From contig JANRKS010000002.1 in the NCBI GenBank assembly GCA_033763315.1, positions 320,001-384,000 on the forward strand: DNA of 64,000 nucleotides, given 5' to 3'. The notes beneath the pieces were generated by a model. That model worked only from the letters and a program-made list of their open reading frames with translations, had not been told where the DNA came from and ran no database searches. The position numbers and the translations under genes are program-made. Numbering within the stretch: position 1 is the first letter of the stretch; each line of letters begins with the position of its first letter. This DNA comes from Deltaproteobacteria bacterium (GTDB taxonomy: Bacteria > Myxococcota_A > Polyangia > Fen-1088). Shown here piece by piece: positions 1-64,000 of this stretch.

Positions 1-9
1 GCCGCTGCA

Positions 10-954
10 CTAGCTGTGGCTGTCTAAGTCACCGACGATCGCACGCAGCGAGCCGCGGTGTTGCACGAGCAACTCTTTGGCCTTCAAAGCGTTGACGTGT
101 GCGTGGTGCATCACCAGGGCGACCTTGGCGCGGCCACCAGCTTTTTTGATCAGCGCCAGCGCGTCCGCTTCGGGCAGGCCGGTGAGGCGTTGGACGATGC
201 GTGTGGCGCGTGCCCACAGTTTGGTATTGGTGGGGCGCACGTCGACCATGAGGCCGCCATACGTTTTCCCCAGCAACACAAACGCTGTGGTGGAGAGGGC
301 ATTCAAAGTCACCTTCGTGGCCGTGCCTGCCTTTAACCGCGTTGACCCCGAGATCACCTCGGGACCCGTGGCCAACTCGATCACGACGTCGGCGATCGGT
401 GTGCCGTCATCATAGGTAACCGTGCGGCCGCACGTGATGAAGATGGTGGCTGCGCGGCGGCCGTGCGCGTATTCCAACGCTGAGCGCACGAATGGCGTCA
501 CGCCTGAAGCCGCGATGCAGATGACCACGTCCTTGGGGCCGACGCCGATGCGTTTGCAACGCTGTTCGGCTTCGCGCGTGTCGTCTTCTGCGCCTTCAAC
601 GGATTTCACGAGCGCGCGGCTGCCGCCTGCCACAATCGCCTCCACCAACGATGGCGGAATGCCAAAGGTGGGCACGCACTCGGCGGCGTCGAGGTTGCCC
701 AGCCGGCCCGACGTGCCCGCGCCGACATAGATCATGCGGCCGCCTTTGGCGAGCGTATCTGCAATAAGCCGCGCGCCCTTGGCTACCAGTTCAGATCGCG
801 CTTTGACGGCTTTGATCGCGTTGGACTCTTCGTCCAACATCAATTTCACCACGTCATCGGGCGGCAGTGTGTCGAGAAATTCCGAACGAGGGTTGTCGGC
901 CTCGGTGGGCAAGGCCGCGTAATCGGGCAGGGCTTCTTTGCGACGACGAGCCAT
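10..954 (-). CDS. murQ: N-acetylmuramic acid 6-phosphate etherase
   Basis: SIS-fold motifs GGRMIYVGAGTSGRLG, DAAECVPTFG, EGAEDD, GPEVISGSTRLKAGTATK, MVDVRPTNTKL. Confidence 0.95.
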   Translation of the reverse strand: MARRRKEALPDYAALPTEADNPRSEFLDTLPPDDVVKLMLDEESNAIKAVKARSELVAKGARLIADTLAKGGRMIYVGAGTSGRLGNLDAAECVPTFGIPPSLVEAIVAGGSRALVKSVEGAEDDTREAEQRCKRIGVGPKDVVICIAASGVTPFVRSALEYAHGRRAATIFITCGRTVTYDDGTPIADVVIELATGPEVISGSTRLKAGTATKVTLNALSTTAFVLLGKTYGGLMVDVRPTNTKLWARATRIVQRLTGLPEADALALIKKAGGRAKVALVMHHAHVNALKAKELLVQHRGSLRAIVGDLDSHS

Positions 955-963
955 GGCTGGCCG

Positions 964-1767
964 CTACTTCAAGCCCAGCACATCGCGCATGTCGTAAATG
1001 CTAGCCTTGCGTCCCGCCAACCACTGCGCCGCACGCACGGCGCCTCGCGCGAAAGCATCGCGCGAAGAGGCGCGGTGGGTGATCTCGATGCGCTCTTCGG
1101 GCCCGAAGAAAAACACCGTGTGATCGCCCACAACGTCGCCGCCGCGCAAGGTTTGAATGCCGATCTCGCCTGCGGGGCGTGGGCCAATGTCGCCGTGGCG
1201 GCTATAGCAGGCCACGTCTTTTAAGGGCACACCGCGGCCTTCAGCCGCCGCCTCGGCCAAACGCAAAGCTGTTCCTGAGGGCGCGTCGCGCTTCATCTTG
1301 TGATGCGCTTCCACGATGTCGATGTCGTACGCCTCGCCGAGTGACCGCGTGGCATCCGCGACAAGCTTAAGCAACACGTTCACGCCCACAGACATGTTCG
1401 GGGCCAGCACCACAGGGCACGCTTGCGCGAGCCCGGCGATCTCTTGCTTTTGTTCATCGTTGAGGCCCGTGGTGCCAATCACGATGCCAGCGCCTGCCGC
1501 GGCGGCCGCTTTCACATTGCCAATCGTTGCGGTGGGCAGTGTGAAGTCTATCCAAACGTCGGTTGTGCCCGGCGCGGGCGCTTCCGTGGTGACAAGCACG
1601 CCTGTGGGCGCCAAGCCAGCCAAAGCGCCGGCGTCTTGCCCGGCTTGTGGTGAGCCAACGCGTTCAACCGCGGCCGCCAGACGAGCGTTCGGCGTTTCAC
1701 TGATGATGCGAATGATGGCGCGGCCCATGCGGCCCGAGGCGCCCAGAACGGCAATTCGTGTGGTCAT
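964..1767 (-). CDS. dapB: 4-hydroxy-tetrahydrodipicolinate reductase
   Basis: GASGRMG Rossmann motif, IDFT, IGTTG, APNMSVGVN, EAHHKMKRDAPSGTA, RGGDVVGDHTV; directly downstream of dapA. Confidence 0.97.
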   Translation of the reverse strand: MTTRIAVLGASGRMGRAIIRIISETPNARLAAAVERVGSPQAGQDAGALAGLAPTGVLVTTEAPAPGTTDVWIDFTLPTATIGNVKAAAAAGAGIVIGTTGLNDEQKQEIAGLAQACPVVLAPNMSVGVNVLLKLVADATRSLGEAYDIDIVEAHHKMKRDAPSGTALRLAEAAAEGRGVPLKDVACYSRHGDIGPRPAGEIGIQTLRGGDVVGDHTVFFFGPEERIEITHRASSRDAFARGAVRAAQWLAGRKASIYDMRDVLGLK

Positions 1768-1780
1768 GGCAGTGACACGC

Positions 1781-2653
1781 TTAGAGCAGTTCGAGATCCG
1801 CCAGTTGGTGCTTGAGCTTGTCGCGGAACTTTTGCGACAAGGGATACAGCGGCGGGCGAATTTCTTCAGAGATGCGGCCCATCATGGCCAAGGCGGCTTT
1901 GACGGGGATCGGGTTCGATTCAACGAACAGACCCTGCGCGATGCCAAACAACTTGTAGTGCAGATCGCGGGCTGTGTTCCATTCACCAGCGGCCGCTGCG
2001 TCCCACATGGCGGACATCAGGCGCGGCGCCACGTTTGATACCACCGAGATGCAGCCCTTGGCGCCGAGCGCGTACAAAGCGAACGACGTGGCGTCGTCAC
2101 CGGAAAGCACAGTCAGACGATCGCCCGTGCGCGCGATGATTTCGGCAGCACGCGTGGCTGAACCTGTGGCTTCTTTCACAGCGACCACTTGCTTGATCGC
2201 GCACAAACGCTCCAACGTTTCGGGCAGCAGATCGCACGCGGTGCGGCCTGGAACGTTATAGACCACGGTGGGCAACGGCACGGCCTCGATGATGGCCTTG
2301 AAGTGATTGAACAAGCCGTCTTGCGTGGGCTTGTTGTAGTATGGCGTCACTTGCAGCATGCCGTCGGCCCCAGCGGACTTGGCCGCCTTTGACAGCGAGA
2401 TGGCTTCCTTCGTTGAGTTGGCGCCGGTGCCGGCGATGACGGGCACGCGTTTGGCGGTTTCCTCCACCACGATCTTGATGACGCGCAGGTGCTCGTCGAC
2501 ATCAAGGGTGGCCGACTCGCCCGTGGTGCCACAGGGAACAAGACCATCGATGCCGTTCGCGATCTGGTCGTTAACAAGGCGGCGCAAAGCCTCCTCGTCC
2601 ACGCGATCGTTGCGGAACGGCGTTACCAGTGCGGTGATGACTCCGGAAAACAT
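1781..2653 (-). CDS. dapA: 4-hydroxy-tetrahydrodipicolinate synthase
   Basis: TALVTPF, CGTTGES, TPYYNKPTQ, YNVPGRT, KEATG, LSGDD, NPIPVKAA. Confidence 0.97.
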   Translation of the reverse strand: MFSGVITALVTPFRNDRVDEEALRRLVNDQIANGIDGLVPCGTTGESATLDVDEHLRVIKIVVEETAKRVPVIAGTGANSTKEAISLSKAAKSAGADGMLQVTPYYNKPTQDGLFNHFKAIIEAVPLPTVVYNVPGRTACDLLPETLERLCAIKQVVAVKEATGSATRAAEIIARTGDRLTVLSGDDATSFALYALGAKGCISVVSNVAPRLMSAMWDAAAAGEWNTARDLHYKLFGIAQGLFVESNPIPVKAALAMMGRISEEIRPPLYPLSQKFRDKLKHQLADLELL

Positions 2654-2710
2654 AGGGGCGGGACAGTACCACTTCGCGCGGGCAAATCCCAGCGCAACTG
2701 GCGATGGCCC

Positions 2711-3226
2711 TTAAGCCGAAGGCAAAGCGGACCGCGCCATAGGAATGAAGGCGCCATCCCTCACGATGCCGCAGGCGGCGATCGCGGAATGCAAGCCCGG
2801 TGCGGCCACGGCAATGCGGCCAGACGAAGCCGACACGGTTAGCTGACGACGCACGGTTTCGATGCCGTCCGGACCTTTGACCACAAGCATCACCTCCAGC
2901 ACCGGCGGGGAGGGCGTGGGCGGCAGCGCCCAGGCGACGATCGCGGCGCTCTCGCCGTCGGCGTCTTGTCCTGTCACCACCAGCACGCCCGGGGCTCCCG
3001 GCAAGGGCACTTCGTGTGGCAACGTGGGCCCGCCGTCTTCTTCATCCCAAGCGTCTTCCAACTCCGCGAGTTTCGCGGCCCACCGCCCTGCGGCCGCGTG
3101 ACCGGGATGGCCCTGCAACAAATTTTTAAAAATGGCGATGGCCGCGCCGAAACGGCCTTGCCGGGCACAAAGCTCGGCCATGGTTTCGGTCTCAAACGGC
3201 TCGGCGGCTTTGCTTGGCATCGTCAC
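2711..3226 (-). CDS. hypothetical protein with an N-terminal TPR-like helix pair
   Basis: ETETMAELCARQGRFGAAIAIFKNLL resembles the T-x-A-E-L-x-x-x-Q-G TPR-like motif; fits in operon between ribF and dapA. Confidence 0.65.
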   Translation of the reverse strand: MTMPSKAAEPFETETMAELCARQGRFGAAIAIFKNLLQGHPGHAAAGRWAAKLAELEDAWDEEDGGPTLPHEVPLPGAPGVLVVTGQDADGESAAIVAWALPPTPSPPVLEVMLVVKGPDGIETVRRQLTVSASSGRIAVAAPGLHSAIAACGIVRDGAFIPMARSALPSA

Positions 3227-3235
3227 AAGGCAACG

Positions 3236-4192
3236 TTAGCCGTTTGCCGGCGGCTTGGAAAGCTTCTGCCGCGTTTGCTCGACGTCGTGACCGATGGCAG
3301 CCACCAAAGCCTCGATGCTTTCGAAGCGACGTTCTTCGCGCAAGCGGGACACAAAATCGATGCGCAGTCGTTGGCCGTAAAGGTCTGCGGAAAAATCCAG
3401 CAGGTAGGCTTCGATCGAAAGCGTGCCCGCTTGTGTGAAAGTGGGGTTGGTGCCAACGCTGACGGCGGCCATCACCGCGTGGTGGCCCGCGCCATCGGGC
3501 ACCTGTGCCCACGCCGCGTAGATCCCCGCGCGGGGCAAAAGCTCGGTTTCGGCCGCGATGTTGGCCGTGGGATACCCCAGCTGCCGGCCGCGCTGCGCGC
3601 CTTTGACCACGATGCCTTCGAGCGCAAACGGACGCCCGAGCAACATCGCGGCGCCCTCAACGCGCCCCTCTAAGACAAATTCTCGAATTTTCGTCGAAGA
3701 GCAGACGAGGCCGTCAACGCCCACGGCCGCGACCACATCGACGGCGATGCCCACTTGCGCGGCAAGCGTTCTCAGATCGGCCGTGGAACCTTTTCGACCT
3801 TTGCCAAACGCGAAGTCGTAACCCACAACAACCCCCGCCACCTGCAATTTGCGGTGAAGGTAGTCGTGCACAAAGGCTTGCGGTGTGAGCGACGCCAAAG
3901 CTGCATCGAAGGTCTCGACCAACACAAAATGGGCGCCCAGCTCGCCGATCAGATTCAGGCGCCGCTGCAGCGGCATGATCGCCGGCGGCGCCAAGGTGGG
4001 AGCGAAGAAACGCGCGGGATGAGGATCAAACGTCAGCACGCCCCACGGCGCCGATTGAGCCTGAACTTGTGCCTGCGCAAGCAATGCCTGATGACCTAGA
4101 TGCACGCCATCAAAATTCCCGATCGCCAAGACGGATGATTGGTAGCGAGGGGCTGTGGCGGCCCACGTGTGGCTTCCACGGATGATCTGCAT
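3236..4192 (-). CDS. ribF: bifunctional riboflavin kinase / FAD synthetase
   Basis: IGNFDGVHLGHQ, TFDPHP, VVGYDFAFG, SSTKIRE, GRQLGYPTAN, GTNPTF, EAYLLDF; start set at ATG 4192 (MQIIRG). Confidence 0.96.
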   Translation of the reverse strand: MQIIRGSHTWAATAPRYQSSVLAIGNFDGVHLGHQALLAQAQVQAQSAPWGVLTFDPHPARFFAPTLAPPAIMPLQRRLNLIGELGAHFVLVETFDAALASLTPQAFVHDYLHRKLQVAGVVVGYDFAFGKGRKGSTADLRTLAAQVGIAVDVVAAVGVDGLVCSSTKIREFVLEGRVEGAAMLLGRPFALEGIVVKGAQRGRQLGYPTANIAAETELLPRAGIYAAWAQVPDGAGHHAVMAAVSVGTNPTFTQAGTLSIEAYLLDFSADLYGQRLRIDFVSRLREERRFESIEALVAAIGHDVEQTRQKLSKPPANG

Positions 4193-4247
4193 CTGTGGGG
4201 AAATAACGTTTGCCTTGGTGGTCGTCAAGCTGGAGGCCTTTTGCCGC

Positions 4248-4505
4248 TTAGCCGTCAAGGGCCACCCCGGAGCGTGCAAGAACGATCCGTTTGATGGCCA
4301 TGGCTGCCACCACCAAGGCGACCAATAGAGCTCCGCGCACAAGCCGCACTTTGAACACGCGCCGTTTGAGCAGCTCGTAATAGGCAACGGCTTCGTGTTG
4401 CGGAAGTTGCCGCAAGATGAGCTCTTCTTGTTTGACCCGCAGCCGTTCGGAAAGTTCGTTTCCTAAGGCCAAAACAAGCACAACGATCAGCACTGAGCCG
4501 AACAT
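4248..4505 (-). CDS. small two-TM membrane protein (85 aa), paralog-like to 4508-4771
   Basis: ATG 4505 lies 2 nt after the upstream stop; hydrophobic N- and C-terminal helices flank a charged core LRQLPQHEAVAYYE. Confidence 0.65.
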   Translation of the reverse strand: MFGSVLIVVLVLALGNELSERLRVKQEELILRQLPQHEAVAYYELLKRRVFKVRLVRGALLVALVVAAMAIKRIVLARSGVALDG

Positions 4506-4507
4506 GT

Positions 4508-4771
4508 TCAGCGACCTACCGTGGCGGCTGTGTTGTGAGGGGCGGGCAAGATGATGAAAGCGTAGATCGCAAGGCCGGCGGCCACGAGACATACGACCCC
4601 GGTTAGAAGAATCATCGTTCGTTCAGCGCGCTTTCTGTGCCGTTCGTGCTGCGCCATCGCTTGCCTGACAGGCAACGCGCGCAGCTGCGCGAAACGCCGG
4701 CGCTCTTGCCAATATTGGCTGGCCGCATAGGCCGCGGCGGCGGCGGCCAAGAGCAAACGAAGAGGTCGCAT
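4508..4771 (-). CDS. small two-TM membrane protein (87 aa)
   Basis: ATG 4771 lies 7 nt after the kinase stop; hydrophobic termini flank a charged core LRALPVRQAMAQHE. Confidence 0.65.
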   Translation of the reverse strand: MRPLRLLLAAAAAAYAASQYWQERRRFAQLRALPVRQAMAQHERHRKRAERTMILLTGVVCLVAAGLAIYAFIILPAPHNTAATVGR

Positions 4772-4778
4772 CGTCTGT

Positions 4779-6524
4779 TTAGGGGGTGGCAGGAACGGCC
4801 GCCGGTGGTTCGGCCGGGTGATCTGTGGCCGCGGGGTCAACGGGGAGCGGCGCAGGCTCCGTGTGCACGGGAGCCACGGGCTCAGGAGGCGCGGCCTTAT
4901 CGGGCAAAGGCAGCGTGCCATCGGGCCCCACTGTCTCGGGGGGGGGCGGTCCAACCGAGGGTGGTGGCAACGCCAGCGTCGGGGCGATCACCGGGGCTTC
5001 TGCGCGTGGAGCGGCGGGCTTCGTGGCAGGGACCACAGGCGCCGCGGCCACACGCGGTTTTTCCAGCGGGGCTGTTTCCTTGGCGGCGGTTTTGGCCGGG
5101 TCTTGGATTGGCTCTTTGGTGGGCTCAGGACGGGGCGCTTCTGGGGCGGCTTCCTTGCGAGGCGCTTCTTTGGCCACGATGTCTTTGGTGGGTGCAGCAG
5201 GGGCGGGGGCGCGATCTTGGCCAACGGCGCTATCGACGTTCTGGCTGGCGAGGCCATCGCTTGCCTCAAGCGCTTTTCGCTGTTTGAGAACCTTCCAGAC
5301 GCCCGCCGCAGACGCACCAATCACGATCGCCATGACCAGCATGACGCTTGCGCTCGATCGCTTTGACGGAGCCGTGGATCGGATGGCCACGGGCGTTTCT
5401 TGGTCGATCCACGTGGGGCCGATGCGCAGGTCGGCCACGGTGGCCTCCGCCCCGGTCATCCGCGCCAACCGCTCCTTGCGAGAGGGCGGATCGTGCAACA
5501 GCGTGGGCTCCACGTTTTCGCCAAGCACCAGATCGTGCCCGACCTCGGCGATGCCATCCAATGATTCGTCCGGCTGGCCGAGAAAATGTTTGCCGATCGG
5601 AGGCTCGCCATCGAGCCGTGACAGCTCTGCCAGCCAGTGTTTCAGCTCCGTTTGGCCCGGTGACGAAAACACCGATCGCAGCGCGCTTTCGATGTCGGCC
5701 AACATCTCGTCCGCCGAGTTGTAACGTTGTTCGCGATCGAACTGCATCGCTCGATCGATGACGGCCGCGACCGCTGGCTCCATGCTTGGCATCACGGTCA
5801 ACGGCGGCGTCATCTCGCCGTTTTGCACCCGCAACAAAATCTCCAGATCGGTGGCACCTTCAAAAGGCCGCACGCCCGTGACCAATAGGTAAAGCAACGT
5901 GCCTAGCGAATAAAGATCCGACCGCGCGTCCAGCTCTTGCCCCATCGCCTGCTCGGGCGACATGAAGGCAATCTTGCCCTTCACGACGCCCGTGTCGGTG
6001 CTCTCGCGCTTGCTGCGTCGTGCTTTGGCGATGCCAAAATCGGCGAGCTTCACGTCACCTTGTTCGCTGATCAGGACATTCTGCGGGCTGACGTCGCGGT
6101 GAACGATGCCCAAGTGCTTGCCGCTGACGTTGGTTTTGCTGTGGGCGTATCCCAACGCGCGGCAGACTTGCGCCACGATGTACAAGCCGATCTCGGGGGG
6201 AACCGGCACGTGCGCGTTGGCGGCACGGCGAATGATCCGGCCAAGGTCCCATCCTTCGATGAGTTCCAGAACCAGGAAATATCGACCGCCCGCCTGGCCT
6301 AGATCCAACACCTGCACGATGTTGTTGTGCATGAGGCCCATCGAGATGTGGGCCTCGTCGATTAGCATGTTGCGGAACTGCTCGTCTGCGTAAAGCGCCG
6401 CATGGATGCGCTTGAGCACGACTGGTTTTTCGAATCCCTGCGAGCCGTGCTGTTTGGCGAGAAAAATCTCCGCCATCCCGCCTTCGGCGAGTTTCCGGTT
6501 CACGGTGTAGCGGCCGTGTTGCAT
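4779..6524 (-). CDS. membrane-anchored Hanks-type Ser/Thr protein kinase
   Basis: LAEGGMAEIF, VVLKRI, HRDVSPQN, DFGIAK, GKIAFMSPEQ, DLYSLG; TM segment SVMLVMAIVIGASAAGVW; Pro/Ala-rich tail. Confidence 0.95.
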   Translation of the reverse strand: MQHGRYTVNRKLAEGGMAEIFLAKQHGSQGFEKPVVLKRIHAALYADEQFRNMLIDEAHISMGLMHNNIVQVLDLGQAGGRYFLVLELIEGWDLGRIIRRAANAHVPVPPEIGLYIVAQVCRALGYAHSKTNVSGKHLGIVHRDVSPQNVLISEQGDVKLADFGIAKARRSKRESTDTGVVKGKIAFMSPEQAMGQELDARSDLYSLGTLLYLLVTGVRPFEGATDLEILLRVQNGEMTPPLTVMPSMEPAVAAVIDRAMQFDREQRYNSADEMLADIESALRSVFSSPGQTELKHWLAELSRLDGEPPIGKHFLGQPDESLDGIAEVGHDLVLGENVEPTLLHDPPSRKERLARMTGAEATVADLRIGPTWIDQETPVAIRSTAPSKRSSASVMLVMAIVIGASAAGVWKVLKQRKALEASDGLASQNVDSAVGQDRAPAPAAPTKDIVAKEAPRKEAAPEAPRPEPTKEPIQDPAKTAAKETAPLEKPRVAAAPVVPATKPAAPRAEAPVIAPTLALPPPSVGPPPPETVGPDGTLPLPDKAAPPEPVAPVHTEPAPLPVDPAATDHPAEPPAAVPATP

Positions 6525-6736
6525 GGCTAAGGGGAGCGGCTAAGGAGACGCCGATGGCGCCGAAAGAACACAAGCGTAAGCGGCCCAAGCATAGGCGTCC
6601 ATGTAGGTAAAGGAAAGCCTTTGATGTTTGTCAGTGGAGAATGGGGTCATTTACCCGCCTCCCGCGACCGTAGACTGGCCTTTTGAAGTGGATATTTCGA
6701 CAGCGGCTCATGTTTGTCGTTCCATTCGTCTGAACC

Positions 6737-8056
6737 ATGGATGTGTCGCTTCCCATTCCCCGCCCTGCGCCCCGCTTGCCCCTGCATGTGGCCGCGGTGG
6801 CCCTGGTGGTGTTCGCGGCCGGCACGCCGTTGGGGCTGTTTCGGTTAGGTGACGCCGCCGTGTTCTCATCGGCGGTCACTGGTCGCCACAGCGCGGCTTG
6901 GGCTCCCCCCGTGTTCGACGTGTGGAGCCTGGCCCTGGGGCGCTTGGCGCTCGCGCTACCGTTTGGCGCCTTGCCCGCCCGTTTGGCTCTGGTGTCGAAC
7001 GTTTTTGCTGCCGTGGCGCTTGGGCTTTGGGTGCGTGTGGGCCTGGAATTGGCGGGCTTGTTGCGGCCCCTGCCGCGCGCGCGCCTGACGGCCAAAGACC
7101 GGCAGCACGAGCCGGTGGCCGTTGTGGGCGCTGTGGCCTTGGTGGGTTTGTCGATGCCCTTGTTCGCGGTGGCCAGCCAGCCTGGCGGAGGCGCGGTGTT
7201 GTTGGCCCTCGTGGCCGGGTGGGTGTGGTCGGCGAGCGTATTGCTGCGCGACCCGAATGCGCCTCGCCCCGCGCTGTTTGCGGCCGCGTTGGCTGGCCTC
7301 GTGATCGGCTCCGCGCCGGCTCTGGGGGTGCTTGTGGTTCCACCCACGCTGGTGATTTGGGGGTGGGGGCTCAAACGAAAGGCGCGTTGGGCGCTGTTGA
7401 TGCCATTTGCTTATGCGGTGGGCGCGGGTGTTTTGGTCGCTTGCGCGGCGTGGGGCCGCGGGCCGTTGAGTCACTTCGCTGGGTGGTGGCGGGCGCTGAG
7501 CCTCGCAGACTTGCGCGATGCCACAGTGGATCCGCAAGCGTGGTGGCAGGGCGTTGTGGCCTTGGCAGATCACCTGGGCGTCGTCGGAGGGCTGCTCGTC
7601 GTCTTCGGGTTTGTGACGATGGTGTGGCGCCATCCCGGTTTGGCAGCGGTGGTGTTTTACAGCCTGTGGGCGACCATGTTGATGAACGCGCGTGTAGCTA
7701 CAGACGCGGCGTGGGATGGCAAATGGTTATTGTCCGCTTGGATGGGTGTTGCGGTTGTGCCTTTGGTGGCGGGGTTGCTGCATTTTGCGGGCAAGCTGGG
7801 GCGCGCGAAGTTACCTGGAACGATCGCGTTGGTGGTTATGGGCGCTGTGGCGCCGATGCTTTCGGGTGGTTGGGCCCGCTGGCGGCCCGACGTGCGTTTG
7901 GCAGATCATTTGTTGCTCAAAGCCGAGTGGGCTTTGCCCGTACACAGTTCGGTCGACCCGGGGTCGCTGCCACTGCGGCAGGTGTTCGAATACGGATCCG
8001 CGCTGGGGGTCAGGCCTGATTTGTCCCCGCGCGAAAGCCACGCCGCCAAGAATTAA
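6737..8056 (+). CDS. multi-pass membrane protein, divergent DUF2723/GT-C glycosyltransferase-like
   Basis: About 10-12 hydrophobic segments; N-terminal GD..F...PP...LGRLALALPFG..PARL..VS resembles the DUF2723 N-terminus from recall but is degenerate. Confidence 0.6.
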   Translation: MDVSLPIPRPAPRLPLHVAAVALVVFAAGTPLGLFRLGDAAVFSSAVTGRHSAAWAPPVFDVWSLALGRLALALPFGALPARLALVSNVFAAVALGLWVRVGLELAGLLRPLPRARLTAKDRQHEPVAVVGAVALVGLSMPLFAVASQPGGGAVLLALVAGWVWSASVLLRDPNAPRPALFAAALAGLVIGSAPALGVLVVPPTLVIWGWGLKRKARWALLMPFAYAVGAGVLVACAAWGRGPLSHFAGWWRALSLADLRDATVDPQAWWQGVVALADHLGVVGGLLVVFGFVTMVWRHPGLAAVVFYSLWATMLMNARVATDAAWDGKWLLSAWMGVAVVPLVAGLLHFAGKLGRAKLPGTIALVVMGAVAPMLSGGWARWRPDVRLADHLLLKAEWALPVHSSVDPGSLPLRQVFEYGSALGVRPDLSPRESHAAKN

Positions 8057-8098
8057 CTTCAACCCCGAGTGCCAGCCGCGTTCGTTGCGTATGCTTTC

Positions 8099-8962
8099 GT
8101 GAACGTGCCGTCGCTCCTTTCACTCGTTTCGAATCATCGGGTGCTGCTGCTTACCGGCGCCGGTTGCAGCACGAAATCAGGCATTCCCGACTATCGCGGC
8201 GTTGATACGGGGCGTGCGCCAAAGCAGCCGATTCAGCACGCGGCTTTTTTGCGAAGCGCGTTCGTGCGGCGGCGGTACTGGGCTCGGAGTTGTTTGGGTT
8301 GGCCACGTTTCGCGGCGGCGCAACCGAATGCCACACACCTTGCCTGTGCGGCGCTGGAAGACCTTGGACGCGCGGTGGGCGTGGTTTCTCAGAACGTTGA
8401 TGGTTTGCACCAAGCCGCAGGCAGCCGCAGCGTAATCGAATTGCATGGCTCACTGTCGCATGTGACATGTTTGGCGTGCGGGCAGGTGTCCAGGCGCGCA
8501 GATCTGCAAGAGCAGATGTTGCAGAACAACCCCGGCTGGGTGCAGTTGGTGGCCGTGTCAGCGCCCGACGGCGACGCTGATTTGCCTGAGGAACTGGTGG
8601 AACGTTTTTATCCGCCTGCCTGTGCTTGTGGCGGGGCGCTGATGCCGAACGTTGTGTTCTTCGGCGGCAACGTAAAGCCACCTGTGCTTGAGGAGGCGTG
8701 GTCACTGTTCGGGCAAGCCGAGTTGTTGCTGGTGGTGGGGTCGTCGCTAACGGTGTTCTCTGGTTACCGTTTTGTTCGCAAGGCGGTTGAACGCGCCATG
8801 CCTGTGGTGATCGTGAATCGTGGCCGCACGCGCGGGGATGACGTGGCCGCCTTGAAAGTGGACGCTGAAGCGGGCGATACGCTTACAGCTTTGGTGCAAG
8901 GTCTTGCATCCGGGGCAGGCGTGAACGCTTCCTTGAGGGTGCGATCGCTCACGCGTCCTTAG
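8099..8962 (+). CDS. NAD-dependent protein deacylase, sirtuin (class II / SIRT4-like)
   Basis: LTGAGCSTKSGIPDYRG, RRRYWARS, SQNVDGLH, ELHGS, Zn Cys pairs CLAC/CAC, PDGDA, VVFFG, VGSSL; start could be GTG 8069 or 8099. Confidence 0.93.
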   Translation: MNVPSLLSLVSNHRVLLLTGAGCSTKSGIPDYRGVDTGRAPKQPIQHAAFLRSAFVRRRYWARSCLGWPRFAAAQPNATHLACAALEDLGRAVGVVSQNVDGLHQAAGSRSVIELHGSLSHVTCLACGQVSRRADLQEQMLQNNPGWVQLVAVSAPDGDADLPEELVERFYPPACACGGALMPNVVFFGGNVKPPVLEEAWSLFGQAELLLVVGSSLTVFSGYRFVRKAVERAMPVVIVNRGRTRGDDVAALKVDAEAGDTLTALVQGLASGAGVNASLRVRSLTRP

Positions 8963-9021
8963 CCATCGCTGTGTTTCATCAACGTTTGTGCTGTTCGATG
9001 TTGTAGCTTGCTCAGCGTCGT

Positions 9022-11796
9022 ATGCGTTGTCCTAGGTTTAAAAACATTTTGCTTCTGGGCCTTGTGGCCCTTGCGTTTGCCGTGAGCGCGCGACCGGTGC
9101 AAGCCGAACCAGCTCTGCCGGGTGTGGCCCGTTTGCTTGAGGCCGCAGCGCGAAAACGTGTGCCCCTCGCCGTCGCAGCGGAGGCCTTGGCATCCGAACT
9201 ACGCTGCACCCGTTGCCACGCGGGTAACACAACTTTGGAAGTGCCACTGGCGCCGCCCCTGGCAGATGTTGGTACGCGCGTGTCAGCGGCTTATTTGAAG
9301 GCATTTTTGCTGTCACCCAAGTCCTTGAAACCCGGCACGTCGATGCCCGACATGCTAGCCGGCGTGGCGAATCCCCAAGCCGTGGCCGATGATCTGGTGG
9401 CGTATCTGTTGAGCCGTGGTGGCCAGCTGCAAACGGGCGATGATTGGAGCGATTCGTTTAACCGCGACGACGGTGAGGCGTTGTTCAGCAAATTGGGCTG
9501 CGTGGCTTGCCACGGCTCACAGGCCGTTGCGCCTGACGCTGGTGAAACGTTTGTCCCGCTGGGGGCGCTGGCCCGCAAAACCACATTGGGGCAGCTGGCG
9601 GCGTTCCTTCAAGATCCAGCGGCTGTTAGGCCGGGCACGCGCATGCCGAATTTTCGATTGACCGATACAGAGAGCGCGGCCTTGGCGACGTACCTTCTGC
9701 GCGAACAGTTGCCCTCCAGCGCCGCGGAGGCCGCTCGTTTGTTGAAGCCAGGTGTGCGCTACGAATACTACGAAGGCAACGTCCGCGAAGGTCCGCCGGA
9801 CTGGAAGTCGATGACGTTCGTGCGTCGCGGCTTCACCGACACCTTCGCTCTTCCGCCGAAAATACGCGACACCAAGATAGCTTTGCGCTTCGACGCGGTT
9901 CTCAATGTGAAGCGCGCAGGCACTTACACGTTTTTCACAGACTCGAATGATGGTTCTGAGCTTTCGGTCGATAAAAGGTTGGTGGTGAACAACCACGGTT
10001 TTCATGGGTCATTGGAGGCCCATGGAAAGATTGAGCTCCACCCGGGTTTGCATGCGGTTACCGTGCTGTTCTGGCAGGACGAAGGCAGCAAGGGGCTCAA
10101 AGTGTCATGGGAAGGCCCGGGCTTGACGAAGCAGCTGATTCCGGCTGAGTTGTTGTTCGCGGCAGGTTCGGCCGCAATGAAGCCGCTTGGTTGGCAGGCC
10201 AGCCGTGTGGACGCAACGCAAGCGCAGCGAGGCGCCGCGCATTTTGCGCAATTAGGATGCGCCAGTTGCCACGACAAAGCGCAGCCGAACGCAAAACCAT
10301 GGCGTGCACTTGTCCCTGACCGTGGCTGCTTGTCGCCGTCACCCTCGGCCACGGCGCCAAACTTCAACTTATCAAGCGTTCAACGAGATGCTTTGAACAC
10401 GCATGTCAGGACGCGTCCTTCAAAGAGCCCAACCGATGCCAAGGCGCGGGGGCTGCAGTTGTTGGCCACCCACAACTGCGTGGCGTGCCACGAGCGCGAC
10501 GGGTTGGGTGGACCGGCCGCTTCCGTGCAAGCCAATTTCTCCCAAACCGTCGAGGTCGACCTTGGTGAAGAAGGACGTTTGCCGCCCACGTTGACTGGCG
10601 CAGGTGCGAAACTGCGCACGCAAGCCATTCGTCGCATCGTGGGTCACGCCGAGTTGCATGTGCGGCCTTATATGGCCACGCGCATGCCAACCTTTTCAGA
10701 AGCGTTCGCGAACACGCTTTCAAGCACCCTCGCCAAAGCCGATGCAGGCAACGCGTTTACGCCGAAGGTGGCGCCGCACAAGACGCGCGAGGAGGGGCGC
10801 CGGTTGTTGGGATTGTCCTCCGATCCGGCACGCACGGGGTTTGGGTGTGTGAACTGCCATGCGGTGGCCGGACACCCAGGCCCAGGGACACCGGGGCCGG
10901 ATCTCGCGCTGGCCACGCAGCGTCTGAACTACGCGTGGTTCGAGCGATGGCTCGCCGGGCCGCAAGCGGTTCGCCCCAACACGCGCATGCCTGCTTTTTG
11001 GGGTGACGAACCGTTGTTGCCTGATGTGGCTGGTGGCTCCGCGGTTAAGCAACGCGCCGCCATTTGGGCTTACCTTGCCCAAGGTGCCACGCCCTTGCCT
11101 GAGGGCTTGATCGTAAAGAATGCCGCGCGCGAATTGAAGGTGGGGACCGAGCCCATTGTCTATCGTACGTTCGGCAAGCAGATCGGTCCTCGCGCGATCG
11201 TGGTAGGCAACCCGGAACTTGTGCACGTGGCGTTTGACGCGAACGTGGTGCGCATGGCGCAAGCTTGGCGGGGGCGCTTTTGGGATCCGTCGGGCACGTG
11301 GACGGGCCGCGCGGGGTCGTTCCTCGAACCGCTGGGCGATCACGTACTGCCTTTCCCCGTGGGGCCCTCGTTTGCGCGTTTGCCCGAAGCCAGCGCACCG
11401 TGGCCACAACCGAAGCTCGACTCGCGTGAGCTGGGTGGCCGCTTTTTGGGCTACCGTCTCGACGAGCACCGGCGGCCGGTGTTTCGTTACGTCTTGAACG
11501 ACGTGACGATCGCCGAAGCGCACCGCCCGCTTGTGTCTGCGCAAGGCTTTGGTTTGTTGCGCAGCTTCACGTTCGACAAGAGCCCTAAGGATCTGACGTT
11601 TCTCGCTGGCGAGGGCCGCCACATCGAGAAGCAAAGGGCTGGACGCTACATCATTGACGGCCGTTTGACTTTGGCGTTTACGGGCCCGGTCGCGTCAGCT
11701 GCGCGCGTGCGGTCGGCAGGCCACGAAACGCAGCAGTTGGTCTTGGATCTGCCCGCGAACTTGCGGTCGTTGCAAGTGGAGATGTTTTGGCCATGA
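9022..11796 (+). CDS. secreted multiheme c-type cytochrome with PA14 domain
   Basis: Signal peptide; five CxxCH motifs (CTRCH, CVACH, CASCH, CVACH, CVNCH), repeated P..MP distal ligand loops; PA14-like segment (YTFFTDSNDGSELSVD...GLHAVTVLFWQ...LKVSWEGPG). Confidence 0.88.
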   Translation: MRCPRFKNILLLGLVALAFAVSARPVQAEPALPGVARLLEAAARKRVPLAVAAEALASELRCTRCHAGNTTLEVPLAPPLADVGTRVSAAYLKAFLLSPKSLKPGTSMPDMLAGVANPQAVADDLVAYLLSRGGQLQTGDDWSDSFNRDDGEALFSKLGCVACHGSQAVAPDAGETFVPLGALARKTTLGQLAAFLQDPAAVRPGTRMPNFRLTDTESAALATYLLREQLPSSAAEAARLLKPGVRYEYYEGNVREGPPDWKSMTFVRRGFTDTFALPPKIRDTKIALRFDAVLNVKRAGTYTFFTDSNDGSELSVDKRLVVNNHGFHGSLEAHGKIELHPGLHAVTVLFWQDEGSKGLKVSWEGPGLTKQLIPAELLFAAGSAAMKPLGWQASRVDATQAQRGAAHFAQLGCASCHDKAQPNAKPWRALVPDRGCLSPSPSATAPNFNLSSVQRDALNTHVRTRPSKSPTDAKARGLQLLATHNCVACHERDGLGGPAASVQANFSQTVEVDLGEEGRLPPTLTGAGAKLRTQAIRRIVGHAELHVRPYMATRMPTFSEAFANTLSSTLAKADAGNAFTPKVAPHKTREEGRRLLGLSSDPARTGFGCVNCHAVAGHPGPGTPGPDLALATQRLNYAWFERWLAGPQAVRPNTRMPAFWGDEPLLPDVAGGSAVKQRAAIWAYLAQGATPLPEGLIVKNAARELKVGTEPIVYRTFGKQIGPRAIVVGNPELVHVAFDANVVRMAQAWRGRFWDPSGTWTGRAGSFLEPLGDHVLPFPVGPSFARLPEASAPWPQPKLDSRELGGRFLGYRLDEHRRPVFRYVLNDVTIAEAHRPLVSAQGFGLLRSFTFDKSPKDLTFLAGEGRHIEKQRAGRYIIDGRLTLAFTGPVASAARVRSAGHETQQLVLDLPANLRSLQVEMFWP

Positions 11797-13274
11797 ACAT
11801 GAAACAACTGCACGTGCGTTTTATCAGCTCGCTCATGTGGCTATGCGCGGCGTTGATGTTGCCTGGGCTCGTCCACGCAGAGGTCGAAGAAGATTTTTAT
11901 CCCATTACGGCCTTTGAACCCGGCGGCATCGAGCTGGAAGTGTCGGGCTTGACGGTGCTCGCCGATAATCGCCCGCTTGTGGCCACACGCGGCGGCGAAG
12001 TGTTCCTTGTGGAAGGAGCCCACGGAGATCCCAAGGCGGCGAAGTTCAAACCGTTTGCTTTCGGCCTCTCGACACCGCTTGGTCTGCTGGAGCAAAGCGA
12101 CGGCATCTATGTGGCCCAGCGAGGCGAGCTGACGCGGATGAAGGACACCGACGGCGATGGCCGCGCTGATTGGTTTGACACCATCTCGGATCAGTGGGAA
12201 TTGGGCGGCAATTATCACGAATACGCGTTTGGCCCGGTGATAGACAAACAAGGCATGATGTGGGTGACGCTGAACAAGCCGTTTGGTGATCAGCCTTATG
12301 GTGACGTGCCTTGGCGCGGCTGGGCGATGCGCATCGATCCAAAGACAGGCGCCACAACGCCTGTGGCCGCCGGCTTGCGCAGCCCTTCGGGCATCGAAGT
12401 GAGTCCCGCCGGCGACGTATTTTATTCAGACAACCAAGGCGAATGGTGCAACGCCTCGAAACTTTCGCAGCTTGAGCCAGGGGATTTTCACGGGCATCCG
12501 TTTGGTTCACGGTCCGCCAGCTTGCCCCGTTCAACGCTCCACGCGCCGTTGGAAAAGGATCTGCCTGCGGCCGCGTATATGAAGGATCTGTCGCGGACGA
12601 TCCCCAATTTCAAAATGCCAGCCGTGTGGCTGCCCTACGACAAGGCTGGCCAGAGCCCCACCGGCTTTCGTTGGGACACCACGGGCGGAAAATTCGGCCC
12701 CTTCGCGGGCCAAGTGTTCCTGGGCGATCAACATCATGCGTCCCTGCTGCGAATCTCTTTGGAAAAGATCAAAGGGCGTTGGCAAGGCGCGGTCTATCCG
12801 TTCCTCGAAGGCTTTCAAAGCGGGCTTGTGCGCGTGGCGTTTAGCAAAGATGGCGCTTTGTTTGCCGGCATGACGAACGCAGGTTGGGGCGGGCGGGGCA
12901 CGCGGCCCTATGGCTTGGCGCGCGTGAACTGGACGGGCAAAGTGCCGTTTGAGGTCAAGGAGATCAAAGCCACCCCACGTGGTTTCACCGTTGAGTTCAC
13001 GCAACCCGTGAATGAAGCCTCGGCTCGCGCAGCATTGGCCTTCAAAATCAAAAGCTACACGTACCGTTTGCGCAAAGACTACGGTGGACCCGAAGAAGAC
13101 GTCGCCGCCCTCACGGCGCGCGTGGCTTCAATAAGTGGAACGAAAGTGGAATTGTTCGTCGACAACCTTCGCGCAGGTTACGTGCACGAATTCGATCTGG
13201 CGGACGTGCGGTCGCACAGCGGTGGCAAGTTGCTTCACGCCGCCGCTTACTACTCACTCATTCAGATCCCTTAG
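11793..13274 (+). CDS. secreted beta-propeller protein (glucose/sorbosone dehydrogenase-like, PVC-type)
   Basis: Signal peptide; DTDGDGRAD, NYHEYAFG, GLRSPSG, DNQGEW motifs; ATGA overlap with the cytochrome stop. Confidence 0.8.
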   Translation: MNMKQLHVRFISSLMWLCAALMLPGLVHAEVEEDFYPITAFEPGGIELEVSGLTVLADNRPLVATRGGEVFLVEGAHGDPKAAKFKPFAFGLSTPLGLLEQSDGIYVAQRGELTRMKDTDGDGRADWFDTISDQWELGGNYHEYAFGPVIDKQGMMWVTLNKPFGDQPYGDVPWRGWAMRIDPKTGATTPVAAGLRSPSGIEVSPAGDVFYSDNQGEWCNASKLSQLEPGDFHGHPFGSRSASLPRSTLHAPLEKDLPAAAYMKDLSRTIPNFKMPAVWLPYDKAGQSPTGFRWDTTGGKFGPFAGQVFLGDQHHASLLRISLEKIKGRWQGAVYPFLEGFQSGLVRVAFSKDGALFAGMTNAGWGGRGTRPYGLARVNWTGKVPFEVKEIKATPRGFTVEFTQPVNEASARAALAFKIKSYTYRLRKDYGGPEEDVAALTARVASISGTKVELFVDNLRAGYVHEFDLADVRSHSGGKLLHAAAYYSLIQIP

Positions 13275-13744
13275 CGACGTGTAGATGGCTTGCTTGTGCG
13301 GGCGTGTTTCGCACGCGCGTGGCGGCTCGGCGCTTTGCGTGCCGTGCCTGCCGGCCGGGTGACGGTGCTTGGCTTTTTCGCGGCGGCCACGGCGGGCGCC
13401 TTGGCTGGCGAAGGTTGGACCTCAGTTGGCGTTGGCGGCGGCGCCACGATCTGACTCGAAGGCTCCGCGGATTTGCGCGCTTGACCTCCGCGAAACGCCA
13501 ACACGGCGGCCAAGACCATAAACAGCACGCCCGCGGCGATGCCCAGCTTTTGATAGAGCTCAAGCGCCGCCAGCTGCCCCAGCCAGCGCCGCCACCGCGT
13601 GCGCGGCACGCCGATCACCTCGGGGGGCGCCGTCATCTCCCCGGCTTCGATCGCCGCGGCGCGCTCGAAGAACAGCTTCTCCATGCCGTCGAAGGTTCCG
13701 GCGCGGCCGGTGCGTGCAGGTAAGGGCGTAAGATTGCGGCTCAT
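13271..13744 (-). CDS. hypothetical single-TM protein with basic/Pro-rich tail
   Basis: ATG start, TM segment LGIAAGVLFMVLAAVLAF, fills the gap between + strand genes. Confidence 0.6.
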   Translation of the reverse strand: MSRNLTPLPARTGRAGTFDGMEKLFFERAAAIEAGEMTAPPEVIGVPRTRWRRWLGQLAALELYQKLGIAAGVLFMVLAAVLAFRGGQARKSAEPSSQIVAPPPTPTEVQPSPAKAPAVAAAKKPSTVTRPAGTARKAPSRHARAKHARTSKPSTRR

Positions 13745-13805
13745 TACGGTCGTCCGTGACTGCTAAAGGATAGCTAAGTTATGGAAAAAGCCCAAGCTGA
13801 GGACT

Positions 13806-13849
13806 TGCCAATTTGCATCGGCAGAAACGCCATCTGAGTCAAATTGGCA
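13806..13849. promoter_or_regulatory. 10-bp perfect inverted repeat (TGCCAATTTG-N24-CAAATTGGCA) in divergent intergenic region
   Basis: Read directly; function (operator, enhancer or hairpin) is inference. Confidence 0.45.
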
Positions 13850-13890
13850 GGAATCGCGGCCCAAAGGCGCTAAAAAGCGTCTCGTTTTCA

Positions 13891-13906
13891 TGGTCTTGCG
13901 TTTGCA
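13891..13906 (+). promoter_or_regulatory. possible sigma-54 -24/-12 promoter (TGGTCTTGCGTTTGCA)
   Basis: GG-N10-GC spacing with TTGCA -12 box; the -24 box deviates from TGGCACG. Confidence 0.3.
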
Positions 13907-13919
13907 CACAAGGTGTTTC

Positions 13920-15686
13920 ATGCGGCGATTGGCTTATATCTGTGTTTTTCTCAGCGTGGTCGGTTTGGGTAGCCCAACCGACATGGCGAAGGCTGCCACC
14001 GAAGGGGCTGAGGCCTTGGTGGAGGAAGACTTCACGTTTACCTTCGACAAGGAGACAGCTGCTGGCGGATACACCGCGCTTGGCAATTCCGACGCCGTCT
14101 TGAACACGCACCTCAATCAATCGCGGTGTCTGTGTGAAGAGAAGTTCCGCATCAACGTGGTTCTGAGCTCGGCTGGCCAGGCGAAACTTGGAAATGACAC
14201 CGTCGTGGGCCAGGTGATGGTTGGCGCCGGGTGCGAAAAGGAAGGTTCGAAGTGCTCAAACGTGGCCGGCGAATTCAAGTTCACTCGCACGGCGGGAACG
14301 CTTACAGCCGAGACGGACGCCAAAAAGTTGTTCACCGCGGTTGCCGGCACGAAGCAGGCCTGCAGCGAAGTCGAAGGTACATTTACGTTTTGGCTGAAGC
14401 TGTTGAAGGACGGCAACACGTTGTCAGCGATGCCATCAAAATCGCTCGACTTTGACTCGAAACCGCCTGAACAACCTTCGATCAAAACCGTCACACCAAG
14501 CAATGGAGCGGCCCGTGTGGAGTGGAATGCGGGCGCAAGCGGATCTTTGGCTTACTATCAGGTCTTGTGTTCACCGAACCCCGCCGACACTTACAGCCCT
14601 GCGTTTACATACTGTCCGGCAGATGCGTCGCAGGCGCTTTATAAGGATCTCAAGTTCTGCAGTGAAAGAGTTTCATCAAGCGCCGCGGACCACCGGGTGC
14701 TGAACCTGGAGAACGAGAAGCTATATGCGCTTTCATTGGTGGCCATCGACAAGAGCGGCAACGTGAGCCCGGTGTCTGCAGACGTGCGGGTCACGCCCGC
14801 GCCTTCGACCAGTTTTCACGATCTATACAAAGAGAACGCGGGACAAGCGGAAGGCGGTTGCCAGATCGGGGCACGTGGTGGAGCGCCCAGCGTTGGGGCA
14901 CTGTGGTTTGCGATGATGGGTTTGTTTGCGGTGTTTCGGCCCTTGAGACGGCACCGAACGAAAGCCGCGCTCTTGCTCTTGGCTTTGGCTTACGGGTGGT
15001 CGCCGACGAACGCCCTGGCCGACACGTTGGGCATCATCGACCCGGCCCCTGCGCATGAACGAGACAAACTTGCGACGAGCGAACGCGGCTACAATCTGAA
15101 TTTGGGTGTTGGATTTTATCGACCGGACGTCGACAGCGAGTTCGGTGGCGACGGACCGTTCACGAAGATCTTTGGCAAAGATGATCATCCTTTGTGGCAA
15201 CTTAGGCTCGAACGCCTGCTGTGGCAGAAGATCGGCACGCTATCCGTGGGCCTGGGCGTCGGCTACTACGGCGTTTATGGCAAGGCGCTCACCAAAGATG
15301 GCGGGAAGAGCGCGGATGAAACGTCGCTGCAAGTTGTGCCCGTCACCGTGGATCTCGGCTACCAATACGATATGTGGGTGCGCCGCGGGTGGGGCTTGAT
15401 GCCGTTCGCTCGCGCTGGGCTCGATCGTGCATTCTGGTTCATGCGCGACGAAGATTCGATTGACGATAAAGGTGGCACAAACGGTTGGCATGCGGCCATC
15501 GGTTTGGCCTTTGCACTAGACGCATTGGATCCAGAATCTGCGCAGCAGTTGGACAGCGAGACAGGCGTCAATCACACGCTCGTCTACGTTGAATACCTTG
15601 TGCAGGATCTTTCAGGGCTGGGGAGCCGCCGACGACTGCAACTTTCCGATTCCATGCTTTCACTAGGCATTTCGCTGCAGATGTGA
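13920..15686 (+). CDS. fusion/polyprotein: Cys-rich FN3 domain + internal MYXO-CTERM + second signal peptide + outer-membrane beta-barrel (MXAN_2561/MXAN_2562-like)
   Basis: N-terminal signal; FN3 features (PSNGAARVEW, LENEKLYALSLVAIDKSGNVS); GGCQIG-TM-RPLRRHR; AALLLLALAYGWSPTNALA; barrel part with YRPDVDSEF, alternating beta-strands, ALDALDPESAQQLD..TGVNHT and terminal LGISLQM; start ATG 13920 after AAGGTG. Confidence 0.82.
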   Translation: MRRLAYICVFLSVVGLGSPTDMAKAATEGAEALVEEDFTFTFDKETAAGGYTALGNSDAVLNTHLNQSRCLCEEKFRINVVLSSAGQAKLGNDTVVGQVMVGAGCEKEGSKCSNVAGEFKFTRTAGTLTAETDAKKLFTAVAGTKQACSEVEGTFTFWLKLLKDGNTLSAMPSKSLDFDSKPPEQPSIKTVTPSNGAARVEWNAGASGSLAYYQVLCSPNPADTYSPAFTYCPADASQALYKDLKFCSERVSSSAADHRVLNLENEKLYALSLVAIDKSGNVSPVSADVRVTPAPSTSFHDLYKENAGQAEGGCQIGARGGAPSVGALWFAMMGLFAVFRPLRRHRTKAALLLLALAYGWSPTNALADTLGIIDPAPAHERDKLATSERGYNLNLGVGFYRPDVDSEFGGDGPFTKIFGKDDHPLWQLRLERLLWQKIGTLSVGLGVGYYGVYGKALTKDGGKSADETSLQVVPVTVDLGYQYDMWVRRGWGLMPFARAGLDRAFWFMRDEDSIDDKGGTNGWHAAIGLAFALDALDPESAQQLDSETGVNHTLVYVEYLVQDLSGLGSRRRLQLSDSMLSLGISLQM

Positions 15687-15789
15687 AAAGCAGCAGGATG
15701 TAAAGAAGGCATCGCCAGTCGCCTTTCCGTTGACCCTCCAGGGTTCAAAACTATACTTGGGAGTCCAGCTTTGCTTGGATGCCCACCGA

Positions 15790-17082
15790 ATGCAGTTCTT
15801 CGCCGCGCGCCCTAAGACCCTTTGTATTGTCCTGGTTCTGGCGTGGGCGGCGAACCCACGGACGTCTTGGGCGCGAAAGATTGGCATCGGCGTGACTGAG
15901 TGTGGTGGATGCCACGAAGGTGGAAACAAAGCCACCGTAACGTTGACACCAACGAATACCAAACCAGCCTTGGGAGACACGGTTCGTTTTAATGTCTCCA
16001 TCGAGGCACCCAACGTCAAGGGCGGTGGCATGTACTTGGAAGCCTTGTCCACGGAGCTTGAGCCCAAGCCGCTCGGCACGTTGACCTTGGTGGCCGGGCA
16101 GGGGTTGCGAACGGAGGGTCAAGGCGTGACCCACACCATGCCGAAGCTTGCCGTGGGCGGGAAGGTCACGTTTGCCGTTGATTGGAAGGCGCCAGCGTCT
16201 AAGGCGGGCGCGGTGATCAACGTTTCTGGCATCGCCGCAAATCTAAGCGACACTGACGTCGGAGACGCCTTCGGCAAAGCCAGCGCGACACTTGCCGTGG
16301 GCTGCGACGGCGGTACGGACCATTGGGTTGATTTTGACGGCGATGGATTCGGGTCAAATGACGCGGCACCGGTCAAAGCGTGTGCTCCCGGCCCGGGCCT
16401 CGCGGCGAAAAAAGGTGATTGCAACGACACCGAAAAGAACGTTTATCCAGGCGTTTCAGAATCGTGCAACAACGTGGATGACAACTGCGATGGCTCCACC
16501 GACGAGGGGTTTCCGCAGATGGCGCTTTATACCGACGTTGACGGTGATGGCTTCGGTGCAGGCACGGAGATGAAGATGGGCTGTGGGGCCACGTTTGGTT
16601 GGGGGATCGGCAACAAAGACTGCAACGACAGCGTCAAGGCCATCAATCCGGGCGCGATGGAGATGTGCAACGGCAAGGATGATGATTGCAACGGCCGGAT
16701 TGACAACGGCGTTCTGCCCACCTGTGGCAAGGGTTTGTGCCTCCGAGAAGCGCCCAGCTGTGACAGCGCAAACTTGTGCAAGCCGGGCGCTCCGAAAGCA
16801 GAAAAGTGCAACCTGCTCGACGATGACTGTGACGGCGAGGTGGACAACGGCGCCGACATCTGCGGCGCGGGGCAAGCTTGTGTCGAAGGCAAATGTTCGG
16901 ACAGTGGCTCTGGTGGCGCGGGCGGCGAAGGCGATTCAGGTGGCGCTGGTGGTGGCTCGAACGACAACAACAATGATGGTGGCGGCGGCTGTCAAATCGG
17001 AACCGGTGGCACACCCCCTGCCGCTGTGTTGTTCACCTTGGCGTTGGGCGCTTTCATTATCGGTCGCCGCCGCAGGCGCTGA
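15790..17082 (+). CDS. MYXO-CTERM-anchored surface protein: CxxCH/Reeler-like domain + repeated D-x-D-G-D-G / DCND Cys-rich metal-binding motifs
   Basis: Signal peptide, CGGCH, repeats DFDGDGFG/DVDGDGFG..GDCND..E.CN..DD.CDG..D, Gly linker, C-terminal GGCQIG..AVLFTLALGAFII-RRRRR. Confidence 0.85.
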   Translation: MQFFAARPKTLCIVLVLAWAANPRTSWARKIGIGVTECGGCHEGGNKATVTLTPTNTKPALGDTVRFNVSIEAPNVKGGGMYLEALSTELEPKPLGTLTLVAGQGLRTEGQGVTHTMPKLAVGGKVTFAVDWKAPASKAGAVINVSGIAANLSDTDVGDAFGKASATLAVGCDGGTDHWVDFDGDGFGSNDAAPVKACAPGPGLAAKKGDCNDTEKNVYPGVSESCNNVDDNCDGSTDEGFPQMALYTDVDGDGFGAGTEMKMGCGATFGWGIGNKDCNDSVKAINPGAMEMCNGKDDDCNGRIDNGVLPTCGKGLCLREAPSCDSANLCKPGAPKAEKCNLLDDDCDGEVDNGADICGAGQACVEGKCSDSGSGGAGGEGDSGGAGGGSNDNNNDGGGGCQIGTGGTPPAAVLFTLALGAFIIGRRRRR

Positions 17083-17102
17083 CGCCCGAGGCGCGGACGA
17101 AG

Positions 17103-17130
17103 GCAAACGCTGCATTTGTGCCGCGTTTGC
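17103..17130. terminator. hairpin between convergent genes, possible bidirectional terminator
   Basis: GCAAACGC-N12-GCGTTTGC perfect 8-bp stem in a 50-bp convergent gap; no strong U-tract. Confidence 0.45.
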
Positions 17131-17132
17131 GC

Positions 17133-18419
17133 TTAGGGGAAGATGCCGCGATCGATGTACGTTTTCGCCACGCGATCCAAGGCGATGCAGAACGCGGCCG
17201 TGCGCCAATCGCACTTGTGGTGGGCCGCGTAGTCCATCACGCTGGCATACGTGCGCTTCATGCGCTTGGCCAAGCGATCTTCCACGTCTTCAACATCCCA
17301 GATCTCGGAGCGCTTGTTTTGCAGCCACTCGTAGTAGCTGACGGCCACGCCGCCTGAGTTTGCGAGGATATCAGGAATCACGTCGATGCCTCGATCGGCC
17401 AAGATGGCGTCGGCGTCGTTGTCGGTGGGGCCATTCGCCGCTTCAACAATCATCTTGCATCGAGCCGCGCGCGCTTCTTTCTCGCCAATCTCAAGCTCAA
17501 GCGCCGCGGGCACAAGAATGTCGGTTTGCAGGGCGAAAAATTCATCGCGCGATATTGGCTGGCTGCCCGGGTACTCCGCAACGGTGCCGGTCTTTGCGAT
17601 GTATTCAGAAAGCTTGAAGGGGTTGATGCCTTCGCCGTTGTGAATGTAGCCCTTCCAGTCGCCGACCGCGATCATGGACGCCCCGGTGCGCGCCAGGATC
17701 TTCGCCGTGTTCGAACCCACATTGCCGAAACCTTGCACGGCGTATGTGGCTCCGTTGAGGTCAAAGCGCTTCTCGCGCGCCCACTCGGTGATGCAATGAA
17801 CCACACCTTGTCCTGTGGCGGAGGCGCGGCCGTGCGAGCCGCCACACGCCAAGGGCTTGCCGGTGACCACGCCGCGGTTGGCTTGCCGGTTGCCGGCGGC
17901 GGTGAAGCTCACGAACGTGTCCATCATCCACGCCATGGTTTGCGCGTTGGTGCCCACGTCGGGGGCGGGGATGTCGTGCTCAGGCCCGATGTTGTTGCCC
18001 AGCTCAAACGTGAACCGTCGGGTGATGCGCTCAAGCTCGGATTGAGAATGCGAGCTGGGGCTGAATTTGATGCCGCCTTTGGCGCCGCCAAACGGTATCT
18101 CGTGCAGCGCGCACTTATAGGTCATCCACGAGGCCAGGGCCTTGATTTCGTCGAGTGAAACCTCGTGGTGGTAACGAATGCCGCCTTTATAAGGGCCAAT
18201 GGCGTTGTTGTGCTGAACCCGGTAGCCCTTGAACAACTGATAACTGCCGTCGTCCATGCGGACGGGGAAGTTCACAATTAGTTCGTTCTTGGGTTGCGAA
18301 AGAATCAGCCTGATTTCGTCGGCCAAACCTGACAAAGTGGCCGCTTTCTCAAACTGAACCTTCGCCACGGCGTAGGGATTCGGCTTAAGCGTCTTTGCAC
18401 CCGTGCCCGTTTCGCTCAT
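17133..18419 (-). CDS. gdhA: Glu/Leu/Phe/Val dehydrogenase (glutamate dehydrogenase)
   Basis: GYRVQHN, GPYKGGIRYH, MTYKCA, PFGGAKGG, DIPAPDVGT, VTGKP, ATGQG, QGFGNVG, EAANGP, PDILANSGGV. Confidence 0.93.
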   Translation of the reverse strand: MSETGTGAKTLKPNPYAVAKVQFEKAATLSGLADEIRLILSQPKNELIVNFPVRMDDGSYQLFKGYRVQHNNAIGPYKGGIRYHHEVSLDEIKALASWMTYKCALHEIPFGGAKGGIKFSPSSHSQSELERITRRFTFELGNNIGPEHDIPAPDVGTNAQTMAWMMDTFVSFTAAGNRQANRGVVTGKPLACGGSHGRASATGQGVVHCITEWAREKRFDLNGATYAVQGFGNVGSNTAKILARTGASMIAVGDWKGYIHNGEGINPFKLSEYIAKTGTVAEYPGSQPISRDEFFALQTDILVPAALELEIGEKEARAARCKMIVEAANGPTDNDADAILADRGIDVIPDILANSGGVAVSYYEWLQNKRSEIWDVEDVEDRLAKRMKRTYASVMDYAAHHKCDWRTAAFCIALDRVAKTYIDRGIFP

Positions 18420-18447
18420 ATACCAAGATTACCATAGGACCCTCTTT

Positions 18448-19824
18448 ATGACATCTCGCAGCCACGACGCTCAGCCCGACATTGACTCCCCCTCGAAGCA
18501 CCGCTTGGCGGGCAACGCACGCGACTTGGCTTTGCAGGTGACGGCCGAGATCCGGGCCGAATGGTCGTATGCCACGGACATCATGAGCCGCGCGTTCCGC
18601 GTCCACCGGGGCCTCGCCAGCCGCGATCGCCGTTTGGTGGCCGAAACGGTTTACGGGTTGTTGCGCATGGATCGGCGGTTAGACGCGCAAGTGGATGAGC
18701 TGCCGCCGTTCAACCGTGGGCCAAAGCGCACCTTGACGCCCATGATGCGCGATCAAGCCAAGTTGCTGTTCTGGGAGCTTGGGCAGCAGATCATTTCTGC
18801 CGATACAGCGGCAGCCGAACTCAAACAAATTGTGGGCTATGGCGTGCCGGCAGAGCGCATTTGCGACGCCGATTTCGGCTTGGGAAAGAAACAAGGCTTA
18901 GAACGCGAGGCCATTCGCCATTCGTTTCCCACCTGGATGCTGGAACGCTTCGTTGAAGATCTCGGAGAGGCCGAGGCTCTAAAGCTGGCCGCTTCGATGA
19001 ACGAACGTGCGCCCTTGATGGTGATGACCAACACCCGCTTGATCACCCGCGAAGATCTCATCGCGCGTTTGGCGTTGGAAGGCGTGCAAGCGGAGCCCAC
19101 AGCCCTGGCGCCAACTGGGCTGCTATTTCGCACCCGCGTGAACGCTTTTGCTTTGCCTTCATTTCAAGAAGGTTTGTTCGAAGTGATGGACGAAGGCAGC
19201 CAGTTGGTCGCGGAAGCCGTGGCCCCGCCGCCCGGCGGCCGCGTGGTGGACGCTTGCGCGGGCGCGGGTGGCAAGACGTTGGCGCTGGGCGCCCTCATGC
19301 AGGGCAAGGGCCGTTTGTTTGCGATGGACGTGGCGGGCAAAAAGCTCGAAGAGCTGCGCCGCCGCGCACGCCGCGCGGGGCTCTCGAATGTGGCCGCGCG
19401 GGCCGTGGAGGGCGTGCAATTGCCACCTGAGGCCCGCGCCGAAGCGTGGGATCGGGTGCTGGTGGATGCGCCTTGCTCAGGGTTAGGCACGCTTCGCCGC
19501 AACCCCGAAGCGCGATGGCGTCTGACCCCATCGGACGTGGCTCGCTTTCCCAGCCTGCAGCTTTCGCTGTTGGTGGCTTACGCCCCTTTGGTGGCTGTGG
19601 GAGGTAGGTTGATCTTTGCGACGTGCACGGTGCTTCGCTCAGAGAACGAATTGGTGATCGAAGCGTTCTTGAAAGAGCGGCCAGAATTTGTGCCCGTGCC
19701 GCTTAAGGAAGTGATGGGCAAAGCGCGGGCGGAAACGTTGGGTGACGGCGACACGCTGCGCTTGTTCCCGCACCGCCAAGGCACCGATGGGTTCTTCACG
19801 GCCGTGATGCGCCGGGTGCGCTAG
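18448..19824 (+). CDS. RsmB/NOP2 family RNA cytosine-C5 methyltransferase
   Basis: MDEGSQL, DACAGAGGKT, LVDAPCSGLG, ATCTV..ENE, LFPHRQGTDGFF; start ATG 18448. Confidence 0.93.
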   Translation: MTSRSHDAQPDIDSPSKHRLAGNARDLALQVTAEIRAEWSYATDIMSRAFRVHRGLASRDRRLVAETVYGLLRMDRRLDAQVDELPPFNRGPKRTLTPMMRDQAKLLFWELGQQIISADTAAAELKQIVGYGVPAERICDADFGLGKKQGLEREAIRHSFPTWMLERFVEDLGEAEALKLAASMNERAPLMVMTNTRLITREDLIARLALEGVQAEPTALAPTGLLFRTRVNAFALPSFQEGLFEVMDEGSQLVAEAVAPPPGGRVVDACAGAGGKTLALGALMQGKGRLFAMDVAGKKLEELRRRARRAGLSNVAARAVEGVQLPPEARAEAWDRVLVDAPCSGLGTLRRNPEARWRLTPSDVARFPSLQLSLLVAYAPLVAVGGRLIFATCTVLRSENELVIEAFLKERPEFVPVPLKEVMGKARAETLGDGDTLRLFPHRQGTDGFFTAVMRRVR

Positions 19825-19841
19825 GGCTCGTGCACCGTTCG

Positions 19842-20453
19842 CTAGGGCGTATCGAACTGCACTTCAACGCCTACCAGGGCGTCCAAGCTGGCGAGCCCGC
19901 GCGACAACCCGGAGGCCTTCTCGTGGGATGCGAAGCCGACGGTGGTGCCAATCTCCAAACCGAAGCCGAGCCAATCGTATAGGTAATAGCGCCCTGAAAT
20001 TGAGCCGCGCACGCCCAGGCCCATCGCTGCGCTGTACTGGTCAGGAAACACAAACAAGAAGCCGCCAGCCAACGTACCCGTGAGGATCACAGGCACGTCC
20101 ATGCGCAACCGATACGAAAGGCCGCCCATCGTGTCGGCCATCTGCCCGCATGTGGCGCACGCCCGACCATCCACGGGCTTGTCCGAACCATCCACAAAAC
20201 CCACGTGCAAGTTGAGCCACAAACTGCCAACAAGTTCGTACTCAAAGGCGGCTTTCAGTTTCAGGCCGCCGATGCCGCCACCCGAAGCGGCATGAAAGCC
20301 ACCCGCCAGCTGCAGCGCGTTCGGCTTAAGGAACGGGTGTGGTCCGCGGAGCAAGCCCCCATCCGCCGGTCCGGTGGCTGCTGCGGCTGCACTCGAAAGC
20401 CCAAGCCATGCCAAGGCCGCGAAGGTAACAAAAGCCTGCGTGTAAGCGCGCAC
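19842..20453 (-). CDS. small outer-membrane beta-barrel protein
   Basis: GTG start with signal peptide (AALAWLGLSSAAAAA), about 8 amphipathic strands, RYYLYDWLGFGLE, C-terminal VGVEVQF. Confidence 0.7.
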   Translation of the reverse strand: MRAYTQAFVTFAALAWLGLSSAAAAATGPADGGLLRGPHPFLKPNALQLAGGFHAASGGGIGGLKLKAAFEYELVGSLWLNLHVGFVDGSDKPVDGRACATCGQMADTMGGLSYRLRMDVPVILTGTLAGGFLFVFPDQYSAAMGLGVRGSISGRYYLYDWLGFGLEIGTTVGFASHEKASGLSRGLASLDALVGVEVQFDTP

Positions 20454-20511
20454 GGGCGCAGAATAGCTGAAAGTCACCCAACGAGCGTATTTTGCGGCAG
20501 AATCGGCGCGC

Positions 20512-20892
20512 ATGACTTCGCGTCGACAACGTGCCCATTCGAACACGTCCCGCCTTTGGGGGCGCAGGGCGATGGTGGTTGCCATGTGTGCATCGTTTGT
20601 GGCCTGCAGCGCGCCTTACCGGGGAGCCAAATTCGTGGGTGGCGTGAGCGGTGTGTTGGCCGCGGCGGGAGGCACGGCGTGGGTGGTGGGAGAGAACACC
20701 GATTCGAGCGGACTCATTGTGCCCGGCGTGATCGCAACCATCATCGGTGCCGTGGGCATGGCGACAGCGGCGATGGTGGTGGCGGCGCAAAGCAGTTGCG
20801 CTGCCGACGCCGAATGCTTGGACGGCTATCAATGTCGCGAGTTACCGGCGCCTGCGGGGCAGGAGCCATACAGCCAATGCGTGCCCCGCTAG
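20512..20892 (+). CDS. putative lipoprotein with Gly-rich hydrophobic hairpin and Cys-rich C-terminus
   Basis: Lipobox-like FVAC; two Gly/Ala-rich hydrophobic helices; C-x5-C-x5-C...C tail. Confidence 0.6.
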   Translation: MTSRRQRAHSNTSRLWGRRAMVVAMCASFVACSAPYRGAKFVGGVSGVLAAAGGTAWVVGENTDSSGLIVPGVIATIIGAVGMATAAMVVAAQSSCAADAECLDGYQCRELPAPAGQEPYSQCVPR

Positions 20893-20905
20893 CGCGGCCA
20901 CCGCT

Positions 20906-21787
20906 TCAATTTGCGCAGCTGGTGCGGCACTGCCCGAATGACATGTTCATGAACGAGAATGGGCAGCACACGGTTCCGCCTCGGCATTGCTCGGAGTTAG
21001 CACACAATACGGCCGTGTTTGGCGTGGCCTCACAGGCCAACGGTCCTAAACATACGCTCCTGACGCTCACCCCTGTGGCCTCGCCGCAGCACACCTGACC
21101 GCTGTCGCAGTCAGACCGCTCGTCACAATACAAAAAGCTGCTGGTACCGCACTCGGCGGCATTCTTTAAACAACGGAAGCCAGATTCGCGGCGGCAGCAG
21201 TACTCGCCCCTACCGCACACGTCGGTGCCACACTTGATGGCGTCTGGCGTTCCGGGCATTTCGATTGTGCCCATGGTTCCGCCCGTGCCTTGTGTGCCGC
21301 CTGTGGCCATCGCGCCGCCCGTGCCTGGTGTGCCGCCTGTGTTGGCCCCGCCTGTGCCGGACACCCCACCGGTCGTCATCGCACCGCCTGCATTCATGCC
21401 GCCCATGCCACCCGCCCCGCCTGTTGCGGGTGAGCCCCCTTTGCCAGCCGTGCCCGTCATCCCGCCCTTGCCGGGCGCACCTCCGGCCGCCGGGGGTGAG
21501 CCCCCTTTACCACCCGTGCCCGCAGGGGTGCCCCCCGCTCCGCCCGTTCCGCCCGTTCCCGCCATACCTGGGGTGCCGCCGCTGGCGTTGCCGATTATGC
21601 CACCGGTGCCATCTTCACCCTGGCCGTTGGCCGCGCCGGCATTCATGCCATCGCCGCCCGCCGGAGAGTCATCCTCCACGTTCGTTTCAAGACCGTCGCC
21701 TGAAACGCTACAAGCACCATTGGTTAAAGCGAACAAACCGGCCGTAAGGCCAAGCAGGGTCACCAACGAGACGTTTGCAAACTTCAT
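20906..21787 (-). CDS. lipoprotein with long Gly/Thr linker and Cys-rich C-terminal domain
   Basis: Signal ending NGAC, (G/A/T)GG low-complexity stretch, three CC-containing Cys repeats. Confidence 0.8.
   Translation of the reverse strand: MKFANVSLVTLLGLTAGLFALTNGACSVSGDGLETNVEDDSPAGGDGMNAGAANGQGEDGTGGIIGNASGGTPGMAGTGGTGGAGGTPAGTGGKGGSPPAAGGAPGKGGMTGTAGKGGSPATGGAGGMGGMNAGGAMTTGGVSGTGGANTGGTPGTGGAMATGGTQGTGGTMGTIEMPGTPDAIKCGTDVCGRGEYCCRRESGFRCLKNAAECGTSSFLYCDERSDCDSGQVCCGEATGVSVRSVCLGPLACEATPNTAVLCANSEQCRGGTVCCPFSFMNMSFGQCRTSCAN
21270..21680 (-). repeat. low-complexity coding repeat (TGG/GGA/GGK tripeptides)
   Basis: Iterated ccgcc(c/t)gtg units on the + strand encode the Gly-rich linker. 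Confidence 0.7.
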
Positions 21788-21939
21788 GAGGCACGTCTTT
21801 CGAAAACAAAGCCAAGGAGATCGGCGTAACCGCTCTTATCTATGTTAGTGCCGCCTGCACGCAGCGCCCTGCAATTTTTTTTGTCGTGGTTGCCACTTTG
21901 GTACCCCACTGTGGGCCTTTGACGTACGATTGATTGATC

Positions 21940-23265
21940 TCAACGCTTTAGAACGGGCGGCGTTGGCAACTCATCGTCCACTAAGTCGGCTTGCGGCGCC
22001 ATAAACGGCCAGGTCGAGCGCCGTTGCGTTGGCAGGCTGACCTCGGGCGCTGGCGTGTTTGGACCAAAGGGGAGCGTCTTATGACCCTTTTTCTTCGTGA
22101 GAAGCAGCGGTTTGCTTCCTTCGGGCGCAGTGGCCGTGGTGGGCGTAGGCGGCACGGCGGACGGCCGAGGGGCACTGGTTTGCGTGGGCAGCGGCGTGCT
22201 CACCGCGGGTGCGGGCCGCACGGTGGGCACCTTGGGCCGCAACAACGGGATGGGCCGCAGCAGCGCTTCGGCTTCGGGCGTGAATTCTTCAGGCACGGCG
22301 TTGCCCACACGTCGAAACCGGGTGCTGCCGTAACAGCGCTGCATGTCTGCGTAGAGTTCTTCCATCCGTTGATGACGTCGCTCAGGCGCCTTTTCGAGCG
22401 CTTTGAGGATCACGCGTTCAGCGTCAGGTGTGATCTCAACATGCGGGTTGCGGCGTCGAGGGGGCTCCGGCTCATCACGAACATGGGCGAGCATGATGGC
22501 GGCGGGATCTTCGCCATCAAAGGGCAGCGTGCCTGTGAGCGCCCGATAGAAGATCACGCCCAGGGCATAGATGTCCGAGCGTTGATCCGCCACGCCGATG
22601 CGTGCTGTTTCCGGCGCCATATATTGCGGGGTGGCGATGACCACGCCGTTATCGCTCGTGCGGCCATCAACAGCGCCCCAAAACATGGCGGCACCGAAAT
22701 CAAGCACCGTGGCGAAATCGAACTTCATCTCAGATTCGATCGTTTCCAGCGTGCCGTGGGCGTCGCGCGTGGTGCGCACCAGTTCGCGCCGTCCGGGGCG
22801 GCGTTCAATCATGATGTTTTCGGGCTTCAGATCGCGGTGAATCACACCGCGTGCATGCGCGGCCCCCAGCGCGCGCGCCACTTGCCCCAGCATCACCAAA
22901 ACGCGAAACAAGGGCAGGGGCCCCTCGCGTTGCATGAGGCGCTCCATGGGCTCGCCGTCCACGTGTGACATTACGAGGTAGACGGTGCCGTTTTCCGCCT
23001 CGCCGAAATCGGTGACGCCCACGATGTTCGGGTGATCCACCAAGCTTGCGGCGCGGGCTTCTTGCAAAAAGCGCTCACGTGCGCCTTTGTCGTGGAAGAA
23101 GCGGTTGTCGAGCACCTTTACCGCCACGCGCTTACGGATGTAGATGTGCTCGCCCTCGTACACCACACCCATGCCGCCGCGTCCGAGCAAACTCTTTAGA
23201 GCGTAGTTGCCAAGGCGGGTGCCAAGACGGGCGTCGGGATCTTCTTTGGGCGGCGGTGGCGACAA
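21940..23265 (-). CDS. cytoplasmic Hanks-type Ser/Thr protein kinase with an insert before DFG
   Basis: [41 protein letters not shown]; no TM segment; TTG start. Confidence 0.92.
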
Positions 23266-23372
23266 ACTGTTTTATGGTTGCATGCCCCGGCGACGGCGAC
23301 AACCGCAGAACGTGTGGCGGCCCCCGGTTTCTCGGGTTGACATGGCAACGCCCTTCCTTGATTGTCCCGTGC

Positions 23373-24080
23373 ATGCGACCCGACGGGCGACTGCCAGACC
23401 AACTGCGCGACGTGCGCATCACCCCCGACGTGAACCGTTACGCAGAGGGCTCGGTGCTGATCGAGTTTGGGCACACAAAGGTTCACTGCACAGCCAGCCT
23501 GGAAAACCGCGTTCCACCTTTTCTTGAAGGCAAGAACACCGGTTGGGTCACCGCTGAGTATGCAATGTTGCCTCGGTCAACCCACTCTCGCTCGGGACGC
23601 AACCCCGGGGGGCGCGGCACTGAGATCCAGCGGCTGATTGGCCGCGCGCTGCGGGCTGCCGTCGATACGCGCGCCTTAGGGCCGCGCCAGATCACGATTG
23701 ACTGTGACGTCATTCAAGCCGATGGCGGCACAAGAACGGCCGCCATCACCGGGGGCTGGGTGGCTCTCGCCTTGGCCATCCGCCGCTTGCAGCAAAAAGA
23801 ATCTTTGAACAAGAACCCGGTCGTGCGTGCGATCGCCGCTGTTTCGACGGGCATCGTGGCAGGCGAAGCGCGCTTGGATTTGGCTTACGAAGAAGACTCC
23901 AAAGCGGACACAGATTTCAATTTTGTGATGACGGACGACGGTCGGTTCGTTGAGATCCAGGGCTCCGCGGAGGCTGAACCGTTTTCACAAGAAGAATACG
24001 AGAGGCTGTGCGGTTTGGCGCGCGCGGGATCGGCGCAGCTTTTCGCTTTGCAACAGCAGGCGTTGATCGCGGCGAGGTGA
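23373..24080 (+). CDS. rph: ribonuclease PH
   Basis: [75 protein letters not shown]. Confidence 0.97.
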
Positions 24081-24086
24081 CTGAGC

Positions 24087-24710
24087 ATGACAAAGCAACT
24101 TCAGATCGTGGTGGCCAGCCGCAACGCTCACAAGGTGGCGGAGATCCAGTCGCTGTTAGGCGACGTGCCCGTGACGCTCGTAACGATTGACGAAGTGGCT
24201 CCGGGCGTTGAACTGCGAGAAGACGAGCCAACATTTGAAGGCAATGCCCTGGCCAAGGCGCATCAAGCCGCGCGTGCGACGGGTATGTTGGCGATTGCCG
24301 ACGATTCCGGTTTGCAGGTGGACGCGCTCGGTGGTGAGCCCGGCGTGTGGTCGGCTCGATACGCCGGTTTGCCCAGCAACGATGCGCGCAACAACGCCAA
24401 GCTACTGCAGGCATTGCACGGGGTGCCTGATGACAAACGCACAGGTCGCTACCAATGCTGTGCGGTGTTTGTTGATCTGCAGAACCAAGAGTCACTGGTG
24501 CAGTTTGGCGCGTGCGAGGGGCGCATCCTTTCGCACATGCAAGGGGCGGGCGGCTTCGGCTACGATCCCATGTTCTTTTTGCCGTCCCTCGGCAAAACGA
24601 TGGCGGAGATCACATTGGAAGAGAAAAACCAGCTTTCCCACCGGGCCAAGGCCTTCCGAGCCTTGGCGGCCGTGTTGAAGCCCTACTTGGCGAGCCTTTC
24701 CTTCACTTGA
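24087..24710 (+). CDS. rdgB: non-canonical purine NTP pyrophosphatase (RdgB/HAM1)
   Basis: ASRNAHKVAE, TFEGNALAKA, ADDSGL.VDALGGEPGVWSARYAG, GFGYDP, KNQLSHRAKA; follows rph. Confidence 0.97.
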   Translation: MTKQLQIVVASRNAHKVAEIQSLLGDVPVTLVTIDEVAPGVELREDEPTFEGNALAKAHQAARATGMLAIADDSGLQVDALGGEPGVWSARYAGLPSNDARNNAKLLQALHGVPDDKRTGRYQCCAVFVDLQNQESLVQFGACEGRILSHMQGAGGFGYDPMFFLPSLGKTMAEITLEEKNQLSHRAKAFRALAAVLKPYLASLSFT

Positions 24711-24791
24711 GCCGTCAAAGCCCCTGGCGCCCGCCGGTCGCTTGTAGTATCAAGCTCCTCCCGGGTTTGCGGTTTGCCGCAAGTCCGGTAT

Positions 24792-24868
24792 CGGGGTGTA
24801 GCGCAGTCTGGTAGCGCGCCTGGTTTGGGACCAGGATGCCGTAGGTTCGAATCCTATCACCCCGACCA
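24792..24868 (+). tRNA. tRNA-Pro (anticodon UGG)
   Basis: Acceptor stem CGGGGTG/CACCCCG, D-arm AGCGCAGTCTGGTAGCGC, anticodon stem CCTGG-TTTGGGA-CCAGG, GTAGGTTCGAATCCTAT T-arm, encoded CCA; 77 nt. Confidence 0.97.
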
Positions 24869-24960
24869 CTTTGGCCGATCCGTTCGGCTTTCCTGTTGCC
24901 GGCGCGCACGTGTTTTGCGACGTTGGCGCTGTGGGCACCTCAGATCTCCAAGGGTCAGGT

Positions 24961-25881
24961 TTGGAAGAGAACGTCGTCCATCGCAAACGCACGGCTTGGC
25001 TATTGGTTGAAACCGCCGCCGTCTATGCTGCGTTGGCATTGGCGATCTTGGTGAGCGAGCGTTGCCACGCACCACCGGAGGTTAAGTTGTTGCCGGTTGT
25101 GGGGCTGGGCTTTTGGTTTCACCGCCTTTATGTCGTGGCTCACGAGGCGTCTCACCGCAAGTTGTGGCCCCAGAGTTCGCGCATCAACGATGCACTTGGA
25201 CAAATCATGTTGCTGCCCCTGATGGTGCCGCTGCGCATTCATCGCAAGATTCATGCGTTTCATCACGCGCACAACCGACGCGACCACCATCTGTCGGCGC
25301 TTGATACTTATGTTGTCCGCGGTCGTTGCGGGTGGGGGCGTCGCGTTTGGTGTTATGGCCTGTGGTACGTGGGCGTGTTCGCCGGCGGCTGGTTCGTGCA
25401 TTCGTTGGTGTCAGTCGTTTTGTTTTTGTGCATGCCGCTGCGCTTGGCGCGCAGAGTGTCGCCGGCATTCAAAGGGTGGCGCCGGCGTGATCAGCTTGCG
25501 TCGCTCGCCGTGTTTGCTTGTGGGGTGAGCCTTCACGTAGGCATCGCGTTCGCGTTTGGGGCGCGCGTTTGGCTTCTTCTGTTTGGTTGGCCCCTGCTCG
25601 CCTTTGCGTGGTGTTATTCGCTGTTGGTGTACATCTATCACTACGGCACTGGTTACGGTCCTGCCGTGCGCGAACACGTTCGCAGCCTGCGGCCAAGCCC
25701 CCTGTTGCGTTGGTGGCTGCTTGGCTTTTCAGATCACGCGGTTCACCACCAAGAGCCGCAGCTGCCCTGGTACGCGTTGGCGGCCCGCGACCAAGGCGCA
25801 GACGCCAGTAAACGTCAAAGTGTGGCTTCCGCGATCTGGAATCAATGGCGTGGGCCCACGATCGTGAAAGGCCCGTCGTGA
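24961..25881 (+). CDS. membrane fatty-acid desaturase family protein
   Basis: Three His boxes HEASH, HRKIHAFHH, HAVHH plus YIYHY; TM segments; start uncertain (TTG 24961 chosen). Confidence 0.85.
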   Translation: MEENVVHRKRTAWLLVETAAVYAALALAILVSERCHAPPEVKLLPVVGLGFWFHRLYVVAHEASHRKLWPQSSRINDALGQIMLLPLMVPLRIHRKIHAFHHAHNRRDHHLSALDTYVVRGRCGWGRRVWCYGLWYVGVFAGGWFVHSLVSVVLFLCMPLRLARRVSPAFKGWRRRDQLASLAVFACGVSLHVGIAFAFGARVWLLLFGWPLLAFAWCYSLLVYIYHYGTGYGPAVREHVRSLRPSPLLRWWLLGFSDHAVHHQEPQLPWYALAARDQGADASKRQSVASAIWNQWRGPTIVKGPS

Positions 25882-26543
25882 TAGCGCTTGATGAGGATAC
25901 ATGTTTGCGACGCGGTGAGGTTTGTGATGTCGACGCGGTCATGCGCATCAAAAAAGCGCTGCCCATGCCGGCGGCCGAGCACACGACTCGCGGCGGATTT
26001 CTGCTCGGCTGCGAGCCGCAACAATACGCTGGCCTTCTTGAGGCCGGCCAGGTGTGGCTGCTGCAGGTGAAGGGCACGGCGGTGGGCTTTGCAGCCGCCT
26101 TGACCAACGCGATGTTGAGGGCCTCGCCGCTGTGGCACACGCGAGACGCGATTGACTGGGACGCAAGCTTTGACCCGCAGCCTTGGTTGGGCAAGCGCAT
26201 AGGCTTCTTCGATCAACTGGCGGTGCTGCCAAGCGTTCGTTACCGCTACTGGGGTGCCGCTTTGGCTTTGCGCGCGCTGCTGAGCCTCACTGAAGACGAT
26301 CGTGATGAACTTGTTTTAACCACGACTGTTGTCGCCCCGATCGTCAACGCCGCAGCGTTGCCCTTCCTCGTGCGCGTTGGCGCGCAGGCGGTGGGCCGCC
26401 TGGTGGAGCACAATACGCCCCGCGGAACGATCGTTTCCGCCGTTCACGCCATTCACGTTGATCGTTTTCGCGAAGCGATGGTGAGGCGACGTGGCAAGCT
26501 GCAACCCGCTGCCTTGCGGGTCGTGGAAGCGGTGTGGCCGTAG
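25878..26543 (+). CDS. hypothetical protein, GNAT acyltransferase-like
   Basis: GTGA overlap with the desaturase stop; VGFAAAL strand, FFDQLAVLPSVRYRYWG (motif A-like), NAAALPF (motif B-like). Confidence 0.6.
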   Translation: MIALDEDTCLRRGEVCDVDAVMRIKKALPMPAAEHTTRGGFLLGCEPQQYAGLLEAGQVWLLQVKGTAVGFAAALTNAMLRASPLWHTRDAIDWDASFDPQPWLGKRIGFFDQLAVLPSVRYRYWGAALALRALLSLTEDDRDELVLTTTVVAPIVNAAALPFLVRVGAQAVGRLVEHNTPRGTIVSAVHAIHVDRFREAMVRRRGKLQPAALRVVEAVWP

Positions 26544-26561
26544 TCGCCGGCGTGCCAAGCT

Positions 26562-27890
26562 TCAACGACGATTGTCGAACAGATCGTCCTGGTTGGCAGA
26601 GGTCGGCGCCGGACTTTTCTTCCTGTTTCTGATGATCACTGGTTTCGGTTTCATCAATGCCGGTGATACCTCTGCTGCATCTGGGCGAGGTGCCTCTTGT
26701 GGTGTTGTTGGCGAGTGTGCAGGGCGTTTTTCGCTTACAGTGGCGTCCCGAGTGGTTGCTTGGGGTGAGACGCTCACCGTCTGGGACGAGGCGGACCGCA
26801 GGAGCCACAGCACCAAGGACAGCACCACCAAGCCACCAGCCGCCGCGGCCAAGTGGAGGGTACGCTTGTAACTTTTGCGGGGCTCAGGCCGCGCGGATCG
26901 GCTGCTTGATTCGGCCGTTAGGATCGCCGCGCGCACATTCGACCGATCGCCTGACGCCACCGTGGGATCATTCGCAATGTCTTTGCCGAGGATGCGTGAG
27001 ATTCTGTCGGCATAACCGTCGCCTTCCTCTTCTAGGATCGGCGCAAGCATACGCGCCAGCGCGCCGACGTTGATGGGGCGATGATCGCGGTTCTTTTGCA
27101 GGCACGCATCTACGGCTTCAATGAGTTGCTTCGGGAGCGAAGGCTCCAAGCTCTGCAGATCCAAAGGGCTTTCGGTCATCGCTTTCACGATAACTTCCGT
27201 GATCGTATCGCCTTCAAACGGAAAGCGGCCCGAGCACAAGCGAAACAGGATGACCCCAAGCGCCCAGATGTCTGTTCTCAGATCAACGTCACGCGACGAA
27301 CGCAGTTGCTCTGGGGACATAAAGGCAGGCGAGCCGATGGTTGTGGTGGTGCCAGTGACCTGAGCGCCCGAAGAATCGCTGAGAACCCCGGGCGCCACCT
27401 TGCTGATGCCGAAGTCGAGGATCTTGATCAGTTTTGTGCCGTCTAACTTGGTGGTGAGAAAAAGATTTGCGGGCTTGAGATCGCGATGAACGATGCCCAT
27501 CACGTGAGCTTCTGCGAGCCCTTCGCAGGCTTGCATCACGAACCGAACCGCCACGTCCACCGGCAGCTTTCCCGTCTTTCTCGCGATCGAATCGAGGTCC
27601 TCGCCCGTCAGCAGCTCCATCGCGATGAAAGGCATTCCGTACTCGGTTTGCCCAGCGTCGAGCACACGGGCAATATTCTCGCCCCGAAGCCTTGCGATGA
27701 TGTGGGCTTCTCGCTCAAAGCGCTTTAGCACGTCGCCGTCGGGGCGCGCGTCGCTGCGAATCAGCTTTAAGGCGACGTTCTGCTTCAGGAATAGGTGTTT
27801 GGCCACAACGACCTCACCCATCCCGCCTTGACCCAACGGACCGATGACCTCGTACCGGTCTGCGATGATGGTTCCGGGGGCGATGGCCAT
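26562..27890 (-). CDS. membrane-anchored Ser/Thr protein kinase
   Basis: LGQGGMGEV, VALKLI, HRDLKPANLF, DFGISK, GSPAFMSPEQ, DIWALG; TM segment; start ATG 27890 (MAIAPG). Confidence 0.95.
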   Translation of the reverse strand: MAIAPGTIIADRYEVIGPLGQGGMGEVVVAKHLFLKQNVALKLIRSDARPDGDVLKRFEREAHIIARLRGENIARVLDAGQTEYGMPFIAMELLTGEDLDSIARKTGKLPVDVAVRFVMQACEGLAEAHVMGIVHRDLKPANLFLTTKLDGTKLIKILDFGISKVAPGVLSDSSGAQVTGTTTTIGSPAFMSPEQLRSSRDVDLRTDIWALGVILFRLCSGRFPFEGDTITEVIVKAMTESPLDLQSLEPSLPKQLIEAVDACLQKNRDHRPINVGALARMLAPILEEEGDGYADRISRILGKDIANDPTVASGDRSNVRAAILTAESSSRSARPEPRKSYKRTLHLAAAAGGLVVLSLVLWLLRSASSQTVSVSPQATTRDATVSEKRPAHSPTTPQEAPRPDAAEVSPALMKPKPVIIRNRKKSPAPTSANQDDLFDNRR

Positions 27891-27898
27891 GGCGTTGT

Positions 27899-28960
27899 TC
27901 AGAAACGACCAAACAGCGCGGCGCCGCCACCCGCGTCTTGAAGCCATGGCGCGACGGCAACGGTGCTTTCTTTTTTCGGAGTGGAGGTCAACCAAAGCAC
28001 CCCGGTCACGGCGGCGGCGACACCCGCTGCCGTGAATGCCAGCGTTGATAATGTGCCCCAACTTTTGGCGCCGTCACCACGGTCGCGTTCGTCAGATGTG
28101 CAGTCGCCGTTCTCGCGGCACTGCGCGGAGACTCCATCCCATCTTTTGTAGGCGATCAACCCCGCCACACTTCCAAAAACCACAGAAGCCGCGGTGATGC
28201 TGCCGCCCACCCACAGCGCCGTGTGGTTGGGTGATTGTTCATAAGTCAACGGCGGGCGCGTCTGCGTCTGTACGTTTGCCGAATGAGTCTCGCTGACGGG
28301 TGGCTCTGCCTCGCGCGTAGGCACGGGTTGCACCGCTGAGGTTTGAAGGAGCCCCACAGTTATCTCTTGCACTTTCGCTGGCTCGGCAACCACTTGCCCA
28401 GTCCAATCGACGAACCCTGCCGCTTTCGCTACCACTGTGTGAACCCCAGGATCGATTGGCAGATCTGTGTTCCACGCGGCCGGGGGAAGCTCGTCGTTGT
28501 CCACCCTGATGACCACGTCCTTTGGCAGGTTTGCGGCCGTGGCTGTGATGCGTACGCGCGCGAGCTTGGTGGCCAGCGCATTCGCACGCGATGCGGCCAA
28601 GCGTTTTCGTTTGTTGTCTTGCGAGGCTCCTGCCAAGTCAGCTGCCTCTCGGAACTCTGCCCACGCGCTTGCCGTTTTATTGATACGCTCGTGGCAATCG
28701 GCCAAGTTCAATAGTGTGCCCACCGCGGGATCCAGCGATTGGCTGGCTGCGAACTTCTCACACGCCTCGGCGATTTTATCAGATTTAAGTAGGTTACGGC
28801 CTTCGACAAACAAGGCTTCTGCCTGTAAGTTCCGCGCCGCATCGGGTTTGCCACACCAACCGGGGCTAGGTATAAGAATCCACTGCAGGCCCACAGATGC
28901 CACGACAAGAAGTACGCGGCTTCGCACGACGGCAGACCTCGTTTCGGTCGCTCCTAACAT
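27899..28960 (-). CDS. TPR/PEGA-domain secreted protein
   Basis: AEALFVEGR..ACEKFAASQSLDPAVGTLLNLADC TPR; PIDPGVHTVVAKAAGF PEGA; hydrophobic hairpin; C-terminal GRF. Confidence 0.85.
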   Translation of the reverse strand: MLGATETRSAVVRSRVLLVVASVGLQWILIPSPGWCGKPDAARNLQAEALFVEGRNLLKSDKIAEACEKFAASQSLDPAVGTLLNLADCHERINKTASAWAEFREAADLAGASQDNKRKRLAASRANALATKLARVRITATAANLPKDVVIRVDNDELPPAAWNTDLPIDPGVHTVVAKAAGFVDWTGQVVAEPAKVQEITVGLLQTSAVQPVPTREAEPPVSETHSANVQTQTRPPLTYEQSPNHTALWVGGSITAASVVFGSVAGLIAYKRWDGVSAQCRENGDCTSDERDRGDGAKSWGTLSTLAFTAAGVAAAVTGVLWLTSTPKKESTVAVAPWLQDAGGGAALFGRF

Positions 28961-29068
28961 GGACGAAACGCTGAGGCGGTTCAGGTTTCCTTCAAACATG
29001 CGGGAAAACGGGCGTCTCATGGAATGTGCCAAAGCAATGGTACCATCAAGCAGAACGTCCAGGGCATC

Positions 29069-30661
29069 ATGTCGCAAGCCACGCTAACCATCGACCTTTC
29101 TCGCGTCTTCGTGAAGATCTTGCTTTTGGTCGCCTGTGGCGGCTTGGTCGCATGCACACAGGTGCTCGGCATCGAAGACCTACCGGGCTCACAGGACGCT
29201 GCTCCATCGTCGTCGGGCGGTGCTGCCGGAATGGGCAACTCACAGGGTGGGTCGGGCGGTCAGGCCGTGGGCGCTGGGGGCGCGAACACCGGAGGCGTTA
29301 TGGCCAATGATGGCGGCGTCGACGCCATCATCGACAACGGGTGTTTTGAGGGCAAAGCCACTAAGTCCGCGCCACCGCAAAGTGTCTTTACGTTCGGCGG
29401 CACGGGAGACGACATCACCAACGGCTTTGCCATTGATGGCGTTAACCGCATTATGGCGGGGCAGTTCGACGGCACCTTCAAAGTCACCGCGGGTGATGTC
29501 ACCGAGACGATGGTGGCGCAGTCGACCGACGCCTTCCTCATAAAGACAGACGCACAGGGGCAGGTGTTGTGGGCTCGTCAAATGGGTGGGCCAGACTTGG
29601 ATGCCGCGTATGCCGTCGCCACGGACGCGAACGGCAGCATCTTCCTCGCGGGGGGCTTCAGCAACACCGCCAAATTTTCTGGACAGGTTAAGACGAGCGC
29701 AGGTGACGTTGATGTGTTCGTCGCGAAATTCAGTCCTTCGGGCGGACTGTTATGGGTCAAAACGTTTGGAGGGACAGGGGCCGATTACGCCTTAGGGGTA
29801 AAAGTCACTTCAGACGGAGAAGCCATCGTCACTGGGGCTTTTGAAAGCACCGTATCGTTCGGCGCCCAAACATCGACGGCGCGAGGCAAGGACGCTTTCT
29901 TGATGCGGATGAAGGCCAACGGCGACGTGGCCTGGACCGAGGTTTTCGGAGACACGGGAGATGATCAAGGCGTCTCCGTTGCGATAAACGCCAAAGATCA
30001 AATCGCTGTGCAAGGCGTTTTCACCTACCAAATCAATGTGGGCGGAAGCGATCTGAAGATACGGAACGACCCTTTCAGGTCGCACTCGATCTTCACGACT
30101 TTGAGAAGCTCCACCGGCGTTCACATCTGGTCATTGGCTATGGGTGGTGGCGACGACATCTCGGCAGAGATCAAGTTCGATGACGAGGGGCACCTGCTGT
30201 CCTTGGGCTCGTTCACAGGGGAAGGGTATTTTGGCGGGCAGTTGATGACGAGCACGGGGCCTCAGGATATGTTCATTGTGCGCATCTCGCCCACAGGCAA
30301 CCTGGATTGGGCGCGTCACTTTGGCGGCATGATGGAGACGTATGGCTACGGCGTCGCTACGAAGGCAAACAACGTCTACATCTCTGGCAGTTTCTGGGAA
30401 AAACTAACGCTAGATGCGCTTGAGCTTACGGGCAGAGGGCGGGAAGGCTTCGTGGCGAAGCTGGATCTCTGCAAAGGCAACACGGTTTGGGCTTCGTCGT
30501 TCGGCGGCTCAGGCATCGACGAAGGCTATGGCATTGCCGTCGACGGTGCCGGCAATGTTGTTATCAGCGGCACGTATGAAGGCGCCGCGTCCTTCAACGG
30601 GAAGCCGTTGAGCACCGATGTGGGCAAAGGCGAAGTCCTCCTCGGAACGTTGTCGCCGTAG
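29069..30661 (+). CDS. lipoprotein with SBBP-type beta-propeller repeats
   Basis: LVAC lipobox followed by TQVLGIE, Gly linker, repeated D.F..K..P.G..LW...FGG.G.D motifs. Confidence 0.85.
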   Translation: MSQATLTIDLSRVFVKILLLVACGGLVACTQVLGIEDLPGSQDAAPSSSGGAAGMGNSQGGSGGQAVGAGGANTGGVMANDGGVDAIIDNGCFEGKATKSAPPQSVFTFGGTGDDITNGFAIDGVNRIMAGQFDGTFKVTAGDVTETMVAQSTDAFLIKTDAQGQVLWARQMGGPDLDAAYAVATDANGSIFLAGGFSNTAKFSGQVKTSAGDVDVFVAKFSPSGGLLWVKTFGGTGADYALGVKVTSDGEAIVTGAFESTVSFGAQTSTARGKDAFLMRMKANGDVAWTEVFGDTGDDQGVSVAINAKDQIAVQGVFTYQINVGGSDLKIRNDPFRSHSIFTTLRSSTGVHIWSLAMGGGDDISAEIKFDDEGHLLSLGSFTGEGYFGGQLMTSTGPQDMFIVRISPTGNLDWARHFGGMMETYGYGVATKANNVYISGSFWEKLTLDALELTGRGREGFVAKLDLCKGNTVWASSFGGSGIDEGYGIAVDGAGNVVISGTYEGAASFNGKPLSTDVGKGEVLLGTLSP

Positions 30662-30674
30662 TGACTTGGTGGCG

Positions 30675-32009
30675 TTAGGCGGCGGCCGTGGGTTCGAGCT
30701 GCTCGGCCGCTTGCTCTAGCGTGATCTGCAACTTTTCGCGGCGCGCGGCTTCCGCCACGCCGATGTGTCGCGACACCGATTCCCATGCGGCTGAAGCTTT
30801 GAGCTGCGCTTCGTTTTTGCGGTTCTGCGGATCTGCGAGCAGATCTTCAAGGTCTGCCAACGTGAGGCCACCGATGTGCCGCCGCAAAAGGTACTCCGTG
30901 CCTTCTTCGTCTTCGCGTCCTGTTAGATCGACAAGACGCTTATCCACCAAAGTGTCGATTGCCACTTGGCACACGCCCACCGGCAGCCCCGCCGACTTCG
31001 CCAAGGTGTCAGTTGTGATGGGCAGGCCAGAACGGAAGTGTTCCCACGTCGCGACCATCACGCGCGCCAAGATGCGCAGGCTGGGTGGAGCCGGCTCCTG
31101 CTCCGGCTCAAGCGTGAGTTTGCTGGCATGACCCCGGGCGCATGTGTAAGACGCGCCAAACAGCACGATCCACCAACTGAGGTAGATCCACATCATCAGA
31201 AGCGGCAGCACACTCATCGCGCCGTAGATCGCGCTGTATTTGCTGGAAGCGCTTGAAGACCATACGAAACCCGCCTTGGCGATGTTCCAGATGATGGCCG
31301 CTGTGATGCTGCCAACGGCGGCGTCTTTCCACGGCACATGGATGTCGGGAACGATGACGTAGATCAAAAAGAACACCAAGGCGATGACAACCGGCCCCGT
31401 GAGGCTCAGCAGCAAACTCGCCACCGCAACGCCCAGCCAAGCGCGCACCGTCTCTTTAATGAACCCCGTTGAAAGTGAGACTGAAAGGGCGATGATGGGT
31501 GGGGCCAAAGTCAGGATGCACCAGTAGATTGCCAACCGCATGTACAGCGGCCGCCGCAAGCGCACATTCCAAACACGGTTGAATGCCTGTTCCACGTTGG
31601 TAAGCAGGCCGAGCGCCGAATAAAACAGCACCAACAAACCCACGCCGGCGATCGCTCCACCATTGACTTGTGTGACGAAACCCTGCAGCCATTCGCTCAC
31701 CTGGTGTGAATCGGCCATAGGGATTTGCGAGAAGATCAGGTGTTCAAGCGGTTGCTGCAACTTTTGAAAGCCACCGAATGCTTTGAACAACGCGAAGGCC
31801 ACCGCCATCAACGGCACCAGCGATAGCAGCGTGTGATACGTCAAAGCCGCAGCCCGACGCGAGATCTCGTCGTTTTGGATGGCCCGCGCCACGCGCAAAG
31901 CCACGAACACTTCGCGTTTCACAAAACGAAGGCGTCGGTTGTCGGATCCGGCGCGCAGCCAGTCCATCAGACGCTGGTAACCAACTTCAAGGGGATTGGC
32001 GGCTTTCAT
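30675..32009 (-). CDS. YihY/BrkB family membrane protein with C-terminal wHTH-like extension
   Basis: AAALTYHTLLSLVP, EQAFNRVW, IYGAMSVLPLLMMWIYLSWWIVLFGA; tail TTDTLAKSAGLP..IDTLVDKRLV..YLL. Confidence 0.88.
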   Translation of the reverse strand: MKAANPLEVGYQRLMDWLRAGSDNRRLRFVKREVFVALRVARAIQNDEISRRAAALTYHTLLSLVPLMAVAFALFKAFGGFQKLQQPLEHLIFSQIPMADSHQVSEWLQGFVTQVNGGAIAGVGLLVLFYSALGLLTNVEQAFNRVWNVRLRRPLYMRLAIYWCILTLAPPIIALSVSLSTGFIKETVRAWLGVAVASLLLSLTGPVVIALVFFLIYVIVPDIHVPWKDAAVGSITAAIIWNIAKAGFVWSSSASSKYSAIYGAMSVLPLLMMWIYLSWWIVLFGASYTCARGHASKLTLEPEQEPAPPSLRILARVMVATWEHFRSGLPITTDTLAKSAGLPVGVCQVAIDTLVDKRLVDLTGREDEEGTEYLLRRHIGGLTLADLEDLLADPQNRKNEAQLKASAAWESVSRHIGVAEAARREKLQITLEQAAEQLEPTAAA

Positions 32010-34357
32010 GACTTTGAACCTCGGTTCAACAGATTTTGCATCTCATGAAGCAAGCTGTTGGGGGCGAATGGTTTTTGTATAAATGTGCAATGTTCGTCAC
32101 GGGCCGGCATGGCCGCGTCATCTTCGTAGTATCCACTCATGAGTAGGACTGGCATCTGCGGCGCCGCTTTGCGAATCTGCTCCAGAACCGCGGTGCCATT
32201 CATGCCTGGCATCGACAGATCCAGCAACACGGCCGCGATGGTGTCCTTATGGGCAAAAAACAGCTCGAGGCCGTGGGCGCCATCGGCAGCGGCGATGGTT
32301 TCGCAGCCTTTGCGTTGCAGGATTCGTTCGATCAGCGTGCGTACGAAAGGCTCGTCGTCGATGATCAACACCTTGCCTGGGGCCGAAAACGCGGGTGTGC
32401 CTTGCGTGGTGTGCACAGTTTCGTCGCGTTTGCCCCGATCTGGGAAAGCCAGCTTGAACGTGGTGCCCACGCCCACCTCACTTTGCACGGTGATGCGTCC
32501 CTGATGACCCTTCATGATGCCCAACACGGCAGCCAAGCCAAGCCCATGACCCTTTTCCTTCGTGGTGAAGAAGGGGTCGAAGATGTGTGAGAGGACCTCG
32601 GCCGGCATGCCTGGTCCCGTGTCCGCGACTTCGATGAAAACATAGGGACCCGGATGCAACGTATCGTGCGTGAGTTGACTCGCCAAAAGCGCGGCCTCAT
32701 CGAGATACACGCGGCCGGTGCGGATCACGATGGCGCCACGGCCGCCCATCGCTTCGGCGGCGTTGATGACCAGATTCATGACGATCTGTTGAATTTGGGT
32801 TTGGTCGCCCTCCACTGAAGGCAGATCTGGCGTCAGCTCCAAACGTAGATCGATGCTTTTACCCACCAAAGCGCGCAGCAGCTGGTCCATCTGCCGCAAC
32901 ACGCTTTCGATGTCGAGCTTGCGCACCACAAAGCGGCCACGGCCCGAGTACGCCAGCAGCTGTCGGGTGAGCTGTGCCGCGCTTTGTGCCGCGAGTTCAA
33001 CCAGCCTCACGTGTTGGGTGGCGGGGTGCTGATCGTCCAACACTTCCAAGGCCAAACTGGCTGAACCCAACACGCCCGCAAGCAAGTTGTTAAAGTCGTG
33101 AGCCACGCCGCCCGCAAGCACAGAGAGACTTTCGATGCGTGCGATTTGTTGCATCTGAGCCTCCATGCGGCGCCGCTCCGACTCCGTGCGGTGCTGCTCG
33201 GTGATGTCGATGACCGCGAACACCAAGCGCTCGATTTCGCCTTGCGCATTGAGGACGGGAGCACCATTGATCGAAAGGGCGCGCCGTCGACCATCGGGCC
33301 ACAAGATCGCGTGCTCTACGCCCATCACGGGCGCCTTGGTTTTCATCACACGCACGAACGGTTGCCGATCGTCGGGCCAGGGGTTGCCCTCCAGATCCGT
33401 GGCGCGCCATTCAGGCGCATCGTAGGAACGACCAACAATCTGCGTTTTGTTGAGGCCCAGGATCTCCTCTGCCGCCCGGTTTGCGTAAGTGATGTTGCCC
33501 GTGGGATCCAAGACGCAAATGCCGGCCACGCTGGCATTCATAACTTCGGACAGCAGATCCGTCTCGCGGCGCAGGCGCAACAAAGCATCGCGGCGGGTCG
33601 TGATGTCATTGAAGCTGCACACCACGTGTGTGACACGCCCTTGCCCATCCAACTCCGGGACCGCGCTGACCGACAGCCATACGTGGTCGTCGCGCCCGGG
33701 TGTTCGAACACCCATGGTGACATTGCGAATCGCGGTGCGCGTGCGAATCGCTGTGGGCACGGGGTGCTTTTCACCCGGAAGCGGTTCGCCGTTGTCAGCA
33801 ACGGCGGCCCACTGCGGATCGTACGAGCTGCTCGCCAAGGCGTGGGCCTGGCTGATGCCCAAAATATCGAGCGCCGCTGCGTTGGCGTGAAGAATTTCGG
33901 CGTTCGGGCCGAACAGCATGATGCCGATGTCTACGTCCCGTAGAAGGCTCGCCAACATCTGTTCCGGGTGTGGCGCCGCGGGGGCTGCAGCGGCCTCCTC
34001 TTCAATGCATTGCCCAAGAAACGTCACGCCTAGGACGTGGTTCGCCTGCAAACGTGCCACGGCCTTGATGGTGATGAGACGAGCAGGTTGCTTCAGCTGA
34101 ACCTGGAAGCTTTGGGGCGCGTGGTGGAGCAACACCGCCTGCAAAGCTTCGTTGAACGCGTCACGGGCGTGTGGCTGCAGATCATCCAAAGTCCGGGGGC
34201 CGACCGCGTGGGGCTCAAACAGGCTGGGAACGAGAGGTAACGGATGAAGGAATTCGATCTGCCCTCCCCGCGAGACGCCAATCACCAAATCGCAGTCCAG
34301 CCCCATGTGCATGACGTGGCGATTGTACATTGACAACGTTGCGGCAGGCGAATTCAT
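32006..34357 (-). CDS. hybrid sensor histidine kinase (2 PAS + HisKA + HATPase + receiver)
   Basis: Two PAS/PAC repeats, GGVAHDFNNLL, NLVINAAEA, DTGPGM, FDPFFTTK, GLGL, receiver IIDDE..LLDLSMPGM..KPF. Confidence 0.95.
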   Translation of the reverse strand: MNSPAATLSMYNRHVMHMGLDCDLVIGVSRGGQIEFLHPLPLVPSLFEPHAVGPRTLDDLQPHARDAFNEALQAVLLHHAPQSFQVQLKQPARLITIKAVARLQANHVLGVTFLGQCIEEEAAAAPAAPHPEQMLASLLRDVDIGIMLFGPNAEILHANAAALDILGISQAHALASSSYDPQWAAVADNGEPLPGEKHPVPTAIRTRTAIRNVTMGVRTPGRDDHVWLSVSAVPELDGQGRVTHVVCSFNDITTRRDALLRLRRETDLLSEVMNASVAGICVLDPTGNITYANRAAEEILGLNKTQIVGRSYDAPEWRATDLEGNPWPDDRQPFVRVMKTKAPVMGVEHAILWPDGRRRALSINGAPVLNAQGEIERLVFAVIDITEQHRTESERRRMEAQMQQIARIESLSVLAGGVAHDFNNLLAGVLGSASLALEVLDDQHPATQHVRLVELAAQSAAQLTRQLLAYSGRGRFVVRKLDIESVLRQMDQLLRALVGKSIDLRLELTPDLPSVEGDQTQIQQIVMNLVINAAEAMGGRGAIVIRTGRVYLDEAALLASQLTHDTLHPGPYVFIEVADTGPGMPAEVLSHIFDPFFTTKEKGHGLGLAAVLGIMKGHQGRITVQSEVGVGTTFKLAFPDRGKRDETVHTTQGTPAFSAPGKVLIIDDEPFVRTLIERILQRKGCETIAAADGAHGLELFFAHKDTIAAVLLDLSMPGMNGTAVLEQIRKAAPQMPVLLMSGYYEDDAAMPARDEHCTFIQKPFAPNSLLHEMQNLLNRGSKS

Positions 34358-34481
34358 GACGCGCCAGGACCGGGATGGCGGCCGCTGCCCAGGCTGGCAG
34401 CCGCAGGTGGGAGCAAGTTCACTTTTCTGCGAGCCGAACGTCCGGACCTGGGCGTCTCCTTAATTGAAAGGGGGCGGAAGT

Positions 34482-36215
34482 ATGCAAAGCCTCGTCCGCG
34501 CAACGATTTTCAACGCGGCCTTGTTGTTCGCTGGTAGTTCGCTGTTTGCTTGTTCTGGCGCTGTATCCAACGGGGGTGCAGACGACTCGGACAACGGAGG
34601 CTCTGGCGGCGGTGCGGGTGGCGACACAATTCCCCCGCTTGACCCCAACTTCAAACCCAACGGCGACCCCGACGTCAACCGGTTGGTGTGTGACAAGCAA
34701 GGTGTGGCGGCCACAGCGGCCCCTTTACGTCGGCTGACGCGAAAGCAATACATCAACACCCTAAACGATCTTCTTGGAGGAATAACGCAGGTGCCCGCCG
34801 ACCTGCAGTTGCCCGGCGAGACGCTGATTGACGGGTTCGATAACAACGCCGCGGCTCAAACGTCCACGTTGTCCTTGTTGCAGGGTTACAAGTCGGCAGC
34901 CACGGTGATGGCCAAAGACGCCACGAGCAATGCGACCAAACTGCAGAAATTGGCGCCCTGTGCTGGCGGTCAGTCGGAAGACGCGTGCGGCGACAAATTC
35001 ATTTCTGACTTTGGCAAGCGCGCCTTCCGTCGGCCCTTGACGTCGGACGAGGTCACCCGCCTCGGCACCGTGTTCAAAGCGGTCAAGCCCGGGTTCGGAT
35101 ACGCGCAAGGCATCGAAGCCACGTTGACCGCCATGCTGATGGCGCCACAGTTTACGTTCCGCCCTGAGTACGGTGCGGGTGCCGCCGATGGCGCCGTAAA
35201 GCTTTCCTCCTATGAGGTGGCCTCTCGCCTTTCGTATCTGCTGTGGGACACGATGCCGGATGCGACTTTGATGGCGGCCGCCGATGCCAAGAAGTTGGAT
35301 ACGCCCGAGGGCATCGAAACCGAGTTTAAACGCATGTTGGACGATCCGCGCGCTCGTGCGGCCGTGGCCCGTTTCCAATCGCAGTGGCTTGGCTTTGCGA
35401 AGTTGGACAAGCTTGAAAAAGACGCCAAGGCGTTTCCGAAATTTGACGCCGCCACGAAGGAGTCAATGACCGCCTCAGTGGAAAAGTTCGTTGACTATGC
35501 GTTCTGGGACAAAGGCAGTTTGGCCGCCTTATTGACCGACACGAACGCGTTTGTGGACGACAAGCTCAGCCCCATCTATGAGGTCGGTGGCTCGTCAAGT
35601 ATGGCGATGGTTTCATTGGATGGCTCAAAACGATCTGGCCTTCTCACGCAGGCAGGGTTGATGGCCGCTTTGGCCAAGGCCTCCTACGATTCGCCCGTTC
35701 ACCGCGGGTTGTTCGTTATTCATAACTTGCTTTGCGGTGCGATGGCGCCGGCGCCCAATGGGGTGCCTCCGTTGGCCGAGCCGAAGGTGGGCGAAGCGCG
35801 AACGACACGCGAGCGCGTTGAACAAACGCACAGCAACTCGCAATGTGCAGCTTGCCACAAGAGCATCGATGGCATCGGCTTCGGCTTTGGTCACTACGAC
35901 GCGATTGGGGCCTACCGCGACCAGGAAAACGGCGTCGACGTCAACGTTGAAGGCGAATTGGTGGGCACACGCGACATCGATGGCAAATTCAGCGGTGCCA
36001 TTGAGCTGTCGAAGAAGTTGGCGCAGAGCTCACAGGTGCAGCAATGCGTGGCCACCCAGTGGTTCCGCTATGGCTTTGGTCGAACAGAGACCGACGAGGA
36101 CGCCTGCGCCCTTAAGCCTGTGGTCGACGCCTTCGTGTCAAGCAACGGCAACATGAAGAAGCTGTTAACCGTTCTGGTCAAAAGCGACGCCTTCCGTTAC
36201 CGGAACGCTCTTTAA
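34482..36215 (+). CDS. DUF1592/DUF1588/DUF1595/DUF1585-domain lipoprotein
   Basis: LFAC lipobox, LRRLTRKQYINTL.DL, AFRRPLT, YEVASRLSYLLW.TMPD, RSGLLTQ, SPVHRG, CAACH..IDGIGFG, C...WFRYGFGR; start ATG 34482. Confidence 0.92.
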   Translation: MQSLVRATIFNAALLFAGSSLFACSGAVSNGGADDSDNGGSGGGAGGDTIPPLDPNFKPNGDPDVNRLVCDKQGVAATAAPLRRLTRKQYINTLNDLLGGITQVPADLQLPGETLIDGFDNNAAAQTSTLSLLQGYKSAATVMAKDATSNATKLQKLAPCAGGQSEDACGDKFISDFGKRAFRRPLTSDEVTRLGTVFKAVKPGFGYAQGIEATLTAMLMAPQFTFRPEYGAGAADGAVKLSSYEVASRLSYLLWDTMPDATLMAAADAKKLDTPEGIETEFKRMLDDPRARAAVARFQSQWLGFAKLDKLEKDAKAFPKFDAATKESMTASVEKFVDYAFWDKGSLAALLTDTNAFVDDKLSPIYEVGGSSSMAMVSLDGSKRSGLLTQAGLMAALAKASYDSPVHRGLFVIHNLLCGAMAPAPNGVPPLAEPKVGEARTTRERVEQTHSNSQCAACHKSIDGIGFGFGHYDAIGAYRDQENGVDVNVEGELVGTRDIDGKFSGAIELSKKLAQSSQVQQCVATQWFRYGFGRTETDEDACALKPVVDAFVSSNGNMKKLLTVLVKSDAFRYRNAL

Positions 36216-36233
36216 CATCCGTAGGAGCTCACC

Positions 36234-37580
36234 ATGATGAAAGTTGATCGTCGCACAATTCTTTGCACGTTGGGACTCACAGCAGGTTCAACGTTGTTCC
36301 CGTCCTTGAACCGCCGCGCCCAAGCCGCCACGGCGCCGAAGCGCTTCTTGGTTTTCTATACCTACCACGGCACGTTGCCGCAGTTCTTGGTGCCCACCGC
36401 TGGCACGGAAACCGACTTCACGGTGAACAGCTTGATGAAGCCTTACGAGGCTTTCAAGAAAGACATCGTGTTGCTCGACAATCTGGATTTCAAGAGTTGG
36501 GGCGCCACCAACCCGAACCCAGGCAACGCGCATCAACAGGGCCAGAACCACGCCATGTGCGCGATTCGCCCGGTCAATGCGGGGCTCGCTGGCGGGCCAA
36601 GCATCGACCAAGTGATCGCCCGCGGCATGAACGCCAAGACCAAGTTTCCTTCGCTCGAACTCGGTGTCACAGACAACGGAAGCTTTCCTTCGTACCACAA
36701 CATTGCCTACAGCGGTTCAGGCCAGCAAATGCCGAGCGAGGGCAGCCCGACGAAGGTGTGGAACAGCGTGTTTAAGGGCTTTATGCCAGCAGGCGGTGGC
36801 TCTGTGCCCGTGCCCGCGGTGCCGGACGCGGAAGCGGTGAAGCAAAAGAGCATCATCGATTACGTCAAAGGCGAAGTGGACGCCGTCTCGAAGAAGTTGG
36901 GCTCAGGCGACAAGGCGCGCCTCGACAACCACTTGTCCGCGGTTCGCGACCTTGAGAACAGCTTGTCTTTGAGTGGTGGTGGCACGGGCATTGTGGGTGC
37001 TCAAGGGGCTGGCTGTGCAGCCCTGCCGCTGCCGGCTGGGTCAGGCTTTAACAACTACGTCGACGCGCAGATCAAGATGATTCAGATGGCGTTCGCATGT
37101 GATCTCACACGCGTCGCTAGCTTGAACGTGGATGAACTTTCGCACGGCACAAGTGGCTACCAAAGCGTGGGTGGCAGCAGCGACGTTCATGACCTGATTC
37201 ACCGCACGTCGCCCGACAATGGCGATTTGAAGGGCAACGCCGATGCCGTTGAGGTGATTCGGAAATATCACTTGGTTTATGCCAACGTCTTTCAGAAGCT
37301 TTTGACAGCGCTCACCATGACGGACGTGGACGGCAAGCGGTTGCTCGATAACACGATCGTGCTGTGGGCAGGCGAGATCGCCAAGGGAAGCCACGCTTAC
37401 AACGACTTCAAGTGGATGTTGGCGGGCAGTGGAGGCGGGGCCATTCGCACGGGGCGGTGGTTGAAGTGCAACGGCGCGCCTCACCAGAACCTATTCGTAA
37501 CATTGGCACGCGCCATGGGCGTTCAGATCGACAAGTTTGGCGAACCCAGCACGTCGACCGGGGCGCTCGGGCTCTCGTAA
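36234..37580 (+). CDS. DUF1552 (HXXSHH-family) Tat-exported protein
   Basis: RRTIL Tat-like signal, PKRFLVFY, SIDQVIA, LDNHLSAVRDLE, AFACDLTRVA, HDLIH, LLDNT, GGAIRTGR; AGGAG SD; usual partner of DUF1592. Confidence 0.92.
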   Translation: MMKVDRRTILCTLGLTAGSTLFPSLNRRAQAATAPKRFLVFYTYHGTLPQFLVPTAGTETDFTVNSLMKPYEAFKKDIVLLDNLDFKSWGATNPNPGNAHQQGQNHAMCAIRPVNAGLAGGPSIDQVIARGMNAKTKFPSLELGVTDNGSFPSYHNIAYSGSGQQMPSEGSPTKVWNSVFKGFMPAGGGSVPVPAVPDAEAVKQKSIIDYVKGEVDAVSKKLGSGDKARLDNHLSAVRDLENSLSLSGGGTGIVGAQGAGCAALPLPAGSGFNNYVDAQIKMIQMAFACDLTRVASLNVDELSHGTSGYQSVGGSSDVHDLIHRTSPDNGDLKGNADAVEVIRKYHLVYANVFQKLLTALTMTDVDGKRLLDNTIVLWAGEIAKGSHAYNDFKWMLAGSGGGAIRTGRWLKCNGAPHQNLFVTLARAMGVQIDKFGEPSTSTGALGLS

Positions 37581-37618
37581 GCCTGGCTGTTTCATGGGCG
37601 CGCGCTACGCTGCCGCCC

Positions 37619-38401
37619 ATGAAGGATCGTTCGCGTGGCCCAGTGGCCTTTGCTCTGGTTGTACTTGTTTCAGGCGCCTTCGCTGCTTGTGCGTCGTCGG
37701 CTTCAAAAAAGCCCGTGGCAACGCCAGACGCGCCGAAGCCTGATTATGCCGCCGTGGTGGCTTCGCCTGATCGGTCCGACGACGATAGGGCGTTAGATGA
37801 GGGACGTAAGCCGGCCGCCTTGCTGGGGTTCATGGATGTGCGGCCCGGGTGGTCCGTGGCAGAACTGGGGGCGGGCGGGGGATACACAACCGAGCTGCTG
37901 GCACGCGTGGTGGGGCCTGCGGGCAAGGTTTTCGCGCAGAACCCCGCCATGGTGGTGGAAAAGTTTGTCAAAGACGCGTGGCCGGCCCGCTTGGCAAGGC
38001 CCATCAACAAGAACGTCATTCGCGTGGATCGCGAGTTCGATTCACCACTGCCCCCCGAAGCCAAGGATCTGAACCTGGTGGTGATGAATCTTTTTTACCA
38101 CGACACCTATTGGTTCGGCACCGACCGCAAGGCGATGAACGATGCCGTGTGGAAGGCGCTTAGGCGCGGGGGGGCGTACGTGATCATCGATCACAGCGGT
38201 CGCAAGGGCACGGGCGCCAAAGAGGTGAAAAGCCTTCACCGGATCGAAGAGTCAGTGGTGGTGGACGACGTGGAGGCCTCGGGGTTTGCGCTGGCAAGCA
38301 CAGGTGACTTCCTTCGCAATCCGCAGGACACGCGCGATTGGATGGTCTTCAAAGAGCGGGGCACCACAGATCGCTTCGTGCTTAAGTTCGTTAAGCCCTA
38401 A
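37619..38401 (+). CDS. class I SAM-dependent methyltransferase with lipoprotein signal
   Basis: FAAC lipobox, DEGRKPA.LL.F, ELGAGGGYTTELLA, YHD, IDH, LHRIE, LRNPQD, TDRFVLKFVKP. Confidence 0.85.
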   Translation: MKDRSRGPVAFALVVLVSGAFAACASSASKKPVATPDAPKPDYAAVVASPDRSDDDRALDEGRKPAALLGFMDVRPGWSVAELGAGGGYTTELLARVVGPAGKVFAQNPAMVVEKFVKDAWPARLARPINKNVIRVDREFDSPLPPEAKDLNLVVMNLFYHDTYWFGTDRKAMNDAVWKALRRGGAYVIIDHSGRKGTGAKEVKSLHRIEESVVVDDVEASGFALASTGDFLRNPQDTRDWMVFKERGTTDRFVLKFVKP

Positions 38402-38441
38402 CGCCCGCTTGCAGTGGCACGCTTGCCGCGAAAAGTTTTTT

Positions 38442-38478
38442 CACCCGCTCGGGAACTTCCTGGTTCCGGCGGGTGTCT
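38442..38478 (+). promoter_or_regulatory. ECF-sigma-like promoter (GGAACTT-N16-GTCT) embedded in an imperfect hairpin
   Basis: GGAACTT at 38452, GTCT at 38475, upstream A/T tract; CACCCGC..GGAAC/GTTCC..GCGGGTG inverted repeat. Confidence 0.4.
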
Positions 38479-38568
38479 TCGTTTGTGAACCCGTCGGAGC
38501 GCGCCCGGCGGCGCCGTCCAGCGCTTTGGCTGTGCGGCCGCTGCAACACATTTTGGAAGGGGCACGTT

Positions 38569-39930
38569 ATGCAACTGGAGCACAAGGGGTTCGTGCGTTC
38601 GCAACACGCCGAGGCGCTGACGCACGTGGTGGTGCAAGCCTCGCTGCACGGACAGCCATGGGGCCAATGGCTGTTTTGCACCTCATCGAAGTCGCCACCC
38701 AAAGCTTTCTGTATTGGCTGGAGCGGGAGAACCCACGCCCCGGTGGGGCCGCAGGTGGTGACAAACGCAACGCATAGGCTGATCGAGATCGGACAAGGCG
38801 CTTGTGCGCTTCATTTGACGGACGCGATGGCGTGTGTGGTGACAAGCGAAGGGGCGCAGCAGCCTTGCACCGAACGTGAGGTGGCCTTACGTCGCGACCA
38901 AGCCGCCCTGATTCGTTGTGGCGCGTTTACGTTTACGGCGACCTGGCAGGCACCGCCCGCGGTGGTGGCGCCCCCGGCCAAACGCGCCTTGCGTTCGCTA
39001 TGGCCTGAAGCTTTGTCGCTGGCTGTGGTGCTGTTTGCTTTGCTCATATTGTGGCTGGTGCCGCCCGACAGGATGGCGCTTTCGGTTTGGAACCCTCAGC
39101 GCACCATTTTCATGCCAGACACCACGCGAATCCCTCCCGTGCCACCAGCTGAGAAGCCCATCGTTACGGAAGCGGGCGCCACTTCAGGTAAGACCGCTGC
39201 CGCCGCGCACGTGAAGTCTCCAACGACCACCGCTTCGAAGCCGCCTGGAAGCCGCGGGCCGCAGCCGGATGGCAAGGCGCCGCGGGAAACCGGGATGCTG
39301 GAGGTGCTTTCGGTCCTCGGCCGTTCGAGCGGCGTGGTGCGGACGTTGTTTGCACCAGGTGATGGCATGGGCGAAGTGCTGCAGGGTTTGTCGACGGCGG
39401 ATGTTTCACTGGGTGACAACACGGGCGGTTTGCACGTTTCACTTGATGAGGGACCTGCCGGCCAAACGATCGGCGATGGCCGTTTGCATACGGTGGGTGA
39501 CTGCCCCCCCGGCACGGTGTGTGGGGGACGGCGCAACTTTCGGCAGGCGGGCACGCTGAAACAACACATCGCCCGGGTGCCCGTTGTGGCGATGCCGTGT
39601 GAAGCGGGCAGCCCGCTTTGTGGGGCACGCGGGGCGCTGGACAAAGAGCTTGTGCGCCGCGAGATCCGCAAACACATCAGTGAGATCAAATACTGCTACG
39701 AGCAGCAGCTTGTGCGCGCGCCGTCGCTGTCTGGCCGCGTGGCTGTGCGGTTCGTGATTGTGGCGACGGGTGCGGTGGCCGCGTCATCGATTGCCGAGTC
39801 ATCGTTGGGAGACGCTTCGGTTGAGGCCTGTGTGGCCAATGCGGTTAAACGCTGGCAGTTTCCCGTGGCGCAGCAAGCGGGGGCCACCATCGTGACTTAC
39901 CCGTTTTCGTTTTCTCCGGCGGGCGGCTAG
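38569..39930 (+). CDS. AgmX/PglI/GltG-like TonB C-terminal domain protein
   Basis: Single TM, Pro/Gly-rich periplasmic part, C-terminal LDKELVRREIRKHISEIKYCYEQQL..P.LSGRV..CV..AVKRWQFP..VTYPF; start ATG 38569. Confidence 0.85.
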   Translation: MQLEHKGFVRSQHAEALTHVVVQASLHGQPWGQWLFCTSSKSPPKAFCIGWSGRTHAPVGPQVVTNATHRLIEIGQGACALHLTDAMACVVTSEGAQQPCTEREVALRRDQAALIRCGAFTFTATWQAPPAVVAPPAKRALRSLWPEALSLAVVLFALLILWLVPPDRMALSVWNPQRTIFMPDTTRIPPVPPAEKPIVTEAGATSGKTAAAAHVKSPTTTASKPPGSRGPQPDGKAPRETGMLEVLSVLGRSSGVVRTLFAPGDGMGEVLQGLSTADVSLGDNTGGLHVSLDEGPAGQTIGDGRLHTVGDCPPGTVCGGRRNFRQAGTLKQHIARVPVVAMPCEAGSPLCGARGALDKELVRREIRKHISEIKYCYEQQLVRAPSLSGRVAVRFVIVATGAVAASSIAESSLGDASVEACVANAVKRWQFPVAQQAGATIVTYPFSFSPAGG

Positions 39931-39936
39931 CGCTCG

Positions 39937-41868
39937 CTACATCACAAGCTGCGTGCCCACTTCGATCACGCGGTTGGGTGGCAGACCGAAGAAATCGGTG
40001 GGCGTGCTGGAGTTGCGCGATAAGAAGCGGAACAGCTTAAACCGCCACGCCGGCATGCTGCTTTTCTCCTTGGCGCGCACCAGGGTCTCGCGGCCCAAGA
40101 AGAAGCTTGTGGTTTCGATGTTGACCACCAAACCTTGATCGCGCAGCCGTGCCAAGATCTCAGAGACGTCGGGGCTTTCCATGAAACCGAAGTGCGCCAC
40201 CACGCCAATGAAGCCCTGGCCGAAGTCTTTGGAGCGAACGCGATCGGCGTGTGCCACGCGTGGTACATCGTCGCTGGCGATCGACAAAATAATCACGCGC
40301 CGGTGAAGAACTTTGTTGTGCTTGAAATGATGCAAAAGCGCATTCGGCGTGCCGCGCCGAACGGGCGAAAGGAAGATGGCGGTGCCTGCCACCCGGTGAG
40401 GGTTCGACAACTTCACGTCTTCGATGAACAACGGCAAGGGTAAGGTGGAGGACTCAACGTATTTTTCAAGCAGGCCGCGTCCGTTGCGCCACGTGGTCAT
40501 CACTGCCACGGCCAACGCGGCAATCAAGATGGGGACCCATCCCCCTTCACCGATCTTGCGGACGTTCGCCAACAAGAAGGCCATATCGACGACGCCAAAC
40601 AAACAACACAACGCCAAAGATGGCAGCAACGGCCAATGCCACACGCGTCGACAAGCCAAGAAGAACAGCATCGTTGTGATGACCATCGTGCCCGTCACAG
40701 CGATGCCGTAAGCGGCGGCCAGGCCGGCCGAAGTTCTGAACTGCAACACGAGAGCTAAGCAAGCCACCATCAAGATGGCGTTCATCTCGGGCACGTAGAT
40801 CTGCCCCTCCACGGTGGCCGACGTGTGTTGCACAGTGAGGCGGGGGGCCCATCCCATGTGGATGGCTTGCCTCGCCAAAGAGAAGACCCCGGAAATGAGC
40901 GCTTGCGACGCCACCACGGTGGCCACTGTGGCCACGCCGATGAGGGGATAGATGGCCCACCCGTCAACGAGCGCATAAAACGGCTGCGTCGCCTGCTCAG
41001 GGTGCTGCAAAAGCAGGGCACCTTGACCGAAATAATTGATGAGCAGGGCGGGCCACACGAAGAAGAACCAGGTCCTGCGAATGGCGCTGGCTCCAAAGTG
41101 ACCAAGGTCGGCGTACAGAGCCTCGCCACCCGTAACGCACAACACGACGGCGCCCAACAGCAAGAAGGCGTGCATGCCCCCATGCATCATGAAAGTGAAG
41201 GCGTAATAAGGATTAAGCGCCTTCAAGATTTGTGGCTGGCGAAAGATCCAAGGCAGGCCGGTGATGGTCAGGGTGCCGAACCATATGAGCATGGCGGGGC
41301 CGAAGAAGGCCCCAACCAGCGCCGTGCCCCGCCTTTGCACCAGGAACAGCAACACCAAAATGGCGCAGGTGATGGGCAACACCAGCGCGCCCAGATGGCC
41401 GCCTGTGACTTCGAGGCCCTCGACCGCCGACAACACCGAGATGGCCGGTGTGATCATGCCATCGCCCAGCAGCAGGGCGGCCCCGGCCAGACCCAGAAAC
41501 GTCGCCACGAGATCGCGACGACGGCGGTGGCCTTCGTCTTTGGGAAGCACCAGGGCCAAAAGAGCCAACACGCCCCCCTCACCCCGGTTGTCTGCGCGCA
41601 CCACGAAGACCAAGTACTTGAGGGCCACCACGAACGCCAACGCCCAGAACACGAGCGACAGCACGCCCATGATGTTGGCTGGCGCCGCGCCCATGCCTTC
41701 AGGCCCACTGACGCACTCCCGAATGGCGTAAAGGGGAGAGGTTCCGATGTCGCCGAAAACAACGCCCAGCGCTCCAAGCAGGAGTTTGAGGTTGGGCTTT
41801 TGGTCGGAGTGTGGCGTGTGGCCAGCTCCCTCTGTCGGGTCGGGGCGCGTTGCGCCATCCGAAGTCAT
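39937..41868 (-). CDS. kup: potassium transporter Kup
   Basis: LGVVFGDIGTSPLYA, ADNRGEGG, GDGMITPAISVLSAVEGL, TGGEALYADLGHFG, SQALISG, GQIYVP, AYGIAVT, FGFME, FFLGRE. Confidence 0.97.
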   Translation of the reverse strand: MTSDGATRPDPTEGAGHTPHSDQKPNLKLLLGALGVVFGDIGTSPLYAIRECVSGPEGMGAAPANIMGVLSLVFWALAFVVALKYLVFVVRADNRGEGGVLALLALVLPKDEGHRRRRDLVATFLGLAGAALLLGDGMITPAISVLSAVEGLEVTGGHLGALVLPITCAILVLLFLVQRRGTALVGAFFGPAMLIWFGTLTITGLPWIFRQPQILKALNPYYAFTFMMHGGMHAFLLLGAVVLCVTGGEALYADLGHFGASAIRRTWFFFVWPALLINYFGQGALLLQHPEQATQPFYALVDGWAIYPLIGVATVATVVASQALISGVFSLARQAIHMGWAPRLTVQHTSATVEGQIYVPEMNAILMVACLALVLQFRTSAGLAAAYGIAVTGTMVITTMLFFLACRRVWHWPLLPSLALCCLFGVVDMAFLLANVRKIGEGGWVPILIAALAVAVMTTWRNGRGLLEKYVESSTLPLPLFIEDVKLSNPHRVAGTAIFLSPVRRGTPNALLHHFKHNKVLHRRVIILSIASDDVPRVAHADRVRSKDFGQGFIGVVAHFGFMESPDVSEILARLRDQGLVVNIETTSFFLGRETLVRAKEKSSMPAWRFKLFRFLSRNSSTPTDFFGLPPNRVIEVGTQLVM

Positions 41869-41936
41869 GCGGCCCTTACTACCAGAGGCGGCGGCAGTGT
41901 CTAGTGATTTTGGGAACTGCTACCCTGCCGTCACAC

Positions 41937-43022
41937 ATGTACACCCTCCTGTTCAACCTTGTGCTGCGCCGCCTGCCCGCCGAGATGATTCATCATTTCG
42001 CTTTTGCGGCGCTCCGCTTGCTGATGGCCGCCCCATTGGTGGGTTGGTGCCTAAAGCGCCTGTTGCGGCCCACCGCGCCGGCGTTGCGCGTACGCGCCAT
42101 GGGGTTGGACTTTCCCAGTCCCGTGGGCCTGGCCGCAGGGTTTGACAAGAACGCGATGGCGTTCGACGCCTTGGCAGGGTTGGGCTTTGGTTTCATTGAG
42201 GTGGGCACCCTCACGGGCGAGCCGCAGCCCGGGAACCCACAACCACGGTTGTTTCGCTTGCCTGCCGATCGGGCGCTGATCAACCGCATGGGCTTTAACA
42301 ACGACGGTGCCATGGCTGCGGCCGCGCGGCTGCAAAGACGCGGATCCGGCATTGTGGGGGGCAACATCGGCAAGACCAAGGTAGTGCCGGAAGAGGCAGC
42401 GATTGCCGACTACGTGAAGAGCACGCGTGCCCTGGGCGGCGTGGTGGATTATCTCGTCGTAAATGTGAGTTCACCGAACACGCCCGGTCTGCGCAATCTG
42501 CAAGCGGTGGAGAAGCTGTCGCCTTTGCTGCAAGCGGTGCGCACGGCTTTGGATGAAGCGAGCCCTGGCAAGCGGGTGCCGTTGCTGGTGAAGATTGCCC
42601 CTGATCTGGCGGACGACGACGTGGACGCTGTGGCGGATATGGCCTTGTCGTTGGGCCTCGACGGCATCATCGCCACCAACACAACGATTTCGCGTGAGGG
42701 CCTGCGCACGCCCAAGGCCGATGTGGATGCGATTGGCGCAGGCGGGCTTTCGGGCGCGCCCGTGAAACAGCGTGCCCTGCAGGTGTTGCGACGCCTTTCA
42801 GCACGCACGCAAGGCAAATTGGTTCTTGTGGCGGCCGGTGGCATTGAAACCGCGGACGACGTTTACGAACGGCTCAAGGCCGGCGCCACTTTGGTGCAAC
42901 TTTACACGGGCTTCATCTATGGCGGGCCGCTGCTGCCTTGGCGTTTGAACCGCGGCCTGGCGGCCAAACTCGCGCGTGAGGGTGTGCCTTCTGTTCTGGC
43001 GCTCCAGAGCTTGGACGCCTAA
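41937..43022 (+). CDS. pyrD: quinone-dependent dihydroorotate dehydrogenase
   Basis: GLAAGFDKN, GNPQPRLFRL, INRMGFNNDG, NIGK, NVSSPNTPGLR, KIAPDL, TNTT, GGLSG, QLYTG; start ATG 41937. Confidence 0.97.
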   Translation: MYTLLFNLVLRRLPAEMIHHFAFAALRLLMAAPLVGWCLKRLLRPTAPALRVRAMGLDFPSPVGLAAGFDKNAMAFDALAGLGFGFIEVGTLTGEPQPGNPQPRLFRLPADRALINRMGFNNDGAMAAAARLQRRGSGIVGGNIGKTKVVPEEAAIADYVKSTRALGGVVDYLVVNVSSPNTPGLRNLQAVEKLSPLLQAVRTALDEASPGKRVPLLVKIAPDLADDDVDAVADMALSLGLDGIIATNTTISREGLRTPKADVDAIGAGGLSGAPVKQRALQVLRRLSARTQGKLVLVAAGGIETADDVYERLKAGATLVQLYTGFIYGGPLLPWRLNRGLAAKLAREGVPSVLALQSLDA

Positions 43023-45043
43023 GGGGCCACATAGCGTGCGCGCAACTCGCGGCGCATGATCTTGTTCGACGCCGTGACCGGCATGTGCGCCAACGCCACA
43101 ACGTCATGGATGCGGAACAAAGGGTTGAGCTGCGTTTTTATCGCTTCTTGCAGGCGTGGCTTCAACGCATCGGCCGGCTCTGTGGCAACGACGAACACCA
43201 CCAGGAGGCTTGGGCCCCCGCCAGGGGGCGACACGGCGATCGCCGCCGCACGAGAGACCCCATGCACACCTTCGAGCACGCGTTCGATCTCGGCGCTGCT
43301 GACCTTGATGCCGCCCAGGTTCATCGTGTCGTCGATGCGTCCGTGGGCCCGATAAAAGCCGCCTGGCAGTTGTTCAATCTGATCGCCGTGCCGGCGCAGT
43401 GGTTCACCCGCAGGCCCTGTGGGGGTGCCTTCGAAGTAAACTTGGTGATGATCGCGGTTGAGTAGCTTTTGCGAATACCCCAACGTGGGTGGCACCAAGA
43501 ACACTTCGCCGTTGTTTGTCGGCTCGCCGTGTTCATCCAGTAAAACAAAGCGTGAACCAAGGGCCGGGGTCGTGAAAGTTGCAGGTGAGGCGGGTTGCAG
43601 CAGCGTTCCGGTGATGTAGCCGCCGCCAATCTCCGTGCCGCCACAGTATTCAATGACGGGGCGATAGTGGGCCAGCATCATGAGGTAAAGGTAATCATCC
43701 GCGTTCGATGCCTCACCGGTGGACCCCAAACATTTGAGGCTCGACCAATCAAGCCCCACCATGCGATCGTCGCTGCGCCAGGTTTTGACGATGGAAGGCA
43801 CCACGCCCAACACGTTTACACGGGCGTCTGCGATGAATTCGCCGAACGCGCGCGTTGTGGGGGCGTCGTTGAATAAAGCAATGGTGCCTTGGTTGATCAA
43901 CGTGGCATAGATCAGCCAGGGACCCATCATCCAGCCGAGGTTTGTGGGCCACGCCACTACGTCACCAGGCGTGATGTCGAGGTGGTAGGCGCCATCCATC
44001 GCGCATTTGATCGGTGCCAGCTGCGTCCAAGGGATGGCCTTGGGCTCGCCGGTTGTTCCGGATGAAAATAAGATGTTGGTGACCCGATCCGGTGAACCAA
44101 CGACGGGAGCCAAGGGGGCGCTGGCGGGGGCATTTGCCAAGAAACTTTCCCACGTCACATCGCCGGCACGCAACGCCACACCTTGGCTTTGCAACACAAC
44201 GGCTTGGGGCGGCGCCGCTTGCAGCACCTTTTCGTAAAGCGCCAGACGTTTGCCGCCCCGATCAACAACACCCACGGTGAAGATCGCTTTGGCACCCGAC
44301 AAACGCAGGCGCGTGGCCACTTCGGCAGGAGCCATGGAATCGGCGATGGACACCACCACCATACCCGCGGCCACGATGCCCAAGTAAAGCGAAACGCTTT
44401 CTGCGATCATCGGCATGTTGATGGCCACGGCGTCGCCCTCACCGAGTCCGTGGGCGCGCAAGGCCGCAGCGATGTTTGCCACCTGTGTTTGCAGCTGCGC
44501 ATAAGTCACCGTGACCAGCGGTTGCCCCGGCGATTGCCAAACGATCGCCGCGCTTTGAGGCTGACCACGCAAGCAGCTGTCAATGATGCTCAGCTGCGCC
44601 TCGGGCAACCAGCGCGCGTTTTCCGTGCCGTCCTTCAGGTCCACAATGCGGTGGGGTGGCTTCGCAAACACGATGCCTAGATCGGCAAGGGCGTGTCGCC
44701 AAAACGCCTCTGGGTCGTTGACGCTGAGGGCGTGCAACGCATCCACGGTGCGGACGGCATGTGTTCGCAGCAACTGCGCCACGCGGCTTTCGCGTTCATC
44801 CCGTGCTGTGGGCAACCACGCGGGCGGTGGGCCCGCTGTGATTGGCCAGGCCTCGAACACGTGTTGGTAAAGACGCTGATGAATGGCGAACGGAACCGAT
44901 GGCGTCAGATGGTGCGCGGTCAGTTCGCGCCAGCACGTGGCGGCGTTGCCCTCGGTCAGCCACCGCTGCACATCGCCGAGCCACAGGGACGCCTGCGCGT
45001 CATCCACGCCAAGCGCCAACAAATCTGCGTGGGCGGTCGCCAT
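43019..45043 (-). CDS. AMP-binding acyl-CoA synthetase (acetate/acetoacetate-CoA ligase family)
   Basis: FSSGTTGEPK, WPTNLGWMMGPW, EYCGGTEIGG, HGD, GRIDDTMNLGGIK, TASNKIMRRELR. Confidence 0.92.
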   Translation of the reverse strand: MATAHADLLALGVDDAQASLWLGDVQRWLTEGNAATCWRELTAHHLTPSVPFAIHQRLYQHVFEAWPITAGPPPAWLPTARDERESRVAQLLRTHAVRTVDALHALSVNDPEAFWRHALADLGIVFAKPPHRIVDLKDGTENARWLPEAQLSIIDSCLRGQPQSAAIVWQSPGQPLVTVTYAQLQTQVANIAAALRAHGLGEGDAVAINMPMIAESVSLYLGIVAAGMVVVSIADSMAPAEVATRLRLSGAKAIFTVGVVDRGGKRLALYEKVLQAAPPQAVVLQSQGVALRAGDVTWESFLANAPASAPLAPVVGSPDRVTNILFSSGTTGEPKAIPWTQLAPIKCAMDGAYHLDITPGDVVAWPTNLGWMMGPWLIYATLINQGTIALFNDAPTTRAFGEFIADARVNVLGVVPSIVKTWRSDDRMVGLDWSSLKCLGSTGEASNADDYLYLMMLAHYRPVIEYCGGTEIGGGYITGTLLQPASPATFTTPALGSRFVLLDEHGEPTNNGEVFLVPPTLGYSQKLLNRDHHQVYFEGTPTGPAGEPLRRHGDQIEQLPGGFYRAHGRIDDTMNLGGIKVSSAEIERVLEGVHGVSRAAAIAVSPPGGGPSLLVVFVVATEPADALKPRLQEAIKTQLNPLFRIHDVVALAHMPVTASNKIMRRELRARYVAP

Positions 45044-45053
45044 CGCCGCGAGT

Positions 45054-45629
45054 TTACTCTAGAAGCCGCATGCCCCCAAACGTCTCGCCGTTCATCTGCA
45101 CCTCAAAAACCGCGGTGTTGGGCACGGGGGCAATGGCCACGCCGCTCAACACCGAAAGCAGAACGCGCAACGAGCCTCCGTGGGTGACCACCAGCGCCGT
45201 GGCGGAAGCGGTTCGCAACACATGCAACACGGCCTCATGAACGCGTGCAATGACAAGTTCATGCGGCTCGGCGCCGGGTGGTGTGATGCGTTTGTCTTCT
45301 TGGTAATCAGACCACTCGGTGGGATACCGCGCCGCCACCTCTTCGCGCGTGAGGCCCTCAAACACACCAAAGCTGCGCTCGCGCAACCGGTGATCCACAT
45401 GCACCGTGGCGATGCCGAGGTGCTGCGCCACGATTTCAGCGGTTTGCCGCGCGCGGGCCAGATCGCTTGCGACGATGTGCCCAATCTGCAACGCCGAAAG
45501 CCGCGCCGCCAAAGCCGCCGCCTGGGCGCGCCCGGTTTCATTGAGCGCGATGTCCGTGTGGCCTTGCCAGCGGCCTTCTTTATTCCAGTCGGTCTCGCCG
45601 TGGCGGGTTAAGTAAAGCTTGGTGGTCAT
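45054..45629 (-). CDS. histidine phosphatase (phosphoglycerate mutase family)
   Basis: LTRHGETDWN, SDLARARQTA, LRERSFG.FEG, VTHGG. Confidence 0.93.
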   Translation of the reverse strand: MTTKLYLTRHGETDWNKEGRWQGHTDIALNETGRAQAAALAARLSALQIGHIVASDLARARQTAEIVAQHLGIATVHVDHRLRERSFGVFEGLTREEVAARYPTEWSDYQEDKRITPPGAEPHELVIARVHEAVLHVLRTASATALVVTHGGSLRVLLSVLSGVAIAPVPNTAVFEVQMNGETFGGMRLLE

Positions 45630-45770
45630 AAGCCGTGGTTTCGTCTGAGCGCCGCGAAGTCAAATTCGGTTCGGCCAGACATGGGCTTGCCTGAGAGGAT
45701 GACGAAAAGCAAGTCGGTGATTGCGCCAAAGCACGGCAGGCGGCCACCGTGGCGCCTGCGGGGCATACGA

Positions 45771-46910
45771 TTACAAGCACGCGCCCGGAGGTACACGCGC
45801 GGCGATGACCTGCCAGCCATCGCGTCGCACGTAGATGTTGTCGCCGCTGGCGATCGGCCCAGGGCTGCCTCGCCAGGTGGGCTCCGGGCGCTTCGTCCAA
45901 GTTAGACCGTCTTGGCTCCAGCGGTTGCCGTCGGCGTTGGTGGAAACATAGAACCAGCTGCCATCAAACATCACGAAGTCCGCCTGGCTTTTGCCACACG
46001 GCTGCCAAGCGTCACTGCCATCCACCAACACCTTGCAACCTGGTTTTCCTGTCGCTTGTCCCCACACCGCCACAAAACGTCCGTTGCCATAAGCCACGCG
46101 GCCCCAGCCGTCACCATTGCCGCCTTGAAACACCCACTGCACGGACTCCGCTGCCGTTGATGGCTTCAAGATCGCTGTGCCTTCGTCGCAGATCGCCACC
46201 GCTCGTCCACCGCCACTGGCCATGAACCGCGCTGTGCAAGCGCCAGATGTGGGCTTGCTCCACGTGACGCCGCGGTCGCGTGAATATCGACGTTCGCCAT
46301 TGCCGCCAGCCACGACCCACACTGGCCCTGTGGCTGCTTGCACAACACCCGCGGCCGACATCCAGTTGCCCCTACCGGTGATGCGTGGGGTCCAGTTAAC
46401 GCCGTCCTCACTTGTGTGAACCTTGATCACGTCCGAGCCCGTTTCGTTTCCTCCGCCCGCCGCGATCAAAAGCCCATGCGCCTGATCCACGAAGCGAAAC
46501 CCGCGAGGCTCGGCATTCGTCATGTTTGCGGCCTTCCATAGCCGGCCATCGCAGGTCCATTCGATCGATGAATTCGCTTCGACCCACACAAACATCAACG
46601 CACCCTTGGCAGCCGGGCTTGTGCCCCCAGCGCCGCCCGCCCCGCCAGCCCCGCCAGTGATTGTGATCATTGTGGCGCCTGCGATGCCGCCATTTCCTCC
46701 GGCGCCACCCACGCCTGTGGCACCGCCGCTGGCCATCGTGTCCGTCTGTGTTCCTCCCGCGCCGCCCTCGCCACCAGCGCCGCCCTCGGATGAACCGCTT
46801 GAACCGTCTTCATCATCGGCCGTGGCCGCATCGTTGGGTACGCCACCGCAACCAAGAAGTACGCACGCACCTGCAGCCACAAACACGAAATGTCGGCAAA
46901 AACTACCCAT
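45771..46910 (-). CDS. lipoprotein with Gly linker and BNR/Asp-box-like beta-propeller
   Basis: LLGC lipobox, acidic/Gly linker, SEDGVNW, SRDRGVTW, SQDGLTW repeats, VAYGNGRFVAV; start ATG 46910. Confidence 0.8.
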   Translation of the reverse strand: MGSFCRHFVFVAAGACVLLGCGGVPNDAATADDEDGSSGSSEGGAGGEGGAGGTQTDTMASGGATGVGGAGGNGGIAGATMITITGGAGGAGGAGGTSPAAKGALMFVWVEANSSIEWTCDGRLWKAANMTNAEPRGFRFVDQAHGLLIAAGGGNETGSDVIKVHTSEDGVNWTPRITGRGNWMSAAGVVQAATGPVWVVAGGNGERRYSRDRGVTWSKPTSGACTARFMASGGGRAVAICDEGTAILKPSTAAESVQWVFQGGNGDGWGRVAYGNGRFVAVWGQATGKPGCKVLVDGSDAWQPCGKSQADFVMFDGSWFYVSTNADGNRWSQDGLTWTKRPEPTWRGSPGPIASGDNIYVRRDGWQVIAARVPPGACL

Positions 46911-47029
46911 GCCAAGCCTCCGATTTGTCGCCAAGCGAACCACAAGCTTGGCGCAGGCGTGAATCATAACGGCCTTGCGCCCGGTGGTCAGTGGTAGGAA
47001 TGGGCCAAGAAACGGGGCAGGGGACGATT

Positions 47030-48274
47030 CTAGGCAACAGGCTCGTGGGCCGCTTCGGTGGATTTCGGCAGCACCGCGAGCACAAGCAAAGCCGGGACGA
47101 TGAATGAGGCTGTGATCAAGAAGAAGGCACCCCAACCCACCGCGGTGGCAAGGTAGCCGGAGAACCCAGCCAGCAACAATCCGCCCAAAGTTGAGAGGCT
47201 GGTCAGCAGCGCGTATTGCGTGGCGCTGTAGCGGGTGGTGCACAAGGACATCAAAAAAGCGACAAAGGCGGCCGAACTCATGCCGCCGGCCATGTTGTCG
47301 ATTGCCACCGCGACGGCCAACATCGCGTAGCTTTTTCCCGTGTACGCCAGCGCGGCGTAGAGCACATTGGTGATCGCCGCCAAGGCGCCAAACAGCACGA
47401 GTGGTTTGCGCAATCCCGCGCGCGCCACAACCGCACCGCCCAACACGGCCCCAACGATGGTGGCGACCGAGCCGAAAACTTTGTTGAGGCTTCCCACTTC
47501 TGTTTGCGTGAAGCCAACCGTCTTCAACAAAAACGGCGTCACCATCGTGGCCGCAATCGAATCCCCCACGCGAAACAGAATGACGAACACCGCTGCGAGC
47601 CAGGCACCTTTGCGCGTGAAAAAATCCACCAATGGTTCAACAACCGCTTCGCCCAAAGTTTGTGGCGTGCGCACGGTGATGGGCTCGGGCGCTTTCCATG
47701 TGGCCCACATCGTGGCACCCACCAACACTGCAAAGCCAAAATACAAAACGCGCCACGTGAGACGGGTGGCCAACATCAACGCTAAGCCGTTCGTCAAAAA
47801 CAAAGCCACTCGGTAGCCCGTAACGAACGTGGCGGTGCCCGCCGCTCGCTCATTCTCTGGCAACAAGTCCGTGCGGTGCGCGTCCGCCACGATGTCGAAA
47901 CTGGCGGAGCAAAAGGCGAGGGCCAACGCCAGGGCGGCCACGGTCAGAGAACCTGCGCGTCCCCCCGTCAGGCCAAGGCCAACAATGAACATCATCATCA
48001 GCGCTTGGCAGAGCAGCATCCACCCACGCCTGCGTCCCGCCCACGGCAGTTGGTAACGATCCAAAAACGGGGCCCACAGAAATTTGAGGCTGTAAGGCGC
48101 ACCCACCCAAGCGAACAACCCCACCGTTGTGATCGACACGCCCTCAACCGTCATCCACGTTTGCAGGCTGCCTCGGCTGAGCATATAGGGCAGCCCCGAG
48201 GCCAAGCCGATCGGTGTTAACCAACCGACACGGGCAGAGCGGAACACGGAGAAGAATCCCTTGGATATCGCCAT
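47030..48274 (-). CDS. ampG: AmpG family muropeptide MFS permease
   Basis: GLASGLPY, PYSLKFLWAPFLDR, GRRRGW, SASFDIVADA, GYRVA, ATQYALLTSL. Confidence 0.93.
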   Translation of the reverse strand: MAISKGFFSVFRSARVGWLTPIGLASGLPYMLSRGSLQTWMTVEGVSITTVGLFAWVGAPYSLKFLWAPFLDRYQLPWAGRRRGWMLLCQALMMMFIVGLGLTGGRAGSLTVAALALALAFCSASFDIVADAHRTDLLPENERAAGTATFVTGYRVALFLTNGLALMLATRLTWRVLYFGFAVLVGATMWATWKAPEPITVRTPQTLGEAVVEPLVDFFTRKGAWLAAVFVILFRVGDSIAATMVTPFLLKTVGFTQTEVGSLNKVFGSVATIVGAVLGGAVVARAGLRKPLVLFGALAAITNVLYAALAYTGKSYAMLAVAVAIDNMAGGMSSAAFVAFLMSLCTTRYSATQYALLTSLSTLGGLLLAGFSGYLATAVGWGAFFLITASFIVPALLVLAVLPKSTEAAHEPVA

Positions 48275-48346
48275 AAGGTGGTGGCCATCTTAGGCGCCAG
48301 GCCCACATTTGGCACGATTTGCCACAGCGGGGTTGCAACAAATCCC

Positions 48347-50032
48347 ATGTCCGATAAGTCTGTGGCCATGCAGTTGCAGAACCTTTGGGTTGTGGTGGTT
48401 GGCGCTTTGCTGCTGGCACCGGGCTGCGCGATGATGGGAAGCCCCACAACGCGCAAGATCGACGAGCTCAACAACAAGGCCATGGCCGAGTGGAAAGCCG
48501 GCAAACCACAAAAAGCCGAGGAGCAGCTCAAAGACGCGCTCGATTTGGCGAACAAACAGAAGGTGGCCGACCACCCGTCTGTCGCGCAGACGCACATGAA
48601 CTTGGGTGTTGTGTCAGCGTCCTCGGGGCAGCGGAAAAAGGCCGTAGACGAAATGGTCAAGGCGCTTTTGATCGCGCCAAAATTGGAGCCCAACAAGGCG
48701 CATCGAAACGCAAAGGTGGATAAGGCCTTTGCCAGCGCACAGAAACGCGCTGAAGCCGAACGTAAGCTGAAAGCGCAGCAGAAGCCCGCGCCCGTGGTTG
48801 TGGCCGCCGCGCCACCACCTTCTGCCGCCAAGGTGGAAGAGAAGCCGGCCCCGCCTTCGCCCCCTGTGGTGGTGGAGACGAAGGGCAAAGGCAAAAAGAA
48901 AGGCAAGCGCGGCGCCCCTGTGGCCGAGGCCGAGAAGACCACGCCGCCCCCCGCGCCAGCCAAGGCTGAAGCCACCAAACCTGAACCCACCAAGCCTGAG
49001 CCTGTGACGGTGGCTCCTGTCGCGCCCCCGGCCGACGGGCTGGTTGAAGCGGCCCTTCCGGATCCTGTGCCAGAGCCCGTATTTTGCCCGCTGCAAGATG
49101 AGGTGCCGCCGGGCAAAGATCTGCCGTTTTTCTGCGCTCTCGATCCATCGTTGCATGCGAAGAAGGCCGTTCTATTTGTGCGGCCTCCCGATCAAGCTGA
49201 ATTCACCAAGCTTGAGATGCAGCGGTCGCCCCAAGGCTGGTGGGGGGCTGTGGTGCCGGGCGCCACCGTGAAGGGCAACCTTTTGCAATTCTACGTCGAG
49301 GCTGCCAAGTCCAATGGCGAGCCCGTGTCTACCGCCGGCAACAGCGAAAGCCCGAACTTCGTGCTTGTGCGCCCTGGCGTGCGTGCCGCGCGGCCTGTGA
49401 TCACGCAAGCCTTTCTTGATGGCGATGATGTGCCACCGCCCGTGGTTGAAGCCGCACCGCCGCCGCCGCCCGCCGGGTTCGAGTGGAAGAAGGTGTGGAT
49501 CGCGTTCGGCGCCGGATCGGCCTATGGCTGGCACAGCACGCAGAAACTCGAGTTCCGCCAAGAAATGGAAGAGCCTTCGGGCACCGCGTCCGCCGGCACT
49601 TTCCACGTGCTGCCCGAGGTCGGATATCGCCTTAATGAACGGTGGTCCGCGTCGCTGCAGGTGCGTTTTCAAGTGCTGCCGAATGAAGGCACCACGGGCG
49701 GTCGTCCGGGTGGCCCCGCCCCGGCGGCATTCTCGGCGCTTTTGCGCGGCCTTTATGAAGTGCCCCTCACCCAGAGGCTGAGCCTTTCAGGCAGTGCATA
49801 TTTGGGCGGTGGCGAAGGGGCGCGCTTTGTGACCGATCCCGTTCCCACGCAAGGCCGCGCCGGCACTGACAGCGTTCGCACCGGGCCGGTCTTGGTTGGT
49901 GTGGGCGTGGGGGGCTTCTTTGGTGTTACCCAGCGCTTGGCTGTCAGCGCTGAGCTGCGTTCGCTCGTAGGTCTGCCCGACTTCGGTGTATTGGGCGAGG
50001 TGAACCTCGGTTTGCGCTACAGCTTTCAATGA
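48347..50032 (+). CDS. lipoprotein: TPR + Pro/Lys-rich stalk + Ig-like domain + C-terminal outer-membrane beta-barrel
   Basis: LAPGC lipobox, AQTHMNLGVV TPR, PAPP/KPEP linker, LQFYVEA..AGNSESPN, alternating strands ending NLGLRYSFQ; start 48347 or 48368. Confidence 0.78.
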   Translation: MSDKSVAMQLQNLWVVVVGALLLAPGCAMMGSPTTRKIDELNNKAMAEWKAGKPQKAEEQLKDALDLANKQKVADHPSVAQTHMNLGVVSASSGQRKKAVDEMVKALLIAPKLEPNKAHRNAKVDKAFASAQKRAEAERKLKAQQKPAPVVVAAAPPPSAAKVEEKPAPPSPPVVVETKGKGKKKGKRGAPVAEAEKTTPPPAPAKAEATKPEPTKPEPVTVAPVAPPADGLVEAALPDPVPEPVFCPLQDEVPPGKDLPFFCALDPSLHAKKAVLFVRPPDQAEFTKLEMQRSPQGWWGAVVPGATVKGNLLQFYVEAAKSNGEPVSTAGNSESPNFVLVRPGVRAARPVITQAFLDGDDVPPPVVEAAPPPPPAGFEWKKVWIAFGAGSAYGWHSTQKLEFRQEMEEPSGTASAGTFHVLPEVGYRLNERWSASLQVRFQVLPNEGTTGGRPGGPAPAAFSALLRGLYEVPLTQRLSLSGSAYLGGGEGARFVTDPVPTQGRAGTDSVRTGPVLVGVGVGGFFGVTQRLAVSAELRSLVGLPDFGVLGEVNLGLRYSFQ

Positions 50033-50036
50033 ACTT

Positions 50037-50531
50037 ATGAGCGAAACGTTGTGCCCTTGTGGCAGCGGCGATGGCTATGACGTGTGTTGCGGGCCGGCTT
50101 TGCAAGGCCGACCCGCCCGCACGGCTTTGGCGCTCATGCGTTCGCGCTATACGGCGTACGTTGAGAAGAACATCGACTACATCGTGGCCACCGCCGACCC
50201 ACAACGGCGCTCGCAAGTCGACCGCGTGGCATCGCAAAAGTGGGCAGATGAAGCCACGTGGCATGGCCTTTCGATCATCGATGTCGTTGATGGTGGGCCC
50301 GACGATAAAGCAGGTTTCGTTGAATTCGTGGTCCGCTATTCGGCCGCGCAAGAGGAGCGTGAACATCGCGAGCGGTCGCGTTTTCGCAAAATCGGCGGCC
50401 GCTGGCATTACATCGATGCCGTGACCACGAAGACGGAGCCCCTGCGTGCCGGCCCCAAGACCGAACGCAACGCGCCTTGTCCCTGTGGCAGCGGCAAAAA
50501 GTTCAAGCGCTGTCACGGGGCCGCCGCTTAA
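50037..50531 (+). CDS. ychJ: YchJ family SEC-C motif protein
   Basis: CPCGSG..Y..CC, ALMRSRYTAY, VEF, HRERSRF, WHYID, RNAPCPCGSGKKFKRCHG. Confidence 0.92.
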   Translation: MSETLCPCGSGDGYDVCCGPALQGRPARTALALMRSRYTAYVEKNIDYIVATADPQRRSQVDRVASQKWADEATWHGLSIIDVVDGGPDDKAGFVEFVVRYSAAQEEREHRERSRFRKIGGRWHYIDAVTTKTEPLRAGPKTERNAPCPCGSGKKFKRCHGAAA

Positions 50532-50614
50532 ACGTGATTTCGAGATCGCATGCAAATCGCTTGCAACTTTTGCGTGCCCAGCGACGATAACCGGTACGCC
50601 GGAATCAACTCGCC

Positions 50615-53071
50615 ATGCAGCTTGTGATCGCAGAGAAACCGTCCGTGGCGCGCGACATTGCGCGCGTGCTGGACGTGCGCCCACAAGGACAAACGGCGTT
50701 TGTGGGCGAAGAGTGTGTGATCACATGGTGCGTGGGGCATCTGGTTGAACTTGACGAACCGGCGGCGTACGACGCGCGTTGGAAGGCGTGGCGGCTGGAC
50801 ACGCTGCCGATGTTGCCGGCCACATTTAAACTGCGTGCGGCACAAGGCACGGCCTCGCAATACAAAGCGGTGGCGCAACTGCTGACAGACAAGCGCTTCA
50901 CGCACGTCGTGAACGCGTGCGATGCGGGCCGCGAGGGCGAGCTCATCTTTCGTTACGTTTATGATTTGGCGGGCAGCCGTTTGCCGATCAAACGTCTGTG
51001 GATCTCGTCGATGACGGATGAGGCCATTCGCACCGGCTTCGCGCGCTTGCGTGCCGGCGTTGAATACGATGCGTTGGGCGCAGCGGCGCGCTGTCGCTCC
51101 GAGGCCGATTGGTTGGTGGGCCTCAACGCCACGCGGGCGGTGACCGTTCGTTACCGTTCTGCCGGTGGGCAGAACCTCTATTCGATTGGCAGGGTTCAAA
51201 CGCCGACGCTCGCCATCCTGGTGGAACGCGAACGCGCTGTGCGAAGCTTTGTTCCCAAGGATTACTTCGAGGTCCGCGGCACTTTCACCACCAAAGACGG
51301 AGGCACATTCCGCGCGCTGTGGACGCGGCTTGCGCCCCCGCTGCCCAAGGCCACACGGTTGGGAAAGCTTGTCGCCGCAAACACGATTGTGGACCGCTGC
51401 CAAGCGCATGCCACCAGCCTCGATGTGGCGGGCCCCGTGGTGGAAACGTTGGAGCAAAAGAAAACCAGCGAGCCCCCGCCACTGTTGTTTGATCTCACGT
51501 CGTTGCAACGAACGGCCAACCGTCGCTTTGGTTTGAGCGCCACGCGCACTTTGGAAGTGGCGCAAGCGCTTTACGAACGTCACAAGGTTTTGACTTATCC
51601 GCGTACCGACGCTCGCCACCTGTCCTCCGATATGGTGGCCGAGCTGCCAAAGTTATTTGGCGGCGTGGCGCAGATTCCGCAATACACGTCGTTTGCGCGT
51701 CCGCTTGTGCAAGTGCCGCCCGTGCCGCCGAGGCGGGTCTTCGACGACAAGAAGGTGCATGATCACCACGCGATCGTGCCCACGGGCAAAGTGGTGGATA
51801 TATCGCGCCTCGACCGCGACGAACAGCGCGTTTTCGATTTGGTCGTGCGGCGGTTTTTGGGCGCGTTTTATCCCGACGCTGAATTTGCGAACACCGAGGC
51901 GGTGATTCGCGTGGGGCCGGGGGCTGTTACCACTGTGGCAGCGTCAGCAAGCAAGCGTCTTTCCAACAACAAACGCGCGTCTGTGGAGGGTGACATCGAA
52001 GAGGACGAAGAAATGTTGGACGAGGCGCCGCCTGCGCCCGACCGCTTCGTGGCGCGAGGTCGCATTCGCTTGGTGCCGGGCTGGCACGTGGTGGCAGGCT
52101 TCGGCGATAAACCGGGCGAAGGCGAGGCCGACGCGCAAGAGCCCACACTGCCGGCGCTCGCAAAAGACGCGCGCTTGGACGGCACCTTCGAATCGATCAC
52201 CAAGCAAACCAAGCCTCCACCGCGCCACACCGAGGGCACCTTGTTGGCCGCGATGGAAACAGCGGGCCGGCACATCGAAGACGAAGAATTGCGTGCGGCT
52301 ATGAAGGAAGCGGGTTTGGGCACGCCCGCCACGCGCGCGAGCATCATCGAGACGCTGGTGAAGCGCACCTTCGTGCAACGCCAGGCCAAACAGATCGTGC
52401 CGACCGAGACGGGCATGGCCTTGATCGCGTCGTTGCCCGTGCCCACGTTGGCTTCACCCGAGTTGACAGGCTCGTGGGAGGCGCGCTTGTCTCGCATTGC
52501 GCGCGGCCAAGACACGCGCGACGCTTTCATGCGGGACATTGCCACCTACGTGACCGATGTGGTGGAAGCCGTTCGCAAGGCCCCGCTCGATCGCGCGATG
52601 TCGGCCGTGGCGCAGGTGGCGCCCGCGTCGCCCGCGCCGAAGCCCGCGCGCGCCGCAGAACGATCAGCCAATGCCACAGCCGGGTCACCAGCACCGCGGG
52701 CCAAACGTCCGGTTGACAAACCCGCCAAACCCAAAGCGCCGTCGCCCAAAACATCCGCGGCAAAAGCGCCGGTCGCAGCCACCATCGACACGCTCACGTG
52801 CCCGCGCTGCAAGCAGGGCACCTTGGTGCGAGGAAACCGCGGGTGGGGCTGCAGCCGTTGGAAAGCGGGTTGTGCCTTTGTGGTGTGGTTTGAGCTTGAG
52901 GGCAAAGCGCTTTCAGACACGCAGCTGCGTGAGCTGGTGGCCAAGGGCAAGACCCGCAAAACGTCGTGGCCCACCGCCCCGGGTGCGCCCGCAAAGCCCG
53001 GTCGCTTGGTGTTGGACCTTGGCGCCACGCGCGAGCGGGGTGCGGCACGATTCGCGCCCGAGCCTTCCTGA
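50615..53071 (+). CDS. topB: DNA topoisomerase III (type IA)
   Basis: IAEKPSVARDIA, TWCVGHL, ACDAGREGELIF, DWLVGLNATR, GRVQTPTL, LTYPRTD, DHHAIVPT, GLGTPATRA; C-terminal zinc ribbon. Confidence 0.95.
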   Translation: MQLVIAEKPSVARDIARVLDVRPQGQTAFVGEECVITWCVGHLVELDEPAAYDARWKAWRLDTLPMLPATFKLRAAQGTASQYKAVAQLLTDKRFTHVVNACDAGREGELIFRYVYDLAGSRLPIKRLWISSMTDEAIRTGFARLRAGVEYDALGAAARCRSEADWLVGLNATRAVTVRYRSAGGQNLYSIGRVQTPTLAILVERERAVRSFVPKDYFEVRGTFTTKDGGTFRALWTRLAPPLPKATRLGKLVAANTIVDRCQAHATSLDVAGPVVETLEQKKTSEPPPLLFDLTSLQRTANRRFGLSATRTLEVAQALYERHKVLTYPRTDARHLSSDMVAELPKLFGGVAQIPQYTSFARPLVQVPPVPPRRVFDDKKVHDHHAIVPTGKVVDISRLDRDEQRVFDLVVRRFLGAFYPDAEFANTEAVIRVGPGAVTTVAASASKRLSNNKRASVEGDIEEDEEMLDEAPPAPDRFVARGRIRLVPGWHVVAGFGDKPGEGEADAQEPTLPALAKDARLDGTFESITKQTKPPPRHTEGTLLAAMETAGRHIEDEELRAAMKEAGLGTPATRASIIETLVKRTFVQRQAKQIVPTETGMALIASLPVPTLASPELTGSWEARLSRIARGQDTRDAFMRDIATYVTDVVEAVRKAPLDRAMSAVAQVAPASPAPKPARAAERSANATAGSPAPRAKRPVDKPAKPKAPSPKTSAAKAPVAATIDTLTCPRCKQGTLVRGNRGWGCSRWKAGCAFVVWFELEGKALSDTQLRELVAKGKTRKTSWPTAPGAPAKPGRLVLDLGATRERGAARFAPEPS

Positions 53072-53137
53072 TCCACAGCACCGCACGTTTTCGCGTGAAC
53101 GCGTGACCTACATGTGCTGTAGTCACCCTCACCATCG

Positions 53138-53389
53138 ATGTCGTTCGCTTGTGCCGCACCAGACGCCGAGCTGCCCCTGCTGGAGGGGCGCCGTCGTCGT
53201 CTCGAAAAGCTGCGGTGGCAGTTGCGCGTGGCGCGCCGGGCGGTGGGCGCCAAGCGTAAACAACGCGCAGAGTTTGGCGACGTCTCCCCAGCCCACGGCT
53301 TAGATCTGGCGGTGGTTTTGGGCTTCTTCGCCGGCTGCGGGGCGGCCTCGCTCCTGACGTATGTGGCCACGCGCTGGGTGCTGTCATGA
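53138..53389 (+). CDS. small coiled-coil protein with C-terminal TM (83 aa)
   Basis: ATG start, Arg-rich helix, C-terminal hydrophobic segment, ATGA overlap with next gene. Confidence 0.55.
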   Translation: MSFACAAPDAELPLLEGRRRRLEKLRWQLRVARRAVGAKRKQRAEFGDVSPAHGLDLAVVLGFFAGCGAASLLTYVATRWVLS

Positions 53390-53643
53390 GCAGCCGCGAC
53401 ACGATGCACGCGTCGCTGCGTCAGCTGGCCGATCTGCGGCTGGCGTCGGCCGAAATTGAACACGAGCTGGACGCGCTCAAACGTGAGCAAAGGGATCTAG
53501 ACCGGCAGATCGCCGTTGCTCGTCGACGTGGCCGGCAAACTCCGGCGCGTCGCTTCTGGCACGGCCTCGGTTTGGGCGTGTTTGTTGTTTCTGCGGTGTG
53601 GGTCACGGCCTTGGGCGTGGCACACTTGGCCATAGGCCATTGA
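53386..53643 (+). CDS. small coiled-coil protein with C-terminal TM (85 aa)
   Basis: Heptad pattern LADLRLASAEIEHELDALKREQRDLDRQI, TM tail; ATGA and TGATG overlaps on both sides. Confidence 0.65.
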   Translation: MSSRDTMHASLRQLADLRLASAEIEHELDALKREQRDLDRQIAVARRRGRQTPARRFWHGLGLGVFVVSAVWVTALGVAHLAIGH

Positions 53644-54665
53644 TGTCCGATCCCACCCGCCGCACCGTGATCGAATCTGCGCTTGGCGTGGCCGCCACGA
53701 GCGTGTCCGCTTCTGCACCACTTCGCACCGACGTTGCCCCGCACAGCAACAGCGCCGGCATTCCGTTGCGCACGCTGGGGAAAACGGGCGTGCGTGTTTC
53801 GAGTTTGGGCTTGGGTGGCTGGCACGTAGGCGCGCTGCCGAAGCCCGAAGCGATCAAGCTTATGCACGCCGCCATCGATGAAGGCGTGACCTTCTTCGAC
53901 AACGCGTGGGACTATCACGAAGGTGGCGCCGAGTCGATCATGGGCGACGCGCTGGCGGTGGATGGCAAGCGCCAGCAGGTGTTCTTGATGAGCAAGAACT
54001 GCGAACGTGACTACGAAGGGTCCATGCGCTGCTTGGACGAAAGCCTCAGGCGCCTGCGCACCGACCACCTGGATTTGTGGCAGTTTCACGAGATCAACTA
54101 CGACAACGATCCGCGTTGGTTGCTGGAGCGCGGTGGCTTGCGCGCGGCCCTCGAAGCGAAGAAAGCCGGCAAGGTTCGCTTCATCGGCTTTACGGGCCAC
54201 AAACATCCCGATCTTCATCTGGCGACGCTGCAACTGAAGTTCCCCTGGGACACAGTGCAGATGCCGATCAACATCATGGACGCGCAGTACCGCAGCTTTG
54301 AAAAGAACGTTGTTCCGGTGGCGAAGCGGCAGGGCGTGGGCATCATCGGCATGAAGAGTTTGGGTGGAGGCGCTCCCACAGGCACGTTCCTTGCGCGCAA
54401 TCGTTCTGGCCTCAGCGCCGAGCAATGCATTCGCTATTCCTTGACGGTCGATATCTCGACCCTGGTGATGGGCATCATGAGCCTTGCGCAACTTAAGCAG
54501 AACGCGGCCGTCGCACGTGCTTTTTCACCCATGCCCGCGCAAGAGAGGCAGCAGCTTCTGAAACTGTTACATGACGAAGCCACCGATGGCCGCTTCGAGC
54601 TGTTTAAGTCGACGAATCTGTTTGACGGGCCCCACCACCGAAAGCAACACGGCCATCCTGTGTGA
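53643..54665 (+). CDS. aldo/keto reductase with Tat-like signal
   Basis: TRRTVI signal, RTLGKTG..VS.LGLG, FFDNAWDY, SLRRLRTDHLDLWQFH, GKVRFIGFTGH, IGMKSLGG. Confidence 0.92.
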   Translation: MSDPTRRTVIESALGVAATSVSASAPLRTDVAPHSNSAGIPLRTLGKTGVRVSSLGLGGWHVGALPKPEAIKLMHAAIDEGVTFFDNAWDYHEGGAESIMGDALAVDGKRQQVFLMSKNCERDYEGSMRCLDESLRRLRTDHLDLWQFHEINYDNDPRWLLERGGLRAALEAKKAGKVRFIGFTGHKHPDLHLATLQLKFPWDTVQMPINIMDAQYRSFEKNVVPVAKRQGVGIIGMKSLGGGAPTGTFLARNRSGLSAEQCIRYSLTVDISTLVMGIMSLAQLKQNAAVARAFSPMPAQERQQLLKLLHDEATDGRFELFKSTNLFDGPHHRKQHGHPV

Positions 54666-54709
54666 CGTTGATCGTAGAGCCTGCGGGGCTTTGCGGTTAT
54701 GGTGGGCGC

Positions 54710-56134
54710 ATGACACCAGCGCCGAAACCGTCTCGTCGAAAATTTCTGCAAGCCTCCGCCGCCGTGGGTGCCGCGGGCATCGTGGGCCCGTTCTTTCCGG
54801 CGCGTGTGTTGGGGGCGAACGATCGCGTGAATATGGCGATCATCGGCGTGCGCGGGCAGGGCACAGCTCACATCGCTGGCTTTGCCAAGATTCCGCAAGT
54901 GACGATCAAAACCTTGTGTGATGTTGATGGCAATGTGCTCGGGCAGCGCCTTGATGGCTTCGAGAAGACGAACAAGTATCGGCCCGAAGCGCAATCAGAT
55001 ATGCGGCGCGTGTTCGACGACAAGAACATCGACGCCGTAAGCTGCGCGATCCCCAACCACTGGCACGCGCTTGCCACCTTGTGGGCGTGCCAAGCGAAAA
55101 AACACGTATACGTTGAGAAGCCGGCGTGCCATTCGGTGTGGGAAGGCCAACAGATGGTGGCCGCCGCGCGCAAATATGGCGTGCTGGTGCAGGTAGGATT
55201 TCAGAACCGCTCGCGCCCCAAAACCATCGCCGCGATGGAGCTCATCCACTCGGGCAAGTTGGGCAAGTTGTTCATGGTGCGAGGCCTCTGTTTCAAGCCA
55301 CGTGGTGACATTGGCCGGTACCCGGATGGTCCCATGCCTGACGGCTCGAAGATGGCGTTTGCCAAGGGGCAAGATCAATTTGCGGGCTATACAGCCAGCT
55401 ATCTTGCCAACGTGAATTACGACATGTGGATGGGCCCGGCGCCGCAAAAGCCTTTCAACCCAAATCGCTTTCACTACAACTGGCATTGGCAATGGGATTA
55501 CGGCAACGGCGACACCGGTAATCAAGGGCCGCACCAGTTCGACGTGGGGCGCTGGGGCCTCAACCGTGAGGATTATCCGGTGAAGTTCCGATCAAGCGGC
55601 GGCATATTTGGCTTTGCCGATTCAGCGCAAGAAACGCCCAACACGCAAACCACGATCATGGAATACGCGGACGGCACGATATTCGAGTTTGCCACGCGCG
55701 GCTTGCCAACGAACGCTGAAGGCGAGGTGCGCATCGGCAACATTTTCTATGGCAGCGAAGGCCGGCTTGAGATCGACGCTGACGGCAACTGGAAAACCTT
55801 TTTCGGCCACAAGAACGAGCCTGGGCCAGAGTCCACCAAGGTGGCGGCTGGCAAGAGTGGACCTTCGGACGCCAATCTCCATGTGGGCGGTGGCCTCGAC
55901 GATCACTTCTTGAACTTCGTCGAATCGGTGAGAGCAAACGATCGCGGCAAGCTGAACTGCGAAGTGGAAGTGGGCTTCCGATCCTCTGCGTTGCCCATCT
56001 TGGCCAACATCGCATACCGTTTGGGACGCGAGCTGCGCTTCGATGGCAAACGCGAACGTTTCACGGACGCGGCAGCCAACCGCCTGTTGAAGCGCGACTA
56101 CCGCAAAGGGTACGCCGTGCCTCACATCGCTTAA
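54710..56134 (+). CDS. Gfo/Idh/MocA family oxidoreductase, Tat-exported
   Basis: SRRKFLQ, GANDRVN.AIIGVRGQG, PNHWHA, YVEKP, QVGFQNRS, WMGPAP, GNQGPHQFD; start ATG 54710. Confidence 0.93.
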   Translation: MTPAPKPSRRKFLQASAAVGAAGIVGPFFPARVLGANDRVNMAIIGVRGQGTAHIAGFAKIPQVTIKTLCDVDGNVLGQRLDGFEKTNKYRPEAQSDMRRVFDDKNIDAVSCAIPNHWHALATLWACQAKKHVYVEKPACHSVWEGQQMVAAARKYGVLVQVGFQNRSRPKTIAAMELIHSGKLGKLFMVRGLCFKPRGDIGRYPDGPMPDGSKMAFAKGQDQFAGYTASYLANVNYDMWMGPAPQKPFNPNRFHYNWHWQWDYGNGDTGNQGPHQFDVGRWGLNREDYPVKFRSSGGIFGFADSAQETPNTQTTIMEYADGTIFEFATRGLPTNAEGEVRIGNIFYGSEGRLEIDADGNWKTFFGHKNEPGPESTKVAAGKSGPSDANLHVGGGLDDHFLNFVESVRANDRGKLNCEVEVGFRSSALPILANIAYRLGRELRFDGKRERFTDAAANRLLKRDYRKGYAVPHIA

Positions 56135-56149
56135 GCTTCGCCTCGCGGC

Positions 56150-58267
56150 TTACGCGGCCAGACCGTATGAGCGCAACAGCGCTTGTGGGTCTGGATCGCG
56201 GCCGCGGAACAGCCGAAACACTTCGTCAGGCGCCTTGCCGCCGCCCAACGCCAACACCGTGTCGCGGAACCTGCGCCCCACGGCTGCCAAGCGGTCCATG
56301 TTGTCGAGGCCCACTTCTTCAAACGCCCCAAAGGCATCGGCAGCCAACACTTCGGCCCACTTATAGCTGTAGTAACCGGCGGCGTAGCCTCCCGGGAAGA
56401 TGTGCCCGAACGAACACAAGAAGCGGTCTTCCGGCAAGGGCCGAAGCACCGTGTTTTCGGCCGCGATGGCTCTCACAACGTCGCGCACACTTTCTGCGCT
56501 GGCGGGAACGAAGTTGTGGTGCAACGCCATGTCCATGCTCGCAAAATAGACCTGTCGCAGGAACTGGCTGCCGGCGCGGTAGTTTCGTGCCTCCACGATC
56601 CGTTGGAACAGATCCACGGGCAGCGGTTCACCTGTTTCAAAGTGTTTTGCAAAGCCCATCACTGTGGGTTGGTGGAAACACCAATTTTCCATGAACTGGC
56701 TTGGCAACTCCACGGCGTCCCACTCAACATTGTTGATGCCGGCGGCGTCCATGAAATCCACGCGCGTCAGCATGTGCTGAAGGCCGTGCCCGAACTCGTG
56801 AAACAACGTCTCCACTTCCGCCCACGTCATCAACGAAGGTTTGCCATCCACGGGCGGCGTTTGGTTACACGTCAGATAAGCGATGGGCAAGCGCACCTCG
56901 CCGTTCGGTTTGCGGCGGCGATCCAAGCACACGTCCATCCACGCGCCGCCACGCTTTTCGGCAGGCCGGCTGTAGGCATCCAGAAAGAACGCGGCAATCG
57001 GCTCACCGTTGCTGTCTTTGACGCGGAAGAAGCGCACGTCGTCATGCCACACCGGCGTTTGCTTATCGGCGGCTTCGATGGAAACTCCAAACAGCCGCTG
57101 CGCCACGCCGAACAGACCCTTGAGCACCTCCGGCAAAGCGAAATAAGGCCGCACCTCTTCGTCGGTAAACGCGTAAAGCGTTTCGCGTTGGCGCTCCGCC
57201 CAGAAAGCCACGTCCCATAAGGCCAATGTCAGTGATGGATCGCCAGAGCGTGCGCGCGCAAAAGCCAGCAGCGTTTCGTGTTCTTTCTGCGCGGCCGGTT
57301 TAGATGCCTGGCGCAGACCATCCAGCATCTTGGCCACGGTGTCGACGTTTCCGGCCATCTTGCGGCTGAGGCTCAAGGCTGCAAAATCAGCGTAGCCAAG
57401 CAGCTTGGCCTTCTCGTGCCGCAGTTGCAAAATGCTCTGTATGACTGGTTCGTTGTTGTGCTCGCCGCCTGACGCGCGGCTGATCTGGGCTCGGTAAACT
57501 TGCTCACGCAGCTCGCGCTTTTGCGCGTGCTCCATGAACGGAATGTACACGGGCATGTCGAGCGTGATGCGCCACGGGCCTTGTTCGGCAGAGGCTTGCG
57601 CCATGGCGGTGCTGTGTTCGGGGTGTTGATCCGCCGCGGCGCGGGCCGATTGCGCTGCGGCTGCGAGCAGCGACGGCGGCAGACCTGCCACGTCGGCCTT
57701 GTCTGTGATCACCAGCGAAAACGCTTTCGTCGCGTCCAAGACGTTGTTCTGAAACTTCGTGCCGAGTTCGGCCAGTTCGAGTTCGATTTGCGTGAAACGC
57801 TCACGTGCCGCGCCTTGCAAGCCGATGCCCGATTGCTCTGCCGCCAAGATCGCCGTGGTGATGATTCGTTGCTGCGGCTCTTGCAGCGTGGCCCAAGCGG
57901 CCCCATCGCGGAGCGCGCAAAACGCCTTATACACGGGCTCACTTTGGCCCAAGCGCAAACCGGCGCTCACAACTTGGGGTTGAACCATCTGTTCTGCTTC
58001 CCGCAGCTGAGGAGAGTTCTTCACGCCCAGCAGGTGGTGGATCAACCGCCACGCGTAGGTCAATGGTTCCGCTAGATCAGTTAACGGTTCGACCAACCCT
58101 TGCCAATCCGCTGGGCAATTGGCTTCGAGCCCCGCCAGCTTCTCGTTTTGCGCGGCGATGAGTGCTTGCACGGTTGGCACCAATTCGGCTACGGACAAAG
58201 CGTCGAACCGCGGTGGCGAATCCACTGTGGCGAACGGACTGGCAGCGATATCTACGGTTGCACTCAC
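56150..58267 (-). CDS. prlC: oligopeptidase A (M3 metallopeptidase)
   Basis: FHEFGHGLQHMLT zinc motif, WDAVELPSQFMENW, KRGGAWMD, FGHIFPGGYAAGYYSYKWAEVL, FRGRDP. Confidence 0.95.
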   Translation of the reverse strand: MSATVDIAASPFATVDSPPRFDALSVAELVPTVQALIAAQNEKLAGLEANCPADWQGLVEPLTDLAEPLTYAWRLIHHLLGVKNSPQLREAEQMVQPQVVSAGLRLGQSEPVYKAFCALRDGAAWATLQEPQQRIITTAILAAEQSGIGLQGAARERFTQIELELAELGTKFQNNVLDATKAFSLVITDKADVAGLPPSLLAAAAQSARAAADQHPEHSTAMAQASAEQGPWRITLDMPVYIPFMEHAQKRELREQVYRAQISRASGGEHNNEPVIQSILQLRHEKAKLLGYADFAALSLSRKMAGNVDTVAKMLDGLRQASKPAAQKEHETLLAFARARSGDPSLTLALWDVAFWAERQRETLYAFTDEEVRPYFALPEVLKGLFGVAQRLFGVSIEAADKQTPVWHDDVRFFRVKDSNGEPIAAFFLDAYSRPAEKRGGAWMDVCLDRRRKPNGEVRLPIAYLTCNQTPPVDGKPSLMTWAEVETLFHEFGHGLQHMLTRVDFMDAAGINNVEWDAVELPSQFMENWCFHQPTVMGFAKHFETGEPLPVDLFQRIVEARNYRAGSQFLRQVYFASMDMALHHNFVPASAESVRDVVRAIAAENTVLRPLPEDRFLCSFGHIFPGGYAAGYYSYKWAEVLAADAFGAFEEVGLDNMDRLAAVGRRFRDTVLALGGGKAPDEVFRLFRGRDPDPQALLRSYGLAA

Positions 58268-58285
58268 GATGGCTCCTTGGGCCGG

Positions 58286-59161
58286 CTATCCAAAAACGAT
58301 GGTTCGGTTGTCGCTGATAAGGACGCGACGTTCGAGATGAAGTTTCACGGCGCGTGTCAGCACTTGCCGTTCAAGCTCGCGGCCTTTTTGCACCAGCTGC
58401 GGCACATCATCTCGATGCGTGACGCGTGCGACGTCTTGTTCGATGATGGGACCTTGATCGAGGTCGGCCGTCACGTAATGGGCCGTGGCGCCAATCAGTT
58501 TCACTCCGCGCGCTTTGGCCTGGTGGTACGGCCGCGCGCCTACGAAAGCCGGCAAGAATGAATGATGGATGTTGATGATCTTGCCAAGGCGGTGGTTCAC
58601 GAAGTCGGGCGACAAGATTTGCATGTATCGAGCAAGCACGATGAGGTCGGCCCCCAATGAATCCACCAACGCCTGCTGCGCCTGTTCGGCCAGCGCTTTG
58701 TTGTCGGCCAGCACAGGGATGTGGTGAAATGTAATGCCGAAATGGCCGGCGACCGAACGCAGATCGTCGTGGTTGGAAACCACGGCCACCAGATCGCCAT
58801 TCAGCTCACCTAACTGGTTGGCCAAAAGAATGTCGTAGAGGCAGTGCGGAATCTTCGACGCAAAGACCACCACCTTCGGGCGTGTGTCGGAGAACGTGAT
58901 CTCCCACTGCAGGTCAAACCGCGTGGCGATGTGCGCCAGCGCCTCCAGCACTTGCTTTCGGTCGAGCGTAAAACCGCTTAAATCCCAGCGCAGGCGCATG
59001 AAGAACATATCGCTGTCCGCCTCTGCGTGCTGGTCTGCGTCGAGCACGTTGCCGTTGTGCTTAAACACAAAATCGGACAGGGCTGCCACGATGCCTGTGC
59101 GGTCGCGGCACGAAACCAAAAGGGTGGCCGTCACCGGCGGCGAGGCTGCGTTTTCCATCAT
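58286..59161 (-). CDS. purU: formyltetrahydrofolate deformylase
   Basis: ACT domain CRDRTGIVAALS, FFMR, SK..HCL.D, VSNH, LARYMQILS, INIHHSFLPAFVGARPYHQA, GATAHYVT.DLDQGPIIEQ. Confidence 0.97.
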   Translation of the reverse strand: MMENAASPPVTATLLVSCRDRTGIVAALSDFVFKHNGNVLDADQHAEADSDMFFMRLRWDLSGFTLDRKQVLEALAHIATRFDLQWEITFSDTRPKVVVFASKIPHCLYDILLANQLGELNGDLVAVVSNHDDLRSVAGHFGITFHHIPVLADNKALAEQAQQALVDSLGADLIVLARYMQILSPDFVNHRLGKIINIHHSFLPAFVGARPYHQAKARGVKLIGATAHYVTADLDQGPIIEQDVARVTHRDDVPQLVQKGRELERQVLTRAVKLHLERRVLISDNRTIVFG

Positions 59162-59370
59162 CGTTCCTCAAGGTAGCACTCTCGCGCTTGCCGCGACACG
59201 TCTAGCCGCGCGGCGACAAGCGCAGCTGTGTGGTGCGATGAGGTAGGTGCGGGGCGGTGGGTCGAAAGTCCGTTGGAGATGCCTTTTTCGCTGCTTTCCA
59301 ATGCGACTTTCCCATGTAAGCTTCCTCAGCTGTTACAGCTCTCTTGATCCTTATCCTCGTGAGGACGTCT

Positions 59371-60669
59371 GTGCATACCTCAACTCGCAAACTACAAAGC
59401 TTAATCTGGGTGGTTGTTACGGGCTTCGCTGCCTTGTCGTGTGGTCCCTCCGGTAACGGCGACGGCCGTACTGCAACGCCCTTTGATCCCAAAGCCACGG
59501 CGGGCGCCGACGGGCGCGGTGGCGGCGGCGGATCGAACACGGGCAGTGGCAACCGAGACGGTGGCGCTGATGAAGACGCCAACCCGTTCGTCATCGATTT
59601 TCCAGATGCCTTGCAAGGGGAGAAGAAAGACGCGAACCTCGACAAGAAAGACACGCTGGAGTCATGCGGCGGTTCAGCGTTTCAGGTGACGCGTGTGCCA
59701 CCAGACCTTATGGTCGTTTTGGATCGTTCGGGCTCAATGATGCGCACCACCGACGGAAAGAACCCGCTCAATCCGGCAGATATGGCCGCCGGGCAGACCG
59801 TACGCTGGAACTACACTCGGTTGGCGTTGAATACGGTTATGACCGCCACCGATTCCGACGTGGCGTGGGGCCTCAAGATGTACCCGACTTGCAAGGCTGG
59901 AACGGATCCGACGAAGCCATACGAATGTCTACCCGAGGCATGTGCGATCAACGGGCTTTCGGAAGTTCCCGACCTTGGCAAAGCCGCGGCGCTGTCCACT
60001 TTGATCGTGCAGAACACGCCACAAGTTGACCGTGGCGCTACGCCCACAGCACCGGCGGTTGCTGAGGCCGTGGCAACGTTGAAGGCGCGCAACAATGGCC
60101 GCCCCAAATACATCCTGTTGGCAACCGACGGCCAGCCCAACTGTGGAATTGAAGCGGCCAGCATGACCCGGAAGGATTCGGTTGACGATGCTGCTGGTGC
60201 GGTTGCGGCCGTGGCGGCTGCGAAAGCCGCGGGCATCGACGTGTTCGTGTTGGGCATCGCCATCAAAGATCCTGCCGCCACCACAGATGCAGGGCTGCTG
60301 AAGGCTCACCAGACCTTGAACATGATGGCCGATGCGGGTGGGCGCGCGCGAATGGGCGACATCAAATACTACCCCGCCACGAATGAAGCCGACATCAAGG
60401 CCGCCGTGACGGAAATTGCCGCGGCCGCTGTGTCGTGCTCGTTGCCGCTCGCGCAGCCGCCGCAGCCCGACGCTTTGGCGCGCGTTGATGCTGATGGCAT
60501 GCAGATCCCCGAGAGCGCGACCGAAGGTTGGATGTTTGGACCCAACAAGGGCAGCGTCGTGCTCACGGGTTCGTTCTGTGCGAAGCGGAAAGCCGGCGAA
60601 CTGAAGAAGGTCATCGTCAGTTTCGGCTGTCCCGGCAAAGAGCCTCCGCCTCCTCCTTTGGCGTTGTAG
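59371..60669 (+). CDS. vWA-domain lipoprotein (CglB-like)
   Basis: ALSC lipobox, Gly linker, MIDAS DRSGSM, TPT, LATDGQPNC, Cys pairs; GTG start 59371 after GAGGA. Confidence 0.85.
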   Translation: MHTSTRKLQSLIWVVVTGFAALSCGPSGNGDGRTATPFDPKATAGADGRGGGGGSNTGSGNRDGGADEDANPFVIDFPDALQGEKKDANLDKKDTLESCGGSAFQVTRVPPDLMVVLDRSGSMMRTTDGKNPLNPADMAAGQTVRWNYTRLALNTVMTATDSDVAWGLKMYPTCKAGTDPTKPYECLPEACAINGLSEVPDLGKAAALSTLIVQNTPQVDRGATPTAPAVAEAVATLKARNNGRPKYILLATDGQPNCGIEAASMTRKDSVDDAAGAVAAVAAAKAAGIDVFVLGIAIKDPAATTDAGLLKAHQTLNMMADAGGRARMGDIKYYPATNEADIKAAVTEIAAAAVSCSLPLAQPPQPDALARVDADGMQIPESATEGWMFGPNKGSVVLTGSFCAKRKAGELKKVIVSFGCPGKEPPPPPLAL

Positions 60670-60676
60670 CCGCGGC

Positions 60677-61711
60677 TCAGGCGTGCGAAGCGGCCGGATT
60701 CGCTGCTTCGTACGCTGCCACGCGCGCTTTGCACTCGCTTAGTCCTGCGGCAAGGGCAGGGGGAACGGGTGCCCCTGCGTTGGCCGCAACCTTTTGCAGC
60801 CGCAAGCGCCAGTCCAATCGCTCAAGCGCGCGCACGTGGTTGAGCTGGGCTCTTGCAGGCGTCCACTGGCTCACGGCCTCCCGCAGCCGCTCTATGCCGT
60901 GATCCAGATCTATTGATTCGAACTTCAGTAAAGCTTCCGGCCACAAAAGTTCATCAATGGTTCGGCATTGTGGCGGCACCCCTGCCACGGTGACGCCGCA
61001 GGCAAGGGCGTCTGTCCAACGGGCGGTGATGTATTGCCGGTGCGGGTGAGTCTGAACGCTTGGGCTCACAGAGTTTGAAAAGCTCAGACTGAATTTTGAT
61101 TGTGAGAAGTGGGCCGCAACGATCTCCTGGTTCTTCAGTGGATCGTAGTCACCGGTTGGGCGGCCTTTGAAAGTAAGCCCTCGGGCCGCGAACGCAGCCG
61201 CCGTGGCGCTGTCGTCTTCCCAGGCCGGTGGTTGTCGCCCAATGCGACACGCGTCGACGTTGCGGTGGGCGTTCGTACTTCCCATGCGCAGGACGTCGGC
61301 TCCCCACGGCAACCAATCGACGGGTACTTTGAACTTCTGGCGCCAAGCTTCGAGATCCTCAGCTTCCGTCACATAAACATGGTCGAAAGGCTGGGCATAC
61401 CTCACGAAGCGAGACACGTGATCGACCCAGAACGAATCAAACACCCACGCACACAGGTAACGGTATTCAGCCCGCCACCGCGGTATGGCGGCAAACGCCT
61501 TCAGGGCACCAGGCGCGTGCGCGATGAATAGACAGGCCCGGTTGCCCCGCTTCTGAGGCCATAGCGCGCCAAATTTTTCGAGCCTTGAAGGCCGTTCCGC
61601 TGGAATGCGTAGGCATTTGCCTCCAAACGCTTCTGACGCCAGTTGGGCCAGGTGAAGGTAAGGGCTGTAACCATGGGGCCCGGGATCGACATAGGCGACA
61701 TCGATGATCAT
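60677..61711 (-). CDS. putative glycosyltransferase (GT-B, CgeB-like C-terminus)
   Basis: WVFDSFW, LPWGADV, IGRQP, SKFSLSF, YITARWTDALACG, LDWRLRL resemble a GT-B C-terminal domain. Confidence 0.65.
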   Translation of the reverse strand: MIIDVAYVDPGPHGYSPYLHLAQLASEAFGGKCLRIPAERPSRLEKFGALWPQKRGNRACLFIAHAPGALKAFAAIPRWRAEYRYLCAWVFDSFWVDHVSRFVRYAQPFDHVYVTEAEDLEAWRQKFKVPVDWLPWGADVLRMGSTNAHRNVDACRIGRQPPAWEDDSATAAAFAARGLTFKGRPTGDYDPLKNQEIVAAHFSQSKFSLSFSNSVSPSVQTHPHRQYITARWTDALACGVTVAGVPPQCRTIDELLWPEALLKFESIDLDHGIERLREAVSQWTPARAQLNHVRALERLDWRLRLQKVAANAGAPVPPALAAGLSECKARVAAYEAANPAASHA

Positions 61712-61835
61712 GCGGCCTGCCCGTGTGTGAGGAATCGGGTCGCGCCGTCATCGGCGTAACGAAATTCGTTCATGGCAGGCAGCGTATCACGTGAGTAGCG
61801 ATAAGTGACACCAGAGGCCCGCCGTAGATGTTTGG

Positions 61836-62774
61836 CTACGTGCGCATGAGAGCTTCAACTTCTTGCCGCGTGGGCATCGCGGGTTGAGCGCCCTTGCGTG
61901 TCACCGCCATCGCCGCCGTCGCGCAAGCGAAGCGTCCGGCGGTGGCAAGCGTTTGCCCCTGTGCCAACGCAGCGGCTAAGCCCGCATTGAAGGCGTCGCC
62001 GGCGGCTGTTGTATCTACGGGGTTAACATCGAAGGCTGGCCAATGAAAGTGCCCCGCCTCGCCCCAGTTGGCAGCCCCTTGCCCGCCCATCTTCACCAAT
62101 ACATTGCGTGCGCCTTGCTGCAGCAACGCCTGGGCGCCGGCCTGCGCCTGCGAAAGCGTCAGGGGCGCCTCCGACGGCGCTTGGTTCAACAACGTTCGCA
62201 ATTCACTTTCGTTTGGCGTGACGAAGTCGGTGGCGCCAAGCAGTGAAGCTGGCAAGGCGGTCGCGGGTGCGGGATCCAAAATGACGGCCGCCCCACACGC
62301 GCGCGCCTTGCGCGCCGCTGCGTGCACCGTCTCAAGCGGCACTTCCAGTTGCAGCAACACAAACGCAGCGTCATCCAGGAGCGCATGCACGCTGGCAAAC
62401 CGCTGCGGGTTGAAGGTTCCGTTGGCACCCGGCACCACAATGATGCGGTTCTGTCCGCCGTCTTCGATGCCAATGATGGCCACACCCGAAGACACCGCGG
62501 CATCCACCAACACGCCATCGGTGTTCACGCCCACCTGGGCCAGGTTTTGGCGAAGCCAATCGGCATGGGCATCGCCTCCCACTTGGCCCAACATGCGAAC
62601 GTGCACATCTGTGTTCATCAACAACCGGCCGGCGGCGAAGGCTTGGTTTGCGCCTTTGCCGCCAGGAAAAAGGTTGTGATCGCGCCCCACAACGGTTTCT
62701 CCCGGTCCGGGAAAACGCGCCAACCCCACCACAGAATCAACGTTCAGACTGCCAACGACCGCGATGTGTTTCAT
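61836..62774 (-). CDS. rbsK: ribokinase
   Basis: VGSLNVD, PGGKGANQA, NRIIVVPGAN, LLQLEVP, LDPAPA, TPNESE, DTTAAGDAF. Confidence 0.95.
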   Translation of the reverse strand: MKHIAVVGSLNVDSVVGLARFPGPGETVVGRDHNLFPGGKGANQAFAAGRLLMNTDVHVRMLGQVGGDAHADWLRQNLAQVGVNTDGVLVDAAVSSGVAIIGIEDGGQNRIIVVPGANGTFNPQRFASVHALLDDAAFVLLQLEVPLETVHAAARKARACGAAVILDPAPATALPASLLGATDFVTPNESELRTLLNQAPSEAPLTLSQAQAGAQALLQQGARNVLVKMGGQGAANWGEAGHFHWPAFDVNPVDTTAAGDAFNAGLAAALAQGQTLATAGRFACATAAMAVTRKGAQPAMPTRQEVEALMRT

Positions 62775-63745
62775 GAGCTTCTTCGGTGACGGTAATTATC
62801 AAAGATCACGGCGGCCACAATCACGATTCCTGTGACAAGCCGTTTCGCCGGCTCTTGCGCGCCCACCTGGGCCAGCCCCGTGTCGAGCAAACTGATGATC
62901 AGCACGCCGAACAGTGTGCCCGTGACGCTGGCCCTGCCACCCATCAAACTGGTGCCGCCGATGACGACGGCGGCGATCGTTTGCAATTCGAATCCTGTGC
63001 CTGCGTTTGGATCGGCTGCGCCCAAGCGTGAGGTGTGCAGCACGGCCGCAAGGCCCGCCAAGGCACCGGCGCCCATGAAGGTCAAACACTTGAGTTGGCG
63101 CGTGTTGATGCCCGCCAAGCGAACCGCTTCTTCGTTGGTGCCCGTGGCCGTGAGGTATCGACCAAACACAGTGCGCCGCATGACGAGCGACGCTGCTGCC
63201 ACGAGCGCCAGCGCCAACACAAACACAAGTGGCACCCCGGCGATGTGCGCTTCGGCGAACGCTTCAAGAGTGCCGCCGATGTATTGCGTTTGTGAGTGCG
63301 TGACGAGGTAGGTGGCGCCGCGTGCCGCTTCCAGCATGCCCAACGTGACGATGAATGATGGCAGCCGCCACTGCACCATCAGCCAGCCGCTAAGCAGGCC
63401 ACACAAACCTGTGACGGCAATCGCGAACACCGCGGCCAAGGCGACGGGCCAATGCCATTGGGTGATGGCCACGCCCACCAACGCGCCGCCGAGGCCCAGC
63501 AGCGAGCCGACGGAAAGATCGATTTGCCCCAACAACAAAACGAAGGTCATGCCCACCGCCGCCACCGTGAGGGCCGGCATTTGGCCCGCGATGGCCTGAA
63601 ACGTTCGAACGCTTAAAAAGCCGTGCGTGGCTGTGGAGAAAATAGCGATGAGCAGAGCGATGACCACGAGCATGCGGAAGCGATCGTGGCTCAAGGTCTG
63701 GCGAAGCGAGGCCGCGCGGGGCGCGGGCAAGGTATTGACGGTCAC
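62771..63745 (-). CDS. rbsC: sugar (ribose) ABC transporter permease
   Basis: IDLSVGS, PSFIVTLG, FGRYL.A.G.NEEAVRLAGI, ELQTIAAVVIGGTSLMGG; ATGA overlap with rbsK. Confidence 0.92.
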   Translation of the reverse strand: MTVNTLPAPRAASLRQTLSHDRFRMLVVIALLIAIFSTATHGFLSVRTFQAIAGQMPALTVAAVGMTFVLLLGQIDLSVGSLLGLGGALVGVAITQWHWPVALAAVFAIAVTGLCGLLSGWLMVQWRLPSFIVTLGMLEAARGATYLVTHSQTQYIGGTLEAFAEAHIAGVPLVFVLALALVAAASLVMRRTVFGRYLTATGTNEEAVRLAGINTRQLKCLTFMGAGALAGLAAVLHTSRLGAADPNAGTGFELQTIAAVVIGGTSLMGGRASVTGTLFGVLIISLLDTGLAQVGAQEPAKRLVTGIVIVAAVIFDNYRHRRSS

Positions 63746-64000
63746 GTGTGTTGTTCCTTTGCAGCTGGGCCCGGTGCCGCAAGCGCCGCGGCCAAAATCG
63801 TTGTCTCATCAAAATCCGCGCGCTCAAGCACCCGCACGAGGCGGCCACGCGACATGACGGCGATGCGATCACAGATCGCCATCAGTTCGTGAATGTCGGA
63901 CGACGCCACAATCACTGTTTTCTGTTGCTTCGCCAGCGCGCGCAGCTGTTCGTAGATTTCGAGGCGCGCGCCCACATCAATGCCCCGCGTGGGTTCATCG
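63742..64000 (-). CDS. rbsA: sugar ABC transporter ATP-binding protein, 3' end (truncated by window edge)
   Basis: DEPTRGIDVGAR.EIY, IVASSDIHEL..ICDRIAVMSRGRL. Confidence 0.9.
   Translation of the reverse strand, partial: DEPTRGIDVGARLEIYEQLRALAKQQKTVIVASSDIHELMAICDRIAVMSRGRLVRVLERADFDETTILAAALAAPGPAAKEQHT

Follow-up and report, generated by a model that had tools for sequence, protein, structure and literature searches.

An internal MYXO-CTERM-like tag followed by a second signal-peptide-like region and an outer membrane beta-barrel: a candidate envelope polyprotein of Myxococcota

What becomes of a protein whose MYXO-CTERM-like tag lies in the middle of the chain, with what looks like a second signal peptide and an outer membrane (OM) beta-barrel following in the same reading frame? 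To our knowledge, experiments have demonstrated MYXO-CTERM sorting for terminal tags only, and in the gene considered here the C-terminal position is lacking, as 242 in-frame residues come after the tag. The gene occupies 13920..15686 of the plus strand, stop included, of the window (the whole stretch of 64,000 nucleotides that was analysed), and by ORF listing and translation it is a single uninterrupted ORF. It encodes 588 aa from the ATG at 13920, or 598 aa if translation begins at a further in-frame ATG upstream, at 13890. The ORF list entry 13890..15686 (+) bears out the original prediction that one stop-free frame runs across anchor and barrel. Residue numbers below follow the 598-aa frame; the database form of the protein (P0002) begins at M11, nucleotide 13920. 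The order of parts is a signal peptide, an FN3-like domain of the SgmI/MXAN_2561 type, a Cys tag, a transmembrane (TM) helix, an Arg cluster, a second h-region with A-x-A and a barrel of the MXAN_2562 family. A promoter and terminator scan found nothing inside the gene exceeding shuffled sequences.

The N-terminal signal peptide, M11-A35 (13920..13994, ending MAKA/A), was read by eye from the translation, and AF2 places a helix at 6-24. Behind it lies the putatively exported SgmI/MXAN_2561-like part (aa 36-321, 13995..14852), made up of a Cys-bearing domain and FN3-like domains according to NF045522, AF2 and Foldseek. AF2 models this part with pLDDT above 90, its best Foldseek matches are tandem FN3 domains, and Foldseek and the translation together give FN3-type domains followed by a GGC Cys tag, as in the build of the MXAN_2561 family. 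The NCBIfam equivalog model for that family (MXAN_2561_fam, NF045522) matches aa 141-348 at 86.3 bits, under its cut-off of 150, which suggests a relative of the family and, by this model, no orthologue. C115 and C158 are invariant in an alignment of 71 fused homologues. The part ends in a conserved pre-Cys segment (aa 304-324, 14799..14861) with a helix at 309-315 that includes Y313; a DFYxxYR-type motif before the Cys is also present in relatives in which anchor and barrel are encoded by two genes (split relatives).

The internal tag, G322-R356 (14853..14957), has the tripartite MYXO-CTERM build, with the Cys motif G322-G323-C324 at 14853-14861 (C324 at 14859-14861), a hydrophobic helix at about 330-349 and the basic cluster RPLRRHR. 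In a TIGR03901 scan of the whole protein the internal tag is not listed; the excised aa 310-356 score 19.2 bits (E 0.0012), just under the cut-off of 20, and a longer piece scores 16.7 bits. By the same model, the MYXO-CTERM at the end of the next gene (15730-17082) is over the cut-off of 20, at 25.5 bits. The Arg/Lys loop RPLRRHRTK (aa 350-358, 14937..14963), predicted to be cytoplasmic, would be common to the anchor and to a second, internal signal, whose h- and c-regions cover aa 359-377 (14964..15020) and end in A375-L-A377. This signal consists of an n-region RRHRTK, an h-region AALLLLALAYGW at 359-370 and a c-region SPTNALA ending at A377 (nucleotide 15020), and the mature start behind the predicted cut site, read from the translation, would be DTLGIIDP at 15021. 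Both signal peptides were judged by eye, the internal one also by conservation. For the full chain AF2 (pTM 0.76) gives helices at 335-354 and 356-369, a disordered stretch at 371-393 and an eight-stranded barrel thereafter.

Conservation at the junction was assessed in the same 71 fused homologues, which are 23-65% identical. C324 is invariant (71/71), and conservation is 90% or higher at Y313, G317, G318, R353, A375 and A377. The succession of Cys tag, TM helix, R/K loop and signal-peptide-like h-region is kept in about 120 fused homologues, with a Cys at most 30 aa before TM1 in 120 of 122 and a loop with a median length of 8 aa, a median of 5 R+K and 0 D/E, its net charge being at least +2 in 119 of 120. 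The junction pattern lies far beyond chance. A crude rule finds A-x-A behind the final hydrophobic core of 71 of 123 fused proteins and of 35 of 53 split barrels, whose signals are N-terminal, against 27 of 122 after TM1, taken as control. The internal MYXO-CTERM-like tag at about 14853 and the second signal peptide with A-x-A near 15020, both originally read from the window alone, are thus backed by the GGC, helix and Arg cluster in place, by the invariant Cys and by the conserved Ala pair, and the short basic loop fits the proposal that the Arg cluster doubles as the cytoplasmic stop of the anchor and as the second n-region.

The mature barrel (aa 378-598, 15021..15683) is an eight-stranded OM beta-barrel of the MXAN_2562 family by NF040596, Pfam, AF2 and Foldseek. 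The NCBIfam model MXAN_2562_fam (NF040596) matches aa 402-597 at 172.3 bits (cut-off 100), and the C-terminal piece alone reaches 175 bits; Pfam OMP_b-brl matches 395-544. AF2 builds eight strands at pLDDT 88, for which Foldseek finds the OmpA TM domain, OmpW and OmpX (E 7e-8 to 1e-5, TMt 0.6-0.7). With the family match over cut-off and this fold, the OM beta-barrel expected behind the second signal is well founded; of the HMM scans along the ORF, those for the tag and for the MXAN_2561 family stayed below their cut-offs.

When the N-terminal part and the barrel were predicted as a complex, ipSAE was 0.70, compared with 0.38 for the best of three controls, the one in which chain 1 was replaced. 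Of 80 solved complexes, 58 attain the mark of 0.70, and so do 2 of 110 mismatched pairs; this calibration applies only roughly here, where an alignment of our own was used, and the docking prediction rests on a naturally paired alignment. The runs share at least 92% of contacts, with partner pLDDT at least 79. On the barrel, the contacts fall on residues 414-428, 464-480, 518-529 and 580-584, which are extracellular loops by strand parity, and it is on these loops that the conserved pre-Cys segment is predicted to dock. Because the N-terminus of the barrel is periplasmic, docking at the extracellular loops needs a cut chain.

Our preferred reading, to which we give a probability of roughly 0.7, is that signal peptidase I and a myxosortase cut a hairpin inserted by Sec, yielding a lipoprotein at the cell surface and a barrel to which it is predicted to dock. 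The N-terminal signal peptide would launch Sec export of the FN3-like part until the tag helix (aa about 330-349) halts transfer, leaving the Arg cluster in the cytoplasm; residues 359-370 would then restart export as an internal signal, giving a two-helix hairpin in the inner membrane. Signal peptidase I would cleave after A375-L-A377 and release the barrel for insertion by BAM. C324 would be modified, and a protease of the myxosortase family would cut behind it, so that the N-terminal part could travel to the cell surface in the way suggested for other proteins with MYXO-CTERM. The two products would be reunited at the outer membrane, where the segment before C324 would dock on the barrel's extracellular loops. 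The fusion would in this way lock in co-expression and 1:1 supply and be functionally equivalent to the split form. A candidate protease is encoded in the genome: a myxosortase-family gene at G000:C2:448775-449602 (L058:1006-1833) matches Mrt_core (NF040914) at 134 bits (cut-off 100) and stays under the cut-offs for MrtP (178.8, cut-off 250), MrtC (143.2, cut-off 195) and MrtX (128.9, cut-off 180). The genome also holds six terminal MYXO-CTERM matches over cut-off. The hairpin with its two proteases had been put forward in the original prediction; the conserved junction, the myxosortase gene and the interconversion of fused and split forms described below all argue for it, with both cleavages as its deduced steps.

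Signal peptidase I might also act alone, in which case the Cys tag would be an unprocessed relic and the N-terminal part a periplasmic protein held in the inner membrane by the hairpin. The sub-threshold TIGR03901 score would suit a relic, and so would the second membrane helix behind the tag, since acceptance of such a tag by a myxosortase is only presumed. An invariant C324, G317 and G318 conserved at 90% or more and a Cys kept before TM1 in 120 of 122 homologues are, however, hard to explain without selection for processing, and the predicted docking at the extracellular face of the barrel speaks against a periplasmic N-terminal part. Myxosortases may also be tolerant of what follows their tag: in the passages concerned of PMC11980579, MrtX removes a FLAG epitope placed behind the TraA tag, and a C-terminal extension is accordingly tolerated. 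We regard a relic tag as improbable.

Split relatives bear on the question of where translation of the barrel starts. In these, the anchored gene stops right after the Arg cluster, and its stop codon shares an NTGA with the start of the barrel gene in 23 of 26 loci; a small indel can therefore turn one form into the other. In the gene studied here, two genes that are translationally coupled elsewhere appear to have fused naturally in frame. A TTGA at 14943 in the window was considered as a remnant of recent fusion and rejected, NTGA being found in 2 of 16 fused loci (the window and L034), about chance level.

The same site raises the alternative of nested in-frame genes, with the barrel made mainly from an independent internal start and the full-length chain as a by-product. 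Both candidate starts named at the outset, the ATG at 14913 (M342) and the TTG at 14943 (L352), are indeed in place. The TTG stands just before the Arg cluster in a TTGA that resembles the NTGA overlap of the split relatives, initiation there would give a canonical signal peptide M-RRHRTK-AALLLL...ALA/D, and an in-frame ATG, GTG or TTG occurs somewhere in the loop region of 12 of 16 fused loci. Yet the upstream frame has no stop, and the fused chain would be made anyway. Neither 14913 nor 14943 is preceded by a Shine-Dalgarno-like motif, which among the 16 fused loci was found only in L029, a locus mis-parsed by the script, and the scarcity of NTGA in fused loci likewise tells against a retained start. 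Internal initiation is not a general feature, as the stretch from TM1 to the h-region is devoid of in-frame ATG, GTG or TTG in the remaining 4 of 16 loci, and we consider nested genes slightly less probable still than a relic tag.

Trees indicate that fused and split forms interconvert. The 48-locus IQ-TREE has seven state changes, at least three of them forced by starred branches, and it pairs L034 and L040, one fused copy and one split, as sisters at 99; the 193-row FastTree needs 33 changes. Both leave out L045, L046, P0072, P0085, P0104 and P0118, which are unclear, and P0002, a duplicate of the window protein. The interleaving of fused forms with split forms that have their own signal peptides counts against an uncleaved single chain, be it an inner-membrane hairpin tethered to an OM barrel or an autotransporter-like passenger with its barrel. 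At first sight a passenger-like N-terminal part before a C-terminal barrel does look like type V secretion, and the pTM of the whole-chain model could be taken to favour one molecule. But only about 25-30 disordered residues (371-400) separate the second helix from the first strand, A375 and A377 are conserved, and an eight-stranded barrel like those of OmpA and OmpX has too narrow a pore for a folded FN3 array. A single chain is thus decidedly unlikely.

The fusion itself is found well beyond the window. A 6019-nt contig from another study, about 91% identical, aligns to 13800-15744 without a single gap and with 178 substitutions, and further fused homologues follow at 65% and 43% identity. 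Of the sequencing runs found to contain the locus, none is an RNA run and two are DNA runs with small shares of it, the sequence being recovered as 151-nt pieces only. A phmmer search of 1.84 billion representatives returned 1591 matches at E<=0.001. The 193 classified barrel-bearing rows (145 database proteins and 48 loci, a sample biased to fused forms because the query is fused) comprise 124 fusions with a Cys tag, 16 with a CFI-box tag and 53 split forms; the classes were called by regex and hydrophobicity and corrected by eye, about 10 fused forms having been missed and 2 mis-called. Among 41 genomes of relatives, 12 carry a Cys-tag fused copy and a 13th a copy fused with a CFI-box tag. 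In genomes sampled across the phylum, a stop-free match spans the junction in at least 39 of 251, that is, 39 of the 122 with any match, and in family f28 all 22 of 22 genomes are fused. By sequence comparison, the fused layout is common and long-kept in uncultured myxobacteria. An early concern, that the fusion might be a private mutation with all close relatives split, is removed by this spread, and the implied rarity of a fusion for this pair is reversed by its fixation in whole families. That two genes were joined by an error in sequencing or assembly, or by an inactivating mutation private to this genome, can be set aside, 40-contig draft though this genome is, given an independent contig free of indels across the whole gene and the same junction in many genera at 23-65% identity.

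The internal form is a common, long-kept architecture of the SgmI/MXAN_2562 pair, with a conserved second signal and a simple genetic route between fused and split states. It offers test cases for the cutting of internal tags by myxosortase and for the action of signal peptidase I and a sorting protease on one hairpin, and also for the unstudied MXAN_2562 barrels, which are predicted to dock the C-terminal helix of an adhesin at the cell surface. There is a consequence for annotation too: such proteins are labelled 'hypothetical' and escape tag models built for a C-terminal position. More tentatively, because either a MYXO-CTERM or a CFI-box-CTERM precedes the same barrel, one might suppose a general envelope polyprotein strategy of Myxococcota, in which an internal tag works if a signal peptide follows directly and two proteases yield the barrel and the surface lipoprotein held by it. 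On this bolder reading, which we consider less likely than not, the pre-Cys helix would be the docking element on the barrel's extracellular loops, and the pair would form a so far undescribed two-part surface-display module, an SgmI-type adhesin with a holdfast barrel; repeated fusion and fission would then be a natural experiment on the value of 1:1 supply. A literature search on the CFI-box found no paper.

The nearest known counterpart by domain family is the pair SgmI (MXAN_2561) and MXAN_2562 of Myxococcus xanthus, described in part of bioRxiv 10.64898/2026.08.28.747804 as adjacent, apparently co-transcribed genes in which insertions give similar fitness profiles. Both systems have an FN3-containing MYXO-CTERM protein and then a small OM barrel (NF045522, NF040596); they differ in that M. 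xanthus has two genes and the window one ORF, with an N-terminal part at 86.3 against 150. The nearest counterpart by layout is MXAN_5598. In the passages of PMC11980579 that deal with it, an internal MYXO-CTERM is followed by an OM barrel and an OmpA domain, processing of the internal tag is proposed, the protein is read as an anchored adhesin joined to its partner barrel, TraA/TraB-like, and internal tags are called rare, with one example given. Those passages mention neither a second internal signal peptide nor a wide distribution, and the text of the supplement names none of MXAN_2561, MXAN_2562 and MXAN_5598. An internal tag and an OM barrel in one ORF are shared with our gene. The families differ, however, as far as the published description allows comparison, and our gene has no OmpA domain in Pfam or NCBIfam at E<=1. 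The original statement that such anchor and barrel pairs are separate genes stands for SgmI/MXAN_2562 of M. xanthus but not in general, the principle being already in print for MXAN_5598 in another gene family. The TraA and TraB ORFs overlap according to the same passages, which resembles the NTGA overlap of the split pairs here. Literature searches on sgmI, MXAN_5598 and internal sorting signals brought up nothing beyond these two papers.

The predicted fold of the barrel is the same as that of the OmpA TM domain, OmpW, OmpX/Ail and NspA, at a sequence identity of only 8-14%; this barrel, unlike those of OmpA, OmpW, OmpX and NspA, carries helices in loop 1 and in a periplasmic turn, and a protein partner is predicted for it. 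As for the polyprotein, FbcH of Bradyrhizobium is reportedly one with an internal signal peptide, and bunyavirus Gn/Gc is a viral envelope polyprotein with one. In both, as proposed here, one chain carries an internal signal after a membrane segment, and a cut by signal peptidase gives two membrane or envelope proteins, whereas in the present case the hairpin should also be a substrate of a second protease, a myxosortase, and the products would be destined for the outer membrane and the cell surface.

The fused gene lies in a single open frame of 598 codons at 13890..15686 of the window (+), to which our residue numbers refer; its database form (P0002, 588 aa) starts at ATG 13920. The coordinates of the original prediction all proved correct on re-check. 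A signal peptide (M11–A35) is followed by an exported N-part (residues 36–321; AlphaFold2 pLDDT mostly >90) whose top structural matches are tandem FN3 domains. Next come the Cys motif of the tag, G322-G323-C324, a hydrophobic helix at about 330–349, the basic stretch RPLRRHRTK (350–358), a second hydrophobic stretch, AALLLLALAYGW (359–370), then SPTNALA ending at A377, and an eight-stranded β-barrel from D378. By the curated NCBIfam models, the barrel is assigned to the MXAN_2562 family of outer-membrane barrels (aa 402–597; 172.3 bits, cut-off 100), and the N-part is placed as a relative, not an equivalog, of the MYXO-CTERM-anchored MXAN_2561 family (aa 141–348; 86.3 bits, equivalog cut-off 150); the Pfam match is OMP_b-brl. 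The internal tag departs from the formal definition of MYXO-CTERM in position and, by 0.8 bit, in score: it is not reported when the model is run on the whole protein, and reaches 19.2 bits (cut-off 20) only when excised. The barrel (15021–15683) also matches positions 171–354 of the 356-position Bd0486-family model (41–44 bits, cut-off 370), whose members seem to have an extra N-terminal half before a related barrel.

Upstream of the fused gene, a 924-aa protein whose translation shows a signal peptide and five CxxCH motifs is encoded by a gene (9022–11796, +) that overlaps by 10 nt the gene for a 495-aa exported protein (11787–13274, +). Downstream, the product of the gene at 15730–17082 (+) has a choice-of-anchor V domain, three MopE-type metal-binding motifs and, at its C-terminus, a MYXO-CTERM (25.5 bits), and a promoter-like site lies at 15730–15757. 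At 19842–20585 (−), an ORF of 247 aa with a hydrophobic stretch at its N-terminus has no Pfam or NCBIfam match at E≤1. Elsewhere in the same genome are an SgmI-like protein with a terminal MYXO-CTERM and no adjoining barrel gene (G000:C20; L051, minus strand) and, on another contig, an orphan MXAN_2562-type barrel that has a signal peptide of its own (G000:C35; L028:2332–3147).

That the junction is an assembly error is contradicted by a 6019-nt contig from a different study, colinear with 13800–15744 with 178 substitutions and no gaps; the frame is thus shared with a relative at about 91% identity, a stop made by substitution there being formally possible as 40 of the 178 differences were listed. 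Nor is the fusion a private mutation, as a survey of fused and split homologues makes clear: it is kept at 23–65% identity, with fused homologues at, for example, 65% and 43%. When 1.84 billion representatives were searched in full with HMMER, 1591 matched at E≤0.001, and most of the best 150 are 500–750 aa long with alignments spanning the junction. The classified set of 193 barrel-bearing rows (145 database proteins and 48 genomic loci; about 10 reassigned by eye, six unclear rows and one duplicate omitted) holds 124 fused forms with a Cys tag, 16 fused forms with a CFI-box-CTERM tag and 53 split forms; the use of a fused query biases it to fused forms. Bias is lower in two surveys of genomes. 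In the first, of 41 relatives, 12 genomes have at least one Cys-tag fused copy, and in a thirteenth (G031) the fused copy has a CFI-box tag; a split copy is also present in five of these genomes, including the window's own. The second took 251 genomes evenly from across the phylum: 122 have a match at E≤1e-15, and in 39 of these, a lower bound for fusion, a single stop-free match begins before residue 310 and extends past 570. Among the 39 are all 22 members of family f28 and eight genomes of f25. The fused gene is real, well conserved and mechanistically coherent, its processing being a prediction.

In 71 aligned fused proteins, 23–65% identical to that of the window, C324 is invariant and Y313, G317, G318, R353, A375 and A377 are at least 90% conserved; judged from these patterns, selection acts on the junction. 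A short loop (median 8 residues, IQR 6–12; 123 fused proteins) separates the two hydrophobic runs; it is basic (median 5 Arg+Lys, 0 Asp+Glu), with a net charge of at least +2 in 119 of 120 proteins, which fits the original idea that one Arg cluster serves both signals. No more than 30 residues ahead of the first helix, 120 of 122 proteins have a Cys, mostly in GGC, GYC or GFC. Of 123 fused proteins, 71 have A-x-A after the last hydrophobic core, and of 53 split barrels 35 have it at the same place in the N-terminal signal peptide, as against only 27 of 122 after the first helix, which served as control; fused proteins and split barrels share a preference for ARAQ, AQAQ and AHAQ. In the second fused class (16 rows, including P0105, P0036 and L049:737–3160 of G031), an internal CFI-box-CTERM domain (NF041770; 72–85 bits, cut-off 40) replaces MYXO-CTERM, with an Arg cluster, a signal-like stretch and an MXAN_2562-family barrel again coming after it.

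The most likely processing scheme, every step of which we infer, is as follows. Sec export of the N-part would start, the tag helix would halt transfer with the Arg loop remaining cytoplasmic, and the second hydrophobic stretch would restart export. Signal peptidase I would cleave after A377, the barrel passing to BAM, while C324 would be modified and myxosortase would cleave behind it, allowing the N-part to be carried to the surface. As a general route, independent initiation of the barrel can be excluded, because in 4 of 16 fused loci the stretch from first helix to h-region contains no in-frame ATG, GTG or TTG; nor did the 16 loci show a credible Shine-Dalgarno-like motif before internal starts, the single match coming from a mis-parsed locus. 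The scheme is supported by six terminal MYXO-CTERM matches in the window's genome and a gene for a myxosortase-family CPBP protease on the same contig, about 65 kb past the window's end (G000:C2:448775–449602; L058:1006–1833). This protease scores 134 bits with Mrt_core (cut-off 100) and falls under the cut-offs of the named subtypes (best MrtP, 178.8 bits, cut-off 250), and so may be an undescribed subtype. In M. xanthus, an epitope added C-terminal to the tag of TraA is removed by MrtX, from which it follows that a C-terminal extension is tolerated, and the same paper proposes that the internal tag of MXAN_5598 is processed (PMC11980579).

Complex prediction with the mature N-part (36–324) and barrel (378–598) gave an ipSAE of 0.70, the best of three controls reaching 0.38. 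Of 80 solved complexes 58 reach this ipSAE mark, as do 2 of 110 mismatched pairs, rates that hold only roughly because our own alignment was used. At least 92% of contacts agree between runs and partner pLDDT is at least 79. The result supports, as a prediction, binding of the N-part to the barrel. Residues 304–324, a conserved helix and Gly-rich stretch immediately ahead of the Cys, are predicted to contact barrel residues 414–428, 464–480, 518–529 and 580–584; the DFYxxY(R/K) motif also precedes the tag in split relatives. Both termini of such barrels are on the periplasmic side, and by this and the strand order the contacted residues would be extracellular loops. With residue 324 outside and 378 periplasmic, the chain would have to be cut, which puts the model in agreement with processing.

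In split relatives, the anchored gene stops directly past the Arg cluster and the barrel gene opens with its own signal peptide. In 23 of 26 split loci (the others, L016, L033 and L038, being two exceptions and one 8-nt overlap), the stop and start codons share bases as ATGA or GTGA, so a one-base insertion or two-base deletion just upstream would join the frames with all signals kept. An IQ-TREE phylogeny of the barrel domain from 48 loci needs at least seven state changes, three forced by starred branches, and a fused and a split copy of one family (L034/L040) are sisters with support 99; FastTree on the 193 rows needs 33, with 13–16 forced. In the IQ-TREE phylogeny the window's gene falls within a fused lineage (support 81) made up of eight loci from six genomes of its family, the split paralogues forming separate clades. 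Most fusions are old, since an NTGA remnant is kept in the loop of only 2 of 16 fused loci. At 14943–14946 the window has TTGA, an in-frame TTG whose last two bases with the A make an out-of-frame TGA; it resembles the NTGA overlap, which may be chance. The free interchange of fused and split states is an argument for identical mature products from either.

Polyproteins with internal signal peptides are known from viruses, and Bradyrhizobium FbcH is a bacterial example. An internal MYXO-CTERM followed by a barrel is an idea already in print for MXAN_5598, described there as a single ORF combining TraA and TraB and noted to be rare (PMC11980579). Our literature search found no published account of the SgmI/MXAN_2562-type fusion, the second signal peptide in it, how widely it occurs, the NTGA route linking fused and split forms, the CFI-box variant or the predicted docking of the N-part on the barrel. 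The N-part and barrel correspond to the pair SgmI (MXAN_2561) and MXAN_2562, which in M. xanthus are encoded by adjacent, apparently co-transcribed genes whose mutants have similar fitness profiles (bioRxiv 10.64898/2026.08.28.747804). The fused gene is of a kind already proposed in the literature, with predicted processing.
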